Positions 1-64,000 of a DNA stretch of 64,000 nucleotides are shown here, in pieces. The stretch is from Eledone cirrhosa (lineage: Eukaryota). The stretch lies in contig OZ024743.1 in the NCBI GenBank assembly GCA_964016885.1, positions 70,990,001 to 71,054,000 on the forward strand, read 5' to 3'. Within the stretch, counting starts at the first letter, position 1; every line of letters begins with the position of its first letter. The notes under the pieces are model-generated. The model was not told the origin of the DNA. It did no database searches and worked only from the letters and a program-made list of their open reading frames with translations. The position numbers and the translations under genes were made by a program.

Positions 1-309
1 AGTTAATGTGATATTAACACATTGTATCAAATAATTTGGCTTTTAACTATAGTATTATATATGTGATGTAGTATCAGATAGTTTTTGTGTGATATTAATG
101 CACTGTGAGAAGGTGCATGGCTTAGTGGTTAGAACGTTGGGCTTGCAATTCTGAGGTTGTGAGTCTAATTTTCAGACCAGGTGATGCATTGTGTCCTTGA
201 GCAAAACACTTTATTTCATGTTTTTCTAGTTTCCTTGGCTGTAGAAATGAGTTGTGACGTCACTGGTGCCTAGCTGTATTGACCATAGCCTTTATCTTGG
301 TCAACATTA

Positions 310-1055
310 TATATAGTGTATACATTACATATATATATGTATATATGTATGTATGTATGTATGTATATATATATCATCACCGTTTAACGTCTATCTTCCA
401 TGCTAGCATGGGTTTGTATGTATATATATATATATATATATATGTATATGTATATATGTATGTATGTATATATGTATATATATATATTTGTATGTATATA
501 TATATATATGTATATATGTATGTATATATATATGTATGTATATATGTATATATATATGTATGTATATATGTATATATATATATATGTATGTATATATGTA
601 TATATATATGTATATATATATGTATGTATATATATATATATATGTATGTATATATATCATCATCATCATCGTTTAACGTCCATCTTCCACGCTTGCATGG
701 GCTTGGACGGGAGTTTTCCCACTTGAGGCAAGAGTGGTTGTCTTGCTCGCATAGGACTGTCTGGCGGGTTTTCTACGGCTGGGTATGAATATATATATAT
801 ATGTATATATATATATGTATGTATGTATATATATGTATGTATATATGTATGTATATATATATGTATGTATATATGTATGTATATATATATATGTATGTAT
901 ATATATATATGTATGTATATATATATATGTATGTATATATATATGTATGTATATATGTATGTATGTATGTATGTATATATATGTATGTATGTATATATAT
1001 GTATGTATGTATGTATATATATGTATATATATATGTATATATATATGTATGTATG

Positions 1056-1088
<33 letters not shown>

Positions 1089-1364
1089 ATATATATATGT
1101 ATGTATGTATATATATATGTATGTATATATATATGTATGTATGTATGTATATATATATATGTATGTATGTATGTATATATATATGTATGTATGTATGTAT
1201 ATATGTATGTATGTATGTGTGTATATATATACTTATATGTATGTATATTTATATATACATTATACATACCATGTATATATAGTGTATATTAGTAGCGATG
1301 TCACTGGTGCCAGGCTGTATTGGCCATTACTTTTGCCTTGGTCAACATCATATATAGTATATAC

Positions 1365-1458
<94 letters not shown>

Positions 1459-1460
1459 TA
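310..1460. repeat. (TA)n/(TATG)n compound microsatellite interrupted by SINE pieces
   Basis: direct reading. Confidence 0.95.
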
Positions 1461-2184
1461 GCATGTATACATCGTGTATATATGATTAGCAACGTCACTG
1501 GGACCAAGCTGTATCCGCCGTTGCTTTTGCCTTGGTCAACGTTGGTGGCATGGAGAGGGGAGACTGGTATTATGGGCAACTGCTGGTTTTCCACAAATAA
1601 CATTGCCCAGATTTGTGCCTAAGAGGAAACTATCTAGGCGCAAATTCTATGGTAATTCATGACCGAAGGGAGTTTTTAATGCACTCTATAAAATATTTTT
1701 GGCTTTAACAATAGAATTGTCTATGTGATGCAGTAACAAATAGTTCATGTGATATCAATGCATTGTATCAAATATTTTGGCTTTAACTACAGAATTATCT
1801 ATGCAATATAGTATCATATAGTTAGATATTAGTGCTGTATCAAATATTTAGCTTTACACATGTCTTGTTGTCATAACTACTGCAACTAACAGAACTTTAT
1901 CAAACACTATTTCTATGGATGTGTCATGTTATTGTTACATACACGTGTTGTAATATCAAATAGTTGTTAGTGTGATATATTGTACTGTATCAAATATTTT
2001 GGCTTTACATATGTCTTGTTTGTCAGATAGAATGCTTCATAGTATTCATTCCAGCTCTCAGCATTCAAAGTTGCCTTTCATCCTTTCAAGGTTGATAAAT
2101 AAAGTTTATTACTTTTTCTCCCTTGCTTTCACTAGAAGAGATTGACTGTATTCACACTTGCAGAGGGATGGACTTCACTAAGGT

Positions 2185-2531
2185 TTAACCCTTTAGTTAC
2201 CAACCCAGCTAAAACTGGCTCTGCTTCTATGAAATAAAATCATCCATTTTAAAGGTTTCTAATTTAAATTGAAATCTTCCCACATAATTTTATATGAGAA
2301 CCTTACATTAAATTACTCTCTCAGTAATGAAATAATTAATAATTTTAGCAAATCTCTCAATACTCTTCATTAAGTAATTAAAATATAGTGTTTCATTAGA
2401 AATATGGTCATGGAAGGGTTAAGTTATCTTAGTAATGAAATAATTAATTATATTAGTAAATCCCTCAATATTCTCATTAATTAATTAAGATAGTGTGCAT
2501 TTCATTAGAAATGTGGTCATGAAAGGGTTAA
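2185..2531. mobile_element. piggyBac-type MITE with duplicated 3' end
   Basis: TTAACCCTTT start; AAGGGTTAA ends at both 2422 and 2531, each preceded by about 100 similar bases. Confidence 0.6.
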
Positions 2532-3432
2532 ATGCCTAAGACGTGCATGTCTTGTTGCTATAACTACTGTATATAACTAAGCTCTACCAAATACTATTTC
2601 TATATATGTACTAAGATATCGCATTTGCTAATGAGGACAATGTTTTTATCTCATCATATTATCCTATATATGCATGTTGATGAGTGGAAGAAATCGTCAA
2701 GAAAGTAGAAAAGTAGAGAGTTATAGCTTGCAGTACTTAGTTCTGTTTCTCTCCATGTGGATTTGAAAACCTGGCCTTTCAAGTTCCTCCGGGGCCAGTT
2801 AAAGAAAGTCTGTGTAAAATACACTTGTGATAAGCATGGAAACCATTGTACAGTTGTTTTAAATATAAATTCACATTTTTATCATATTTTACTAATAAAA
2901 TTCTATTGCTTTGCTAGAATCTCTAAACTTTTGAAAGTTTGTGAACATCACAATAGGGAACAATATATATCTTGTTCATTCTTTAAGTAGACATGTAGGT
3001 GTGTGTGTCTACATGTGTGTATGGTACATATGGAGGTGTGTGGCTTCCTATTGAGGGGATTTGGCTCACAATAGTAAAGTTGTTAGTTCAATTCCTGGTG
3101 GTATGATGTGTCCTTTTGCAAGACACATCATTTCACATTGCTCTATTCTACCCAACTAGAAAATAGATATACCACACTTGAACAAATCAATACTGCAGTC
3201 CATTTGATTGATTAATCTCTTCAAACCAGTATGACTGCAGTCTAATGACTGAAGCCTTATTCATTCTTTAAGTTATGTCTGTACCTGCTGTGTGATACAG
3301 GTGGAGGTGCATGACTTAATGGTTACAATTTTATGAACATGAATTCAGTTCTGGGCAGCATATCCTTGGGCAAGACACTTTATTTCACATTGCTCTAGTA
3401 CACCCAGTTGGAAATAAAAATACACTTGAAAG

Positions 3433-3495
<63 letters not shown>

Positions 3496-3571
3496 CTTGC
3501 CCAAGGATATACTGCCCAGAACTGAACTCATGTTCATAAAATTGTAACCCAAACATTGTAACCATTAAGTC

Positions 3572-3615
<44 letters not shown>

Positions 3616-3859
3616 TTTTATAATATATGTATATATTCTGGGTTGATCAGATTGACTAAATAAATAAATCTCAAGGTGTTACCCCAGTATGGCCGTAGTC
3701 TGGTGACTGAATGGTGAAACAATAAAAGAAAATCAATTCCTAGTTGTAATATATCTGTAATCTTTGTCGGTTTTAATCATTTCTGTAAATTACTTCATAA
3801 AGCTGTGTTTTACTAATCTCCCCCTCCTTTATTGGTAACCCTTTGTCTTATGATCACAG

Positions 3860-3877
3860 GCAATTCTGGTCATTTCC
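3860..3877 (+). CDS. candidate 18-nt frame-preserving microexon of the Fat-like gene
   Basis: branch-like TACTAAT (3811-3817), AG-free pyrimidine tract, cacag acceptor, perfect gtaagt donor; open in phase 1. Confidence 0.5.
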
Positions 3878-5644
3878 GTAAGTGAACTTGACACCATTCA
3901 ACCACTGACCATCCTGTAATGTTTAAAATATGTCACATTCTACTAGATTTTATTGTAATCTTTACTCGTTTCTTTTGGTTACCAACCGGACCAAACCAGC
4001 TCTTATTATTGGCAGTATCGGTAGAGGGTCGGACGCCATGCTTTCTAGCATATTAACGTCCCTTTACAATCTGAGTTCAAATCCCACCGAGGTTGAATTT
4101 GCCTTTCATCCTTACGGGGTCGATAAAATAAAGTACTAGTAATGTATTGGGTAATTGGTGGCCTTGTGCCTAAAGTAGAAACAATTATGACATAAAGCCA
4201 CCATTTTAAAGGTTTCCAATTTAAATTAAAATCTTCCACTATAATTTTATATCAGAACCTTACATTAAGTTACTATCTTAATAATGAAATAATTAATAAT
4301 TTTAGTAAATCCCTCAAAATTGTTCATTAATTAATTATTATTTTATTACAAATAGTCATATTTTTTTTCAATGCAGTCTTTTTTTGTGAGGCCGCGGGGG
4401 GTGTATTATGAAACCCTTTCCCGAAATGGTTGCCATAAGTGGCGGAATAACAGAAAATTAGTAATTTACGACGATTTTCTAGGTCATATTTGTTAAAAGC
4501 ACATCGAAGTTTATATTTAAAAGAAAAAAAGCCATAAATTTCACCTTCGAAGTCCTAATCAACCCTAGCAAATATCTACGCTTAAATTTATACAAATTTT
4601 ACTATTACACACGTCTTGTAGAATGAAGAAAAAATTTAACTTTTGTATTTATTATGAATCATTCTATTAGGTTAAATTATTTTCTTCACTTTTCATTTCA
4701 ATTACGATTATTCCCGATTCTGGCTGATTATTACCGAACATTTTTACTTACAGGAATTACCGGAAATTTCCGTGATCTTAAAACGAAGAATTCCCCCAAC
4801 GACCTTTTTTTCTTTTTCGTTTTTTTACTAACTACTTACTTGCTATTTCTACTTTGTTTATTTTCCATCACTTGTTACAGTTATAAAAATACAAGGAGTG
4901 CTTGATACTCTGCCACAACAAATGTTGGATTTACTCATGGCATCTCTGTTTATTATTATACAAGTAGTCATTTTCTAATTTCAATCGAAGCAAATAGAAT
5001 TAAACAATAATAAAATATATTTTGCGGGAGGGAGGGGGCCGGGCTTTTGAGTTGAACAGGAAATATAATTAAACATCTTCAGTTCTCTCCCTTTGTCATT
5101 TGGGCATTATCCCCCCTTAGTAAGAGAAACGAATAATGAGGCCATGTCTGTGCACTTCTCATTTTAGTATATTCTCGCTCTCTCTCACACACACACATAC
5201 ATAATATCATTGAAATAAATTATTTTATTCCATTGTTATAATGTATCATTTTTGTCTACGTTCTTTTATTAAGTTTTAAATATATACATAACATTACAAA
5301 ATTGTTCACAAGACCTTCAGAATGTAAACAGAAACACAAATATAAATACATATATTAAATACAATTAACCATTGCTGGGAATCTTACAAATACAACACAC
5401 CAAAATACATAGTCAGAGCGAGACAAAGAAAAAAAAAGGGACAAAAACAAAAACCGGCCGTACATCACAAGAGAGAGAGAGAGAGAAAATCTGCGGTTTT
5501 GAGACAGGGAAGACCATTAATCATGGAAGTAGTCAATGTATGGGTTTTTACACACACACACATATATATATACATATACTCGCATATACGTAGAAAGCTG
5601 TGATGTGACGAAAACTAATCAAAAATGTTTATCTTCCATTTCAG

Positions 5645-5766
5645 GTGTTGTGTCTGTGATTGATGTTCTGGACTATGAAAAGATAAGCCAGTATAACCTG
5701 ACTGTCCGAGCTGCTGATGTACTCACTGGTGTATATACTGAGGCATTTATTTCTATCAACATAGTG
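5645..5766 (+). CDS. FAT1: Fat-like protocadherin exon (cadherin repeat, GVVSVIDVLDYE...SINIV)
   Basis: ttccatttcag acceptor, gtaag donor at 5767; LDYE cadherin motif; phase 1 in, phase 0 out, joins to DVND of next exon. Confidence 0.93.
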
Positions 5767-6351
5767 GTAAGAGTTCTCTCCCCTTCTACTACTGCACTCT
5801 TTTTACTTACTGTCATTCTCCTTAATCATGACCATCAAACATTCTCACTACCATCGTCAACAACACTGCCACCATCCTCTTTATAATAATTATGACGAAA
5901 GCGGTCAGTGGATAAACAGCATCGGTAGAGCTTCAGGTAAAAATTCTTCACAGTATTTGTTCTGAGTTCAAATCTGGCCATGGTCAACTTTGCCTTACAT
6001 CCTTCAAAGTTCGATAAAATAAAGTACCAGTCAAGCAATGGGTGTCCCTTAATCATATCCGCATAACGCAGGCCAGGACAGCCCATCATCTCCATCGATG
6101 GAAAACGAAAGACAGCTATATAGTGTACAAGATTCAGGGAATTACTGAGGGTGGTACCAAAACAATCACTCGACTATATTGTTTTTGTAACTGCCAACCT
6201 GAAGAGCCGATCGATAATGAAGTCGGGTACATAACTTCTATGGGAGACCCTGAACCAATCCTCGGCGAAACGCGCATAACAGATCGAAACAATAAAAATC
6301 TAAATACTTGTAAACGAAACTTCATCGTTCTTATTAATATATATATATATT

Positions 6352-6427
<76 letters not shown>

Positions 6428-6597
6428 TTTCGTACATCTAAATATATACAGTTTTAATAGATAAACGAAATTCACATACATGTATGTATACAGCTATGTC
6501 AAAGCTAAATTCTAATTATATATATACATGTGTGTATATTTGTCTATTTTCTTTTCCTCTTAACTTAACCATACATTGTCTCATTCTCTTTTGTCAG

Positions 6598-7420
6598 GAT
6601 GTCAATGACTGTAGCCCAGAGTTTGTCAGTGAAGTGTATAGCATCTCGGTATCAGAAGCTATCCTAATAGGGAGTTCTGTGATTCAAGTCCAGGCTAAAG
6701 ATGATGATAGTGGCATCAACGAGATGGTATTCTATCGACTTGCTCCAGCAGTTGGTGGAGAAGATGACACAAAATATTTCCAGATCAATCCAGGCTCTGG
6801 TGTTATTCACACAGTACTTCAGCTTGACCATGAGATTAAACCAGTCTACAGAGTGGCTGCAGTCGCCACGGACAGTGGTAACCCAGCACTCAGTTCATCA
6901 GTAGTGGTCAACATACGTGTGTTTGACCTCAATGACAATGCTCCCATTTTCCCACAGTATTACTACGATGTATCTATCTCAGATCAATCATCAAGAAACC
7001 AGTTCGTGACAAAGCTTCTTGCCAATGACCCAGACAGTTCCAATGCAAATTCACTGCGTTACGCCATCGCTCGTGGCAATCACAGACAAACATTTCAAAT
7101 CGATGCTAAAACTGGCATTCTACGCCTCTCACCAAACCGAGCACCAAGGCTGGAGTCATACTATGATCTCAGCGTCTCTGTAATGGATGGAGTGTTCACA
7201 AGTTACACCCAGGTGAGAATTAATGTGAAAAACAGCAACAATCATGCACCACAATTCTCACAGCAATTCTATTCATTCAAGTTCCCTGAAAACTATCCGA
7301 TTGAGGTTCTAATTGGGACTATAACTGCAGTTGACCACGATACTGGTTATTATGGTCAGCTCAGCTATTCCATTATTAGTCAGTCGGCCCAGAAAAATTT
7401 CAGGATTGATGCTGATACAG
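6598..7420 (+). CDS. FAT1: Fat-like protocadherin exon (about 2.5 cadherin repeats)
   Basis: ttgtcag|GATGTCAATGAC; DVNDCSP, LDHE, DLNDNAP motifs; donor ACAG|gtaaac; follows FAT1 repeat order as recalled. Confidence 0.97.
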
Positions 7421-7950
7421 GTAAACACCTTAATTCTTTACATTTCTTGCTGTCATTTTTTTAATATAATTTTATTGATTAGCTGGCTGATTGTGTGTGT
7501 GTTTGTATTCATATCATATAGTCACCAGTTCAATTCCTAGCTGTGCATTGTATCCGTGAACAAGATACTTTGTTTCACATACATCTATTTATGTTAAGGT
7601 TAGTGGCTTAGTGGTTAGGGTTTTGGCTTGCAATCATAATATGTTGAGTTCGATTCCCAGCAGTACATTATATCGGTGAACAAGCAAATTAATTTCACTT
7701 AGCTCCAGTTCACTCATTTGTTAAACAATGAGTTCAAGCTGTAATTCAAAAGACTTGCATTGTCCCACATTGTATCACATTAGACCTTAATAGTGCACGT
7801 GTCTGTGAAAATTCTGAGCCACTTGCATGATACTTTCATGGGCAGGCTATTCCATTGATCAAACAATTAAAACACACTTGAGTACAGTCTCAGTCTGTGA
7901 AGACCAATCCAACCTTTGCTAACAGGGAAGACAGATGTTAATTGAAGATG

Positions 7951-7994
<44 letters not shown>

Positions 7995-7996
<2 letters not shown>

Positions 7997-8148
7997 CATC
8001 ATCATCATTTTACATCCGCTTTTCCCTGCTTGCAAGGGTGGGGCTGGCCCTATTCAGCACAGCATCTCTCCACTTGTCACGGTCCTTCGTCATCTCCTCC
8101 GTGAGCTTCAGCGATCTGAGGTCTGCTCTCACCACCTCTGCCCATGTT
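7995..8148 (-). mobile_element. RTE LINE 3' end fragment with (GAT)n tail
   Basis: minus strand encodes KTWAEVVRADLRSLKLTEEMTKDRDKWRDAV then CCCACCCTTGCAAGCAGGGAAAAGCGGATG tail. Confidence 0.8.
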
Positions 8149-8170
8149 TTATATATATATATATATATAT

Positions 8171-8508
8171 GGAGGCACATGGCTTAGTGGTTAGAGCATT
8201 GGCCTTGCAATCGAAAGGTTGTGAGTTCAATTCTCAGACCGGGTGATGTGTTGTTTCCTTGAGCAAGACACTTTATTTCACATTGCTCCAGTTTACTCAG
8301 CTGTAGAAATGAGATGATAGGGACTGGGGTCCATATCATTCCACTGCAAAGTGGTCGTGGAGGTGCCACGGCAAAAAACCACCCATCACTCACTGTAAAT
8401 GAGGTTGGTGTTAGGAAGGGCATCCAGCTGTAGAAATCAAGCCAGAATCAGTTCCCGTCCCACCCTTGCAAGCAGGGAAAAGGCGGACATAAAATGAAAT
8501 GATGATGA
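8171..8508 (+). mobile_element. tRNA-derived SINE family B (CORE-like centre, RTE-derived tail)
   Basis: TGGCTTAGTGG A box, GTTCAATTC B box, CCTTGAGCAAGACACTT centre, (GAT)n tail; near-identical copies elsewhere in window. Confidence 0.9.
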
Positions 8509-8929
8509 TATATATATATATAGAGAGAGAGAGATATGTTAGTGTTGGTGATCTACATGATAAATGCACCCTGTACACGCTATTGGTGATAGGAAGGACC
8601 TCCAGCCATAGAAATCTTACCAAACAAAAGGGCCTCGAGGACCCTCATTTGTGTCAAAGATATGACAACATCTCCTGTGCACTCGGTGGAGCATCCACAG
8701 TACATAAAGCAAGGCACAGAGAGATCAGTGGCTCCGCTTCAGTACTGACTTGGTCTATGTAGACTCGTCCAACCCTTGCTAGCAGGGAAAGTAGACATCA
8801 GAGCGATGACGATGGTGTGTGTAAGTCTTGGTGTGTCTGTGTGTTAGTGTGTTTGGGTTGTATATAACATATGTTCTCTGTCAACCCTATTTTCAATTTT
8901 TTTTTATTTTCTGTTTCTCTGCCAATCAG

Positions 8930-9138
8930 GTGAACTGTTCTCATTGATCCAATTTGATCGAGAGAAAGTATCAAAATACATGATTCCAGTTGCTGCTGAA
9001 GATGGTGGAGGTAGAATGGGCTTTACCACCGTCTATGTCCATATCAGTGACCAAAATGATAATCTACCTCAATTCTACATTCGAGATTACAAAGCCTCAG
9101 TTTATGCTAATTCTTCTGTTGGAACCAGCATTGTTCAG
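8930..9138 (+). CDS. FAT1: Fat-like protocadherin exon (GELFSLIQFDRE...GTSIVQ)
   Basis: polypyrimidine tract plus cag acceptor; FDRE, DGGG, DQNDNLP motifs; donor CAG|gtaaaa; phases 1 to 0. Confidence 0.95.
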
Positions 9139-9584
9139 GTAAAACTCTACTCCTTTATTCTCTCATTCATACCTTTAATCTCTTTTTCATATATACCTTT
9201 ACTATATACCACACCACACCGCCACATTACATTAGAACACCATATTATCACACCATACCACATTACAACACCACACCACACCATACCGCACCACAGTACA
9301 TTACACCATAATACCATCACAACACACCACCACCACACACTTCACTGCACTACATTACACCAAATTTACACCATCACAGCACCACACTACCACCCAACAC
9401 CACAACACATGACATTACACCACAGTACAATACCACACCAAACTATTCTATCATATTACACCACACTAAACAGTACCACAACACATCATGCCACACCACA
9501 CCACACTGCACCACCACACAACAACACATCACCACACTACTTCCAGTGTCCATTCTCTAATTTCCACCCCTTTCTCTTATTCAG

Positions 9585-9729
9585 GTAAAAGGCCTTGACC
9601 CAGATGAAGGTAAAAATGGTGAAATTATTTACTCGTTATATCTGGAAGATGACAGTGAAGTGATGCAGTTGTTTGCTATTAACAACAAAACTGGAATTTT
9701 GTCTGTGAAAGGAAACCTACAACAAGCAG
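9585..9729 (+). CDS. FAT1: Fat-like protocadherin exon (VKGLDPDEGKNGEIIYSL...GNLQQA), absent from ORF track
   Basis: manual translation gives DxDxGxNG cadherin motif; ttcag acceptor, G|gtaat donor; phases 0 to 1. Confidence 0.92.
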
Positions 9730-9744
9730 GTAATATAGGCCTTT

Positions 9745-9990
9745 GTTAGTTGTAGTGTTAGTGTGCATGAATGATACAACATCAGGTGCAGTGTTAGTGT
9801 GCATGAATGGTGAAACATCAGATGCAGTGTTAGTGTGCATGAATGGTGAAACATCAGATGCAGTATTAGTGTGCATGAATGGTGAAACATCAGATGCAGT
9901 GTTAGTGTGCATGAATGATGCAACATGGAGGTGCTGAGAGAAAAATTGCACTTAAGTGACATTGAATGCAGTGTTAGTGTACATGAAGCA
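9745..9990. repeat. 36-bp minisatellite
   Basis: gcagtgttagtgtgcatgaatggtgaaacatcagat, about 5-6 units. Confidence 0.85.
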
Positions 9991-10102
9991 TGTGTAAGGA
10001 TGATTATCATTGGATGAAGTAATATCAGGAGTTCCCAATGGAAGGTAGTTGTAGATGAAGAAAACTGAGGAAAACCTAGGCAGAAGGGTTGGGTAGTGAC
10101 TC

Positions 10103-10155
<53 letters not shown>

Positions 10156-10715
10156 GAGAGAGAGAGATTAAAAAAGACAAACACAGAAATACAATTATAT
10201 GTCTTATTAGTTTCATACTTGTTAAAAAAAGGAATGTCTCAACATATCAAACATTAGTCCTTCATCAGGAAAGTTATCAGTGTGTGTTTGTAGATATGTG
10301 CTTGTTCAGTTGTTTGTGTGTATGTATGCATATTTTTATCTCTGAGTTCTTAGCTGTGTATTTATATGTTGTTTGTGTGTGTGTATGTATGTGTCTATTT
10401 AGTTGTGTGTGCGTGTATGTTGTTTGTGTTGGTGTGTGTGTGCGTGTGTGCATGCATGTCTTTGTCTTTGAGTTCTTAGCTGAGTGTGTGTATTTGTATG
10501 TCTGAGTGCGTGTTTTGTGGGTGTTATCAAAATCTTTCTCTAAATTAACAAACCCCAAAAGAAAATTCTTCCTTTTGTCCTGTACTTCTCCAGTACTTCC
10601 CCTCACAATATAAATGGTGTCAGTTGTTCCTCTCCAACAATGAAAGATTAGGGAATTGATGATAAATTGGAATAGTAGCCCCTAAAGACACATTGAATTA
10701 GTATTGGTTACACTC

Positions 10716-11200
10716 TTAATCCTTTTGTTACCAAACCATCCCTAGTTCTATAATATAAAGCTATTTATTTGAAAGTGTTTATATTCATTTAAAAAGGTTC
10801 CATTACAATTTCATGTAAGAATTTTTGTTAGATTTTGTTCCAAACACAAGTTTACTAATGGACAAGTTACTAAACCCCTTTGAATATTTGATTATTTTCA
10901 AAATTATTTAGAATTCATAGAATAATGAGAAAAAGTCAATACAAAAATAACTGCTAAAACAGCAAAAATGCCAGCAATGGCAGCATAGGTAAAAATTACC
11001 TCAAAAGAGAGAAATCAGTGGTTAGAAGTGTGCTGGCCCTCAGAAGTGATAGGAAGAAGGAAAGAAAGGAAGAAAATGAATAAGATAGGATCGTACGCAC
11101 ATCTTTTGACCTCTTCATCTTTCAGGCCATCTGTGGTTTCACACAATATAAAAATCATACACAGTATCATTCATTAGATATCTGGTAACAAAAGGGTTAA
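10716..11200. mobile_element. piggyBac-type MITE, second family
   Basis: TTAATCCTTTTGTTACCA ... TGGTAACAAAAGGGTTAA. Confidence 0.7.
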
Positions 11201-11340
11201 AGTCACTCTTATTATTTGTCTTCAGAGGGCGGTGGATTTGGATTGGCAGTATTAGTAGAGTGTCGGACGCCATGCTTTCTAGCATAGAGTTACGGCCCTT
11301 TATGATATGAGTTCAAATCCCGCCGAAGTTAGCTTTGTCT

Positions 11341-11540
11341 NNNNNNNNNNNNNNNNNNNNNNNNNNNNNNNNNNNNNNNNNNNNNNNNNNNNNNNNNNNN
11401 NNNNNNNNNNNNNNNNNNNNNNNNNNNNNNNNNNNNNNNNNNNNNNNNNNNNNNNNNNNNNNNNNNNNNNNNNNNNNNNNNNNNNNNNNNNNNNNNNNNN
11501 NNNNNNNNNNNNNNNNNNNNNNNNNNNNNNNNNNNNNNNN
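11341..11540. other. assembly gap (200 N)
   Basis: run of n; left edge ends inside a SINE. Confidence 1.
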
Positions 11541-11943
11541 CCCCATCCACATTCCTCAAATTGTTCCGTGCCCATGACAAAGATGAGAAAAACACCAGAA
11601 ACTCCAGGATCCAATACCATCTGAGTGGTATGAACTCAGATATGTTTAGTATGGGTGTTCATACAGGTAGGTGAAAAATATTCTCTCCATTACACCCAGA
11701 TCTTCACACAACAAACAAGCCCAGTATTAATCCTAACACCAAACACATTTACAGTGTGGAACACATTTACAGTGTGATTAAATGTTTATGTTTATCTTAG
11801 AAACTTTCTATTATAATTTTATGTAATGTTCTGCCAAACAACAGCTTAATATGGATAAAGTTAGTTAAATTACTAAATCCTTTCAAAATCTTGATTATTT
11901 TCAAGATTATTTCTCTACTTCTGTGCATATATATATATATATA

Positions 11944-12032
11944 CAGGTGTCCCAAAAAATGTATACACACATTGAGTACCTGTACAGGCAATATTTATTA
12001 GAATGGTGTATGCCTTTTTTGGGGACACCCTG
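11944..12032. mobile_element. tiny Tc1/mariner-type MITE
   Basis: TA-caggtgtcccaaaaaa ... ttttttggggacaccctg-TA. Confidence 0.7.
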
Positions 12033-12458
12033 TATATATGTTTGTTTTGTGTATGTTTATATATATATATGCATATATCTGTATATATATATATAGAGAG
12101 AGAGAAAAGGTGAAGTTAGAAATAGCATAGAAAATATATTTTAGGGTCTGTTTTTCTTTTTTTATCCTTTCTTTGATTCATCAAAGTGAAATTATTGAAA
12201 AAATGAGAGGGACAATTCTTTTTAAAAAAAGTGTTATAATGTATATAATGTATATAAAGTATTACCGGTTTCGATGTAGCATTAAAATTCATCTTATCAA
12301 ATGTTGAATATTGAAATAAAAAATTAATAAGAATTAATAGGAGTTAAAAGCTAAAAAATAAAGATTTAAAATTAAAACCAAATGCTGGAGTAAGTTTTTT
12401 CCCCGTCTTTCTTGCTCAAAATTTGGCTGGAGAATATATATATATTACTATTGTCTAG

Positions 12459-12692
12459 GTGTACTGACCATCAGAAATCCCCTTGATCGAGAACAACAGG
12501 ATGAATACCATCTTGCTGTCCATGCCGTGGATGGAGGTGGTCGTTCCTGTACCACAGATGTTCTAATTAGTGTCCAAGACATCAATGACAATGCCCCTCA
12601 GTTCTCTATACCACTCCGAAATGTCTCGCTACCTGAAGATGCCCAAGTCAACACTTTAATAACACGTCTGACAGCAACCGACCGTGATGCCG
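12459..12692 (+). CDS. FAT1: Fat-like protocadherin exon (GVLTIRNPLDRE...ATDRDA)
   Basis: tctag acceptor, gtaagt donor; LDRE, DGGGR, DINDNAP motifs; phases 1 to 1. Confidence 0.95.
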
Positions 12693-13127
12693 GTAAGTGT
12701 AGCTATATCTTGTGTGTGTATGTGTTACTGTGTGTTTGTGAGTGTGTATGTATGTGTGTGTTTGTGCTTGTGTGTATATTTGTGTCTGTGTTTGTGTGTG
12801 TATGTGCTTGTGTGTATATTTGTGTCTGTGTTTGTGTGTGTATGTGCTTATGTGTATGTATGTGTTTCAGCTTGTGTGTGTGCTTGTTTATGTGTGCTTG
12901 TGGGTATATATTTGTGTCATTGTTCGTGTTTGTGTGTGTACGTGTTTCTATGTGTTTGTGAGTGTGCTTATGTGTTTGTGTGTCTGCTTGTGGGTATATT
13001 TGTATCGGTGTTTGTGTGTATGTATGTATTTGTGTGTGTTTGTGAGTGTGTGTATTTGTGTATGTATGTATGTTTATCATGTATATATGTATACTGTGAA
13101 TACATTCTATGCTATTCTCTGCTGTAG

Positions 13128-13276
13128 GTGTCAGTAAAGAAATTAAGTTCCGTCTGAAGAACCCTGAAGATGATTTTCTCAACATTGATGAGAAGTCAGG
13201 AATCATCAGTCTTGCCAAAACACTAGATCGGGAGGTGAAGGACTTTTACAGTGTCGCTGTTATAGCTTATGACAAG
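13128..13276 (+). CDS. FAT1: Fat-like protocadherin exon (GVSKEIKFRL...LDRE...AYDK), absent from ORF track
   Basis: tgtag acceptor, AAG|gtaggt donor; SGIISLAKTLDRE motif; phases 1 to 0. Confidence 0.93.
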
Positions 13277-13962
13277 GTAGGTGTATAGTTTGTCTTCACC
13301 TTTATTACAACTAACATCATTTTAATTATCATTGTCATAATTGTCACAATCACTAAATCATCATCATCATCCTAATTTAACGCCCATTTTCCATGCTAGC
13401 ATCAATTAGACGGGTTGTCCCATTAGAGACAAGTTGGGTCGTGTGACCATGGCCTGCTCATATAGAACTGATTCTGACTAGGTTTCTATGGCTGGATGCC
13501 CTTCCTAATGCCAACGACATTTACAGTGTGTGCTTGGTGCTTTTTGTCATGACTCCTACACAACCACTTTATAGTGTAAGCTGGGTGCTTTTTGTCTTAT
13601 CATCATCACAATCACTAACATCATCATCATTGCCATCATCATTATCATCATCATCATCACAATCATCATCATTCCCATCATCCTTGCAATTCCCATCATC
13701 ATCATAATCATCATCACAATCATCTCACCTTCATCATCCTCATCACCATCTTCATCAAGAATAATAAGGATGAGCCAACACAAGTCTCTACATTAGGACT
13801 CAACCAGTAGCATCCAAAAAGAGATTAGCAAAATTTAAAAAGCAACGGTGGGGGGATCTGAGAAGTTAATAAGTGAGGGGTGGGGGCAATTATTCAAGAC
13901 CTGAAAGTAAATTATGTTTTGTTTAGGTGACATGAGCTCACTAGAAAATTAGTATTCTCAAT

Positions 13963-14590
13963 TTAACCCTTTAGCGTTTAAACCAGCTCTATCTGGTCAG
14001 TTCTCTCATCTCTTTCTGTTCAAACCAGCTCTATCTGGTCAGTTCTCTCACCTCTTTCTGTTCAAACCAGCTCTATCTGGTCAGTTCTCTCATCTCTTTC
14101 TGTTCAAACCAGCTCTATCTGGTCAGAGTTCTCTCACCTCTTTCTGTTAAAACCAGCTCTATCTGGTCAGTTCTCTCATCTCTTTCTGTTCAAACCAGCT
14201 CTATCTGGTCAGTTCTCTCACCTCTTTCTGTTCAAACCAGCTCTATCTGGTCAGAGTTCTCTCACCTCTTTCTGTTAAAACCAGCTCTATCTGGTCAGTT
14301 CTCTCATCTATTTCTGTTCAAACCAGCTCTATCAGAGTTCTCTCACCTCTTTCTGTTCAAACCAGCTTTATCTGGTCAGAGTTCTCTCACCTCTTTCTGT
14401 TCAAACCAGCTCTATCAGAGTTCTCTCACCTCTTTCTGTTTAAACTAGCTCTATCAGTCCTCTCACCTCTCACTGTTCAAACCAGCCCTAACTGGCAACT
14501 CATACCAATGTTAGATAATTATGTGAGGTAAAGCCTTTACTCTGAAAATACAATAGTAAATATAGAGTAATGTAAATGCCAAAGAGTTAA
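13963..14590. mobile_element. piggyBac-type MITE with internal tandem array of about 42 bp
   Basis: TTAA-CCCTTTAGCG ... GCCAAAGAG-TTAA; about 12 units of aaaccagctctatctggtcagttctctcatctctttctgttc. Confidence 0.8.
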
Positions 14591-14732
14591 AGTAACATGT
14601 CCCAATTTGAAGTGTCATGATGTTCTCACTTTGAATTCACTTTGATGAGATGTGAGCTCACTTAGAAATACAAATACTGCAGTACACAGAAATCTTCCCC
14701 AAGTAATACAGCATATCTTTCTTTCTTTACAG

Positions 14733-14970
14733 GGGTTCCCCCGGATGTCCTCCACTGCTACCCTTAACATCCATTTACTTGATGTCAATGACAACCCACC
14801 AGAATTTGAGCACACCATGTACAAAGGCGAGGTCCGTGAAGACAATGGCATCGGTACTAGCGTATTACAGGTACTAGCCGCAAGCAAAGATGTCGGCGTG
14901 AATGCAGAAATATCATATCATGTAATTGCAGGCAATGAACAACATCGGTTTAGGATTGATCAGACCACAG
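14733..14970 (+). CDS. FAT1: Fat-like protocadherin exon (GFPRMSST...IDQTT)
   Basis: ttacag acceptor, gtatga donor; DVNDNPP, AASKDVGVNA motifs; phases 0 to 1. Confidence 0.95.
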
Positions 14971-15738
14971 GTATGAAGAAAGAGTTCAAATTTCAAATAT
15001 CATTTTGAAAATTTCCCATTAGAAAAGATATTTCTTTAAATACCTCATTTTTCTTCTGAAGTTTTATTTTAAATCATAATGTCCTCTAATGATTTAGCAG
15101 AAAATAGTAAACCACACTCAGTTTTACAACTTTTTGGCAGTATTGGTAGAGGGTCGGACGCCATGCTTTGACGCATAGAGTTACGGCCCTTGCTTTTCTG
15201 AGTTCAAATCCTGCCGAGGTTAACTTTGCCTTTCATCTTTACGGGGTCGATAAAATGAAGTACCAGTAATGCACTGGGTAATTGCTGCCCTTGTGCCAAA
15301 AGTATAAACAATATTAGGACAACATGACCCTCCCCAAATATAACAATATCTGTTTCAACACACGATTTCATATCAAAAACCTTGCAAAACAAAAACATTT
15401 AAAAACAGGTTTGTTAATTCAAGCTTTTGTAGTATTTTTACTAGTGGATTACTCATTGTGAAAATTTGCTGTTTTATACTTTTCAAGAATGTTTTTCTAA
15501 TGTGGTTTCATGTGGTTTTGTTAATTCAAATGTTTATAAGATTTTTACTGGTCGACAGATCATTGGGAAAATTTATATTTGAATAAAAACTATAATTTTT
15601 AAAGTAATGCAGTCATATTGCTGTTTTGTACTTTTCAAGACTATCTTTGTAATGCAGTTTCTTATAGTAAAGGATATTAAGAGTTAACATATATTTTTGT
15701 TGATTATCTTAAAATAATCTAATTTAATTAATTTCCAG

Positions 15739-16091
15739 GTGTTCTATACGTCAATAAACCTCTTGACCATGAACTGACACGGGAGTATTTCTTAACGATC
15801 GAGGCACGAGATGGAGGCACACCATCATTAAGCAATACAGCAGTGGCAGCTATCAACATCACCGACATCAATGACTGCCCTCCACATTTCTCCCAAGATG
15901 TCTATTCAATCCGACTTCTTGAATCTGAACCTGTTGGTAATACAAGCCTAAGGATTGTGGCTGCTGATGCTGACAGCCAAGAAAATGCTATGATTACTTA
16001 TATCATCAATAGTGGTGACATAGCCGACCAGTTTGACATTGAACAAACCTTTGGATACTTGAGCATAAAAATTGCTTTGGACAGAGAAAAA
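15739..16091 (+). CDS. FAT1: Fat-like protocadherin exon (GVLYVNKPLDHE...ALDREK)
   Basis: ttccag acceptor, gtaagt donor; DGGTPSLS, DINDCPP motifs; phases 1 to 0. Confidence 0.95.
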
Positions 16092-16144
16092 GTAAGTTTT
16101 ATTCATCTCTCACATTGTTGATGCTGTCACATTCTAGTCATGTA

Positions 16145-16462
16145 CTAGCATGACTGTGTAGTTAAGAATACCTTCAGACATGATTGTGGTTAAATATAAG
16201 AGCAGGCATGACTGTGTAGGTAAGTATAGGAGCAAGCATGGCTGTGTGGTTAAGTATAGGAGCAGGCATGACTGTGTAGGTAAGTATATGTGTATGTATG
16301 GCTGTGTGGTTAAGGGTAGGTGTATGTATGGCTGTGTGGTTAAGGGTAGGTGTAGGTATGGCTATGTGGTTAAGTATAGGTGTAGGTATGACTGTGTGGT
16401 TAAAGGTAGGTGTAGGTGTGACTGGTTAAGTATAGGTGTAGGTATGAGTGTGTGGTTAAAGG
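16145..16462. repeat. 30-bp minisatellite
   Basis: gtgtaggtatggctgtgtggttaagggtag-like units, about 10 copies. Confidence 0.85.
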
Positions 16463-16829
16463 TGGGTTCAACAAACCCATGTATACAAGCATGGAAAGAT
16501 GAACACGCTCTCCCACATCATCATCATCATCGTTTAATGTCTATCTTCCATGCTAGCATGGGTTTAGATGGGAATTGTCCCACTTGTTTTCTACGGCTGG
16601 ATGCCCTTCCTAACACCAACCACTTTTACAGTGTGGACTGGGAGTTTTTACCGTGTTACCTACATAGCCACATTACGGCGTGGACTGTGTGTCTTTTTTT
16701 GTCGTGACACCTACACGACCTCATTTATTTAGGACTGGATGTTGTGGTACCAACATAACTTTACATTGAAAGGGATGGTGTTGATGGGGGTTGGGGAGTT
16801 GGGGTAGTGTATATTTGATTAAGAGGTGC

Positions 16830-18030
16830 CTACTGACTGTAGGTTTCGCTATGTACATAGGCAAGGCGGGTTTTCTGTATTACTGCGTAGTGCCAAAGAT
16901 CTCGGTCCAGTGACATTGTCTTAGAGAGGTGTAAGTGTGTAAGGTCAGAATTTATCAAATCGTCCCAGGTTTTTCTGGGTCTGCCTACTCCGTAACTTTC
17001 GTCAATTTTGATCGCCCTGCACTTTTTTATACAGCTGTCGTCTTTGATGCGCATGACGTGACCATACCAATGTAGTCTTCTCTCGAGTAAACAGCATCTT
17101 ATCCCTATTATACCTAATTTCTCACTTAGTTCATTTATACTTTGCCGTTCACGTATATTACTATTACACATCCAGCGGAGCATGCATGCTTCGTTCCTCT
17201 CCAGTCTACGCAGGTCCTCTGCACACAATGCCCAAGTCTCATTGCCATGTAACATAACTGTTCGTATGCAGGCATCATACAGTCTGCCTTTCCTTTTTAG
17301 AGAGAAACCTTTAGCGGCCAATAGTGGTATGAGCTCTCTGAACTTTTTCCATCCTGTTCTGACTCTTGCTACTGTACTTTCTGAGCACCCTCCACCACTG
17401 CTGATTTTGTCACCCAGGTAACGGAAGGTGTCCACTATTTCTATAGAGCCATCTTGGCAATAGGAGCTTGCATCCTGTGGGCACTTGCTACTTATTGCAC
17501 CTGAGCACCAGCCACATATAAAATCTACGTTAGATAGCTTACCTGTGATCCCACTACATCTTTTATGCACCCATACTTTGCATTTGGGACATAAAATGGA
17601 ATTTCTGCCTACTCCTTTCCTACACACTGAGCATGATCATTTCCCAGAGGGGACCAGTGCTCTATTTTCCTTCCGACATACTAGAACTTTAGTCTTAGAC
17701 AAGTTAACTTTAAGGAATTTCTTCTCTAGTTCAGCCATCGATTCAGCTATGAGCGTTAGATCATCTGCATAGAGATGTTCCCATGGGCAGCCGGTTTTGA
17801 ACTCCTCTGTTATAGCCTGAAGGGCAATAATAAATAGGAGGGGGCTAAGGACAGAGCCCTGATGAACACAAATTTTTACGCTAAATTCTTCACTATATTC
17901 GTTGTTAATTCTAACCTTGCTGACTTTCTTTATACATGACTTGTATAGCTCTCACAAGCCATTCATCAACCCCTAGTTTTCTAAGGGCCCACCAGATAAT
18001 GGTGCAGGGGACTCTGTCAAATGCTTTGAA
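16830..18030 (-). mobile_element. RTE-clade LINE, 5'-truncated and degenerate (RT plus PHD-like finger plus C-terminus)
   Basis: minus-strand KAFDRVP, HQGSVLSPLLF, LYADDL, FRYLG, RLHWYGHVMR, GRPRKTW; stops and frameshifts. Confidence 0.92.
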
Positions 18031-18371
18031 ATGACTAAAAGCGCTCAGCCTAGTCCACCATTTAAGGTGCTGCTCACGTTGGTGCCATGATAAAAGAGCT
18101 AACCCTAACCCTAGCCCTCATGACAAAAGCGTCCAACTCACAAGGTAAAGTGGTCATGTTGGTACTGTGACAAAAGGTGTCTCGTCCACATATTAAATGT
18201 GGTTGGTGTTAAGAAGGGTATCCAGCTGTAGAAACCAAGCCAGAAACAGTTCTGTGTCAGCAAGAGATGGTCATCTGACCTGACTTGTCTCACAATGGGA
18301 CAACTTGTCTAACCCATGCTAGTTTGGAAAAATGGACAGTAAACGATGATAATGATAATATATATATATAT

Positions 18372-18729
18372 ATTTGTTTAGCAAGATTCTTTATCTGAAA
18401 ACGTGTGTTGAAACCGATATTGTTATACTTTGGGAGGGTCATATTGCCAATAAGAAACACACGCACCAGTTGCTTTCACTCCAATTTATTATAAATTAAA
18501 TTATAAATTAAAAAAATTTATAAATTTCTGGTTGGTTGGTTGGTTATGAACAACCGTCCAGTTATGGAACCAACCAACCAACCAGAAATTTATAAATTTT
18601 TTTAATTTATAATAAATTGGAGTGAAAGCAACTGGTGCGTGTGTTTCTTATTGGCAATATGACCCTCCCAAAGTATAACAATATCGGTTTCAACACACGT
18701 TTTCCGATAAAGAATCTTGCTAAACAAAT
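18372..18729. repeat. long inverted repeat, about 160-bp arms (fold-back/MITE-like family also at about 15323-15390 and 28340-28725)
   Basis: atttgtttagcaagattctttatc ... gataaagaatcttgctaaacaaat; shared gttatactt(t/g)gggagggtcatat motif among copies. Confidence 0.9.
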
Positions 18730-19302
18730 TCAGAAACGAAATATATATGCAAGCATGGAAAAGTAGACATAAAAACAATGATGGTGATGATGATATATAT
18801 ATATATAGAGAGAGAGAGAGAAAGAGATATACATATAACAGCTATTTGTATACATAAAGATAAATATTTACCATGCTGGTATGAAAGTGATGGGCCATCC
18901 TGGGTTTGTGTGTCTAGTATATAAGTATTAGCCATTTTACACAATACAGTCAATAAAGGTATCTTTGTCTACTTCCTTTCCTTTCTTTCATTCACTCTCA
19001 CTCTCTCACTTATTCATTTAATCACTCACTCTCTCTCACTCACTCTCTCTCACTCATTCATTTAATCACTCACTTGTCTCGCTCACTCTCTCTCTCACTC
19101 ATTCATTTAATCACTCACTCGCTCTCTCACTCACTCATTCATTTAATCACTCACTCTCCCTCACTCACTCTCACTCAATCACTCACTGTCTCTCACTCAC
19201 TCACTCTCATTCATTCAATCACTCACTCTTCCTCTCTCACTGTTAATCACTCACTCACTCTCCCTCTCTCACTCATTCATTCTCTGTGTCTCTTAATTTC
19301 AG

Positions 19303-19446
19303 ATCTCCAACTACAACCTGGAAGTCCTTGCAGTGGACAGTGGGTCTCCCCAGCTGACCGGTACCACAACACTTTCTATAGAAATACAGGACATTAATGA
19401 CTGTCCACCCCGTTTTAGCCAGCCTGCTTATTCTGTAGTTGTTCAG
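19303..19446 (+). CDS. FAT1: Fat-like protocadherin exon (ISNYNLEVLAVDSGSP...YSVVVQ)
   Basis: tttcag acceptor, CAG|gtaag donor; 144 nt, phase 0 to 0; DINDCPP motif. Confidence 0.94.
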
Positions 19447-19730
19447 GTAAGAGGAAGAGTCCATTCATGTCTTAAAAAACTACTTGCATACTAACAAGGA
19501 GCTAAGGGAGGTGTAGGTTACACAACTGACCACCTTATTGTACAATTAGTTTATATATAGTGGTACCCCGCTGGTTATGACAACGAGTATTCGTGTTGAT
19601 ATGATCTATGGAACAGCCGTCTTGTGAAATTAACGTGCAAGTGACTGAGCATTCCACAAACAGGCTTACCTTTAACGTATTTCCCAGAATGTGACAAGGC
19701 TGGACCTTCAAATTATAGGCACAGCAATTA

Positions 19731-19880
19731 TCCCAGTGTATTACTGGTACTTTATTTTATCGACCTCATAAAGATGAAACACAAAGTTAACCTTGGCGGG
19801 ATTTGAACTCAGTCCGTAAAGGGATGTAACTGTTCTGCAAAGCATGGTGTCCGACCCTCTACCGATACTGCCAATCCACC
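19731..19880 (-). mobile_element. SINE family A copy, the only clear antisense copy
   Basis: reverse complement of family A consensus. Confidence 0.85.
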
Positions 19881-20869
19881 GCATTATATATATATAATGA
19901 TGCAGTGAAAACATATGAGTTGTTAAAGTGTACAGCTCACAATCATAAGGTTATGATTGATAGTGGCACATTGTGTCCTTGAGCAAGATACTTTATTTCA
20001 CATTGTTCCAGTTCAGTCAGCTGGCAAAAGTGAGTTATACCTGTAATACAAAGTGTAAACCTTGCTTCTCACTGTGTCATACTGAATCTCCCTGAGAATT
20101 ATGTTATAAATACATGTGTGTATGGAACGCTCAGCCAACTGCAAGTTAATTTCACAAACAGGCTGCTCTGTTGATTTAATCAACTAGAGCACTCTTCAGA
20201 ATCAACAGTGGTCCAACACACACAGACACACACATATGCATGCATGCACGCACACACACACACACATACAAACACACATATCCGTGATGTCCAAGTAAAT
20301 TGGTCATTTTCTCATCTGCTTTACTACACTGCACATTTCAAACATAAGTTGGAAAAAAAATGAAATTTACATCTCACACCTATCAGTGTTGGAATTGGAC
20401 CCGGGAAGTGGGGCTGGGACAGTTCATGGTTGGGGGACCCACATGCACAAAAAATTAGAATTCAGGGCAAACCCCCAATTTTACATATCAAAGTCAGTAT
20501 GGCGCAAGTAATTGGAATTGAAAAGTTATACATACAGATATCAAATTCAGAAAATCTAACCATCTTAAAAGTAAAAAGCCTATCAGAAGGCACAAATAAA
20601 TTGCTATGACTGTCACGGGGAGGGGCAGGGTAATTTACCCTTTTGCCACCCCTTAAATCCAGCCCTGACATCTAGGAAGGTGTATCTGACTTCCTATAAT
20701 GTATATCATAGGAAATTTCTTAGGTATTTTAAGGATAATAGCACTAGTCACATCATGGAAAGCCATTTGAAATGAAGTCTCTTGCTCAAGAACACAACAT
20801 TCTGTCCAATCCAGTTTTATGATCAGCAATTCAACATTCTAACCATTAGGTCACAGATTCATTGTCACA

Positions 20870-23170
20870 CAACACACCGCCACACAGAATGTCTTCACTG
20901 CTACACTACCTCCTACACTACCACACACTGTCTTCACTGCTACACTACCTCCTACACAGCCACACAGAATGTCTTCACTGCTACACTACCACACTGTCTT
21001 CACTGCTACACTACCTCCTACACTACCACACAATGTCTTCACTGCTACACTACCTCCTACACTGCAACACAGAATGTCTTCACTGCTACACTACCACACA
21101 CTGTCCTCACTGCTACACTACCACCTACACTACCTCTTAAACCATGACACTATGTCCTCACTACCACACTACCCCCTACATTACTACACAACCACACACA
21201 CTGTCCTCACTGCTACACTACATCCTAAACCACCTCACACTGCTACACTACCACCTACACCACAACATAACATGTTTATACTACAGCATATAACATTAAC
21301 AACTAACGTCTAAACTAATTATTTACTTTGCAGAGTATGTTTGTGTGTGTATATTATCTACCACTATCAAATGTGTGTATATATTATATATTGTTGTGTG
21401 TATATGTGTGTATATATATATATACACCACCATGGAAAATGGACATAAAATAATGATGATGATGATGATTACCATCGTCGTAATTACTACTAATACTACT
21501 ATTGCTACTATTGCTACTACTGCTACTATTACTACTGCTACTGCTGCTACTATTACTACTACTGCTATTGCTACTTCTACTACTACTACTATTACTACTA
21601 CTGCTATTGCTACTACTACTACTACTACTACTACTACTATTACTACTACTGCTATTGCTACTACTACTACTACTACTACTACTACTATTACTATTACTAC
21701 CTCTACTACTACTACTACTACTACTAGTACTACTAACTCTATTACTACTACCACTACTAGTACTACTACTTCTACTACTACTACCTCTATTACTACTACT
21801 ACTACCTCTACTACTACTGTATTTTTATATTTTTCCATTATTACACCAAGCACAGCTTTCCGGGTGCCTTGGGTATGAGCAGTGTTTTGTATTGATGTTT
21901 CATTTGTATTGAAATATGTGTGTGATATTGTATCTGTGTTGTGTGTGATATTGTATCTGTGTGTGTGATATTGTATCTGTGCTGTGTGTGATATTGTATC
22001 TGTGTTGTGTGTGATATTGTATTTGTGTGTTGTGTGTGATATTCTATCTGTGTTTGTGTGTGATATTATGTGTGTATCTGTGTGTGATATTGTATCTGTG
22101 TTTTGTGTGTTATTATGTGTGTATTTGTGTGTGATATTATGTGTGTGATATTGTATCTGTGTTGTGTGTGATATTGTATCTGTGTTTGTGTGTGATATTT
22201 TATCTGTTTGTGTGTGATATTGTATCTCTGTTTGTGTGTGATATTGTATCTGTATTTGTGTGTGATATTGTGTGTGTGCCATGTCTTGAGCAGTTCTGTG
22301 TGAAGTATATACATGTATTTCTTGGTCCTGTGTTCTCTAGCTCTACTATTTTTTCTATGTTGTTCGTGTGTGTGGGTATCTTAATTGTAAGGTACCATTC
22401 ATTCTATGTAGTACCTAGTGCTATTTTCTCTGTTGTGTGAGTATCTTAATTGTGAGGTACTCTACAATCTATGAGTAGTTCTGGTTGTGCTATTTTCTCT
22501 ATGTTGCTGTGTGTGTCTTAATCATGAGGTACTCTTCATCCTTAATCATGAGGTACTCTTCATCCTGTGTAGTATGTAGTGCTATTTTCTCTATGTTGTG
22601 TGTGTCTTATGATGTACCCTACATAACATGTGAGGTACCTAGTGCTATTTTCTCTATGTTGTGTTTGTCTTATAAGGTACCCTACATAACATGTGAGGTA
22701 CCTGGTGCTATTTTCTCTATGTTGTGTGTCTTATGATGTACCCTACATAACATGTGAGGTACCTAGTGCTATTTTCTCTATGTTGTATGTGTCTTAGTTA
22801 TAAGGTACCCTACATAACATGTTAGGTACCTAGTGCTATTTCCTCTGTTGTGTGAGTCTTAATCATGAGGTACCCTACATTGTATGTGTAGTATCTAGTA
22901 GTGCTATTTTCTCTCTGTTGTGTGTCTTGTGAGGTACTCTACATAACATGTGAGGTACCTAGTGCTATTTTCTCTATGTTGAGTGTCTTGTGAGGTACTC
23001 TACATAACATGTGAGGTACCTAGTGCTATTTTCTCTATGCTGAGTGTGTCCTGAGGTACTCTAATTACTATGTGTCATACTCAGTTAAATGTGTAGTACC
23101 TACTGCTATTTTCACTATGTGTTAGTCCTCAAGTACTCTATATAGTATATGTAGTACTATTTCCTCTATG
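20870..23170. repeat. cluster of degenerate tandem repeats (ctacact-rich, (ACT)n, about 20-bp gtgtgatattgtatct, about 57-bp gaggtacc units)
   Basis: four successive periodic blocks visible by eye. Confidence 0.85.
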
Positions 23171-23778
23171 TGTGTCTTATATGTATATATGTGTGTTCTG
23201 TATGTATTTCCTGGTTTTTTAGTTGTATATTGTTGTCAACATCATTTCTATCATTCCCAATGGCCCAATTCTTAACAGGATTATTCAATCCTATTATTTT
23301 GGCATGGTAGATTGACAGAATCGGTAGAGTGCTGGCCAAAATGCTTTGTGGTATTTAGTTATGACATTCTAACGCTCTGAGTTCCAATCCCACAGAGGTC
23401 AGCTTTGCCTTTCATCCTTACAAGGTCGATAAAATAAAGTACCAGTAATGCACTGGATTTTAATTAATCGACTTTGCCCTCTCCTAAAATCGCTGGCCTT
23501 GTGCCTAAATCACAAACCATTATTGTTATTCAGTATCGGTAGAGGGTCGGACGCCATGCTTTGCAGCAAAGAGTTACGGCCCTTTATGGTCTGAGTTCAA
23601 ATCCCGCCGAGGTTAACTTTGCCTTTCATCCTTACTGGGTCGATAAAATAAAGTACCAGTAATACACTGGGATAATTGCTGGTCTTGTGCCAAAAGCAGA
23701 AACAATTATTATTATTATTATTTTCATTATTATTATTATTCTCTGAATGATTGATTGTGTATGTTGGGGTGTCATACC

Positions 23779-24534
<756 letters not shown>

Positions 24535-25222
24535 GTATGCATATTTTCGATATTTTCTATTTCATATTCAGAAAAACTCTTTGGTCGTAAGTGTAAAGCT
24601 CCAATTCTGCATGTTTCCTCCTCCTCCTCTTCCTCCTACTGTATCAGTTTGGACATGTTTGACCCTTCCCTGACCATCCATTCCTATCTCTCTCTACCCA
24701 CCCTAATATCTTACACCCCCACCACTCTTCGTAGATTTAGAGTTTGGTTTGTTCTCTCTCATTCTCTCTCTCATTCATTCTATGCATCGTTTATATTTCA
24801 TCATCTCATATTTCACACTAAACTGGGTGTTGTGTTATTTGTAAGTGAATTGTGCGTTTGGGTATTGTTTACCTGCACAACATTGCACCTATATATAATA
24901 TGCATATATATATATATATATAGGAAAAAGTATGACCCCGACGGCAGAGCTCAAGCCGTTTCGACGGCTATTTCTGGACTCCGTCGAAACGGCTTGAGCT
25001 CTGCCATCGGGGTCATACTTTTTCCTATTTCCCACTCTACTACCCTAAGTATTGAGTACTTTGGTGTGTTATGGTCCATCTGGTTCCTTACCACAATTCC
25101 TTTGTTTTATATATATATATGTATATATATATATATGTGTGTGTGTATGTATGTATGTATGTATATATATATGTAAGAGTGAACCTACAGTAAATGCATG
25201 TTACACTTCCTAGATATATGTA

Positions 25223-25276
<54 letters not shown>

Positions 25277-25588
25277 TATGTATGTATATGTATTTTATTT
25301 CATCAAGAACTGGGTTTTACAGAACTAGTTCTGTTTCATTCGGTGATGAAACCATGAGGGGCTTTCTGATGATTTCATCCCTGAATAAAACAGAACTACT
25401 TCTGTAAAAGTTGGCTCTCAATGATATGAAATAAAATACACTCTTCTCCTTGGTATATTTAGTTCATTGTGGCTCCCTTCCATTCTTTAACAGAACATCT
25501 TACGATTATATATATATATAAATGTATGCATATATTCATATCTATTTACACACACACACATACACACACACACATATATACATATATG

Positions 25589-25630
<42 letters not shown>

Positions 25631-26004
25631 TTTAGGAATAACCAAAGAGTGCTTAGAAATACATTGTTTTATTAGCTAACAGTGTTTCATCCATACCCTA
25701 TAGCAGGAATCACCAGAGCATATATTACCAAGGGCAATATATCTGTGTGTCTTGGCACATTGATATATTTGTCAACGAAACTATATATATATATATTTAT
25801 TTATTTATATTTATATATATATGTGTGTGTGTGTGGGTGTAAAGAAGGTGTGGTAAGATACCAGGTGGACCATAAGGCACCAGAGTACTCAATACTTAGG
25901 GCAATAGAGTGGGTAATAGGAAAAGAGCCACCAATACTGGTGGCTTAATTCAGATCTAGCTGTTGAAACAGTTGGAGCTCACCCATCGGGGCCCTGATAA
26001 TTTT

Positions 26005-26071
<67 letters not shown>

Positions 26072-26073
<2 letters not shown>

Positions 26074-26395
26074 AAGCACATGGCTTAGTGGCTAGAGCAT
26101 TGGCCTTGCAATCGAAAGGTTGTGAGTTCAATTCTCAGACCGGGTGATGTGTTGTTTCCTTGGGCAAGACACTTTATTTCACATTGCTCCAGTTTACTCA
26201 GCTGTAGAAATGAGATGATAAGGACTGGGGGCCCTATCATTCCACTGCAAAGTGGTCGTAAAAAAGCACCCAGTGCTCACTGTAAATGAGTTTGGTGTTA
26301 AGAAGGGCATCCAGCTGTAGAAATCAAGCCAGAATCAGTTCCCGTCCCACCCTTGCAAGCAGGGATAAAGCGGACGTAAAATGAAATGAATGAGA
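26072..26395 (+). mobile_element. SINE family B copy
   Basis: near-identical to 8171-8508, flanked by (TA)n on both sides. Confidence 0.9.
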
Positions 26396-26396
26396 A

Positions 26397-26455
<59 letters not shown>

Positions 26456-26612
26456 AGATAGATAGATAGATGATGATATATATATAATATTAGTATATGT
26501 TCTGATTGCCCAGTCTGGTCTGCTTTGACCTATGTGACAATGAAAATTTGCTTGATTTAAAAACAAAATCTTTATTGGGTGAACATGTCCAAAAAAAATG
26601 TTTGTCTTGAAA

Positions 26613-26663
<51 letters not shown>

Positions 26664-27159
26664 GTTATTGTTATTATTATTGCTGTTGTTGTTGATGTTG
26701 TTACTGTAGATTTGTTATAGTCTTGCTCTGCCCTGCAAATATTTTGGTGTTAAATTTTCTTCATATATATTTGTATATTATTCATGTACCTATCAAACCC
26801 TCTCTGCATCCAATGTATTTTGTTTTAAAATTTTGTATCGTTTAATTGCCAAATTCTTGTTTCTATTCTTTTTCTTGTTTACTTATTTTACAACTAGTTT
26901 TGTTATCTTGTAAGCCATGTTTGTCTGTAAAACCCTTTCTATATAACAGTTTGCATTGTTTTATATTAGATCAATGTTGTTGTATATTGGTTCAATATGG
27001 TTTTATATTGGTTCATTATTGTTTCATATTGGTTCAACATGGTTTTATGTTAAATCAATATTGTTTTATATCAATTTCTTCTTGTTTTATTTATTTTATT
27101 TCAGCCTATGCCCCTTCTGATTCTATTATATTGGTGTTATTACAGCTCTACTTCATATG

Positions 27160-27720
27160 TTACAGCCCTGTTACAAACCTATCACAGTTGTTTCATATGT
27201 GTCACAACCTGTGATACATTGCTGTCACATATATGTTACTGTGATGTTACATATGTGTCACAGCTGTACCATATGTGTCATAACCTGCAACACATTGCTG
27301 ACAAACACGTCACAAGCTTGTTACATACTTTTCACAGCTGTACCATATGTGTCACAACTTGTGACACATTGCTGACAAACATGTCACAACCCTGTTACAT
27401 ACTTTTCACAGATGTACCATGTGTCACAACCCATGATACACATGTCATAGTTCTGTTACTTACTTGCCACATTTGTTTTATAGTGTCACAACCTGTGATA
27501 CATTACTGTCACAAAGATGTTGTAGTCCTGTTATCTACTTATCCAGTTCTACATGTGACAACCTGTGATACATTACTATCACAGCCATGTTACATACATG
27601 TCCCAGCTCTACATGAGATACATTGCTGTCACATCCCTGTTACATACTTGTCACAGTTCTACATGTGACACATCACTGTCACAACACACACACATGTCAC
27701 AGCTTTGTAACATACTTTTA
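27160..27720. repeat. degenerate minisatellite (tgtcacaacctgtgatacattgct)
   Basis: recurrent tgtcaca/tgtgaca/tgttaca words. Confidence 0.7.
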
Positions 27721-28719
27721 ATAGTTCTCCCGCATGTGTCTCAACCTCTGACCCAATACTGTCCTACCAACCTCATAATCCTGATACAGAGTTTTATATT
27801 TGTTCAACATGGTTTATATTCTTCATATATCTGTCAAACATTAAAAAAAAATATTATTTGCTGTTTGAATGCAACAGATATCCATTTTGTAATAAGTATT
27901 ATATTTAACATAATAAATAATGTATGGGTTATTACATTACACACACACACAGGTATATATATATGTATATATATGTGTGTGTGTGTCTGTATACACACCT
28001 ACTGACTGATCACCATATGTTCTATAATGAATACAGTATGATGTATATATATATATGTAAGTATATATATATATATATATTTATTTTTTCTAAGTAGTAT
28101 AGTGCTTAATCATTTAAAATTTGTTATAAATATGTTATAAATACTATGGTAGCCGTAGAAAACCTGCCAGACAGTCCTATACAAGCGAGACATGGTCACC
28201 CAACCAATCTTGCCTCAAGTAGGACAATTCCCGTCTAAACCCATGCTAGCATGGAAGATAGAGGTTAAACGATGATGATGATGACGATATATATACATAT
28301 ATACACACAAGTACTTAATGATATATATATATATATATATTAGTTTAGGGAGGTTTTTTATATGAAATCGTGTGTCGAAACAAATATTGTTATACTTGGG
28401 GAGGGTCATATTTGTGTAATATTGCCAGAAAAAATGGCGTAGACATACAACACAACAGGAGGAAAAAATATAACACCACTGACGATGTTGCAGATGTGCA
28501 ACGAAAGATTTATGTAAATTATGTAAGCTATATATATGTGTTTGTGTCTATATTGTATCTGTATTATTTTTGACCGTCGGTCAGTCAATGGCAACATTGA
28601 GGACCGATTAAGTTAGATCGCAGATATAAAAGACAGCGAGAAGCGAAAACCAACCAAACAGTGAGTGTGTTCTGTTATTAATTCTGGCAATATTACACAA
28701 ATATGACCCACCCCAAGTA

Positions 28720-28758
<39 letters not shown>

Positions 28759-28805
28759 TAAGTACTTGTATGTATATATATATAATATATATATCATTAG
28801 TACTT

Positions 28806-28839
<34 letters not shown>

Positions 28840-29174
28840 GATAAATAGTTGTGTAAAAGTTAATCTCATGTCAATGTCAACTATTTTTTACCTTAAAATT
28901 TGAACTACATTGTATTAGCACTGCTTCACTGGAAGTCTATTCAGTATTTAGTTATACCATTAGATGTATTATACAATGGAGGACTTACATGTTGCCATCA
29001 CATGGAAGTAACTCTCATGCCTTATAGGGATTTACATGGAGAAATGTGTATTAAGATATATTTTCAGTCAAACAATTGTTTTTATATCATATCTGGTTTT
29101 GCTTAATTAATCACTTCTTTCTAGTATAATTAATATCTTTTTGCTAATTGCATAAACTTTTCATACCATTTCAG

Positions 29175-30213
29175 GAAGACCGTCCAACAGGTTTCAGTAT
29201 CTTAAAATTTGAACTTACTGATGATGATTTGGCACCAAATGGTGCCCCTTTCACCTTTGACATTGTCTCAGGTGTTGGAAAAGAGAGGTTTCGAGTAGAC
29301 AACGACGGCAAGTTGCTAACTGTTCGAGATCTCAACCAGAGCATTAAGGACCGCTACGAACTGACCATTAGAGCCTTTGACAGTGGAAGCCCTCCTTTGT
29401 ACTCCGATGCAACTGTAACCATTGAGGTAACTGAGGAGAGTACAGTGCCTCCCAAAATATCCAACCTGGAAATCTCAATAAATTCCTATCAAGATAAATT
29501 CCCTGGTGGAATTATTGGTAAAGTCTCTGCTGAAGATCCAGACATTCATGATTCCCTTAAATATAGTATTGTCTCATCAAATCTTCATCTGTTTGACATC
29601 CATGAGGACGATGGACGTATCATAGCTAAGCCAGGTCTAGACGCTGGCCGATATGTCGTAAGTGTGAGTGTTTCAGATGGTAGGTATGTATCTTACGGCA
29701 GAGCCATCGTTGATGTTAGTGTTACCACTGACGAGATGGTCAAAAACGCCATCACCATTCGCCTGGGTAATATCCAGGCTGAGGATTTTTTGAAGCAGCA
29801 GTCAAGAAACTTTGTCAAAGTTTTGAAGAATGAGTTATCTGTCCGGGCTAGGGACATCGAAATAATCAGCCTACAACCTGCAGATATTAGTACAGGTGCA
29901 CAGAGCAGGCGCAAGAGGTCCACATCTGAAGATCTTGATGTTCTGTTTGCTGTGAGGAAGTCCCATAATAGTTTCATTCGTGTGAACACATTACGAAGGA
30001 AAATTCAGAATGCTACCCCTAAAATACAGTCAGCACTCAACCTAAAAGTCATGAAAGTATTTAGTGATGTCTGTGAAAAAGATACATGTGATACAGGATC
30101 TTGTGTTGGGTTTGTGGACTTTGACAAGGAGAACCCTATTGTTACTGAAATTGGTGAACGTAGTTTTGTCTCACTGAAGTACCGATACACATATGAGTGT
30201 AAATGTCTTGATG
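29175..30213 (+). CDS. FAT1: Fat-like protocadherin exon: last cadherin repeats plus membrane-proximal non-cadherin/Cys-rich region
   Basis: tttcag|GAAGAC; NGAPFTF, GGIIGKVSAEDPDIHD motifs typical of FAT1-type terminal repeats; donor G|gtaagt. Confidence 0.97.
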
Positions 30214-30384
30214 GTAAGTTCAACTTCTTTCTAATTCTCTCCTGTTTTCACACTTTATTACCGTAACCATAATTTTTTTTCACTAAATCTGCAAAGCTCT
30301 GTAGGATATAGCAATGTTTATGTACGGATTAGATTAAAAGAAAATGTTTTGCTCTGTTCGAACTTTATTATCTTAACTATAGGT

Positions 30385-30567
30385 GGATTGGCAGTATCAG
30401 TAGAGGGTTGGACGCCATGCTTTCCACCATAGTTACGTCCCTTTACGATCTGAGTTCAAATCCCGCCGAGGTTGACTTTGCCTTTCATCCTTACGGGGTC
30501 GATAAAATAAAGTACCAGTAATACACTGGGTAATTTGCTGGCCTTGTGCCTAAAGTAGAAACAATTA
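30385..30567 (+). mobile_element. tRNA-derived SINE family A, representative of about 25 copies or fragments (others start near 4009, 15134, 23310, 23531, 36170, 36380, 41980, 44601, 49780, 50780, 51018, 51651, 57345)
   Basis: TGGCAGTATCGGTAGAG A box, GAGTTCAAATCC B box, conserved GCCTTTCATCCTTACGGGGTCGATAAAATAAAGTACCAG centre, (TTA)n tail. Confidence 0.9.
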
Positions 30568-31851
30568 TCTTAACTATAGGTGTCATGACAAAAAGCACCC
30601 AGTCCACACTGTAAAGTGGTCATGTAGGTGTCACGTCAAAATGCACCCAGCCCACACTGTAAATGGTCATATACATGTCACAACAAATAACACCCAGCCA
30701 GCACTGTAAATGTGGTTGATGATAAGAAGGGCATCCGGCCATAGAAACCAAGCCAAAGTCAGTTCTGTATGAGCAAGACATGGGTCATCTCACAGGTGGA
30801 CAGCTCGTCTAAACCATACTTGTGTGGAAAAATGGACGTTAAACAATGATGATGATGATGCTTTTTCACTAGAGCTGCAAATCTCTCTATGACTTAGAGT
30901 CGTTTATGTATGGATTAGATTAGAAATACAGAAAATGTATATGAAAGACTTTCAAGCATCTCTGCTTAGCTTCACCTACTTGTAAATGTCTTCTCTGTTC
31001 AACCTTTTTACCTAAGCCATAGCTGGTAGTGCCAGAACCATGATAAAATGTTCCCAGTACATGCTCTAAAGTGGTTGGTATTAAGAAGAGCATCAAATTG
31101 TAGAAACCAAGCCCAAAATGGAACATATGAGCAATACAAGGCCACCTGACTATTCTAGCCTCAGAAGGTTACAACCCATCTAAACCATACTATCATGGAC
31201 AATAGACATTAAATGGTGATGATGGCGGTTGTTTTTCATTAAATCTGCATATGTCAGTATGACATGGAAATGTTAATGTAAGGGTTAGAGTTACAGAATA
31301 TGTGTATCTTATTAATTCCAGATCAATTCTGACTGAGCAGTCCTATCATAAAAGCTATTCTTGCCATGATCATTCTGATTTTTTTATGAACAGTATGTAT
31401 CTAGCACCACATTATCTAAAATCTTCCTCCCATCTCTATAGTAACAAATTTAACTTAAGAGGGATTTGGCTGCAATTTTTAACAGATTGAGCAACCAGAA
31501 AGTTTCCCTCATTGGTCAGTATGTGCATTCAAATATAAATATGTATACATATCATCATCCTCACCGTATGTAGTGGTCATGTAGGTGTCATGACAAAAAG
31601 CACTCAGTCCACACTGTAAATGTTGTTGGCATTAGGAAGGGCATCCAGCAATAGAAGTCTAGCCAAAATTTGTTCAGGGTGAGCTAGAGACAGACATCTG
31701 CTCTGGCCTGGCTTAAATCTGGACAACTCTTCTAACCTCGTTAATGTGGAAAAATTGATGTTAAACGACGATGATATATATTGCATTATATATTGCATTA
31801 TATATAGTATTTATAATTGACTGATTACTATCTACACACTATGTTTTCCAG

Positions 31852-32022
31852 GTGATTGTATGTGGTACTCTGACCCCTGTATTGGCCATCAATGTCCTCA
31901 CTATAAGGTGTGTAAAGCTTCTGATGTGTCTGGGCCACAGTGTACCTGCCCAGAGGGAAAGACTGGGCTGTATTGTGACAAGGACTTACCCCCAGACTGT
32001 GTTCAACATGGATGTTATCATG
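31852..32022 (+). CDS. FAT1: Fat-like protocadherin exon: EGF-like domain
   Basis: ttccag acceptor, gtaggt donor; DPC...CTCPEGKTGLYC; phases 1 to 1. Confidence 0.92.
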
Positions 32023-32134
32023 GTAGGTACAAATTTCTTCAGGTTACTTCCACACACATCAAACGTAACATATCTTCTGTACCTATGTGTAAGTGTGTGG
32101 GCATACCATATCATGACTCTATCTATCTATCTAT

Positions 32135-34260
32135 GGTTAGTCAGGAAGGATGAGAATAAGGGGGATGACATAAGCAACTTCCGGCCCATAACTCTGCTAA
32201 ACACAGAGTTACAGATTTTGGCCAAGGTGTTGGCAAAGAGGCTGGCGCTTGTCATCGAAAACCTGGTGGGAGAAGCGCAGACATGCGCAATCCCGACCAG
32301 GTCCATACATGACAACCTCCACCTCATGTGATACATCATAGAGAGGGTAGGGTGTAAACCCGGCTTCGGTGGTGCCCTGATCAACTTGAATCAGTCTAAG
32401 GCTTTCAATAGGGTTGACCATCGTTACCTGGATGCGGTGCTTGAGGCAGCAGGCTTCGGACCCGTGTTCAGGGGCTGGATTGCTACAATGCACAGCAGCA
32501 ACATCTGCTCAAGGGTCAAGGTGAACAGCTACCTCTCGGAGCCGTTCCATATCACGCGATCCATCTGACAGGGATGCCCCCTCTCCTCCCTTCTGTATGT
32601 ACTGACTCTCGAGCCACTACTGCAGAGGTTGGAGCTATTGCAGGGGATCCCTTTGGAACTGGGACTGCGTCAGAGTAATGGTGTCGAGCACCTCGCAAAT
32701 CGGGGAGGTCGGCACCTTACTGGAAGAATACAAAAGGTTCACAGGAGCGAAGCTGAACCGGGACAAATCCGTCGGTTTGCAACTCAGAATGTGGAGAGGC
32801 AAACCGATGCTTTCCGGTGGCGTCGTCGGGCGCTGGACAGAAGGACCGGTAAAGCTGCTCAGGGTCTGGTTTGGTCCGGACCTCCAGGTGGAGAAGAACT
32901 GGAATGAGGTGACGGCCAAGGTGTTTGCACTCACCCAGAAGTGGGCCGAGTGCAAACTATCCTTGAAAGGTCGAGCGGAGGTGGCGAACACTTTTATAGC
33001 GTTCGTCATCTACTACCGCTTGAGCGTCGTGCCTTGTCCAGCCAAAACGCTCACCAAAATAGAGCACACACTCTTCCAATTCCTTTGGAAGAAACGGGCT
33101 CCTTTGGTGAGTAGATCCATCTGCTGCCAACACCTTTCCAACGAAGGGCTGAGGATGCCGTGGCTGATGATGCGCAAACACGCGCTCAGGCTGCGGCACC
33201 TCCACATATTCCTCACCGGACAACCGGTGTGGGCCCCGTTTGTGAGGCGAGCCTTCCCATGACTCGTCTCGCTGACCGAGCTGCAGTCCTGGGTCAAGCA
33301 AAGACCGAGGAAAATGGGCGACTGGCACATCGAATGTGCTCAGGTGCTCACAGCCCTCTGGCAGGCGAACCCGGCGATCAGTGGAGACTCCACTTCGACA
33401 TTCTATAGAGGGTTGGTCCGCAGCAAGTGCGACGAAGCACTCGGAGAAACTCTAGGCATAGAGGAGGACGAACTGGCCAGTCTGTTCAGTAGGACCTTCC
33501 GCCTGGGACCAATAGACAACTTCCAAAAATCCCTGGCCTGGCAGTGCTACCAAGGAGCTCTACCAGTTCGAGACAAGCTCTACAGACACGGGTGCCGGGG
33601 CAGGGGCCCTTCGAAAAAGATCTGTCCGAGATGCGTGCGTGACGAGGAAACCGTCGCGCATGCATTTGTACACTGCCTGGGCGTTACCGACCTGTGGGGC
33701 TATGTAGAACGACTATTGTCGCGGATGAGACCAATCCAGTTGACCACCGAGTCCATTGTCATGATCAAACCGCTACCCTCCTTCAAAAACGAAGGAGAGG
33801 CGGTTTTCCTATGTGTTATGGCTATGCTGAAAGAGGTTATACAGTGGACGAGGTTAAAAGGGCTGAGGTCAGACATATTTCTCTCCGGCGAGCAACTGAT
33901 TCGTTTTTTCAAATATCATTTTGGAAGAAGAATCAGGATGGAGAGAGAGGTGCTGTACCCCAGCAAATTTTATAAAAGGTGGGTGAATGTGGCAAAGATG
34001 GCCCGAGTGGTTGGGCCTTCTCTCTATATAAGCCTGTAGGTTGAGGAAAAAGAAGGGAGTACTTGCTCTTGGTGCTCCTGGAGATGAGGGTTGTACATTT
34101 TTTCGGAGTGTGTACAACCCCTGTGTAACGCCTCCCCCTATTGGGGATTTCAATTGTTATTTTTTATTTTATTAATAGTTTTATTTTCATATACCTGTAT
34201 GTAAACTCCCCATTTGTATTTGTCCCCTTCTTTTGTGCGCTTGTGGCTAATAAAAAATTT
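32135..34260 (+). mobile_element. L1/Tx1-clade LINE, 5'-truncated and degenerate ORF2
   Basis: NFRPITLLNTE, KAFNRVDH, QGCPLS, C-terminal CPRC...ETVAHAFVHC knuckle; AATAAA at 3' end; in-frame stops. Confidence 0.92.
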
Positions 34261-34484
34261 ATCTATACACACACACACACACACACACACACATAAGGAC
34301 ATCCAGCTGTAGAAATCAAGCCAGAATCAGTTCCAGTATGAGCAAGCCAAGGTCAGCCGACCGGACACTGCCTGCAAATGGGCAACCCATCTAACCCATG
34401 CTAGCATGGAAGAACGGATGTAAAATGGTGATGATGATACTATAAGGAACAAGGATTTAGTTTTGCATCATCACATATTTAATA

Positions 34485-34576
34485 ACATATTACATATGTT
34501 TCACTATTGATCAGCTTGAGGCAAGACCTATTATAGATTGAACCTGACACTGTAATCAAAAGATCGTCAGATATGC
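34485..34576 (-). ncRNA. hammerhead ribozyme motif with extended stem II
   Basis: minus strand GCATAT-CTGACGA-TCTTTTGATT...GATCAATAGT-GAA-ACATATGT-A-ATATGT; perfect 8-nt palindromic stem III, GUA triplet, 6-bp stem I. Confidence 0.65.
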
Positions 34577-34864
34577 TTAGTATATGAGTTTGTCTCTGAT
34601 TCTGTGTCTATATATATGTATATATATATGATTTCATGTAAATGAAACAATTCTGGTCCTGTAGAAGTCATTTGTGTATAAAATAAATATGCTTCTTTTC
34701 TAACATATTGAGAGCCCTATTTAATTGTGGTCTCTTTCTGATCCTGTTCTGAAAACCATCCTTAATTATAGACAAGCATTAAAATAATATATTTCTTCAT
34801 TGTACTGTGTCGTTTGTTTTTTTATTTCTGTTGACAGAGACAGAGAGGGACACAGATATATATA

Positions 34865-35755
34865 CAGGGTGCGGACGATATTTGTTCGCAAGATTACTGT
34901 CTAGGAAAGAATAACACAGTAGTTTTATTTTTTAAGATATATTTATCAAACTTGGGTCAGTTTGTCTTCATGACTTGTTCTTTCGATCTCACTCGATAAA
35001 CCCGCCATTGGCTTTGATGACGGCCTCAAGGCGGCTTCGGAACCGGCTACAGGCCTTCGTCACTGTCCCCCGAATTAGGTCCCTAAAGGCACTTGTGATC
35101 CTGGCCTTCAGATCGTCTTTCGTATTGCAGCTAGATCGGTTGGTGTCTCATTCCACTGCGCCCCCACACAAAGAAGTCGAGGGGGTTGCAGTCAGGCGAG
35201 CTGGGAGGCCAGATGTCAGGTGAAGTGTGGTCGACGAAGTTCTCTGACAGCCAGGCTTGGGTCTTTCGGCTGGTATCGCAGGGCACTGAGTCTTGCTGCC
35301 ACACGTATGGCCTACCTGCAACTACCTGGTCGATCCAGGGCTTAACTACCTCACTCAGAACGCAGATGTACCATCGGTGTTCAGCTTGAGGCCCTCAGGG
35401 AAGAAGTGATGTGGCATGACATCATCTTGACTGCTGACGACACCTAAGACCAATGTTGTCGCTGGAAACATTGTCTGCATGACTCTGGGCACGTCTTTGG
35501 ATGAGACAGCGAGCCACCTGTTGTTCTGGGAGTTGATCTTCTGGTCCTTATTTGTCCACCCGGCACGGATTCCAAGAAGAACTCCGTGTCTCTTCCACAA
35601 ATTTGGAGGTTCAAAATTATTCATAATCAATTATTCTGAAATAAAATAATGGAAATATAGTCACTGTTTTTATGAAGACAAGAGTGACAACGGAAGAAAA
35701 AAATTTGCATAAAATTAGCAGTTGAAAATTGCGAACAAATATCGTCCACACCCTG
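34865..35755 (-). mobile_element. Tc1/mariner DD37D (maT) transposon, internally deleted
   Basis: 27-bp TIRs CAGGGTGYGGACGATATTTGTTCGCAA with TA flanks; WQQD-x37-D (WPPSSPDCNPLD) on minus strand. Confidence 0.92.
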
Positions 35756-35945
35756 TATATGATAGATTTATGTGTAATTATGTATATTAAATATATACAA
35801 GCCTCACTATGAGAGTTTTAAGCTGTGATCATATCACACCTTTCTCAGTAGTCCAATGAGAAGGCTTATATACTTCTTTGTATAAAACATTTGCTGGAAA
35901 TGTTCATTTTCATATAGTACATGAATGTTGTTTAATCTTTTGTAG

Positions 35946-36109
35946 ATAATAAACCATTAACATTTGCTGGTCGTAGCTTTGCTCGATGGACGTTGGTGGA
36001 TAAACACGGCTTTGAGAACAGGTTAAGTGTTTCATTGAAGATAAAAACCCATCAGAAAAATGCCAACCTCATGTTTGCTAGTGGTTCTGTGGATTATAGT
36101 ATTCTTGAG
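35946..36109 (+). CDS. FAT1: Fat-like protocadherin exon: laminin-G N-terminal part
   Basis: tgtag acceptor, GAG|gtaaaa donor; PLTFAGRSF...MFASGSVDYSILE; phases 1 to 0. Confidence 0.93.
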
Positions 36110-36837
36110 GTAAAAAACTTCATTTTACAACTTTATTATTATGCCAAAAGTAGAAACAATTATTATAGAGCATCAGACACCATGCTTTGCAGCATAGAGT
36201 TATGGCCCTTTATGGTCTGAGTTCAAATCCCGCCAGAGTTAACTTTGCCTTACATCCTTACGGGGTTGATAAAATAAAGTACCTGTCATGCACTGGGGTC
36301 GATTTAATCAACTTTCCCCTCCTCCAAAATTGCTGGTCTTGTGCCTATATAAGAAACCATTATTATCATTAAGGGCGGGGGATTGGTAGTATTGGTAGAG
36401 GGTCGGACGCCATGCTTTGCAGCACAGTTACATCCCTTTATGGACTGAGTTTAAATCCCGCTGAGGTTAACTTTGCCTTTCATCCTTACGGGGTCGATAA
36501 AATAAAGTACCAGTAATACACTGGGATAATTGCTGGCCTTGTGCCTAAAGTAGAAACAATTATTATTAAGGCTGGTGGTTTGTTAGCATCTCTTTACATT
36601 CTGTGTTGAAATCTTGCTGAGGTTAACTTTACCTTTCATCATTCTGGGTTCTATAAAATAAAGTACAAGTCTGGGTTTCATGTAATTGACTTATCCCTCC
36701 TAAAATTACTGGCCTAGTGCCTAAATTAGAAACCATTATTTGGTCAGTCATGTTGTCAAAGCCTGGAGCAAAACCAAGCCCCCAAAACGACCATTATTGT
36801 AAATAGATATTTGTTTTGTTTCTGTTTCTAACAATAG

Positions 36838-37243
36838 CTGGACAATGGCATGGTGCAGTACAGGTTTGAATGTGGCAGCGGTGTTGGAAGAGTGCAGCTA
36901 CCAAGGAAAATCAGTGATGGTGAATGGCACACAATATTCGTGGAACGTTTGGGAAAAACGGCTACAATCAACCTGGACGGCCGTTATACGGCATGGTCGA
37001 GCGCTCCAGGTGAACACGATGTCCTCAATTTGGGCAGTAACAACATATATTTTGGAGCCGAAGTCGAGACATTCCCTAATGGCTACCGCAACATAAAGCG
37101 TGGCTTTGAAGGGTGTATGGAGGACCTGCGTTTGCACAATATTCGTTTGCCATTCACAGATCGCAATGCTGTTGCTACCTCACAGGAGTTTCATAAGATC
37201 GAGTTTAACTGCAAGAATAACATTTGGGAGAAGGATGAAAATG
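36838..37243 (+). CDS. FAT1: Fat-like protocadherin exon: laminin-G domain
   Basis: aatag acceptor, G|gtaatc donor; QYRFECGSG, SDGEWH, GFEGCM motifs; phases 0 to 1. Confidence 0.94.
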
Positions 37244-37471
37244 GTAATCGCCTTTATGTTATTATAGTTGTTGTTGTTGTAGAAACTCGGTCTGCGAAGA
37301 CCTATCCAATCTTTGCCAGTAGAGAAAGTGTATTGGATGTTAAATGATTGTGATGATATAAATATATATATATATATATTATAACAATGACGAAGAACTG
37401 TGACAAGTAGAGAGATGGTGTGGTAAATAGGACCCGTCCCACCCTTGCAAGCAGGGAAAAGCGGATGATGA

Positions 37472-37520
<49 letters not shown>

Positions 37521-37526
37521 GGCATA

Positions 37527-37842
37527 TGAAAGCACATGGCTTAGTGGTTAGATCATTGGCCTTGCAATTGAAAGGTTGAGTTCAATTCTTAGGCCGGGTG
37601 ACGTGTTGTTTCCTTGAGCAAGACACTTTATTACACATTGCTCCAGTTTACTCAGCTGTAGAAATGAGATGATAGGGACTGGGGTCCATATCATTCCACT
37701 GCAAAGTGGTCGTGGAGACTCACTGTAAATGAGGTTGGTGTTAGGAAGGGCATCCAGCTGTAGAAATCAACCCAGAATCAGTTCCCGTCCCACCCTTGCA
37801 AGCAGGGAAAAGTAGACGTAAAATGATGATGATGATGATGAT
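37527..37842 (+). mobile_element. SINE family B copy
   Basis: near-identical to 8171-8508. Confidence 0.9.
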
Positions 37843-38360
37843 AGTAATAATAATTACAAAGACCAAAATCCAAAGAGGACTCATTAAGTATTATATATAT
37901 ATTTATAAGTATATATAAACCAGTAGAGCAAATATTTATTATTAGTAGAGATTAAAGGTTTAAGCAGTTTCGGGTGAAAACAGTAATTTACTGTAATATA
38001 TAATATTACAGTAATATATAATATATAATATTACATATATATATATTTATATTTGTGTAATTTGCCTCCTAAAGACATAACTTATCTCTACCTGTTTTGT
38101 TATATCCCAATGTGCGCTGGAATGAACAGTATTGACCTTAATGCACCAAAACCATTGTGATTTCCAGAAGTTGACTGAGAAGAAGGGACTGTCCAGCTTG
38201 GTGTTGTTTTTTTTCCATTGCCTTTGTTCTATGTGCTCCCTATTTTGAAGTTAGATTCTAAAGATTTAGTCATGCGTGCATTTTTTGAAACTCTCACAAT
38301 ATATATGTATATATATATATATAGTATTTGTACTCTGAAATAGTGATGTATACATGAATT

Positions 38361-38419
<59 letters not shown>

Positions 38420-38904
38420 ATAATAATAAATTTGAAGACTAAATCCAAAGAGGGCTCGATAAGGATAAATATATATCAAATATATAAGAACCGTAGAGCA
38501 AATATTTATTAAAATAACAGATTAAAGTTTAAGCAAAGAATAGCTGCTTTCACCCTTAATGGGATATTAAGAAGATCCCGTTAAGGGTGAAAGCAGCGAT
38601 TCTTTGCTTAAACTTTAATCTGTTATTTTAATAAATATATATATATAGGGATAGAGTGAGATAGAGAGAGAACATGGTACATTTAACGTTCTGAATACTT
38701 TGCAGTATTTAGTATTTGACATAGATCTCTTAGCTCAAGGCTGATCTAGTGCTACACAGCTATAACTTTACACTCTATAGAGAAAGAGACAATGTGAGAC
38801 ACTTGATTTACCATATCATACCTGTCTCTAAATGTACCTTTGTTATCATTACTCAGCTACCTGTTTATCTTCATGTTTCTCTCTATTTTTCCTCCCTCTT
38901 CTAG

Positions 38905-39054
38905 ATCCTTGTTCTGCCTTCCCATGCCTCAATGGAGGACAGTGTGTTCCATCCAGCCACAAGAGCTACACTTGTGTATGTAGCCCACGTTTCCAAGGAC
39001 TAAAGTGTGAAGTTGATACCAATCCATGTGCAGATAATCCATGTCTAAATGGAG
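38905..39054 (+). CDS. FAT1: Fat-like protocadherin exon: EGF repeats
   Basis: ttctag acceptor, gtaagt donor; PCLNGG twice; phases 1 to 1. Confidence 0.94.
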
Positions 39055-40164
39055 GTAAGTGAACACCCCCTACCCACACCAACAACACCCTCAACATTTC
39101 AACCCCTCCAACACCACCAAGACTACCCAATACTACCAACACTACCAAAACCACCAACACTCCAACATCCCCAACACCACCAACACCCCAATACCACCAC
39201 CACCCCAACTTCACCAATACCATCAACACCCCAACTCCACCAACACCCCAACTCCACCAATACCACCACCACCCCAACTCCACCAATACCACCACCACCC
39301 CAACACCACCAACTCCACCAACACTACCAACACCCCAACTCCACCAATACCATCAACACCCCGACACCCAAACACCCATGAGGATCAACTATTGTAGATG
39401 TCCTACATACATGAAATGGAACTCTGTTCATTAATAAAGTACTAGCGAAATAATAGGTCCTCCTCTCTTGAATTGCTGGCCTTGTGCCTTCTCAATTAAA
39501 AACCATTATTTAGGGGAGTATGTTGGCAGAATCCTTAGAACATCAGACAAAATACTTTGTAGTATTTAGTTATGGCCTTTAACGTTCTGAGTTCAAATCC
39601 CACCAAGGTAAACTTTGTCTTTATCCTTCCACGGATGATAAAATAAAGTACCAGTTGAGTATTGGGGTCTTCTGCCAATGTTAGAAAGAATTATTATGTT
39701 TATATATTAACTAATTAAATCAGTGAATCGGCTCTTTACTTTGAGTTCAAATTCCGCTGAGGTCAACTTTGCAGTTTGTCCATTCAAGGTCGATAAAAAA
39801 GTACCAGTCAAGTACTAGGGTCAATCTTCCTCTGTATCTCACTTCCATTTTCTCACTCCTATCCTTCTCTGGAAGAAATCTACTGTATTCAGACCTGGAG
39901 AGATTATGGGCCCTGCCAGGCTTAAAAAGCTCAAGAAATGCCATATGTCAATATGGTTCCTCTACGACTCCCTCAAAAGTAATGGGACCATGTATTATGT
40001 TTATATATTAACTAATTATTATTAGCAGAATATAATAAACCAAGTGTTAAAAAATAGTTATAATTTGTCCCAAGCCATCAGGTTCATCAGTCCAGTGCTT
40101 ATCACCAGTTAGCCACCAGCTATGGATGGTACTCACTTTCAACTGAGTGTAGTGGAGCAATATG

Positions 40165-40962
40165 AAATGAAGTGTTTAGCTGAAGAACACAATGTGAAGT
40201 GTTTAGCTGAAGAACACAATGTGAAGTGTTTAACTGAAGAACACAATGTGAAGTGTTTAGCTGAAGAACATAATGTGAAGATGTTAGCTGAAGAACACAA
40301 TGTGAAGTGTTTAGCTGAAGACAATAATGTGAAGTGTTTAGCTGAGGAACATTGTGAAGTGTTTAGCTGAGGAACATTGTGAAGTGTTTAGCTGAGGAAC
40401 ATTGTGAAGTGTTTAGCTGAAGAACATAATGTGAAGTGTTTAGCTGAAGAACATAATGTGAAGTGTTTAGCTGAAGAACATAATGTGAAGTGCTTAGCTG
40501 AAGAACATAATGTGAAGATGTTAGCTGAAGAACATAATGTGAAGATGTTAGCTGAAGAACATAATGTGAAGTGTTTAGCTGAGGAACATTGTGAAGTGAT
40601 TAGCTGAGGAACATTGTGAAGTGTTTAGCTGAAGAGCATAATGTGAAGATGTTAGCTGAAGAACACAATGTGAAGTGTTTAGCTGAAGAACATAATGTGA
40701 AGATGTTAGCTGAAGAACACAATGTGAAGTGTTTAGCTGAGGAACATTGTGAAGTGTTTAGCTGAGGAACATTGTGAAGTGTTTAGCTGAAGAACATAAT
40801 GTGAAGTGTTTAGCTGAAGAACACAATGTGAAGTGTTTAGCTGAGGAACATTGTGAAGTGTTTAGCTGAAGAACATAATGTGAAGTGTTTAGCTGAAGAA
40901 CATAATGTGAAGTGTTTAGCTGAAGAACACAATGTGAAGTGCTTGTCTGAAGAACACAATGC
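40165..40962. repeat. 27-bp (and 26-bp variant) minisatellite inside a minus-strand family-B-like SINE
   Basis: about 30 units of tgtgaagtgtttagctgaagaacacaa; SINE sequence continues on both sides. Confidence 0.92.
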
Positions 40963-41084
40963 ATCACTTTGGTCCAGGAATTGAACCCATGACATTATGA
41001 TCATAAATACAATACTCTAACCATGAGGCCATGTGCCTAACCAATTATTAATTAAGTATTATTAATTGATAATTTCCCCTTCAG

Positions 41085-41261
41085 GTACCTGTCGAAACAA
41101 CCCCGTTTTACCCAATGACTTTTGGTGTAAATGTGTCGGTGGACTTAAGGGACGACGTTGTGAATACGGCCATCACTGTGCTATCAATCCATGCAGGAAT
41201 GATGCCAATTGCATTGAAGGACCAGACAAACCTATTTGCCAATGTGTTGGGCTTTATGAAG
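41085..41261 (+). CDS. FAT1: Fat-like protocadherin exon: EGF repeats
   Basis: ttcag acceptor, G|gtaaaa donor; CKCVGGLKGRRCE, NPCRND; phases 1 to 1. Confidence 0.93.
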
Positions 41262-41743
41262 GTAAAACTTATTTCTTTTATTCTCTTCTCCAAATACTGT
41301 ATGTATGTATACATGTGTGTATGTAAGAGTGTATGTGTGTATATATATGTGTGTTTGTGCATATATATATATGTGTGTGTGTGTATGTGCATATATATGT
41401 GTATATATATATGTGTGTGTGTGTATGTGCATATATATGTGTATATATATACGCGTGTGTGTGTGTGTGTGCATATATATATATGTGAGTAGAAACATAT
41501 ATATTTAATATAGAAATGGCTTCTACAGGACTAGAACTGTTTCATTCAGGAGAAATGATCATGGGTTTCTTGATGATTTCTCCCGAATGAAACGGTTCTA
41601 GCCCTGTAGAAGCCATTTCTATATTAAATATATATACTCAGCTATGTATTGTGTACCTTACTGACTGTGGTCACCCCAATTGAACCCGCGATAAACTTAT
41701 ATATATATGTGTGTGTGTGTGTATATATTGTTTATTTTTCCAG

Positions 41744-41941
41744 GCCCCCTTTGCCAATATGAGTCTGATAAGTGTGCCAACAACCCTTGTAAGAATGGTG
41801 GCACCTGCTACAATGGACCTGGCACTTATTTCTGCAACTGCAGCATTGACACGGTCGGAACTCACTGTGAAGAAATCCTTCTTCCAAATATCTCATCTAA
41901 TAAGCATGGAATCACAGAGAATGAAATCTTCATCATAATTG
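41744..41941 (+). CDS. FAT1: Fat-like protocadherin exon: last EGF and start of TM helix
   Basis: ttccag acceptor, gtgagt donor; NPCKNGGTC...YFCNC, then EIFIII. Confidence 0.94.
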
Positions 41942-43515
41942 GTGAGTTATTATTATTATTTTCCTTATTGTGAAGGCAGTGGATTGGCAGTATCGGTAGA
42001 GCATTGGACAACATGCTTTACAGCATAGAGTTATGACCCTTTATGATCTGAGTTCAAATCCCACCGAGGTTAACTTTGCCTTTCATCCTTACGGGGTCGA
42101 TAAAATAAAGTACCAGTCACGCACTGGAGGTCGATTTAATTGACTTTCCCCTCCCCCAAAATTGCTGGCCTTGTGCCTATATAAGAAACCAATATTATGA
42201 TGTTGCTACTACTTCTAGTATTATTTTATTTAACTGAGAAGAAAGAATGGAATGTAGAATAAGATATAAAAAATAATCCCCAAAATATGAAAAAGGAAAG
42301 GAAAGACAAGGGTTCTAGTGTCACAGAAGAATGGGGAGAGGGAGGGTGATTGGGCTCTGGGCCTGGGGCACAGTGGCAATGGCCACCCCACCTCATGGGG
42401 CTCCTTCCTCAGATCGGCCGCCAATGTTCCGATGTTGTGTAGGAGCTCGGCAGTGTGGGGTCCATGTATGTCTGAGGTCTTGACGGCAACCGGTGCGAAG
42501 AGGATTATATTTCTAATGAAAGATACTGCCGATGATTTTCAAATAATTTTGAAAATAACCATGAATTTGGAGGGGTTTAGTTATATAATTAATTTTCTTA
42601 TTAGAAGAAGCTGGTGTTTGAAACATAAATTAACAATGGTTTTTAAATCAGACTATATGTGAAGATTTTGGGATAAATATAAGCACTTTAAAACAAACAG
42701 GACCAATTTGAGGCCAGATGTTAGCAAAGGGTTGATTAGGAATCCACAATATTTCTATTACTACTGAAGACAGAAGATTGGCAGAATCAGGTTGTTAGAC
42801 ATATTTAGTCACATATCTTTATTGTGTGGGATCAAATCCTATTATAGTTGATTTTGTACCAATCAAATACTGGGGTTGTTTTAATCTACTGCACCTCATC
42901 TTAATGTTCTGGGATCAAACCCTACTAAGGTTGATGCTGTACCAGTCAAATACTGTGATTGTGTAGGTGTCACAACAAAAAGTACCCAGCACAAACTGTT
43001 GATGTGGTTGGCATTAGGATGGGCATCTAGCCATAGAAAACCAGCCCCAAAACGCCCAGCCCACACTGTAAAGTGGACATGTAAAAGACATGGCAAAAAG
43101 CACCCAGCACATACTATGTGGTTGGCATTAGAAAGGGCATCCAGCTGTAGAAAACCAGCCAGAAACACTCCTATATGAGCAAGACATGGTCACCCAACCC
43201 AACTTACCTCTAATTGGGACAAACCTGTCTAACCCATGCTAGCATGGAAGATAGACATTAATTGACGATGATGATTTTGTAATCAAATCTTACTATAGTT
43301 GAGCCTGTACCAGTCAAATACTGGGGTTATTTTAATCAACTGCAACTTCTCTTTATATTTTGTAATTAAATCCTTCTATGGTTGACCCTGTACTAATAAA
43401 ATACTGAGGTTGCTTTAATCAATTACTCCCTTGTCTTTATGTTCTGAGATCAAATTACATGGTAATTGTAACTGTTAATTCATTGTTTTAATATCTGTTT
43501 TTGAATTCCCAACAG

Positions 43516-44031
43516 GTGCCTTAGCATTCCTGATCGTAATAGTAATCTTACTGATTGCCATTCGATTTTGGTACCAGAAGAAGCAAGCTCATCGCCGGAT
43601 TCTTGCCCCCAATTCCCGCTTGGCCAACAACGTGATGAGTGACCCCGATGATCTGAAACATTCCAAACTTAGCAACCCAGACCTGCATCTCGGCATCTCA
43701 CATTGCCCTCCCAGCCCACAGCCACCCCCAGTGCCGAATCGACCGGCCTCTTACACACCGAGCAACCATGACTCGTCTCTCAACACGCTGAACAACTTCG
43801 ACACGGTGCGGAACTATGGCAGCGCCGCGGATCAGCTGGAAAATGTGCATAACATTCCCGTCTACTCCTGCGACCGCATGCAGACGTTCAGCCCGTATCC
43901 GCGCAATGGCGCAAGTGTGCCGCCATCGCTCCCACCGCCCCCTCCGTCGAACTCAGCATCTGACACAGACTCAATACAGAAACCTACCTGGGAGCTTGAC
44001 TATCCAAACATTTTGGAAAATTATACAGAAT
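43516..44031 (+). CDS. FAT1: Fat-like protocadherin exon: TM helix and proximal cytoplasmic domain
   Basis: aacag acceptor, T|gtaagt donor; GALAFLIVIVILLIAI then RFWYQKK; PPVPNRPASYTPS and LPPPPPSNSASDTDSIQKP match FAT1-family tail motifs as recalled. Confidence 0.95.
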
Positions 44032-45094
44032 GTAAGTTATTTAGTCTTTTTTGCATTTTTTAGAAGCAGATATTTTTTTTATTGGATATTTATTTTTCAT
44101 TTGAAGAACTTTTTATTTAATTTTTTTTAAATCTTTGTGTTTGTTTGTTTTTTTCATTTTACTGGAAAAATATATTTTTTCATTTGATTTTCTTTATTTT
44201 TGCAGCTTTTTCTTTGTTTTTAAATATAATTTTTAATTATTTAATTACTTCATTATATAATTCTATTGAGTGGCAAATTGGCAGAGTCATTAGAAAGTTG
44301 GATAGAATGCTTTGCAGTATTCCTTCCAGTTCGCTGTGTTGCTCTGAGTACAAATCCCACAGAAATCAACTTTGACTTTCATTTTTTTTTGCGGTTGATA
44401 AAAAGTACCAACCAGTACTGGGGTTAAAAATTCCTCTATATTTCTTTCTCAGTTCCTTTCTACCACTACCTCTCTCCTTTGAAAGAAATCAGAAGTGTTC
44501 AGACCTGGAGAGGAGATGGGCTCTGCTAGGTTTAAAAAGCCATATGTCGATGCAACACCCTATGATTCCAGCAGGAGATTCTGGTCTATACATTCAGTGA
44601 ATTGGCAGTATCGGTAGAGGGTTGGACGCCATGCTTTCCAGCATAGTTACGTCCCTTTACGGTCTGAGTTCAAATCCCGTTGAGGTTAACTTTGCCTTTC
44701 ATCCTTACGGGGTTGATAAAATAAAATACCAGTAATGCACTGGATAATTGCTGGCATTGTACCAAAAGTAGAAACAATTATTTTATGGCAGAAGAATCAG
44801 TAGGAAGCATTTTAAAGTCATTTTCCTAACTAGAGGAGACATTAGCCTTACAGGCTCCAAGAAAGTTTTTAGATTCATCATGGGATCCCCTTTGAAGCAA
44901 TATTTACCTGATGTTTTTCTTGTGTCAATCCTTTTAGATACCTTTTACATGCAGGAATAGTCTTTACCTATTCTAATAATGGGAAAATGCCCAATGAAAT
45001 ACTACTGCAGTATTTAGTTATGTCTCTTTGTGTTCAGTTTTGGAATACTCTTGATATTGTCTTTGATATTCAACTTTCACAGAATGATGAAACC

Positions 45095-45307
45095 TTAACC
45101 CTTTAGCATTTAAACCAGCTATATCAAGCTAGAATTCTCTCATCTCTTTCTGTTCAAACTGGCTGTAACTGGCTGCTCATACTTATGTTAAGGTATTGTT
45201 ATCAAAATAAATATCAAAATCTCATAGATTCGATATTATGTGAGATAAAGTATTTACCATGAAAATACAGTTGTAAATATAGAGTAATGTAAATGCTAAA
45301 GGGTTAA
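45095..45307. mobile_element. piggyBac-type MITE (unexpanded relative of 13963-14590)
   Basis: TTAACCCTTTAGCATTTA ... TAAATGCTAAAGGGTTAA; same internal sequence. Confidence 0.82.
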
Positions 45308-47226
45308 CCGGTCATATATTGAGGTTGATTCACCAAACTTGGAAACTTCTGCCTATCTCAGAGGTTAATATATTATATGGACAAAATGACTTATAGTATT
45401 TGTAGTGGCCCTTTATATTCTGAATTCAAATCACATCGAGGTCAACTTTGCTTTTCCTCCTTCTGGGAGCAATAAAATAAAGTACCAGTAAAGTACTTGG
45501 ATTTATATAATCAACTTTACCCTCCCTACCAAATAGCTGGCCTTGTGCCTAAAATTGAAGCCATGAAAGTACCAAATGTATTCTGTGGTCGATTTCGACC
45601 ACCCCTATAAAAAGAAAATTGCTGGCCTTGTGCCAAAATTACAAATTGTTATTATTACCAAAGGAGAAATACATTCTTTCATCATGACTCTGTAAAACTG
45701 AATATCAGCCACAACATCAACCTCAATAGATTGTTACAGACTGCAAACCAAAGGCTATAGACAGTATATCCCAGTAACAAATATATATAAATTGATAAAT
45801 TAAATAAATTTATATAAAAATTTAAAAAAACAGCCATTTCTTCTTAAATCCAACATGAGAAGATTTAACAAAACCACCTTTTTCTTATATTTATTTTATC
45901 TATTCTTTTTGTTATTAATTTTCTTTAAAATCAACAAAATATTCCTTTTATATTATATTACATTTTGGTTGGTGCTTACTCTAATACCGTAAAAATATGA
46001 AATATCCAACCCTTCTTGTTTTAATGTCTATCGCAACCACTGGGTCTATTCTTTGGTGCTTCATTTTTTTTAAATAACTAAAAATGGATCTTAAAGCCAA
46101 ATATTTCTCTCAAAATTGCAAACAAGTTTGTAATTTCTTTGCTTATTTTTTATTTAACTTGTACAAGTATTTCTTTTGAATTTTACAAAATTATTTCAAA
46201 ATTTGTTGCTTAAATTTATTAAAATAATTTGGCAGACTTCTTAAACTAGCACTTTTCTTTAAAACCTGTTGCTTAAATTTTATAAATACTTTGCAGACCT
46301 CTTAAAGCAATATATATTTTGCAATACCAAAAACCTCTTTCACAACTGAGTGCTTAATTATTCTAAATAATTTGTAGAGTTCTTAAATGGGTATTTCTGC
46401 TTCAATCACGCAACCTGTTTCATAACTTGGTGCTTATTTTAATAGCATAAAGTTTTCAAAAACCTGACATTTCTCTCGGAACATCAAGACCATTCCTTGA
46501 CTTCATATTTATACTGGCATCATAGAGTCCTTAGAATCTAGTGATTCTCTTACTATTCATGAAATATTCTGGGAAACAAGTGGGTAACAATACATAGGAT
46601 TGCGGATTAACCTCGATTTCCCTAACATCAATTGCCTCTTAACATCCTGAAATGATTTAGCAGAACATATCTAAAAATGGGTTTATTAATTTGAATATTT
46701 ATAGTGTCTATCAATTGTAGATAGATTGTTGTATAAATTTGCAATGTTAAAATAAAGACATTAGTTTTTATTGTGCTGCTCTATCATGAGGTATAGGGTG
46801 TTAAGAGTTAAAGGAGAGAATAGATTTCCCCTAAATAATATATATCACTTTGGGTGTAGATACAAATAAAAAGCAGGCTTTAGCTCACCACGAAACAAGG
46901 TTGATGAAAGCATATAAATACATAGGTGTTCACACAAACAAAACATCCATCTGTGTGTGTGGACTTGTATGTCTATTTATAAATACATACATACACAGAT
47001 ACACACACATATATTTTCATTTTATTAGGGTTAAATAGTGTTTTCTTACTCTGGAGTTTTGCCTTTTTCTGACACGGTCATCAGAGAAGCAGGTGAAACT
47101 TCAGAGTAACAAGACTCACTATTTAGCCTTAATAAAATGAATATTTAAACTCTACTTCGGTATTGAGTACCCTTTTCTCTCGGCGATCAACTACATATGA
47201 ATATACAAATATATATATATACACAC

Positions 47227-47279
<53 letters not shown>

Positions 47280-47819
47280 CATACTACACATCTAAAATGC
47301 ACAGGAAAGAGGTTAATAAACCTTTTATTAAGTCTGCATTTGTAGTTATAGTTCTTGTTGTTGTTGTTACATTGTTTAACCACTGGTTAGCTATGGTCCA
47401 GTAGGTGAGTGATTAAAGGATTTCCATCTTGTTATTTTTGTTATATCAAGTAATACATTGTCTAATGTGTCCTGCCTTCTTTTTAAAGATGCTAGTGTGT
47501 ATTTTGGAGTAGATGCAACTACTGTTTATCACTTACAAAGAAGCTCTTTCACTGTCTCATTTGCATATATTAAGTGATGTTGATGACAATGATGATGGTG
47601 TTAGTTTTGATGGCAATGACACAACTGAAGGCAATGACAACAATTAAAACAACAAGTATAATTATAATAGTAATAGTAGCAATAATAATAGTTATAATTG
47701 TAATAATAATAATAAGAATGAATAACAGATAATAGTATAACTAGTCAAGTGGTTACTGGGGGTTCTTTATAATTATAATAATGGCCTGGTTTCTTTGTAT
47801 TTCCATTTCATGAGAGTAG

Positions 47820-47960
47820 CAGAAAGGAAAAATTCCATGAATTTGGCCAAAGCTATGCCTATACAAGATCCTTCTCCTCTTTTCCACCGCAACCTTTCTG
47901 GACGAGATACCTCATCTTATGGCAGTCTACCAATATCTGGGTCCGAAGAAGACCTTCCTG
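47820..47960 (+). CDS. FAT1: Fat-like protocadherin cytoplasmic exon (SERKNSMNL...SGSEEDLP)
   Basis: tag acceptor in phase 1 after pyrimidine tract, G|gtatgt donor; Ser/acidic stretch positioned like the segment before GYHWD in FAT1. Confidence 0.75.
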
Positions 47961-48595
47961 GTATGTTGAAATGCTTCCAATTTTTAAGGATCTGATATAA
48001 TATGATATAAAATATTTTTTTCTTGTTGTTGTTTGTCCACCTCTAATGACTTTGTTAACAACAGCAGTTAATTAATTAAGTTTAATGAAGCAAGGCAAAA
48101 ACAAAATGAGAAATAGAGAGATTTTTGTTGTTGCTGTTGTTGTATTCAGTCAGTGATTATTGTCTAGAATGACAACAACAACCAACACCAGTGATGACAT
48201 TTTGAGGTGTCTTGTTTTTCACTGTTTTAACATATAACCATTAACATCAATTAACAAAGATTATAATTGCATGTTGCCAAATTTGAGGCCAAAGTTATTA
48301 ATTAAAGACGGATAATAAATATATGATCTGAAGAGGCATCACTGCTCCCTTTTCTTAAATATATATATATATATATTATTTATTTATGTTCATACATAGA
48401 ACAAAAGGCTTTTGTTCCATGTATGAACATAAATAAATAATATATATGTCAGCTCTCATCTCAATTGAGCACTGTTTTCCTTTTCCTTTTTTCTTTTTTC
48501 ACACGGATGTTTTCAACATATATCTATCTATATATAGTTCAAGATGAAAATGAAAACAAACACTGAACAATTACACAGAGTTTTATTAGTTTCAA

Positions 48596-48656
<61 letters not shown>

Positions 48657-48740
48657 AAAGGTAAACAGAAATAACAACATAATCGGTACAGTATATGGAA
48701 TGGATATATTAGGTTAACGCTTGATATAGCAGGAAGAAGG

Positions 48741-48776
48741 TCTTAACGTTTCAGACGCTAGTCCTTCATCAGAAGA
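48741..48776 (-). ncRNA. minimal hammerhead ribozyme motif (Penelope type)
   Basis: minus strand TCTT-CTGATGA-A-GGAC-TAGC-GTCT-GAA-ACGT-T-AAGA. Confidence 0.65.
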
Positions 48777-50248
48777 AAGAATGAGAAATAAGATAGATTG
48801 AGGGGACGGGCAGGTTGGAATTGAAAAAAATGTCTTTAGATAAAAATAATAGGTCCATTCGTGTTAACATCTCTTGCAAAACATATATAGTTAAGGATTG
48901 TACTGGAAAGCCAGTACAATGCAAGTTAGAAATATGGGAGTGAAAAAACTAAATAAAGTAAGACAGGCAAAAGAGAACAACTGTTTACCGTTTTACCATA
49001 TATTTTATGATATTTCAAGGTTAGGACCCCTTTTTCAAAAGTGCCCATTGAAAGTCTGTGTGTATTTATATACACTATGGATTAATGTCAAAAGTGGGAA
49101 AGGAGATTGTCCAGTATTCGGTATTGCCAAAGCCAGAGAAATTTTCTGCTGTTCAAAATTTCAGCAATAAGAAAATTGCTCGATGTTTGACGGTATGACA
49201 TGAAAAGAAATATGTCCTTTCAAACAATAGATTAACTTTTACTGAGGAGATTTATGTCACAAAGAGAGACAAGGATTCTTGTGGTAAATGTTAAGTTTGC
49301 AATGGAACTATAAAATTTCGCTCTATTTATTTTAGAAAGGTGACTTATGAGAGCTGTTTGTTAACCCTTTCGATACCAAACCATATGAAACTGTGTGTCA
49401 TTGAGAAAGCTAAACAGGCCACAGTTTGTGGATGACTGCTTTAGACAATAGTATTCATCATTGTCCCCTTTTAATGTCCGCTTTCCCTGTTAGCAATAGA
49501 TTTTGAGTGGAGGAATATAGCTGATATGAATGTGAGCAGCAATTGGCAATGTGTGTGTGTATATAAATAACAGATAGAAGCTAGTATGGATGTCAAATTG
49601 GATCATAATTCGCTACACTACACACACATACAGTGTGTACATATACACATACTCACACATGTACATAGTAGAACATATTTATAGTGTATGCATACACATG
49701 CACACAGCAGTCAGTTACTAACCAGTGGTGGTTGTGTCTCATCCATCCATCTATTATTTACTAACACTAGGGTAGTTGATTGGCAGAATCATTAGAATAT
49801 GGGGCAAACGCATAGCAGCATTTGTTTCGATGCTTTACATTCTGAGTTCAAATCCTACCATAGTCAACTTCCTTTTCATCTTTTAGGGGTTGATAAGATA
49901 AAGTACTAGTCAAGTACTGGTGTTGATTTAATCAACTTACCCTCCCCCAAAATTGCTGGCTTTGTCCCTAAAGTAGAAATTATTATTTACTAACACCTCT
50001 CTCACTCCCTTTCTACATAAATATATATTTATACATATATATATATATTATATACATATACGTATATATATGTATATATATATATATATACTACATATAC
50101 ATATATATATATACTATATATACATATATATATATATACTACATATACATATATATATATATACTACATATACATATATATATATATACTACATATACAT
50201 ATATATATATACTACATATACACATATATATATATATATATATACTAC

Positions 50249-50304
<56 letters not shown>

Positions 50305-50378
50305 TATACTACTTATATATATATATGCACTATATATATACTATACTACATATATATATATATGCACTACATATATAC

Positions 50379-50418
<40 letters not shown>

Positions 50419-51220
50419 TATATATACATGCGTATATATATATGTGTATTTATATAAATATGTCATTGCTTGCTGCTGTGAATTAACAAAGCGATTATCA
50501 TTAAATATAAATATTAACAATATTAATAATAACAACAATCACATTAGTCTAATATTCCCTAACATTGCCTGCCATGTTTGTTTTCATGTCTACCTACTCA
50601 TCTACCATTCTTTTACAGGGGATATTTCCAGAATCTTCTCTGTCTCTCATGCCTATTGGTAAAAACAAACCGATCAATAACACATTATTTATTTATTAAG
50701 TATCAATTATAGCACTAATTCTAATAATTGTCATTCTTTTTGTATTTATTATTATCATCAATATTATTATTATTATTATTGACAGTATCAGTTGAGCGTC
50801 GGACAACATGCTTTGCAGCATGTAGTTACGGCTCTTTATATTTTGAGTTCAAATCCCACCAAGGTTAACTTTGCCTTTCATCCTTACGGGGTCGATAAAA
50901 TAAAGTACCAGTCACGCACTGGGGTCGATTTAATCGACTTTCCTCTCCCCAAATTGCTGGCCTTGTGCCTATAGTAGAAACCATTATTATTATTATCATT
51001 ATTATTATTATTTTTAGATTGGCAGTATCGGTAGAGCATCAGACACCATGCTTTGCAGCATGGAGTTACGGCCCTTTACGTACTGAGTTCAAATCCCACC
51101 AAGGTTAACTCTGCCTTTCATCCTTGCAGGATCGATAAAATAAAGTACCAGTAATTTACTGGAGTCAATTTAATTAACTTTTCCCCTCAGAAACCTTTAT
51201 TATTATTAATATTATTATTA

Positions 51221-51570
51221 TGGGACTTTGAGATCAAGATCACACAAAAAGTCCATCACAACCGTTCTGATGTTGTAAAAACAGACGACTCCCTAAAATC
51301 AACTCTAATTGATATTGTGGTCCCTCAAGACGACAAAAGATCAGTAAGTATGCAGACCTTGCTGGCAATATTAGAACTGATCACCATGTAGAGACAGGAG
51401 TTGTGCCAATCATCATTGGAGCAGTAGGCATGGTCCCTAAACATCTTATGCCTCTCATCAAAGGCCTTGGGATACCCAACTTCATAGGCAGTGCCCAAAT
51501 TTCTACCTTCACCAGGACTGCCAGAATCCTACGTTATGTATTGACCATCTCAGATCAGGGACTGACCTGA
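51221..51570 (+). mobile_element. R4/Dong-type LINE 3' fragment (restriction-like endonuclease)
   Basis: WDFEIK..HNRSDVV..LIDIVVP..KYADL..VVPIIIGAVGMVPK across a frameshift; preceded by (TTA)n. Confidence 0.75.
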
Positions 51571-52293
51571 GGTCAATTAACACCCAGCACCTCCTCCTCC
51601 TCTTCCTCCTCCTTGGACCTAAATCAGAAACCATTATTGTATAGCCTTGTGGATTGGCAGTATCAGTAGAGGGTCTGATGCCATGCTTTGCAACAAAGTT
51701 ACGGACCTTTATGGTCTGAGTTTAAATCCCGCCGAGATTAACTTTGCCTTTCATCCTTACGGAGTCGATAAAATAAAGTACCAGTAATACACTGGGATAA
51801 TTGCTGGCCTTGTGCCAAAAGTAGAAACAATTATTGTATAGCCTTATCAGATACTTCTAGATAGATACCAATAGATATATAATTACCTATACTACACAAC
51901 AATCCATTCTCGTATTCCATCCATTCTCTCATTCCATCCATACAGTCCATTCTCTCATTCCTATCATTCCCTCATTCCACTGGGCCCTTGTTGTCTAGTT
52001 TTATTCTTCATTCAGAGAGGAACAGTGATCACCTTCTTAAATATCTGGACATCTGGATCACAATATCTCTATATAAACAATAACCAGGCATCTGGAAATC
52101 TCCAGATCCCAATATCCTGGCATCTGGATACTCAAGATCACAATATCCAGACATATAGATATCTCTTGATCAGCTATCCCTGCCTCTAGACATCTGATAG
52201 ATAATAACAACAACATTACTGGTAATAATAATAATGATATTTATTTATTTACTTTATAGTTAATTCAAAACTGTTATAAATTATATATGCAAT

Positions 52294-52335
<42 letters not shown>

Positions 52336-52910
52336 GTGATTTATTCATGTTCATACATGGAATAAAAATGCTACCTAAGGTTTCAAAGCCATACCTCTAA
52401 CAATGTTGAGGGATCAGAATTGTGACCTAATGTTCAGGTGCTATATATATATATATATATAAGCTTTCAATTATACATATTTTTTAAATTGTTAATTGAA
52501 AGATACATATTTATAAATAAATTTAAACAAATTTTTAAAGGATTTAGGTAAAAAAAGAAAGAAAAAGAATTATGTATTATTTTGTTTAATTTTGTATTGT
52601 ACACAAACCATAAAAAGGTACTCAATACCTTCGAGGTGTGTATGATATGAATGTGCAATTTTTTTTTTTTTTAATGTGTCAGATAAACAGGATTACGTTA
52701 ATATTCCTAGGATTTCATTTGATATTTTAATCATCTGAACTTGTCAGCAGATTATTAAGATGGATTTCTTCTCACTCTTCTAACATGTTCTTTGATTAAA
52801 ATGACCAATATTATGAAACCATAGTCCTCTGAATATGTAACCCTGCTTACTTTCCATATGGAACATATATACATATACCCACACATATATATATTATATA
52901 TACATTTATA

Positions 52911-52951
<41 letters not shown>

Positions 52952-52979
52952 GCATATATGTAAGTATATGTATATATAC

Positions 52980-53095
<116 letters not shown>

Positions 53096-53331
53096 TTATG
53101 TATATAGATATATAAATGAAATTTAAATAAACAAAAGAAAATACCCACCATATTTTTTTTTAAAAGGCGAAAATGTTTCCCCACTGAAATAACAGGGGTT
53201 GTGGAACTGTTAAAAGCTGGTGTTGTCACCTTAGTTCTGTGAGTATTAACTATGTGGATGTGGCATACATATAAATATATATCTATATATATAAGTTTTT
53301 GTTTTTTTTAAATATATATATATATATATTC

Positions 53332-53395
<64 letters not shown>

Positions 53396-55632
53396 TATAT
53401 AATAAAAAGCTGCTGCCCTTAACCTTTGTCCTCCACCTTGTGGTTTTTCCTGGTCTTGTGTAATTGTCACATCACACTCTGCCCTTAACTCTCCATACAA
53501 CAATAGTTACTATCATTACTATTACTACTACTAGTACAATTGTATCAGTTAACCAACCAACCAATCAACCAACCAACCAACCAAACTCCTCTTCCTTTCC
53601 CTCCCACAAACATCTGTTTGACCTGGGTCTCTTTCCTTCTCACCTTAGTACTACTTCTTCAGTAGCCATATTTAGTCTCTAGTCTGTTCTCTAAAACCTA
53701 CTAGTGTATAGGTGTGTGTATTTCTTCTCGTAGTGATGTGAGAATGAGGGTGAGAACAAAGATGGAGGAACAGATGGTAGTGGTGTCCTTGGTGGTGGCC
53801 ATGGTGGTATTAGCAGTGAGAGAATGAAGATATTCCAATTGTGTTCCTCCATTGTACCCACCCTCTCTCTCTCTCATCCTGGTTATGTTAGTATAAATCT
53901 TTAGTTGTACCTCACTGGTTTGTGTTGTGTTCTGTTTAGTAGTTTTTCAGAGATGAGGGTCTTTTGATTTTTAATTTTCATCATACTGGTGGTGGTGGTG
54001 GTGGTGGTGGTGGTGGTCCTTGCATCTTGATTGTTTTTTGCATCTCCAACTTCCTTCCCTTAATAACCACAACCTCACCCTCACACATACACTTACCCAC
54101 CACCCCATTGAAGTGTTACATTTGGGTTGGAAGGATTATACACCTGACTCCATAGCATTTCCCACTTCACCTGACTCCTGCACACACATACATACATATA
54201 CAACCACATCATAAAAATATACACAAACAACTCCACATGCAAACACATACACACTTCAGCACCTAACCCCGTGCCCGCTCCATATGCACCACATCACAGC
54301 TTCTCCACCATTCTAGACACACCTGAACTTCAATACACACACACATATATACATAAACACACACATATGTCAGTCTGTATTCATCCCTTTCCCATGTCAC
54401 GCTGGATTGCTGCATTTCCTGTTGTTTCCATAGTAACCACCTACACAAGTTTGCCATGAACACCATCCCTGTTGTACTGATGGCCTGCATGTAAACACAC
54501 AGGCACCTGTGCATGCATGTCTCCAACATACACAAACAAACATATACTTACATACAAAACCCCTATTGGTGTTGTGGAAATCCAACTTTATAGACACACC
54601 ATAAATGTACACAAAAATATATACACACTGGGTCATATAAGATTCCGTACCCTTTGAAAAAAAATTTAATATTTTATAAAAAATCAGTGTTTGTAAATTG
54701 ATCACAACAATTCTATATTTGAGACATATTAAGGTTATATTGATAGGAAATATTAGACCATTACCAATGATCAATTAAATGTAAATAAAACAAATTATTT
54801 AAGAAATACAAAAAAAATATTGAGTTCCAAAAAATTGATTTAGAATATTGAGTTCCAAAGAATTGCCTGTATATACTTAACTGCATGATTTTTGTTGGTT
54901 AACACTGTCTCAAAACGATTTTTCTATGACAAAACAAGCATCCCACATTGATTAGCTGGTATTGTTTACCATTCTTCTTCACAAATTTCCTTTAAATCAT
55001 CATTTAATATACATTTTGATTAATTTATTTGAATTAAATTATATATTACATTTTCTTGTTTCTTTGATTAGAAAAAGGGACAAAAGAAAGTGTCCTTAAC
55101 TTCTGCAATTGTAAAAGAAGCTGTCCTGAAGCACAGCATGTTTAAGCATTTAAAACATGGTACAGTTTATCCCTCTCCAGGTCTATTTCTTGGATTATGT
55201 ATCAAATTTCTGTTGCTTTTTTTTCTTATAAATTCATTATTTTCACATACGACTTCAGTAAACCCAACATCTTCACCAACCATGCTGAGAAAAATGAACA
55301 TTTTTAGGTGACTCGTTCTAGATTGACCTTCAGATCTTTCCATGAATTCTCAATTGGATTAAGATCTGGAGACTGACTGGGTCACTCAACAACATTAATT
55401 TCATTTCATTCCAACCCTGTTTTTTTAGTTTTGTGTGCTGTGACTTTTGAATTATTGTCTTAAGACACCCAGTAGATCACCAACACTAATAAAACTCTTT
55501 ACTCTAATACTGCAAATTTTCACAATAATCAGTCCATTAGTAAAGATGCTATAAACATTTAAATCAACAAAATATTTAGATATTTTCTGCAAAATCATTA
55601 CAGCATGTTAATAGCTGATATTATAATACATA

Positions 55633-55973
55633 TGGAAGCACATGGCTTAGTGGTTAGAGCATTGGCCTTGCAATCGAAAGGTTGTGAGTTCAATTCTCAG
55701 ACCGGGTGATGTGTTGTTTCCTTGAGCAAGACACTTTATTTCACATTGCTCCAGTTTACTCAGCTGTAGAAATGAGATGATAAGGACTGGGGTCCCTATC
55801 AATCCACTGCAAAGTGGTCGTGGAGGTGCCATGGCAAAAAAGCACCCAGCACTCACTGTAAATGAGGTTGGTGTTAGGAAAGGCATCCAGCTGTAGAAAT
55901 CAAGCCAGAATCAGTTCCCGTCCCACCCTTGCAAGCAGGGAAAAAGCGGACGTAAAATGAAATGATGATGATG
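55633..55973 (+). mobile_element. SINE family B copy
   Basis: near-identical to 8171-8508. Confidence 0.9.
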
Positions 55974-56424
55974 ACTGAGCATTTTAGAACATTGAACTAT
56001 ATAGAGAGCTTGCTATAACCTTTCCATATCTTATAGTCTTTGAAAATATTATTCCTGTCTTCTAAAGAATGTTTTCTTCAGCAACATGTTGAAGATATTG
56101 GATTTGATAATAATGAATCGGTAATAGGAAAAAAAAAACCCAAAACAACATAAATTAGATATTTAATTAAAGAAATTATAGAAATGCAATATGTAAATGA
56201 ATTCAAATAAGTTAATTAAAATGTATATTAAATGATAATTTTTAATATATTCATGTTAAAGTATGGACGCTTTTGTCACTCAATTCTTTTTAATTTCTCA
56301 AATAATTTGCTGAATTTAGAGTTTTGATCTTTGGTAAAAATGTTATAACTGCAAGCAACATAAACTTACTATATATCAAATGTCTAACTGTTGTATTAAA
56401 TTTACAGATATATGTATGTGCGTT

Positions 56425-56464
<40 letters not shown>

Positions 56465-56797
56465 GGGAAAAAGTATGACTCCGACGGCAGAATTACATAT
56501 ATTTATTACATATGTAGCATATATATATATATAATCATCTTATCATCATTTTATGTTTGTTTTCCATGCTGTCATGGATTATATATGTCTGTGTGTAATA
56601 TATATATATATAACATATAATATGTATATATTTATATATATATATATTTATAATCATCATCATTTAATGTACATTCATCTATGCTGGCCTGTGTTTGACA
56701 AGTCATCACAGACCAAGTCATTACCTACTGTCCTCCTCCCAATATATATATATATATGTGTGTGTGTATGTGTATAAATATACATATGTGTGTGTGT

Positions 56798-56878
<81 letters not shown>

Positions 56879-57920
56879 CATAAATGCAGAGGAATTGAGA
56901 CATTCTCAAGAAATTAAGTTGCTATGGTGTTCATTTCTGTTCTTTCTATATTTCAATTAGGTTTACATAGTTACATGATCCTTATTATATGGAAAACCCT
57001 TCATCAGGTGTAATCATAAAGTAATAAATATGTTGTCGTGATTCCATTACAACCTAAAAATAACTCCCACCTGGATTAATTATTAACACTTTGAATATAA
57101 TTTGTTTTCTCTTTCTTTCACTCACCATTCACTATTAGGTTATATAAATTCATTTATCTCAATTCTATTTTATTGACGAAGGTGGCAGAATGTTTTATTA
57201 ATTATTATTGATGGGCAGAATCATTAGTGCTTTAGACAAAGTGTCCTGCAGTTTTTGTCCAAATTCTGCTGGGATCACGCACTAGTATTGATTAAATTGA
57301 CTGTTACCCTTCCATAAAATGTTCTAACCTTGTGTCTAAATTAAAAGGGTTGGATGCCATGCTTTGCAGCATAGAGTTACGGCCCTTTGCGGTCTGAGTT
57401 CAAATCCCGTCGAGGTTAACTTTACCTTTCATCCTTACAGGGGTCGATAAAATAAAGCACTGGGGTAATTGCTGGCCTTGTGTCAAAAGTAGAAACAATT
57501 ATTATTATTATTGTCGTTATTATTTTTGTTGTTATTATTACTGTTATTTTTATCATTGTTATTATTAATGTTATTATTATTATTATCATTATTATTATTA
57601 TTATTATTACTATTGATGATGTTGATATTATGAAAGGTGCTGACTTCATAAAACGGTTGGTGTGAGACAGAACGCTTTATTTATTCTCGCTTTTTACATT
57701 ATGAGTTCAAATCCCACCAAGGTCAAATTTGACTTTCATCCTTCCAGGTTTGAAAAAAAAAATCAAGTACCAATCAAATACTGGGTTCAATTTAATCAAC
57801 TTATCCCTTCCAAACCCCCATGAGGATTATGATGTTGATGAAGTTGTTGATGATGATGATGATAAAATATGTTGAATGTAAATACTTGTCTCCTCTTATT
57901 TTTGAATTCATAGATGTAAG

Positions 57921-57989
<69 letters not shown>

Positions 57990-58307
57990 AATGTAACATG
58001 CAGTTACTGTAGGTTCACCTGAGTGACAAGTCGCTGCATAAGTTTCCAATCTGTAAAGAGGTGTAGAACTAAGCAGAGAGTAATTATAATAATAAAAGGG
58101 CGATTTGTTATGTCTTCATTACGTTTATTGAGTAGTGAAGCACGTTTCGCTATTGATCAGCTCAAGGTTCGAGCTGTATCTATCTAGCCCGACTCTGGAA
58201 TCAAAAGCTCATCAGATCTGCTGTGGTAATGACATTCTGTCAGATCAAACCTTGAGCTGATCAATAGTGAAACATGTGTCACAAAGACATAACAAATCGT
58301 CCTTTTT

Positions 58308-58371
<64 letters not shown>

Positions 58372-58964
58372 TATATTTTATTACATTGTGTATATTTCCG
58401 TTCTTTCTATATTTTAATTAGGTTTACATAGTTATGTAATCCTTATTATATGCACAGCCATTAGATGTAATCATAAAATAATTTTCTAATCTCATTATCC
58501 TGCATGGCCAAGTTTATCCTTTACTTTATCTTTTCAGGCTCCTTTAAAATATTAACAAGGGTTAATTAATTTTATTGTACCCTTGTCTCTCTCTCACACT
58601 ACTAACATTTGTGGCTCTAGGGCCATATTTTGTTTTTGTCATCTTATTTTCTATCAAACACTGTGTAGCCCCACCCCAACATACTTGACCCTGCAGTATT
58701 AGTCATTTTAATGTCCCAAATTGTGGCCAAAATTACTATTATTCCTTTCATCCTTACAAGGTCAATAAAACAAAGCACCAGTAATGCACTGGGGTAATTG
58801 CTGGTCTTGTGCCTAAAGTAGAAACTTTATCATCTTTAATATATTTTATTATTATATTATTATAATTATTACTATTATTTTTATTATTCTACTTTTCAAT
58901 TTTCAGGCATAGTGTTAGTTTTCAAAATATTTTGTATTTTAAGCTGTATGGTTGTATCTCTCTA

Positions 58965-59011
<47 letters not shown>

Positions 59012-59049
59012 TGAATATATGTATGCATATACATTGTATACATTGTATA

Positions 59050-59107
<58 letters not shown>

Positions 59108-59545
59108 TGTGAATATATCTATGTATATACATTATATTCATACATACATATACAATATATATATATATATGTGTGCGCGTGTGTGTGTGTGTATCTATGT
59201 ATGTATGTGTGTGTGTGTTCATGTTTCTGAAGTCACAACAATGCAGATGGGGTTGTAGATATTGAGGTGTGACAAACAGTTAAGCAAAATATGACTAAAT
59301 TAATGAAAATTAAAAATGAACAAGAAATGAGAAATTTTGTTACGTTTATAATTGCAATAATTCATGATATATTTCGGATTTATTGGCCAAAAGACAGTTG
59401 TCAGCAAAGGTAACAAATCTCTCATTTCTTTTTTCTTTTTTTCTTCATTCAAGTCATGATACCTTACATATTGTTACCTCAATATTTACAACCCAGTCTG
59501 CACTTTTTATATTCTACACTGCTTGAAGCAATGTTCTATGCACAG

Positions 59546-59584
<39 letters not shown>

Positions 59585-59714
59585 TTCTCTCTCTCTCTCT
59601 CCATACAGATATTGATATATATGTGTGTGTGTATGAATGTTACATATATTATATATATGTATATATTATCTTTTATTTTGTTACTAGTTCCAGTCATTAG
59701 ACTATATTATACAA

Positions 59715-59763
<49 letters not shown>

Positions 59764-59771
<8 letters not shown>

Positions 59772-60154
59772 TAAAAGGAATTCCAACTTTGTCTGATTTA
59801 CTCGTTTTATTTACAATCCTTTAAAATTTATAATGGTATTAGAATGAAATAGTATGGTTGAATATTAAATGTTAAGTGTTAATTGAACAAGTACTTTCAT
59901 GCTTTCGCAATCTTCAGGTTCATATTGTGTAGTGACAGTCAAGTTTGCAATTTTCAACAGTTGAAAATTGCAAACTTGACTGTCACTACACAATATGAAC
60001 CTGAAGATTGCGAAAGCATGAAAGTACTTGTTCAATTAACACTTAACATTTAATATTCAACCATACTATTTCATTCTAATACCATTATAAATTTTAAAGG
60101 ATTGTAAATAAAACGAGTAAATCAGACAAAGTTGGAATTCCTTTTATTAATATA
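59764..60154. repeat. perfect palindrome, 195-bp arms, 1-nt spacer
   Basis: arms read as reverse complements around a59959; abuts (TA)n. Confidence 0.95.
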
Positions 60155-60200
60155 ATCTTCTATACCCAATCATACACACCCGTGTATATTTATCTATCTT

Positions 60201-60232
<32 letters not shown>

Positions 60233-60447
60233 AGAAAAGCTAGGTTTCACATTATGGTCTTTATTAATTATACATAGTTACAACCGTTTCACAGATGGAT
60301 AGTTGAGGATCTATATTATAATCAATAACGACCGTAATGTGAAACAGCACTTTCTTTTCAATATATACTCTCTCCCTTAGCATAGAGTTCTTATCTTGGT
60401 ACCCACCTCGGTAAATCATGAATCTACTGAACTATCTATTATATATA

Positions 60448-60507
<60 letters not shown>

Positions 60508-60554
60508 TACGTATCAGCCATACTAAGAGTGAAAAATGAAATTTCATCTTTTTC

Positions 60555-60609
<55 letters not shown>

Positions 60610-60623
60610 CATATATATACATA

Positions 60624-60654
<31 letters not shown>

Positions 60655-61474
60655 GGCAAATAATGGGATGGAATATTAAAAATGGGTGTTATATTTTCCA
60701 CCCTCTAATTTAATTTTATTTTCAAATGTTCTGTGTCTCAAGAATATATGTTTTCTGCTCTGAACAGCTTCTCTATGTGTGTATTCTTTGCATGTATGTG
60801 TACAGTTTACATAAACTGGAATATAAGCTTACATCATTTCTTTAACAACTTTCTCCCCATCATCGTCACCACTAACACCATCATCATTATCATCATCATC
60901 ACCAACATGATCATGATCATCCTCATCGAAAATATGTATGGATGCATATATATATATATGCTAACTTTTTTGTTATATCTAGACTTTATTGTATGACGTT
61001 TTAAAACGATCGTTTGATTTTCAGGTTTTGGAAACAAAATATTTATTTTCAAATTGTTGATTTGTCCTTTTTGTGATAAATATCTTTCTATTTTCACTCA
61101 TTTTTAATTTTGTGTGCGTATATATGGGTTTCTGTATCTGTGTATGTTTATATGTGTTTGTATGTATTCACATGTGTATGAGTGTGTGCCACTATCTATG
61201 TGAATGCATGTTTATTGATTTTTATCAAGAAAATATCTAATATTAATTTATTTTTCATTTTTATTACATTCACACACAAACATACATGCATATATATAAT
61301 AATAATAAATACAAAGACCAAATCTGAAGAGGGCTCAATAAGGATTGTATATATATATATATATATAAATATAAACCAGTAGAGCAAATATTTATTATTA
61401 GTACTGATTAAAGTTTCAGAAGATCCCATATAGTGTGAAAGCAGAAATTCTTTGCTTAAACTTTAATCTGTACT

Positions 61475-61511
<37 letters not shown>

Positions 61512-62109
61512 CACACATATTTAATTTGGTCATGAATTGATTATAAATGCATTCACTCACAAGCATACATGCACACATACATATATGTAATAGATACATA
61601 CATACTTTCATATGGAATTTATATTGAGGATCTCACCCACATCATAAGCAGCTATTCAAAGATGTCATCAGGATACTATCACCATATGATGCATTGATGT
61701 AGTGGCCAAAACACTATACAATGCAATCTTTAGAAAGGATTGTCCTGAAGAGAAAATATTAAAAGTTACAATGATGTTGAGGGCTTACTCACACATGTGA
61801 AAAAGTACTGCTAGAATGTTCCAGTCAAAACCCCAATAAAATTCAAACATAACAGACCCGATATAGTCATATGGGATGGATAAAAGGAGGCTTGCACAAT
61901 AGTGGAAATCTGGTGAATAAAAAACACAGACCTGCAGATACAATGATATCCACAACTGTACATATACACACTTGCAGACAGATACACATAATTACTTAGG
62001 TGATGTCTAAATTCCAATGAAAGGGCCTTGTTTCTGGGTTAGAAATTGACTCTCTCTATTGATGAGAAATTAAAAAAAAATATAACCAGAACATAAATAC
62101 ATACACATT

Positions 62110-62113
<4 letters not shown>

Positions 62114-62156
<43 letters not shown>

Positions 62157-62516
62157 TACATACATACATACATACATACATACATACATACATACATACA
62201 TACATACATACATACATACATACATACATACATACATACATACATACATACATACATACATACATACATACATACATACATACATACATACATACATACA
62301 TACATACATACATACATACATACATACATACATACATACATACATACATACATACATACATACATACATACATACATACATACATACATACATACATACA
62401 TACATACATACATACATACATACATACATACATACATACATACATACATACATACATACATACATACATACATACATACATACATACATACATACATACA
62501 TACATACATACATACA

Positions 62517-62546
<30 letters not shown>
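62114..62546. repeat. (CT)n followed by about 100 perfect (CATA) units
   Basis: direct reading. Confidence 0.97.
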
Positions 62547-62547
<1 letters not shown>

Positions 62548-62829
62548 GGGATAACAAGTTATCGTTTCAGGTAATCAAATTAGAGGTTGTGAGTACTCTG
62601 TACTATGGATAGTTTTAACATCGAGTGATTAGCGGCCTTTAGACTCACCTGATCAATGAAACAATTGTTAATACTGTAAATAAAACCCTTTTTGTATAGC
62701 CGATCATGTTATTCTTCACTCTTTCACAACATATATATATATTTGCAAAAGTTCTATTTAAATTGTTGGGATACAACAAGCAAATATTTTTATAACTGAT
62801 ATAAAGCACTCGACAAGTATTTGGAGTAA

Positions 62830-63300
62830 ATATACAATATTAACAAATGGAAACTATATTTATAAAACCATATCTATTTTACTATACATATTTCAAGGAT
62901 ACCATGTTAAATTATGGTATGCTTTCATCAGACAAAATACAATATATACCAGTTTTATAAATAAATTTTGACATACCCTTTCAAAATGCAACCGTTACTT
63001 TTGGAAGACATCAGGGATATTGGATTTGTTTATCTTAGTAAGTCATTGTGTTATGGAGAAGGAAAAACCTTCTCCATAACACAATGACTTACTAAGATAA
63101 ACAAATCCAATATCCCTGATGTCTTCCAAAAGTAACGGTTGCATTTTGAAAGGGTATGTCAAAATTTATTTATAAAACTGGTATATATTGTATTTTGTCT
63201 GATGAAAGCATACCATAATTTAACATGGTATCCTTGAAATATGTATAGTAAAATAGATATGGTTTTATAAATATAGTTTCCATTTGTTAATATCGTATAT
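62830..63300. repeat. near-perfect palindrome, about 233-bp arms, AAAAA loop
   Basis: gagaagg-aaaaa-ccttctc centre at 63065; one mismatch seen near outer end; abuts (TA)n. Confidence 0.95.
63191..63255 (+). ncRNA. hammerhead ribozyme motif in right arm of long palindrome (mirror copy 62875-62939, minus)
   Basis: TATTTTGT-CTGATGA-AAGcATACCAT/ATGGTATcCTT-GAA-ATATGTAT-A-GTAAAATA; stem III quasi-palindromic with GU pairs. Confidence 0.6.
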
Positions 63301-63389
63301 ATATATATATATTTAGTTATGTAATAAACAACATAAGATAATTATTTCATTTATTTCATTTAAATATTTAATAAATACACTGTTTTTCA

Positions 63390-63450
63390 TTCATTCTGAC
63401 GACTGAAGACAGACACAGCATCTGTCTTCAAGAAACCACTGGTAAATGGA
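63390..63450 (+). ncRNA. type I hammerhead ribozyme motif
   Basis: TTCATT-CTGACGA-c-TGAAGACAGA/TCTGTCTTCA-a-GAA-ACCACTGGT-A-AATGGA: 6-bp stem I, 10-bp stem II, GUA cleavage triplet at 63442-63444. Confidence 0.75.
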
Positions 63451-63630
63451 ATAATTATCTTATGTTGTTTATTACATAACTAATAAGCTCTGTAGCCTAC
63501 ATATAGCACTCTTTTTTCCTGTACCTTTCTGACGGAAATACTTCATTTATATATATATAGAATAGAAAATGAAAAATCAGTGATGCATCTGAACTCAATT
63601 TATTGTGTGTTACAATTGTTTCCCCGGCAG

Positions 63631-63728
63631 ACAGCTCGAGACGCGATCATTGTGTGGATCTGTCTGATTCTGGACCCGCAGATTCGATGGACAGGCCTAA
63701 TGATTTAGGAACATATTCTCTCACTGGG
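63631..63728 (+). CDS. candidate further cytoplasmic exon (DSSRRDHCVDLSDSGPADSMDRPNDLGTYSLTG)
   Basis: ttgtttccccggcag acceptor, open in phase 1 from 47960, locally GC/CpG-rich; donor gtatat is weak. Confidence 0.35.
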
Positions 63729-64000
63729 GTATATATATATATATACATACATACATCTGTATGTGATATACACACATTCACCTGAAGAATCTAAACTTTT
63801 CCATTGTTCAATTCATTGATATATATCCTGTATCTATAACTATCTGGCTGTCATGGAGTGGCAGAGAGTCATAAGCCTGCCAAACCCTCAGGCAAAAGGA
63901 AAGAATTTTTGTCAGTATGATATGTGGGTGGGCTACATTTTTGGCAATCAAATCTATAAAGCAATTCTGAAATATTTTAGTAAAATAGTGTATGTGTGTA

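Follow-up and report, generated by a model that had tools for sequence, protein, structure and literature searches.

Does a hammerhead ribozyme motif that shares a strand with a long competing hairpin, deep in an intron of a Fat-like gene, amount to a switch on that gene? The question is raised by 64,000 nucleotides of the Eledone cirrhosa genome (assembly GCA_964016885.1, contig OZ024743.1, positions 70,990,001 to 71,054,000 of the forward strand), hereafter the window. The original prediction took the hairpin arm to be a built-in regulatory helix and the ribozyme to be a potential influence on pre-mRNA processing. With a probability of about 0.9, the segment 63313-63546 is instead a truncated Penelope-like terminal-repeat insertion lying sense in the intron, and it carries its hammerhead as a likely inert passenger, since by prediction the inverted piece ties up the cleavage site in a 41-bp duplex. 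This reading draws on the repeat family, its link to an RT/GIY-YIG ORF with Hydra-type motifs, the (TA)n flanks, the one-sided tail, the inverted partner, and an intron placed by homology.

The hammerhead motif and its competing arm

Direct reading places a type I hammerhead motif at 63390-63450 on the plus strand, with CUGANGA, GAAA and an NUH triplet in order and helices I, II and III around them. The core consists of CUGACGA (63396-63402), GAAA (63432-63435) and GUA (63442-63444), with a predicted cut after A63444. Stem II comprises 10 bp (63404-63413/63421-63430) above a mismatch of C63403 with A63431, stem I comprises 6 bp including one G.U (63390-63395/63445-63450), and stem III can pair A63435-C63437 with G63441-U63443 as 3 bp around an ACU loop in the monomer. 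Core, stems, triloop and the C.A mismatch had all been claimed from the start and are all found by direct reading. The motif is real: a hammerhead descriptor gave a single match in the window and none across 200 doublet shuffles. An Rfam scan contained no hammerhead, either at gathering level (0 matches) or among the 27 matches at E<=10; the miRNA-family matches in the same scan were discarded, as they merely reflect a neighbouring 236-bp palindrome. An AATAAA hexamer, a possible poly(A) signal common to most sibling copies, precedes the ribozyme at 63370-63375 on the plus strand.

Stem III (63435-63443, plus strand) is a 9-nt near-palindrome of the dimer type. Duplex energy and dimer fold predictions make it a putative double-hammerhead interface: two paired copies would form 4+4 bp around a central C.C, with a predicted duplex energy of -8.2 kcal/mol, and no monomer hairpin is predicted for stem III alone. 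For two copies of the motif a double hammerhead is the predicted fold, at -40.2 kcal/mol vs -31.2 kcal/mol for two monomers.

The competing arm, 63313-63353, is complementary to 63443-63483 save for one difference at G63449, a G.U in the RNA. The 41-bp helix expected from the original prediction is therefore present, sharing the 3' strand of stem I, and folding predictions bear out that ribozyme and hairpin are mutually exclusive. The region of arm and hammerhead folds with z = -11.2, and none of 200 shuffles was as good.

A dispersed insertion and its parent element

The hammerhead motif is genuine, yet it is not special to the Fat-intron locus. Against the 3.0-Gb genome, the query 63355-63500 gave 47 matches among the 40 scored of 1945 candidates, with full-length matches at 92-96% identity. 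An exact 18-mer over the core and stem II occurs 762 times genome-wide (reversed control, 0), and a clade-wide motif pattern 10,153 times (control, 1), a count in which some loci figure twice because stem II holds a second CTGAAGA. Sibling copies end at a common 3' boundary, beyond which lies (TA)n or (CA)n. No published account of this family's ribozyme was found in the literature covered, which was mostly open-access and did not include Repbase.

The layout of the insertion is composite. Between a (TA)n tract at 63296-63311, the target microsatellite, and a second at 63548-63559 lie three parts in order. The first is an inverted, tail-less pLTR piece (63313-63353, minus strand), the reverse complement of 63443-63483, whose outer end is the tail-less end of the family. 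It is followed by a 10-nt inversion junction (63354-63363), in which the arm's final 9 nt recur. The third part, 63364-63546 on the plus strand, reads as the 5'-truncated direct pLTR of a Penelope-like element (PLE), with 92-96% identity to its best matches in the genome and 79% identity to the pLTR from an intact tandem unit. Its last 63 nt (63484-63546, plus strand) form a one-sided insertion tail, as indicated by the bimodal ends of family copies, which fall at 63482-63484 in 16 and at 63544-63546 in 36 of 63 hit ends.

Sibling loci, gathered by similarity search or by the exact 18-mer, numbered 49, or 42 once 7 overlaps and duplicates had been dropped. A head-to-head inverted pair is present at 20 of the 42, and 22 are without an inverted partner; in 17 of the 20 the motif is complete and the inverted piece spans the 3' strand of its stem I. 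By hand count, 13 of the 20 pairs combine an end at 63482-63484 with an end at 63544-63546, and the window copy matches this geometry exactly, with a direct copy to 63546 and an inverted piece to 63483. An inverted 5'-truncated copy beside a direct one, as at the window locus and these 20 siblings, is characteristic of EN+ PLEs, as is a tail at one insertion end only, although the tail here is 63 nt and not 30-40. Inverted 5' copies and one-sided tails are described for PLEs in the available text of PMC8557442, and in an Anolis element two internal sites at which reverse transcription begins were identified as the source of the tail (PMC11167929, available text). Because the inverted arm is the default insertion geometry and the one-sided tail is known from PLEs, the helix needs no selective explanation. 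The proposed regulatory helix thus gives way to a stereotyped insertion product that is predicted to close almost as soon as stem I is transcribed, likely a routine insertion scar and not a switch controlling the Fat gene. The head-to-tail tandem units of a few hundred nt typical of a non-LTR retrozyme, a non-autonomous hammerhead repeat, are not seen; there is a single direct copy with an inverted piece and no second direct copy in the 104 kb searched.

Published PLE work suggests how such a structure may arise. Element RNA would be reverse transcribed from one of two internal starts at an AT-rich nick, the long start giving the direct copy with its tail (to 63546) and the short start the inverted tail-less copy (to 63483), both truncated at their 5' ends.

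The parent element emerges from loci where the repeat adjoins coding sequence. Among the first 19 other loci, L004 and L005, which nearly duplicate each other, adjoin an ORF fragment; a search with this fragment gave 70,310 candidates, of which 150 were scored. Locus L051 contains 4310-bp tandem units with a 714-aa ORF and a related pLTR 261 nt 5' of it; 63364-63546 aligns over its full length (79%) just 5' of this ORF, the insertion tail ending ~118 nt ahead of the first ATG. L062 presents, all in one orientation, the end of the ORF, then a 3' UTR rich in microsatellites and finally a window-subfamily hammerhead (92.6%), with an inverted copy on its 5' side, and the order is the same in L055 and L056. 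In the partial tandems of L051, L052 and L062, as in EN+ PLEs, the repeat is a pLTR flanking a single ORF with RT and C-terminal GIY-YIG domains, both recognised by motif and by Atlas look-alikes.

Sequence searches of Pfam and PDB left the proteins P0001 and P0013 unrecognised, so the RT/GIY-YIG assignment rests on motifs and Atlas look-alikes. The look-alike clusters, from ctenophores, cnidarians, arthropods and molluscs, include GIY-YIG or RVT_1 in 18-77% of members (6 of 10 clusters listed), and the parent ORF has 1507 homologues, nearly all unnamed. Read by eye, the parent protein carries YRDD and a VVYEA...YVG endonuclease signature. P0013 has RWK at 41, DKT at 118, a CxCX5C linker at 559, CxxC at 662 and CxH near 693, a GIY-YIG core without cysteines and no CCHH in the endonuclease. 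According to the available text of PMC8557442, RWK, DKT, CxCX5C, CxxC and CxH are the diagnostic Hydra-clade set, and insertion in (TA)n likewise agrees with this clade. The GAAACCACTGGT motif of the present family's clade had 0 matches in the available part of the supplement of PMC8557442; the Hydra-clade placement is by motifs and not by identity to a named family. Judged from its sequence, 63364-63546 is the 5'-truncated pLTR of a Penelope-like retroelement with Hydra-clade motifs.

Among 23 relatives chosen for diversity, picked by core pattern and mutually related, 91.7% of cells are paired and compensatory change is seen at 10 of 20 pairs; no shuffle in 500 was as good, and slid controls were 35-55% paired. 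Because the rows are core-selected and related and stem III is invariant, this covariation supports stems I and II only, and in the element lineage only. A separate pair tally, in which 7 of 69 rows were mis-anchored, enters none of the counts. Across 24 similarity-selected matches, core positions vary less than the rest of the pLTR (3/322 vs 67/2742, raw counts to which no weight is given). The C.A at the helix II base is subfamily-wide, occurring in 23 of 23 close copies, and the 23 relatives have U-A in 11, other standard pairs in 2 and no pair in 10. The G10.1-C11.1 pair, highly conserved though not obligatory in published PLE hammerheads as far as the available accounts go, is lacking in both sets. 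Many of the compensatory pairs come from a divergent subfamily (L129:1488-1567) whose helix II is much longer and whose stem III contains CUCUG. In the parent element, two tandem pLTRs might pair through the palindromic stem III as a double hammerhead, perhaps with help from the element's protein.

Some sister subfamilies have a second hammerhead 300-400 nt past the ORF stop, 83% identical and with GUG for GUA (L051:8386-8455, also L041, L045-L048, L052, L106 and L107); it was not seen in L062, L064 or L065. The triplet is GUG in 11 of 11 ORF-proximal motifs and GUA in 11 of 11 distal ones, and GUG motifs number 693 genome-wide. The GUG copy has a weaker stem II, and a G at position 17 would be expected to block cleavage. 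One could imagine an asymmetric double hammerhead in which the GUG motif lends its core, stays uncut and cuts the pLTR site once per unit, intronic copies being cut in trans likewise. This idea is doubtful: when the GUG and GUA motifs of L051 were cofolded, a double hammerhead was not the best fold. Whether the core of the duplicate is conserved was put to an unconditioned test, but microsatellite matches dominated and it yielded nothing either way. A silenced, decaying duplicate is the simpler reading and explains the GUG copy as well.

Other hammerhead-bearing repeats lie nearby. An insertion of a second repeat family occupies 62731-63303, and both its own sequence and its relatives identify it as a 236-bp inverted pair of PLE-type architecture with a hammerhead on each strand (63199, plus; 62931, minus) and a 96-nt one-sided tail (62731-62826). 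This second hammerhead family sits 200 nt upstream of the 63390-63450 motif. The palindrome is 99% perfect and the family is younger (best copies 99%, 1631 candidates); its tail, whole or in part, accompanies it at 22 of 28 loci, and no parent ORF was tied to it in these 28. In a sense transcript the inverted pair would make a long duplex and thus a possible RNA-editing substrate. The same Fat intron also contains, at window-equivalent 85503 (minus) and 85604 (plus), within locus L166, a head-to-head pair of hammerhead-like motifs from a fourth family with relatives in L031, L047, L059 and L061. A CTGACGA-stem-GAAA motif is found in an earlier Fat intron (28479, plus), with near-identical motifs at window-equivalent 103933 (minus) and in L060.

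Fate of the ribozyme in the Fat-like intron

Homology places the end of the preceding Fat-like coding exons at 47960 and the start of the last exon at window-equivalent 92494. Both flanking junctions are phase 1, and the joined product EEDLPG-YHWDTSDW is continuous as in the homologues, which include a gastropod protein. The hammerhead therefore lies sense within a 44.5-kb last intron, which occupies 47961-64000 of the window (plus strand) and runs on to window-equivalent 92493. Sense orientation within an intron had been part of the original prediction and is confirmed, and the Fat-like pre-mRNA should traverse the hammerhead because the last coding exon lies beyond it.

The exon proposed about 180 nt downstream fares differently. 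Its coordinates, 63631-63728, fall within a third dispersed repeat (63560-63730; 40 scored of 2698 candidates, best matches 94-95%), and it finds no support among 11 Fat-like proteins. It would also shift the frame, since 98 nt, entered in phase 1 and left in phase 0, would come between exons that already join in phase 1. The candidate was accordingly rejected. The third repeat often occurs in inverted pairs too, abutting (TA)n. Elsewhere in the gene, a run of N (an assembly gap at ~11340-11540, 200 N in 104 kb) lies beside a Fat coding exon, and Fat introns hold fragments that by eye resemble two kinds of LINE-type reverse transcriptase (16833-17951, minus; ~32200-33970, plus).

Could a passenger of this kind nevertheless cut an occasional transcript? 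With the same insertion origin, a few nascent Fat transcripts might be cleaved at 63444 before the arm closes, or in trans via stem III, as a side effect that was not selected. The intact core, the predicted stability of the double-hammerhead dimer and the abundance of family motifs (10,153) speak for such leakage. So does the record of a PLE hammerhead that cleaves with protein help: the Anolis ribozyme needed the element's protein for cleavage, although in vitro insertion could proceed without the ribozyme (PMC11167929, available text). Predictions of equilibrium secondary structure with ViennaRNA, which ignore Mg2+, tertiary contacts, proteins and kinetics, give an active fraction of 1.1e-2 for 63385-63455 and 2e-8 for 63310-63485, which includes the arm. 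In a growing transcript, the predicted active fraction is 4e-3 with the 3' end at 63450, where stem I is just complete and arm pairing stands at 0.40, but arm pairing reaches 0.97 six nucleotides later, at 63456.

The window copy also appears slightly decayed. It departs from the column majority at 63388, 63418, 63449 and 63504, and the locus-specific C63388 and G63449 are predicted to favour a stem I shifted by 4 nt, so that stem I is out of register in the predicted dimer. The predicted active fraction is 0.015 for the window copy, vs 0.21-0.24 for three siblings and 0.054 for L051. The change at 63449 seems to have followed insertion, because the arm retains the family base opposite it. No second direct copy that could serve as dimer partner exists in 104 kb that include the whole last intron and leave out the Fat gene 5' of the window. 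Precedent weighs on the same side: metazoan PLE hammerheads are inactive as monomers and weak as dimers according to the available text of PMC4209133, and 8 of 9 Xenopus retrozyme dimers remained uncleaved (bioRxiv 10.64898/2026.07.22.740005). Leaky cleavage is thus improbable. Of the suggestion that cleavage could affect pre-mRNA processing, the premise that the transcript extends this far is supported, but an effect on splicing finds no footing, with the arm winning early, no dimer partner in 104 kb and a candidate exon that is a repeat.

Less probable still is that the host has domesticated the locus, with the alternative hairpin regulating whether the Fat pre-mRNA is cleaved or whether a nearby exon is used. 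The sense orientation in an intron and the mutually exclusive folds invite this view, and conserved intronic hammerheads in RECK and other genes offer a precedent (PMC6155905, available text). Yet the arm is default insertion geometry, the copy differs from its siblings by a few percent with changes that weaken stem I, the two states are predicted to lie some eight orders of magnitude apart with no trigger in view, and the exon to be controlled is a repeat that is not frame-neutral. At the window locus, nothing beyond position favours a domesticated switch. Finally, that the inverted arm and the neighbouring palindrome are assembly or fold-back artefacts, as the 99% perfection of the latter and the 200 N might suggest, is highly improbable: the arm differs from its partner at 63449 and stops at the family-specific tail-less end, and the geometry of one tailed and one tail-less copy recurs at many loci in two families and is known for PLEs (PMC8557442, available text). 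Three contig sets from a single sample match the repeats alone, with no piece across the locus, and carry no weight either way; a look-up of sequencing runs listed no RNA run with the sequence, which has no bearing on expression.

Taken together, the folding predictions and the insertion geometry make the window hammerhead most likely an inert fossil, the slightly decayed stub of a Penelope-type element. Here the motif would have no partner, the arm would out-compete it during transcription, and C63388 and G63449 would slide stem I by 4 nt. For the Fat gene the stub is most likely without consequence. The apparent anti-ribozyme helix arises automatically from Penelope-type inversion, and for this reason copy number should be checked before such a helix in a PLE-rich genome is taken for a switch. 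With its roughly 10,000 motifs, intact ORFs, non-canonical helix II base and, in some subfamilies, a GUG duplicate, the family offers a usable system for the function of PLE hammerheads.

Relation to known elements and ribozymes

The closest counterpart is the Hydra clade of C-terminal-endonuclease PLEs (Craig et al. 2021, PMC8557442). As far as the available text describes it, this clade has in common with the present element RWK, DKT, CxCX5C, CxxC and CxH, a cysteine-free GIY-YIG core, (TA)n targets, a pLTR hammerhead, partial tandems, an inverted 5' copy and a one-sided tail. The unit here is larger, at 4.3 kb with a 2-kb microsatellite-rich 3' UTR, whereas Hydra-clade elements are generally <3 kb, and the tail is 63 nt in place of the published 30-40 bp. 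The available part of the supplement lists Hydra-1_Obim from Octopus bimaculoides, 2507 bp in length, with its pLTR undefined. Poseidon PAc of Anolis carolinensis (Frangieh et al. 2024, PMC11167929, available text) likewise has two preferred tail-defining copy ends, AT-rich targets and a pLTR hammerhead. However, it belongs to a different clade, its ribozyme overlaps the ORF start and its reverse transcription starts inside the ORF, while the tail in the cephalopod element ends before the first ATG.

Metazoan PLE hammerheads, as described in the available text of PMC4209133, resemble the window motif in being type I, with a long helix II, an extra nucleotide after A9 (CUGANGAH) and a palindromic, dimer-requiring helix III. 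Both also have flanks that are U-rich on the 5' side and AU-rich on the 3' side, occur mainly as single copies dispersed in the genome, and form head-to-head pairs 100-700 bp apart. The differences lie in the helices: the base of helix II is C.A (U-A in sister subfamilies) and not G10.1-C11.1, helix II has 10 bp and not 7-8, and helix III exceeds the minimal form in length, coming nearer to the D. virilis variant. The intronic hammerheads of amniotes in RECK, CTCL and DTNB (PMC6155905, available text) are again of type I, reside in introns of host genes and have an origin of retroelement type. Those ribozymes show cross-class conservation and canonical tertiary contacts; the window motif, in contrast, belongs as a young member to a high-copy family and by prediction is locked in a duplex.
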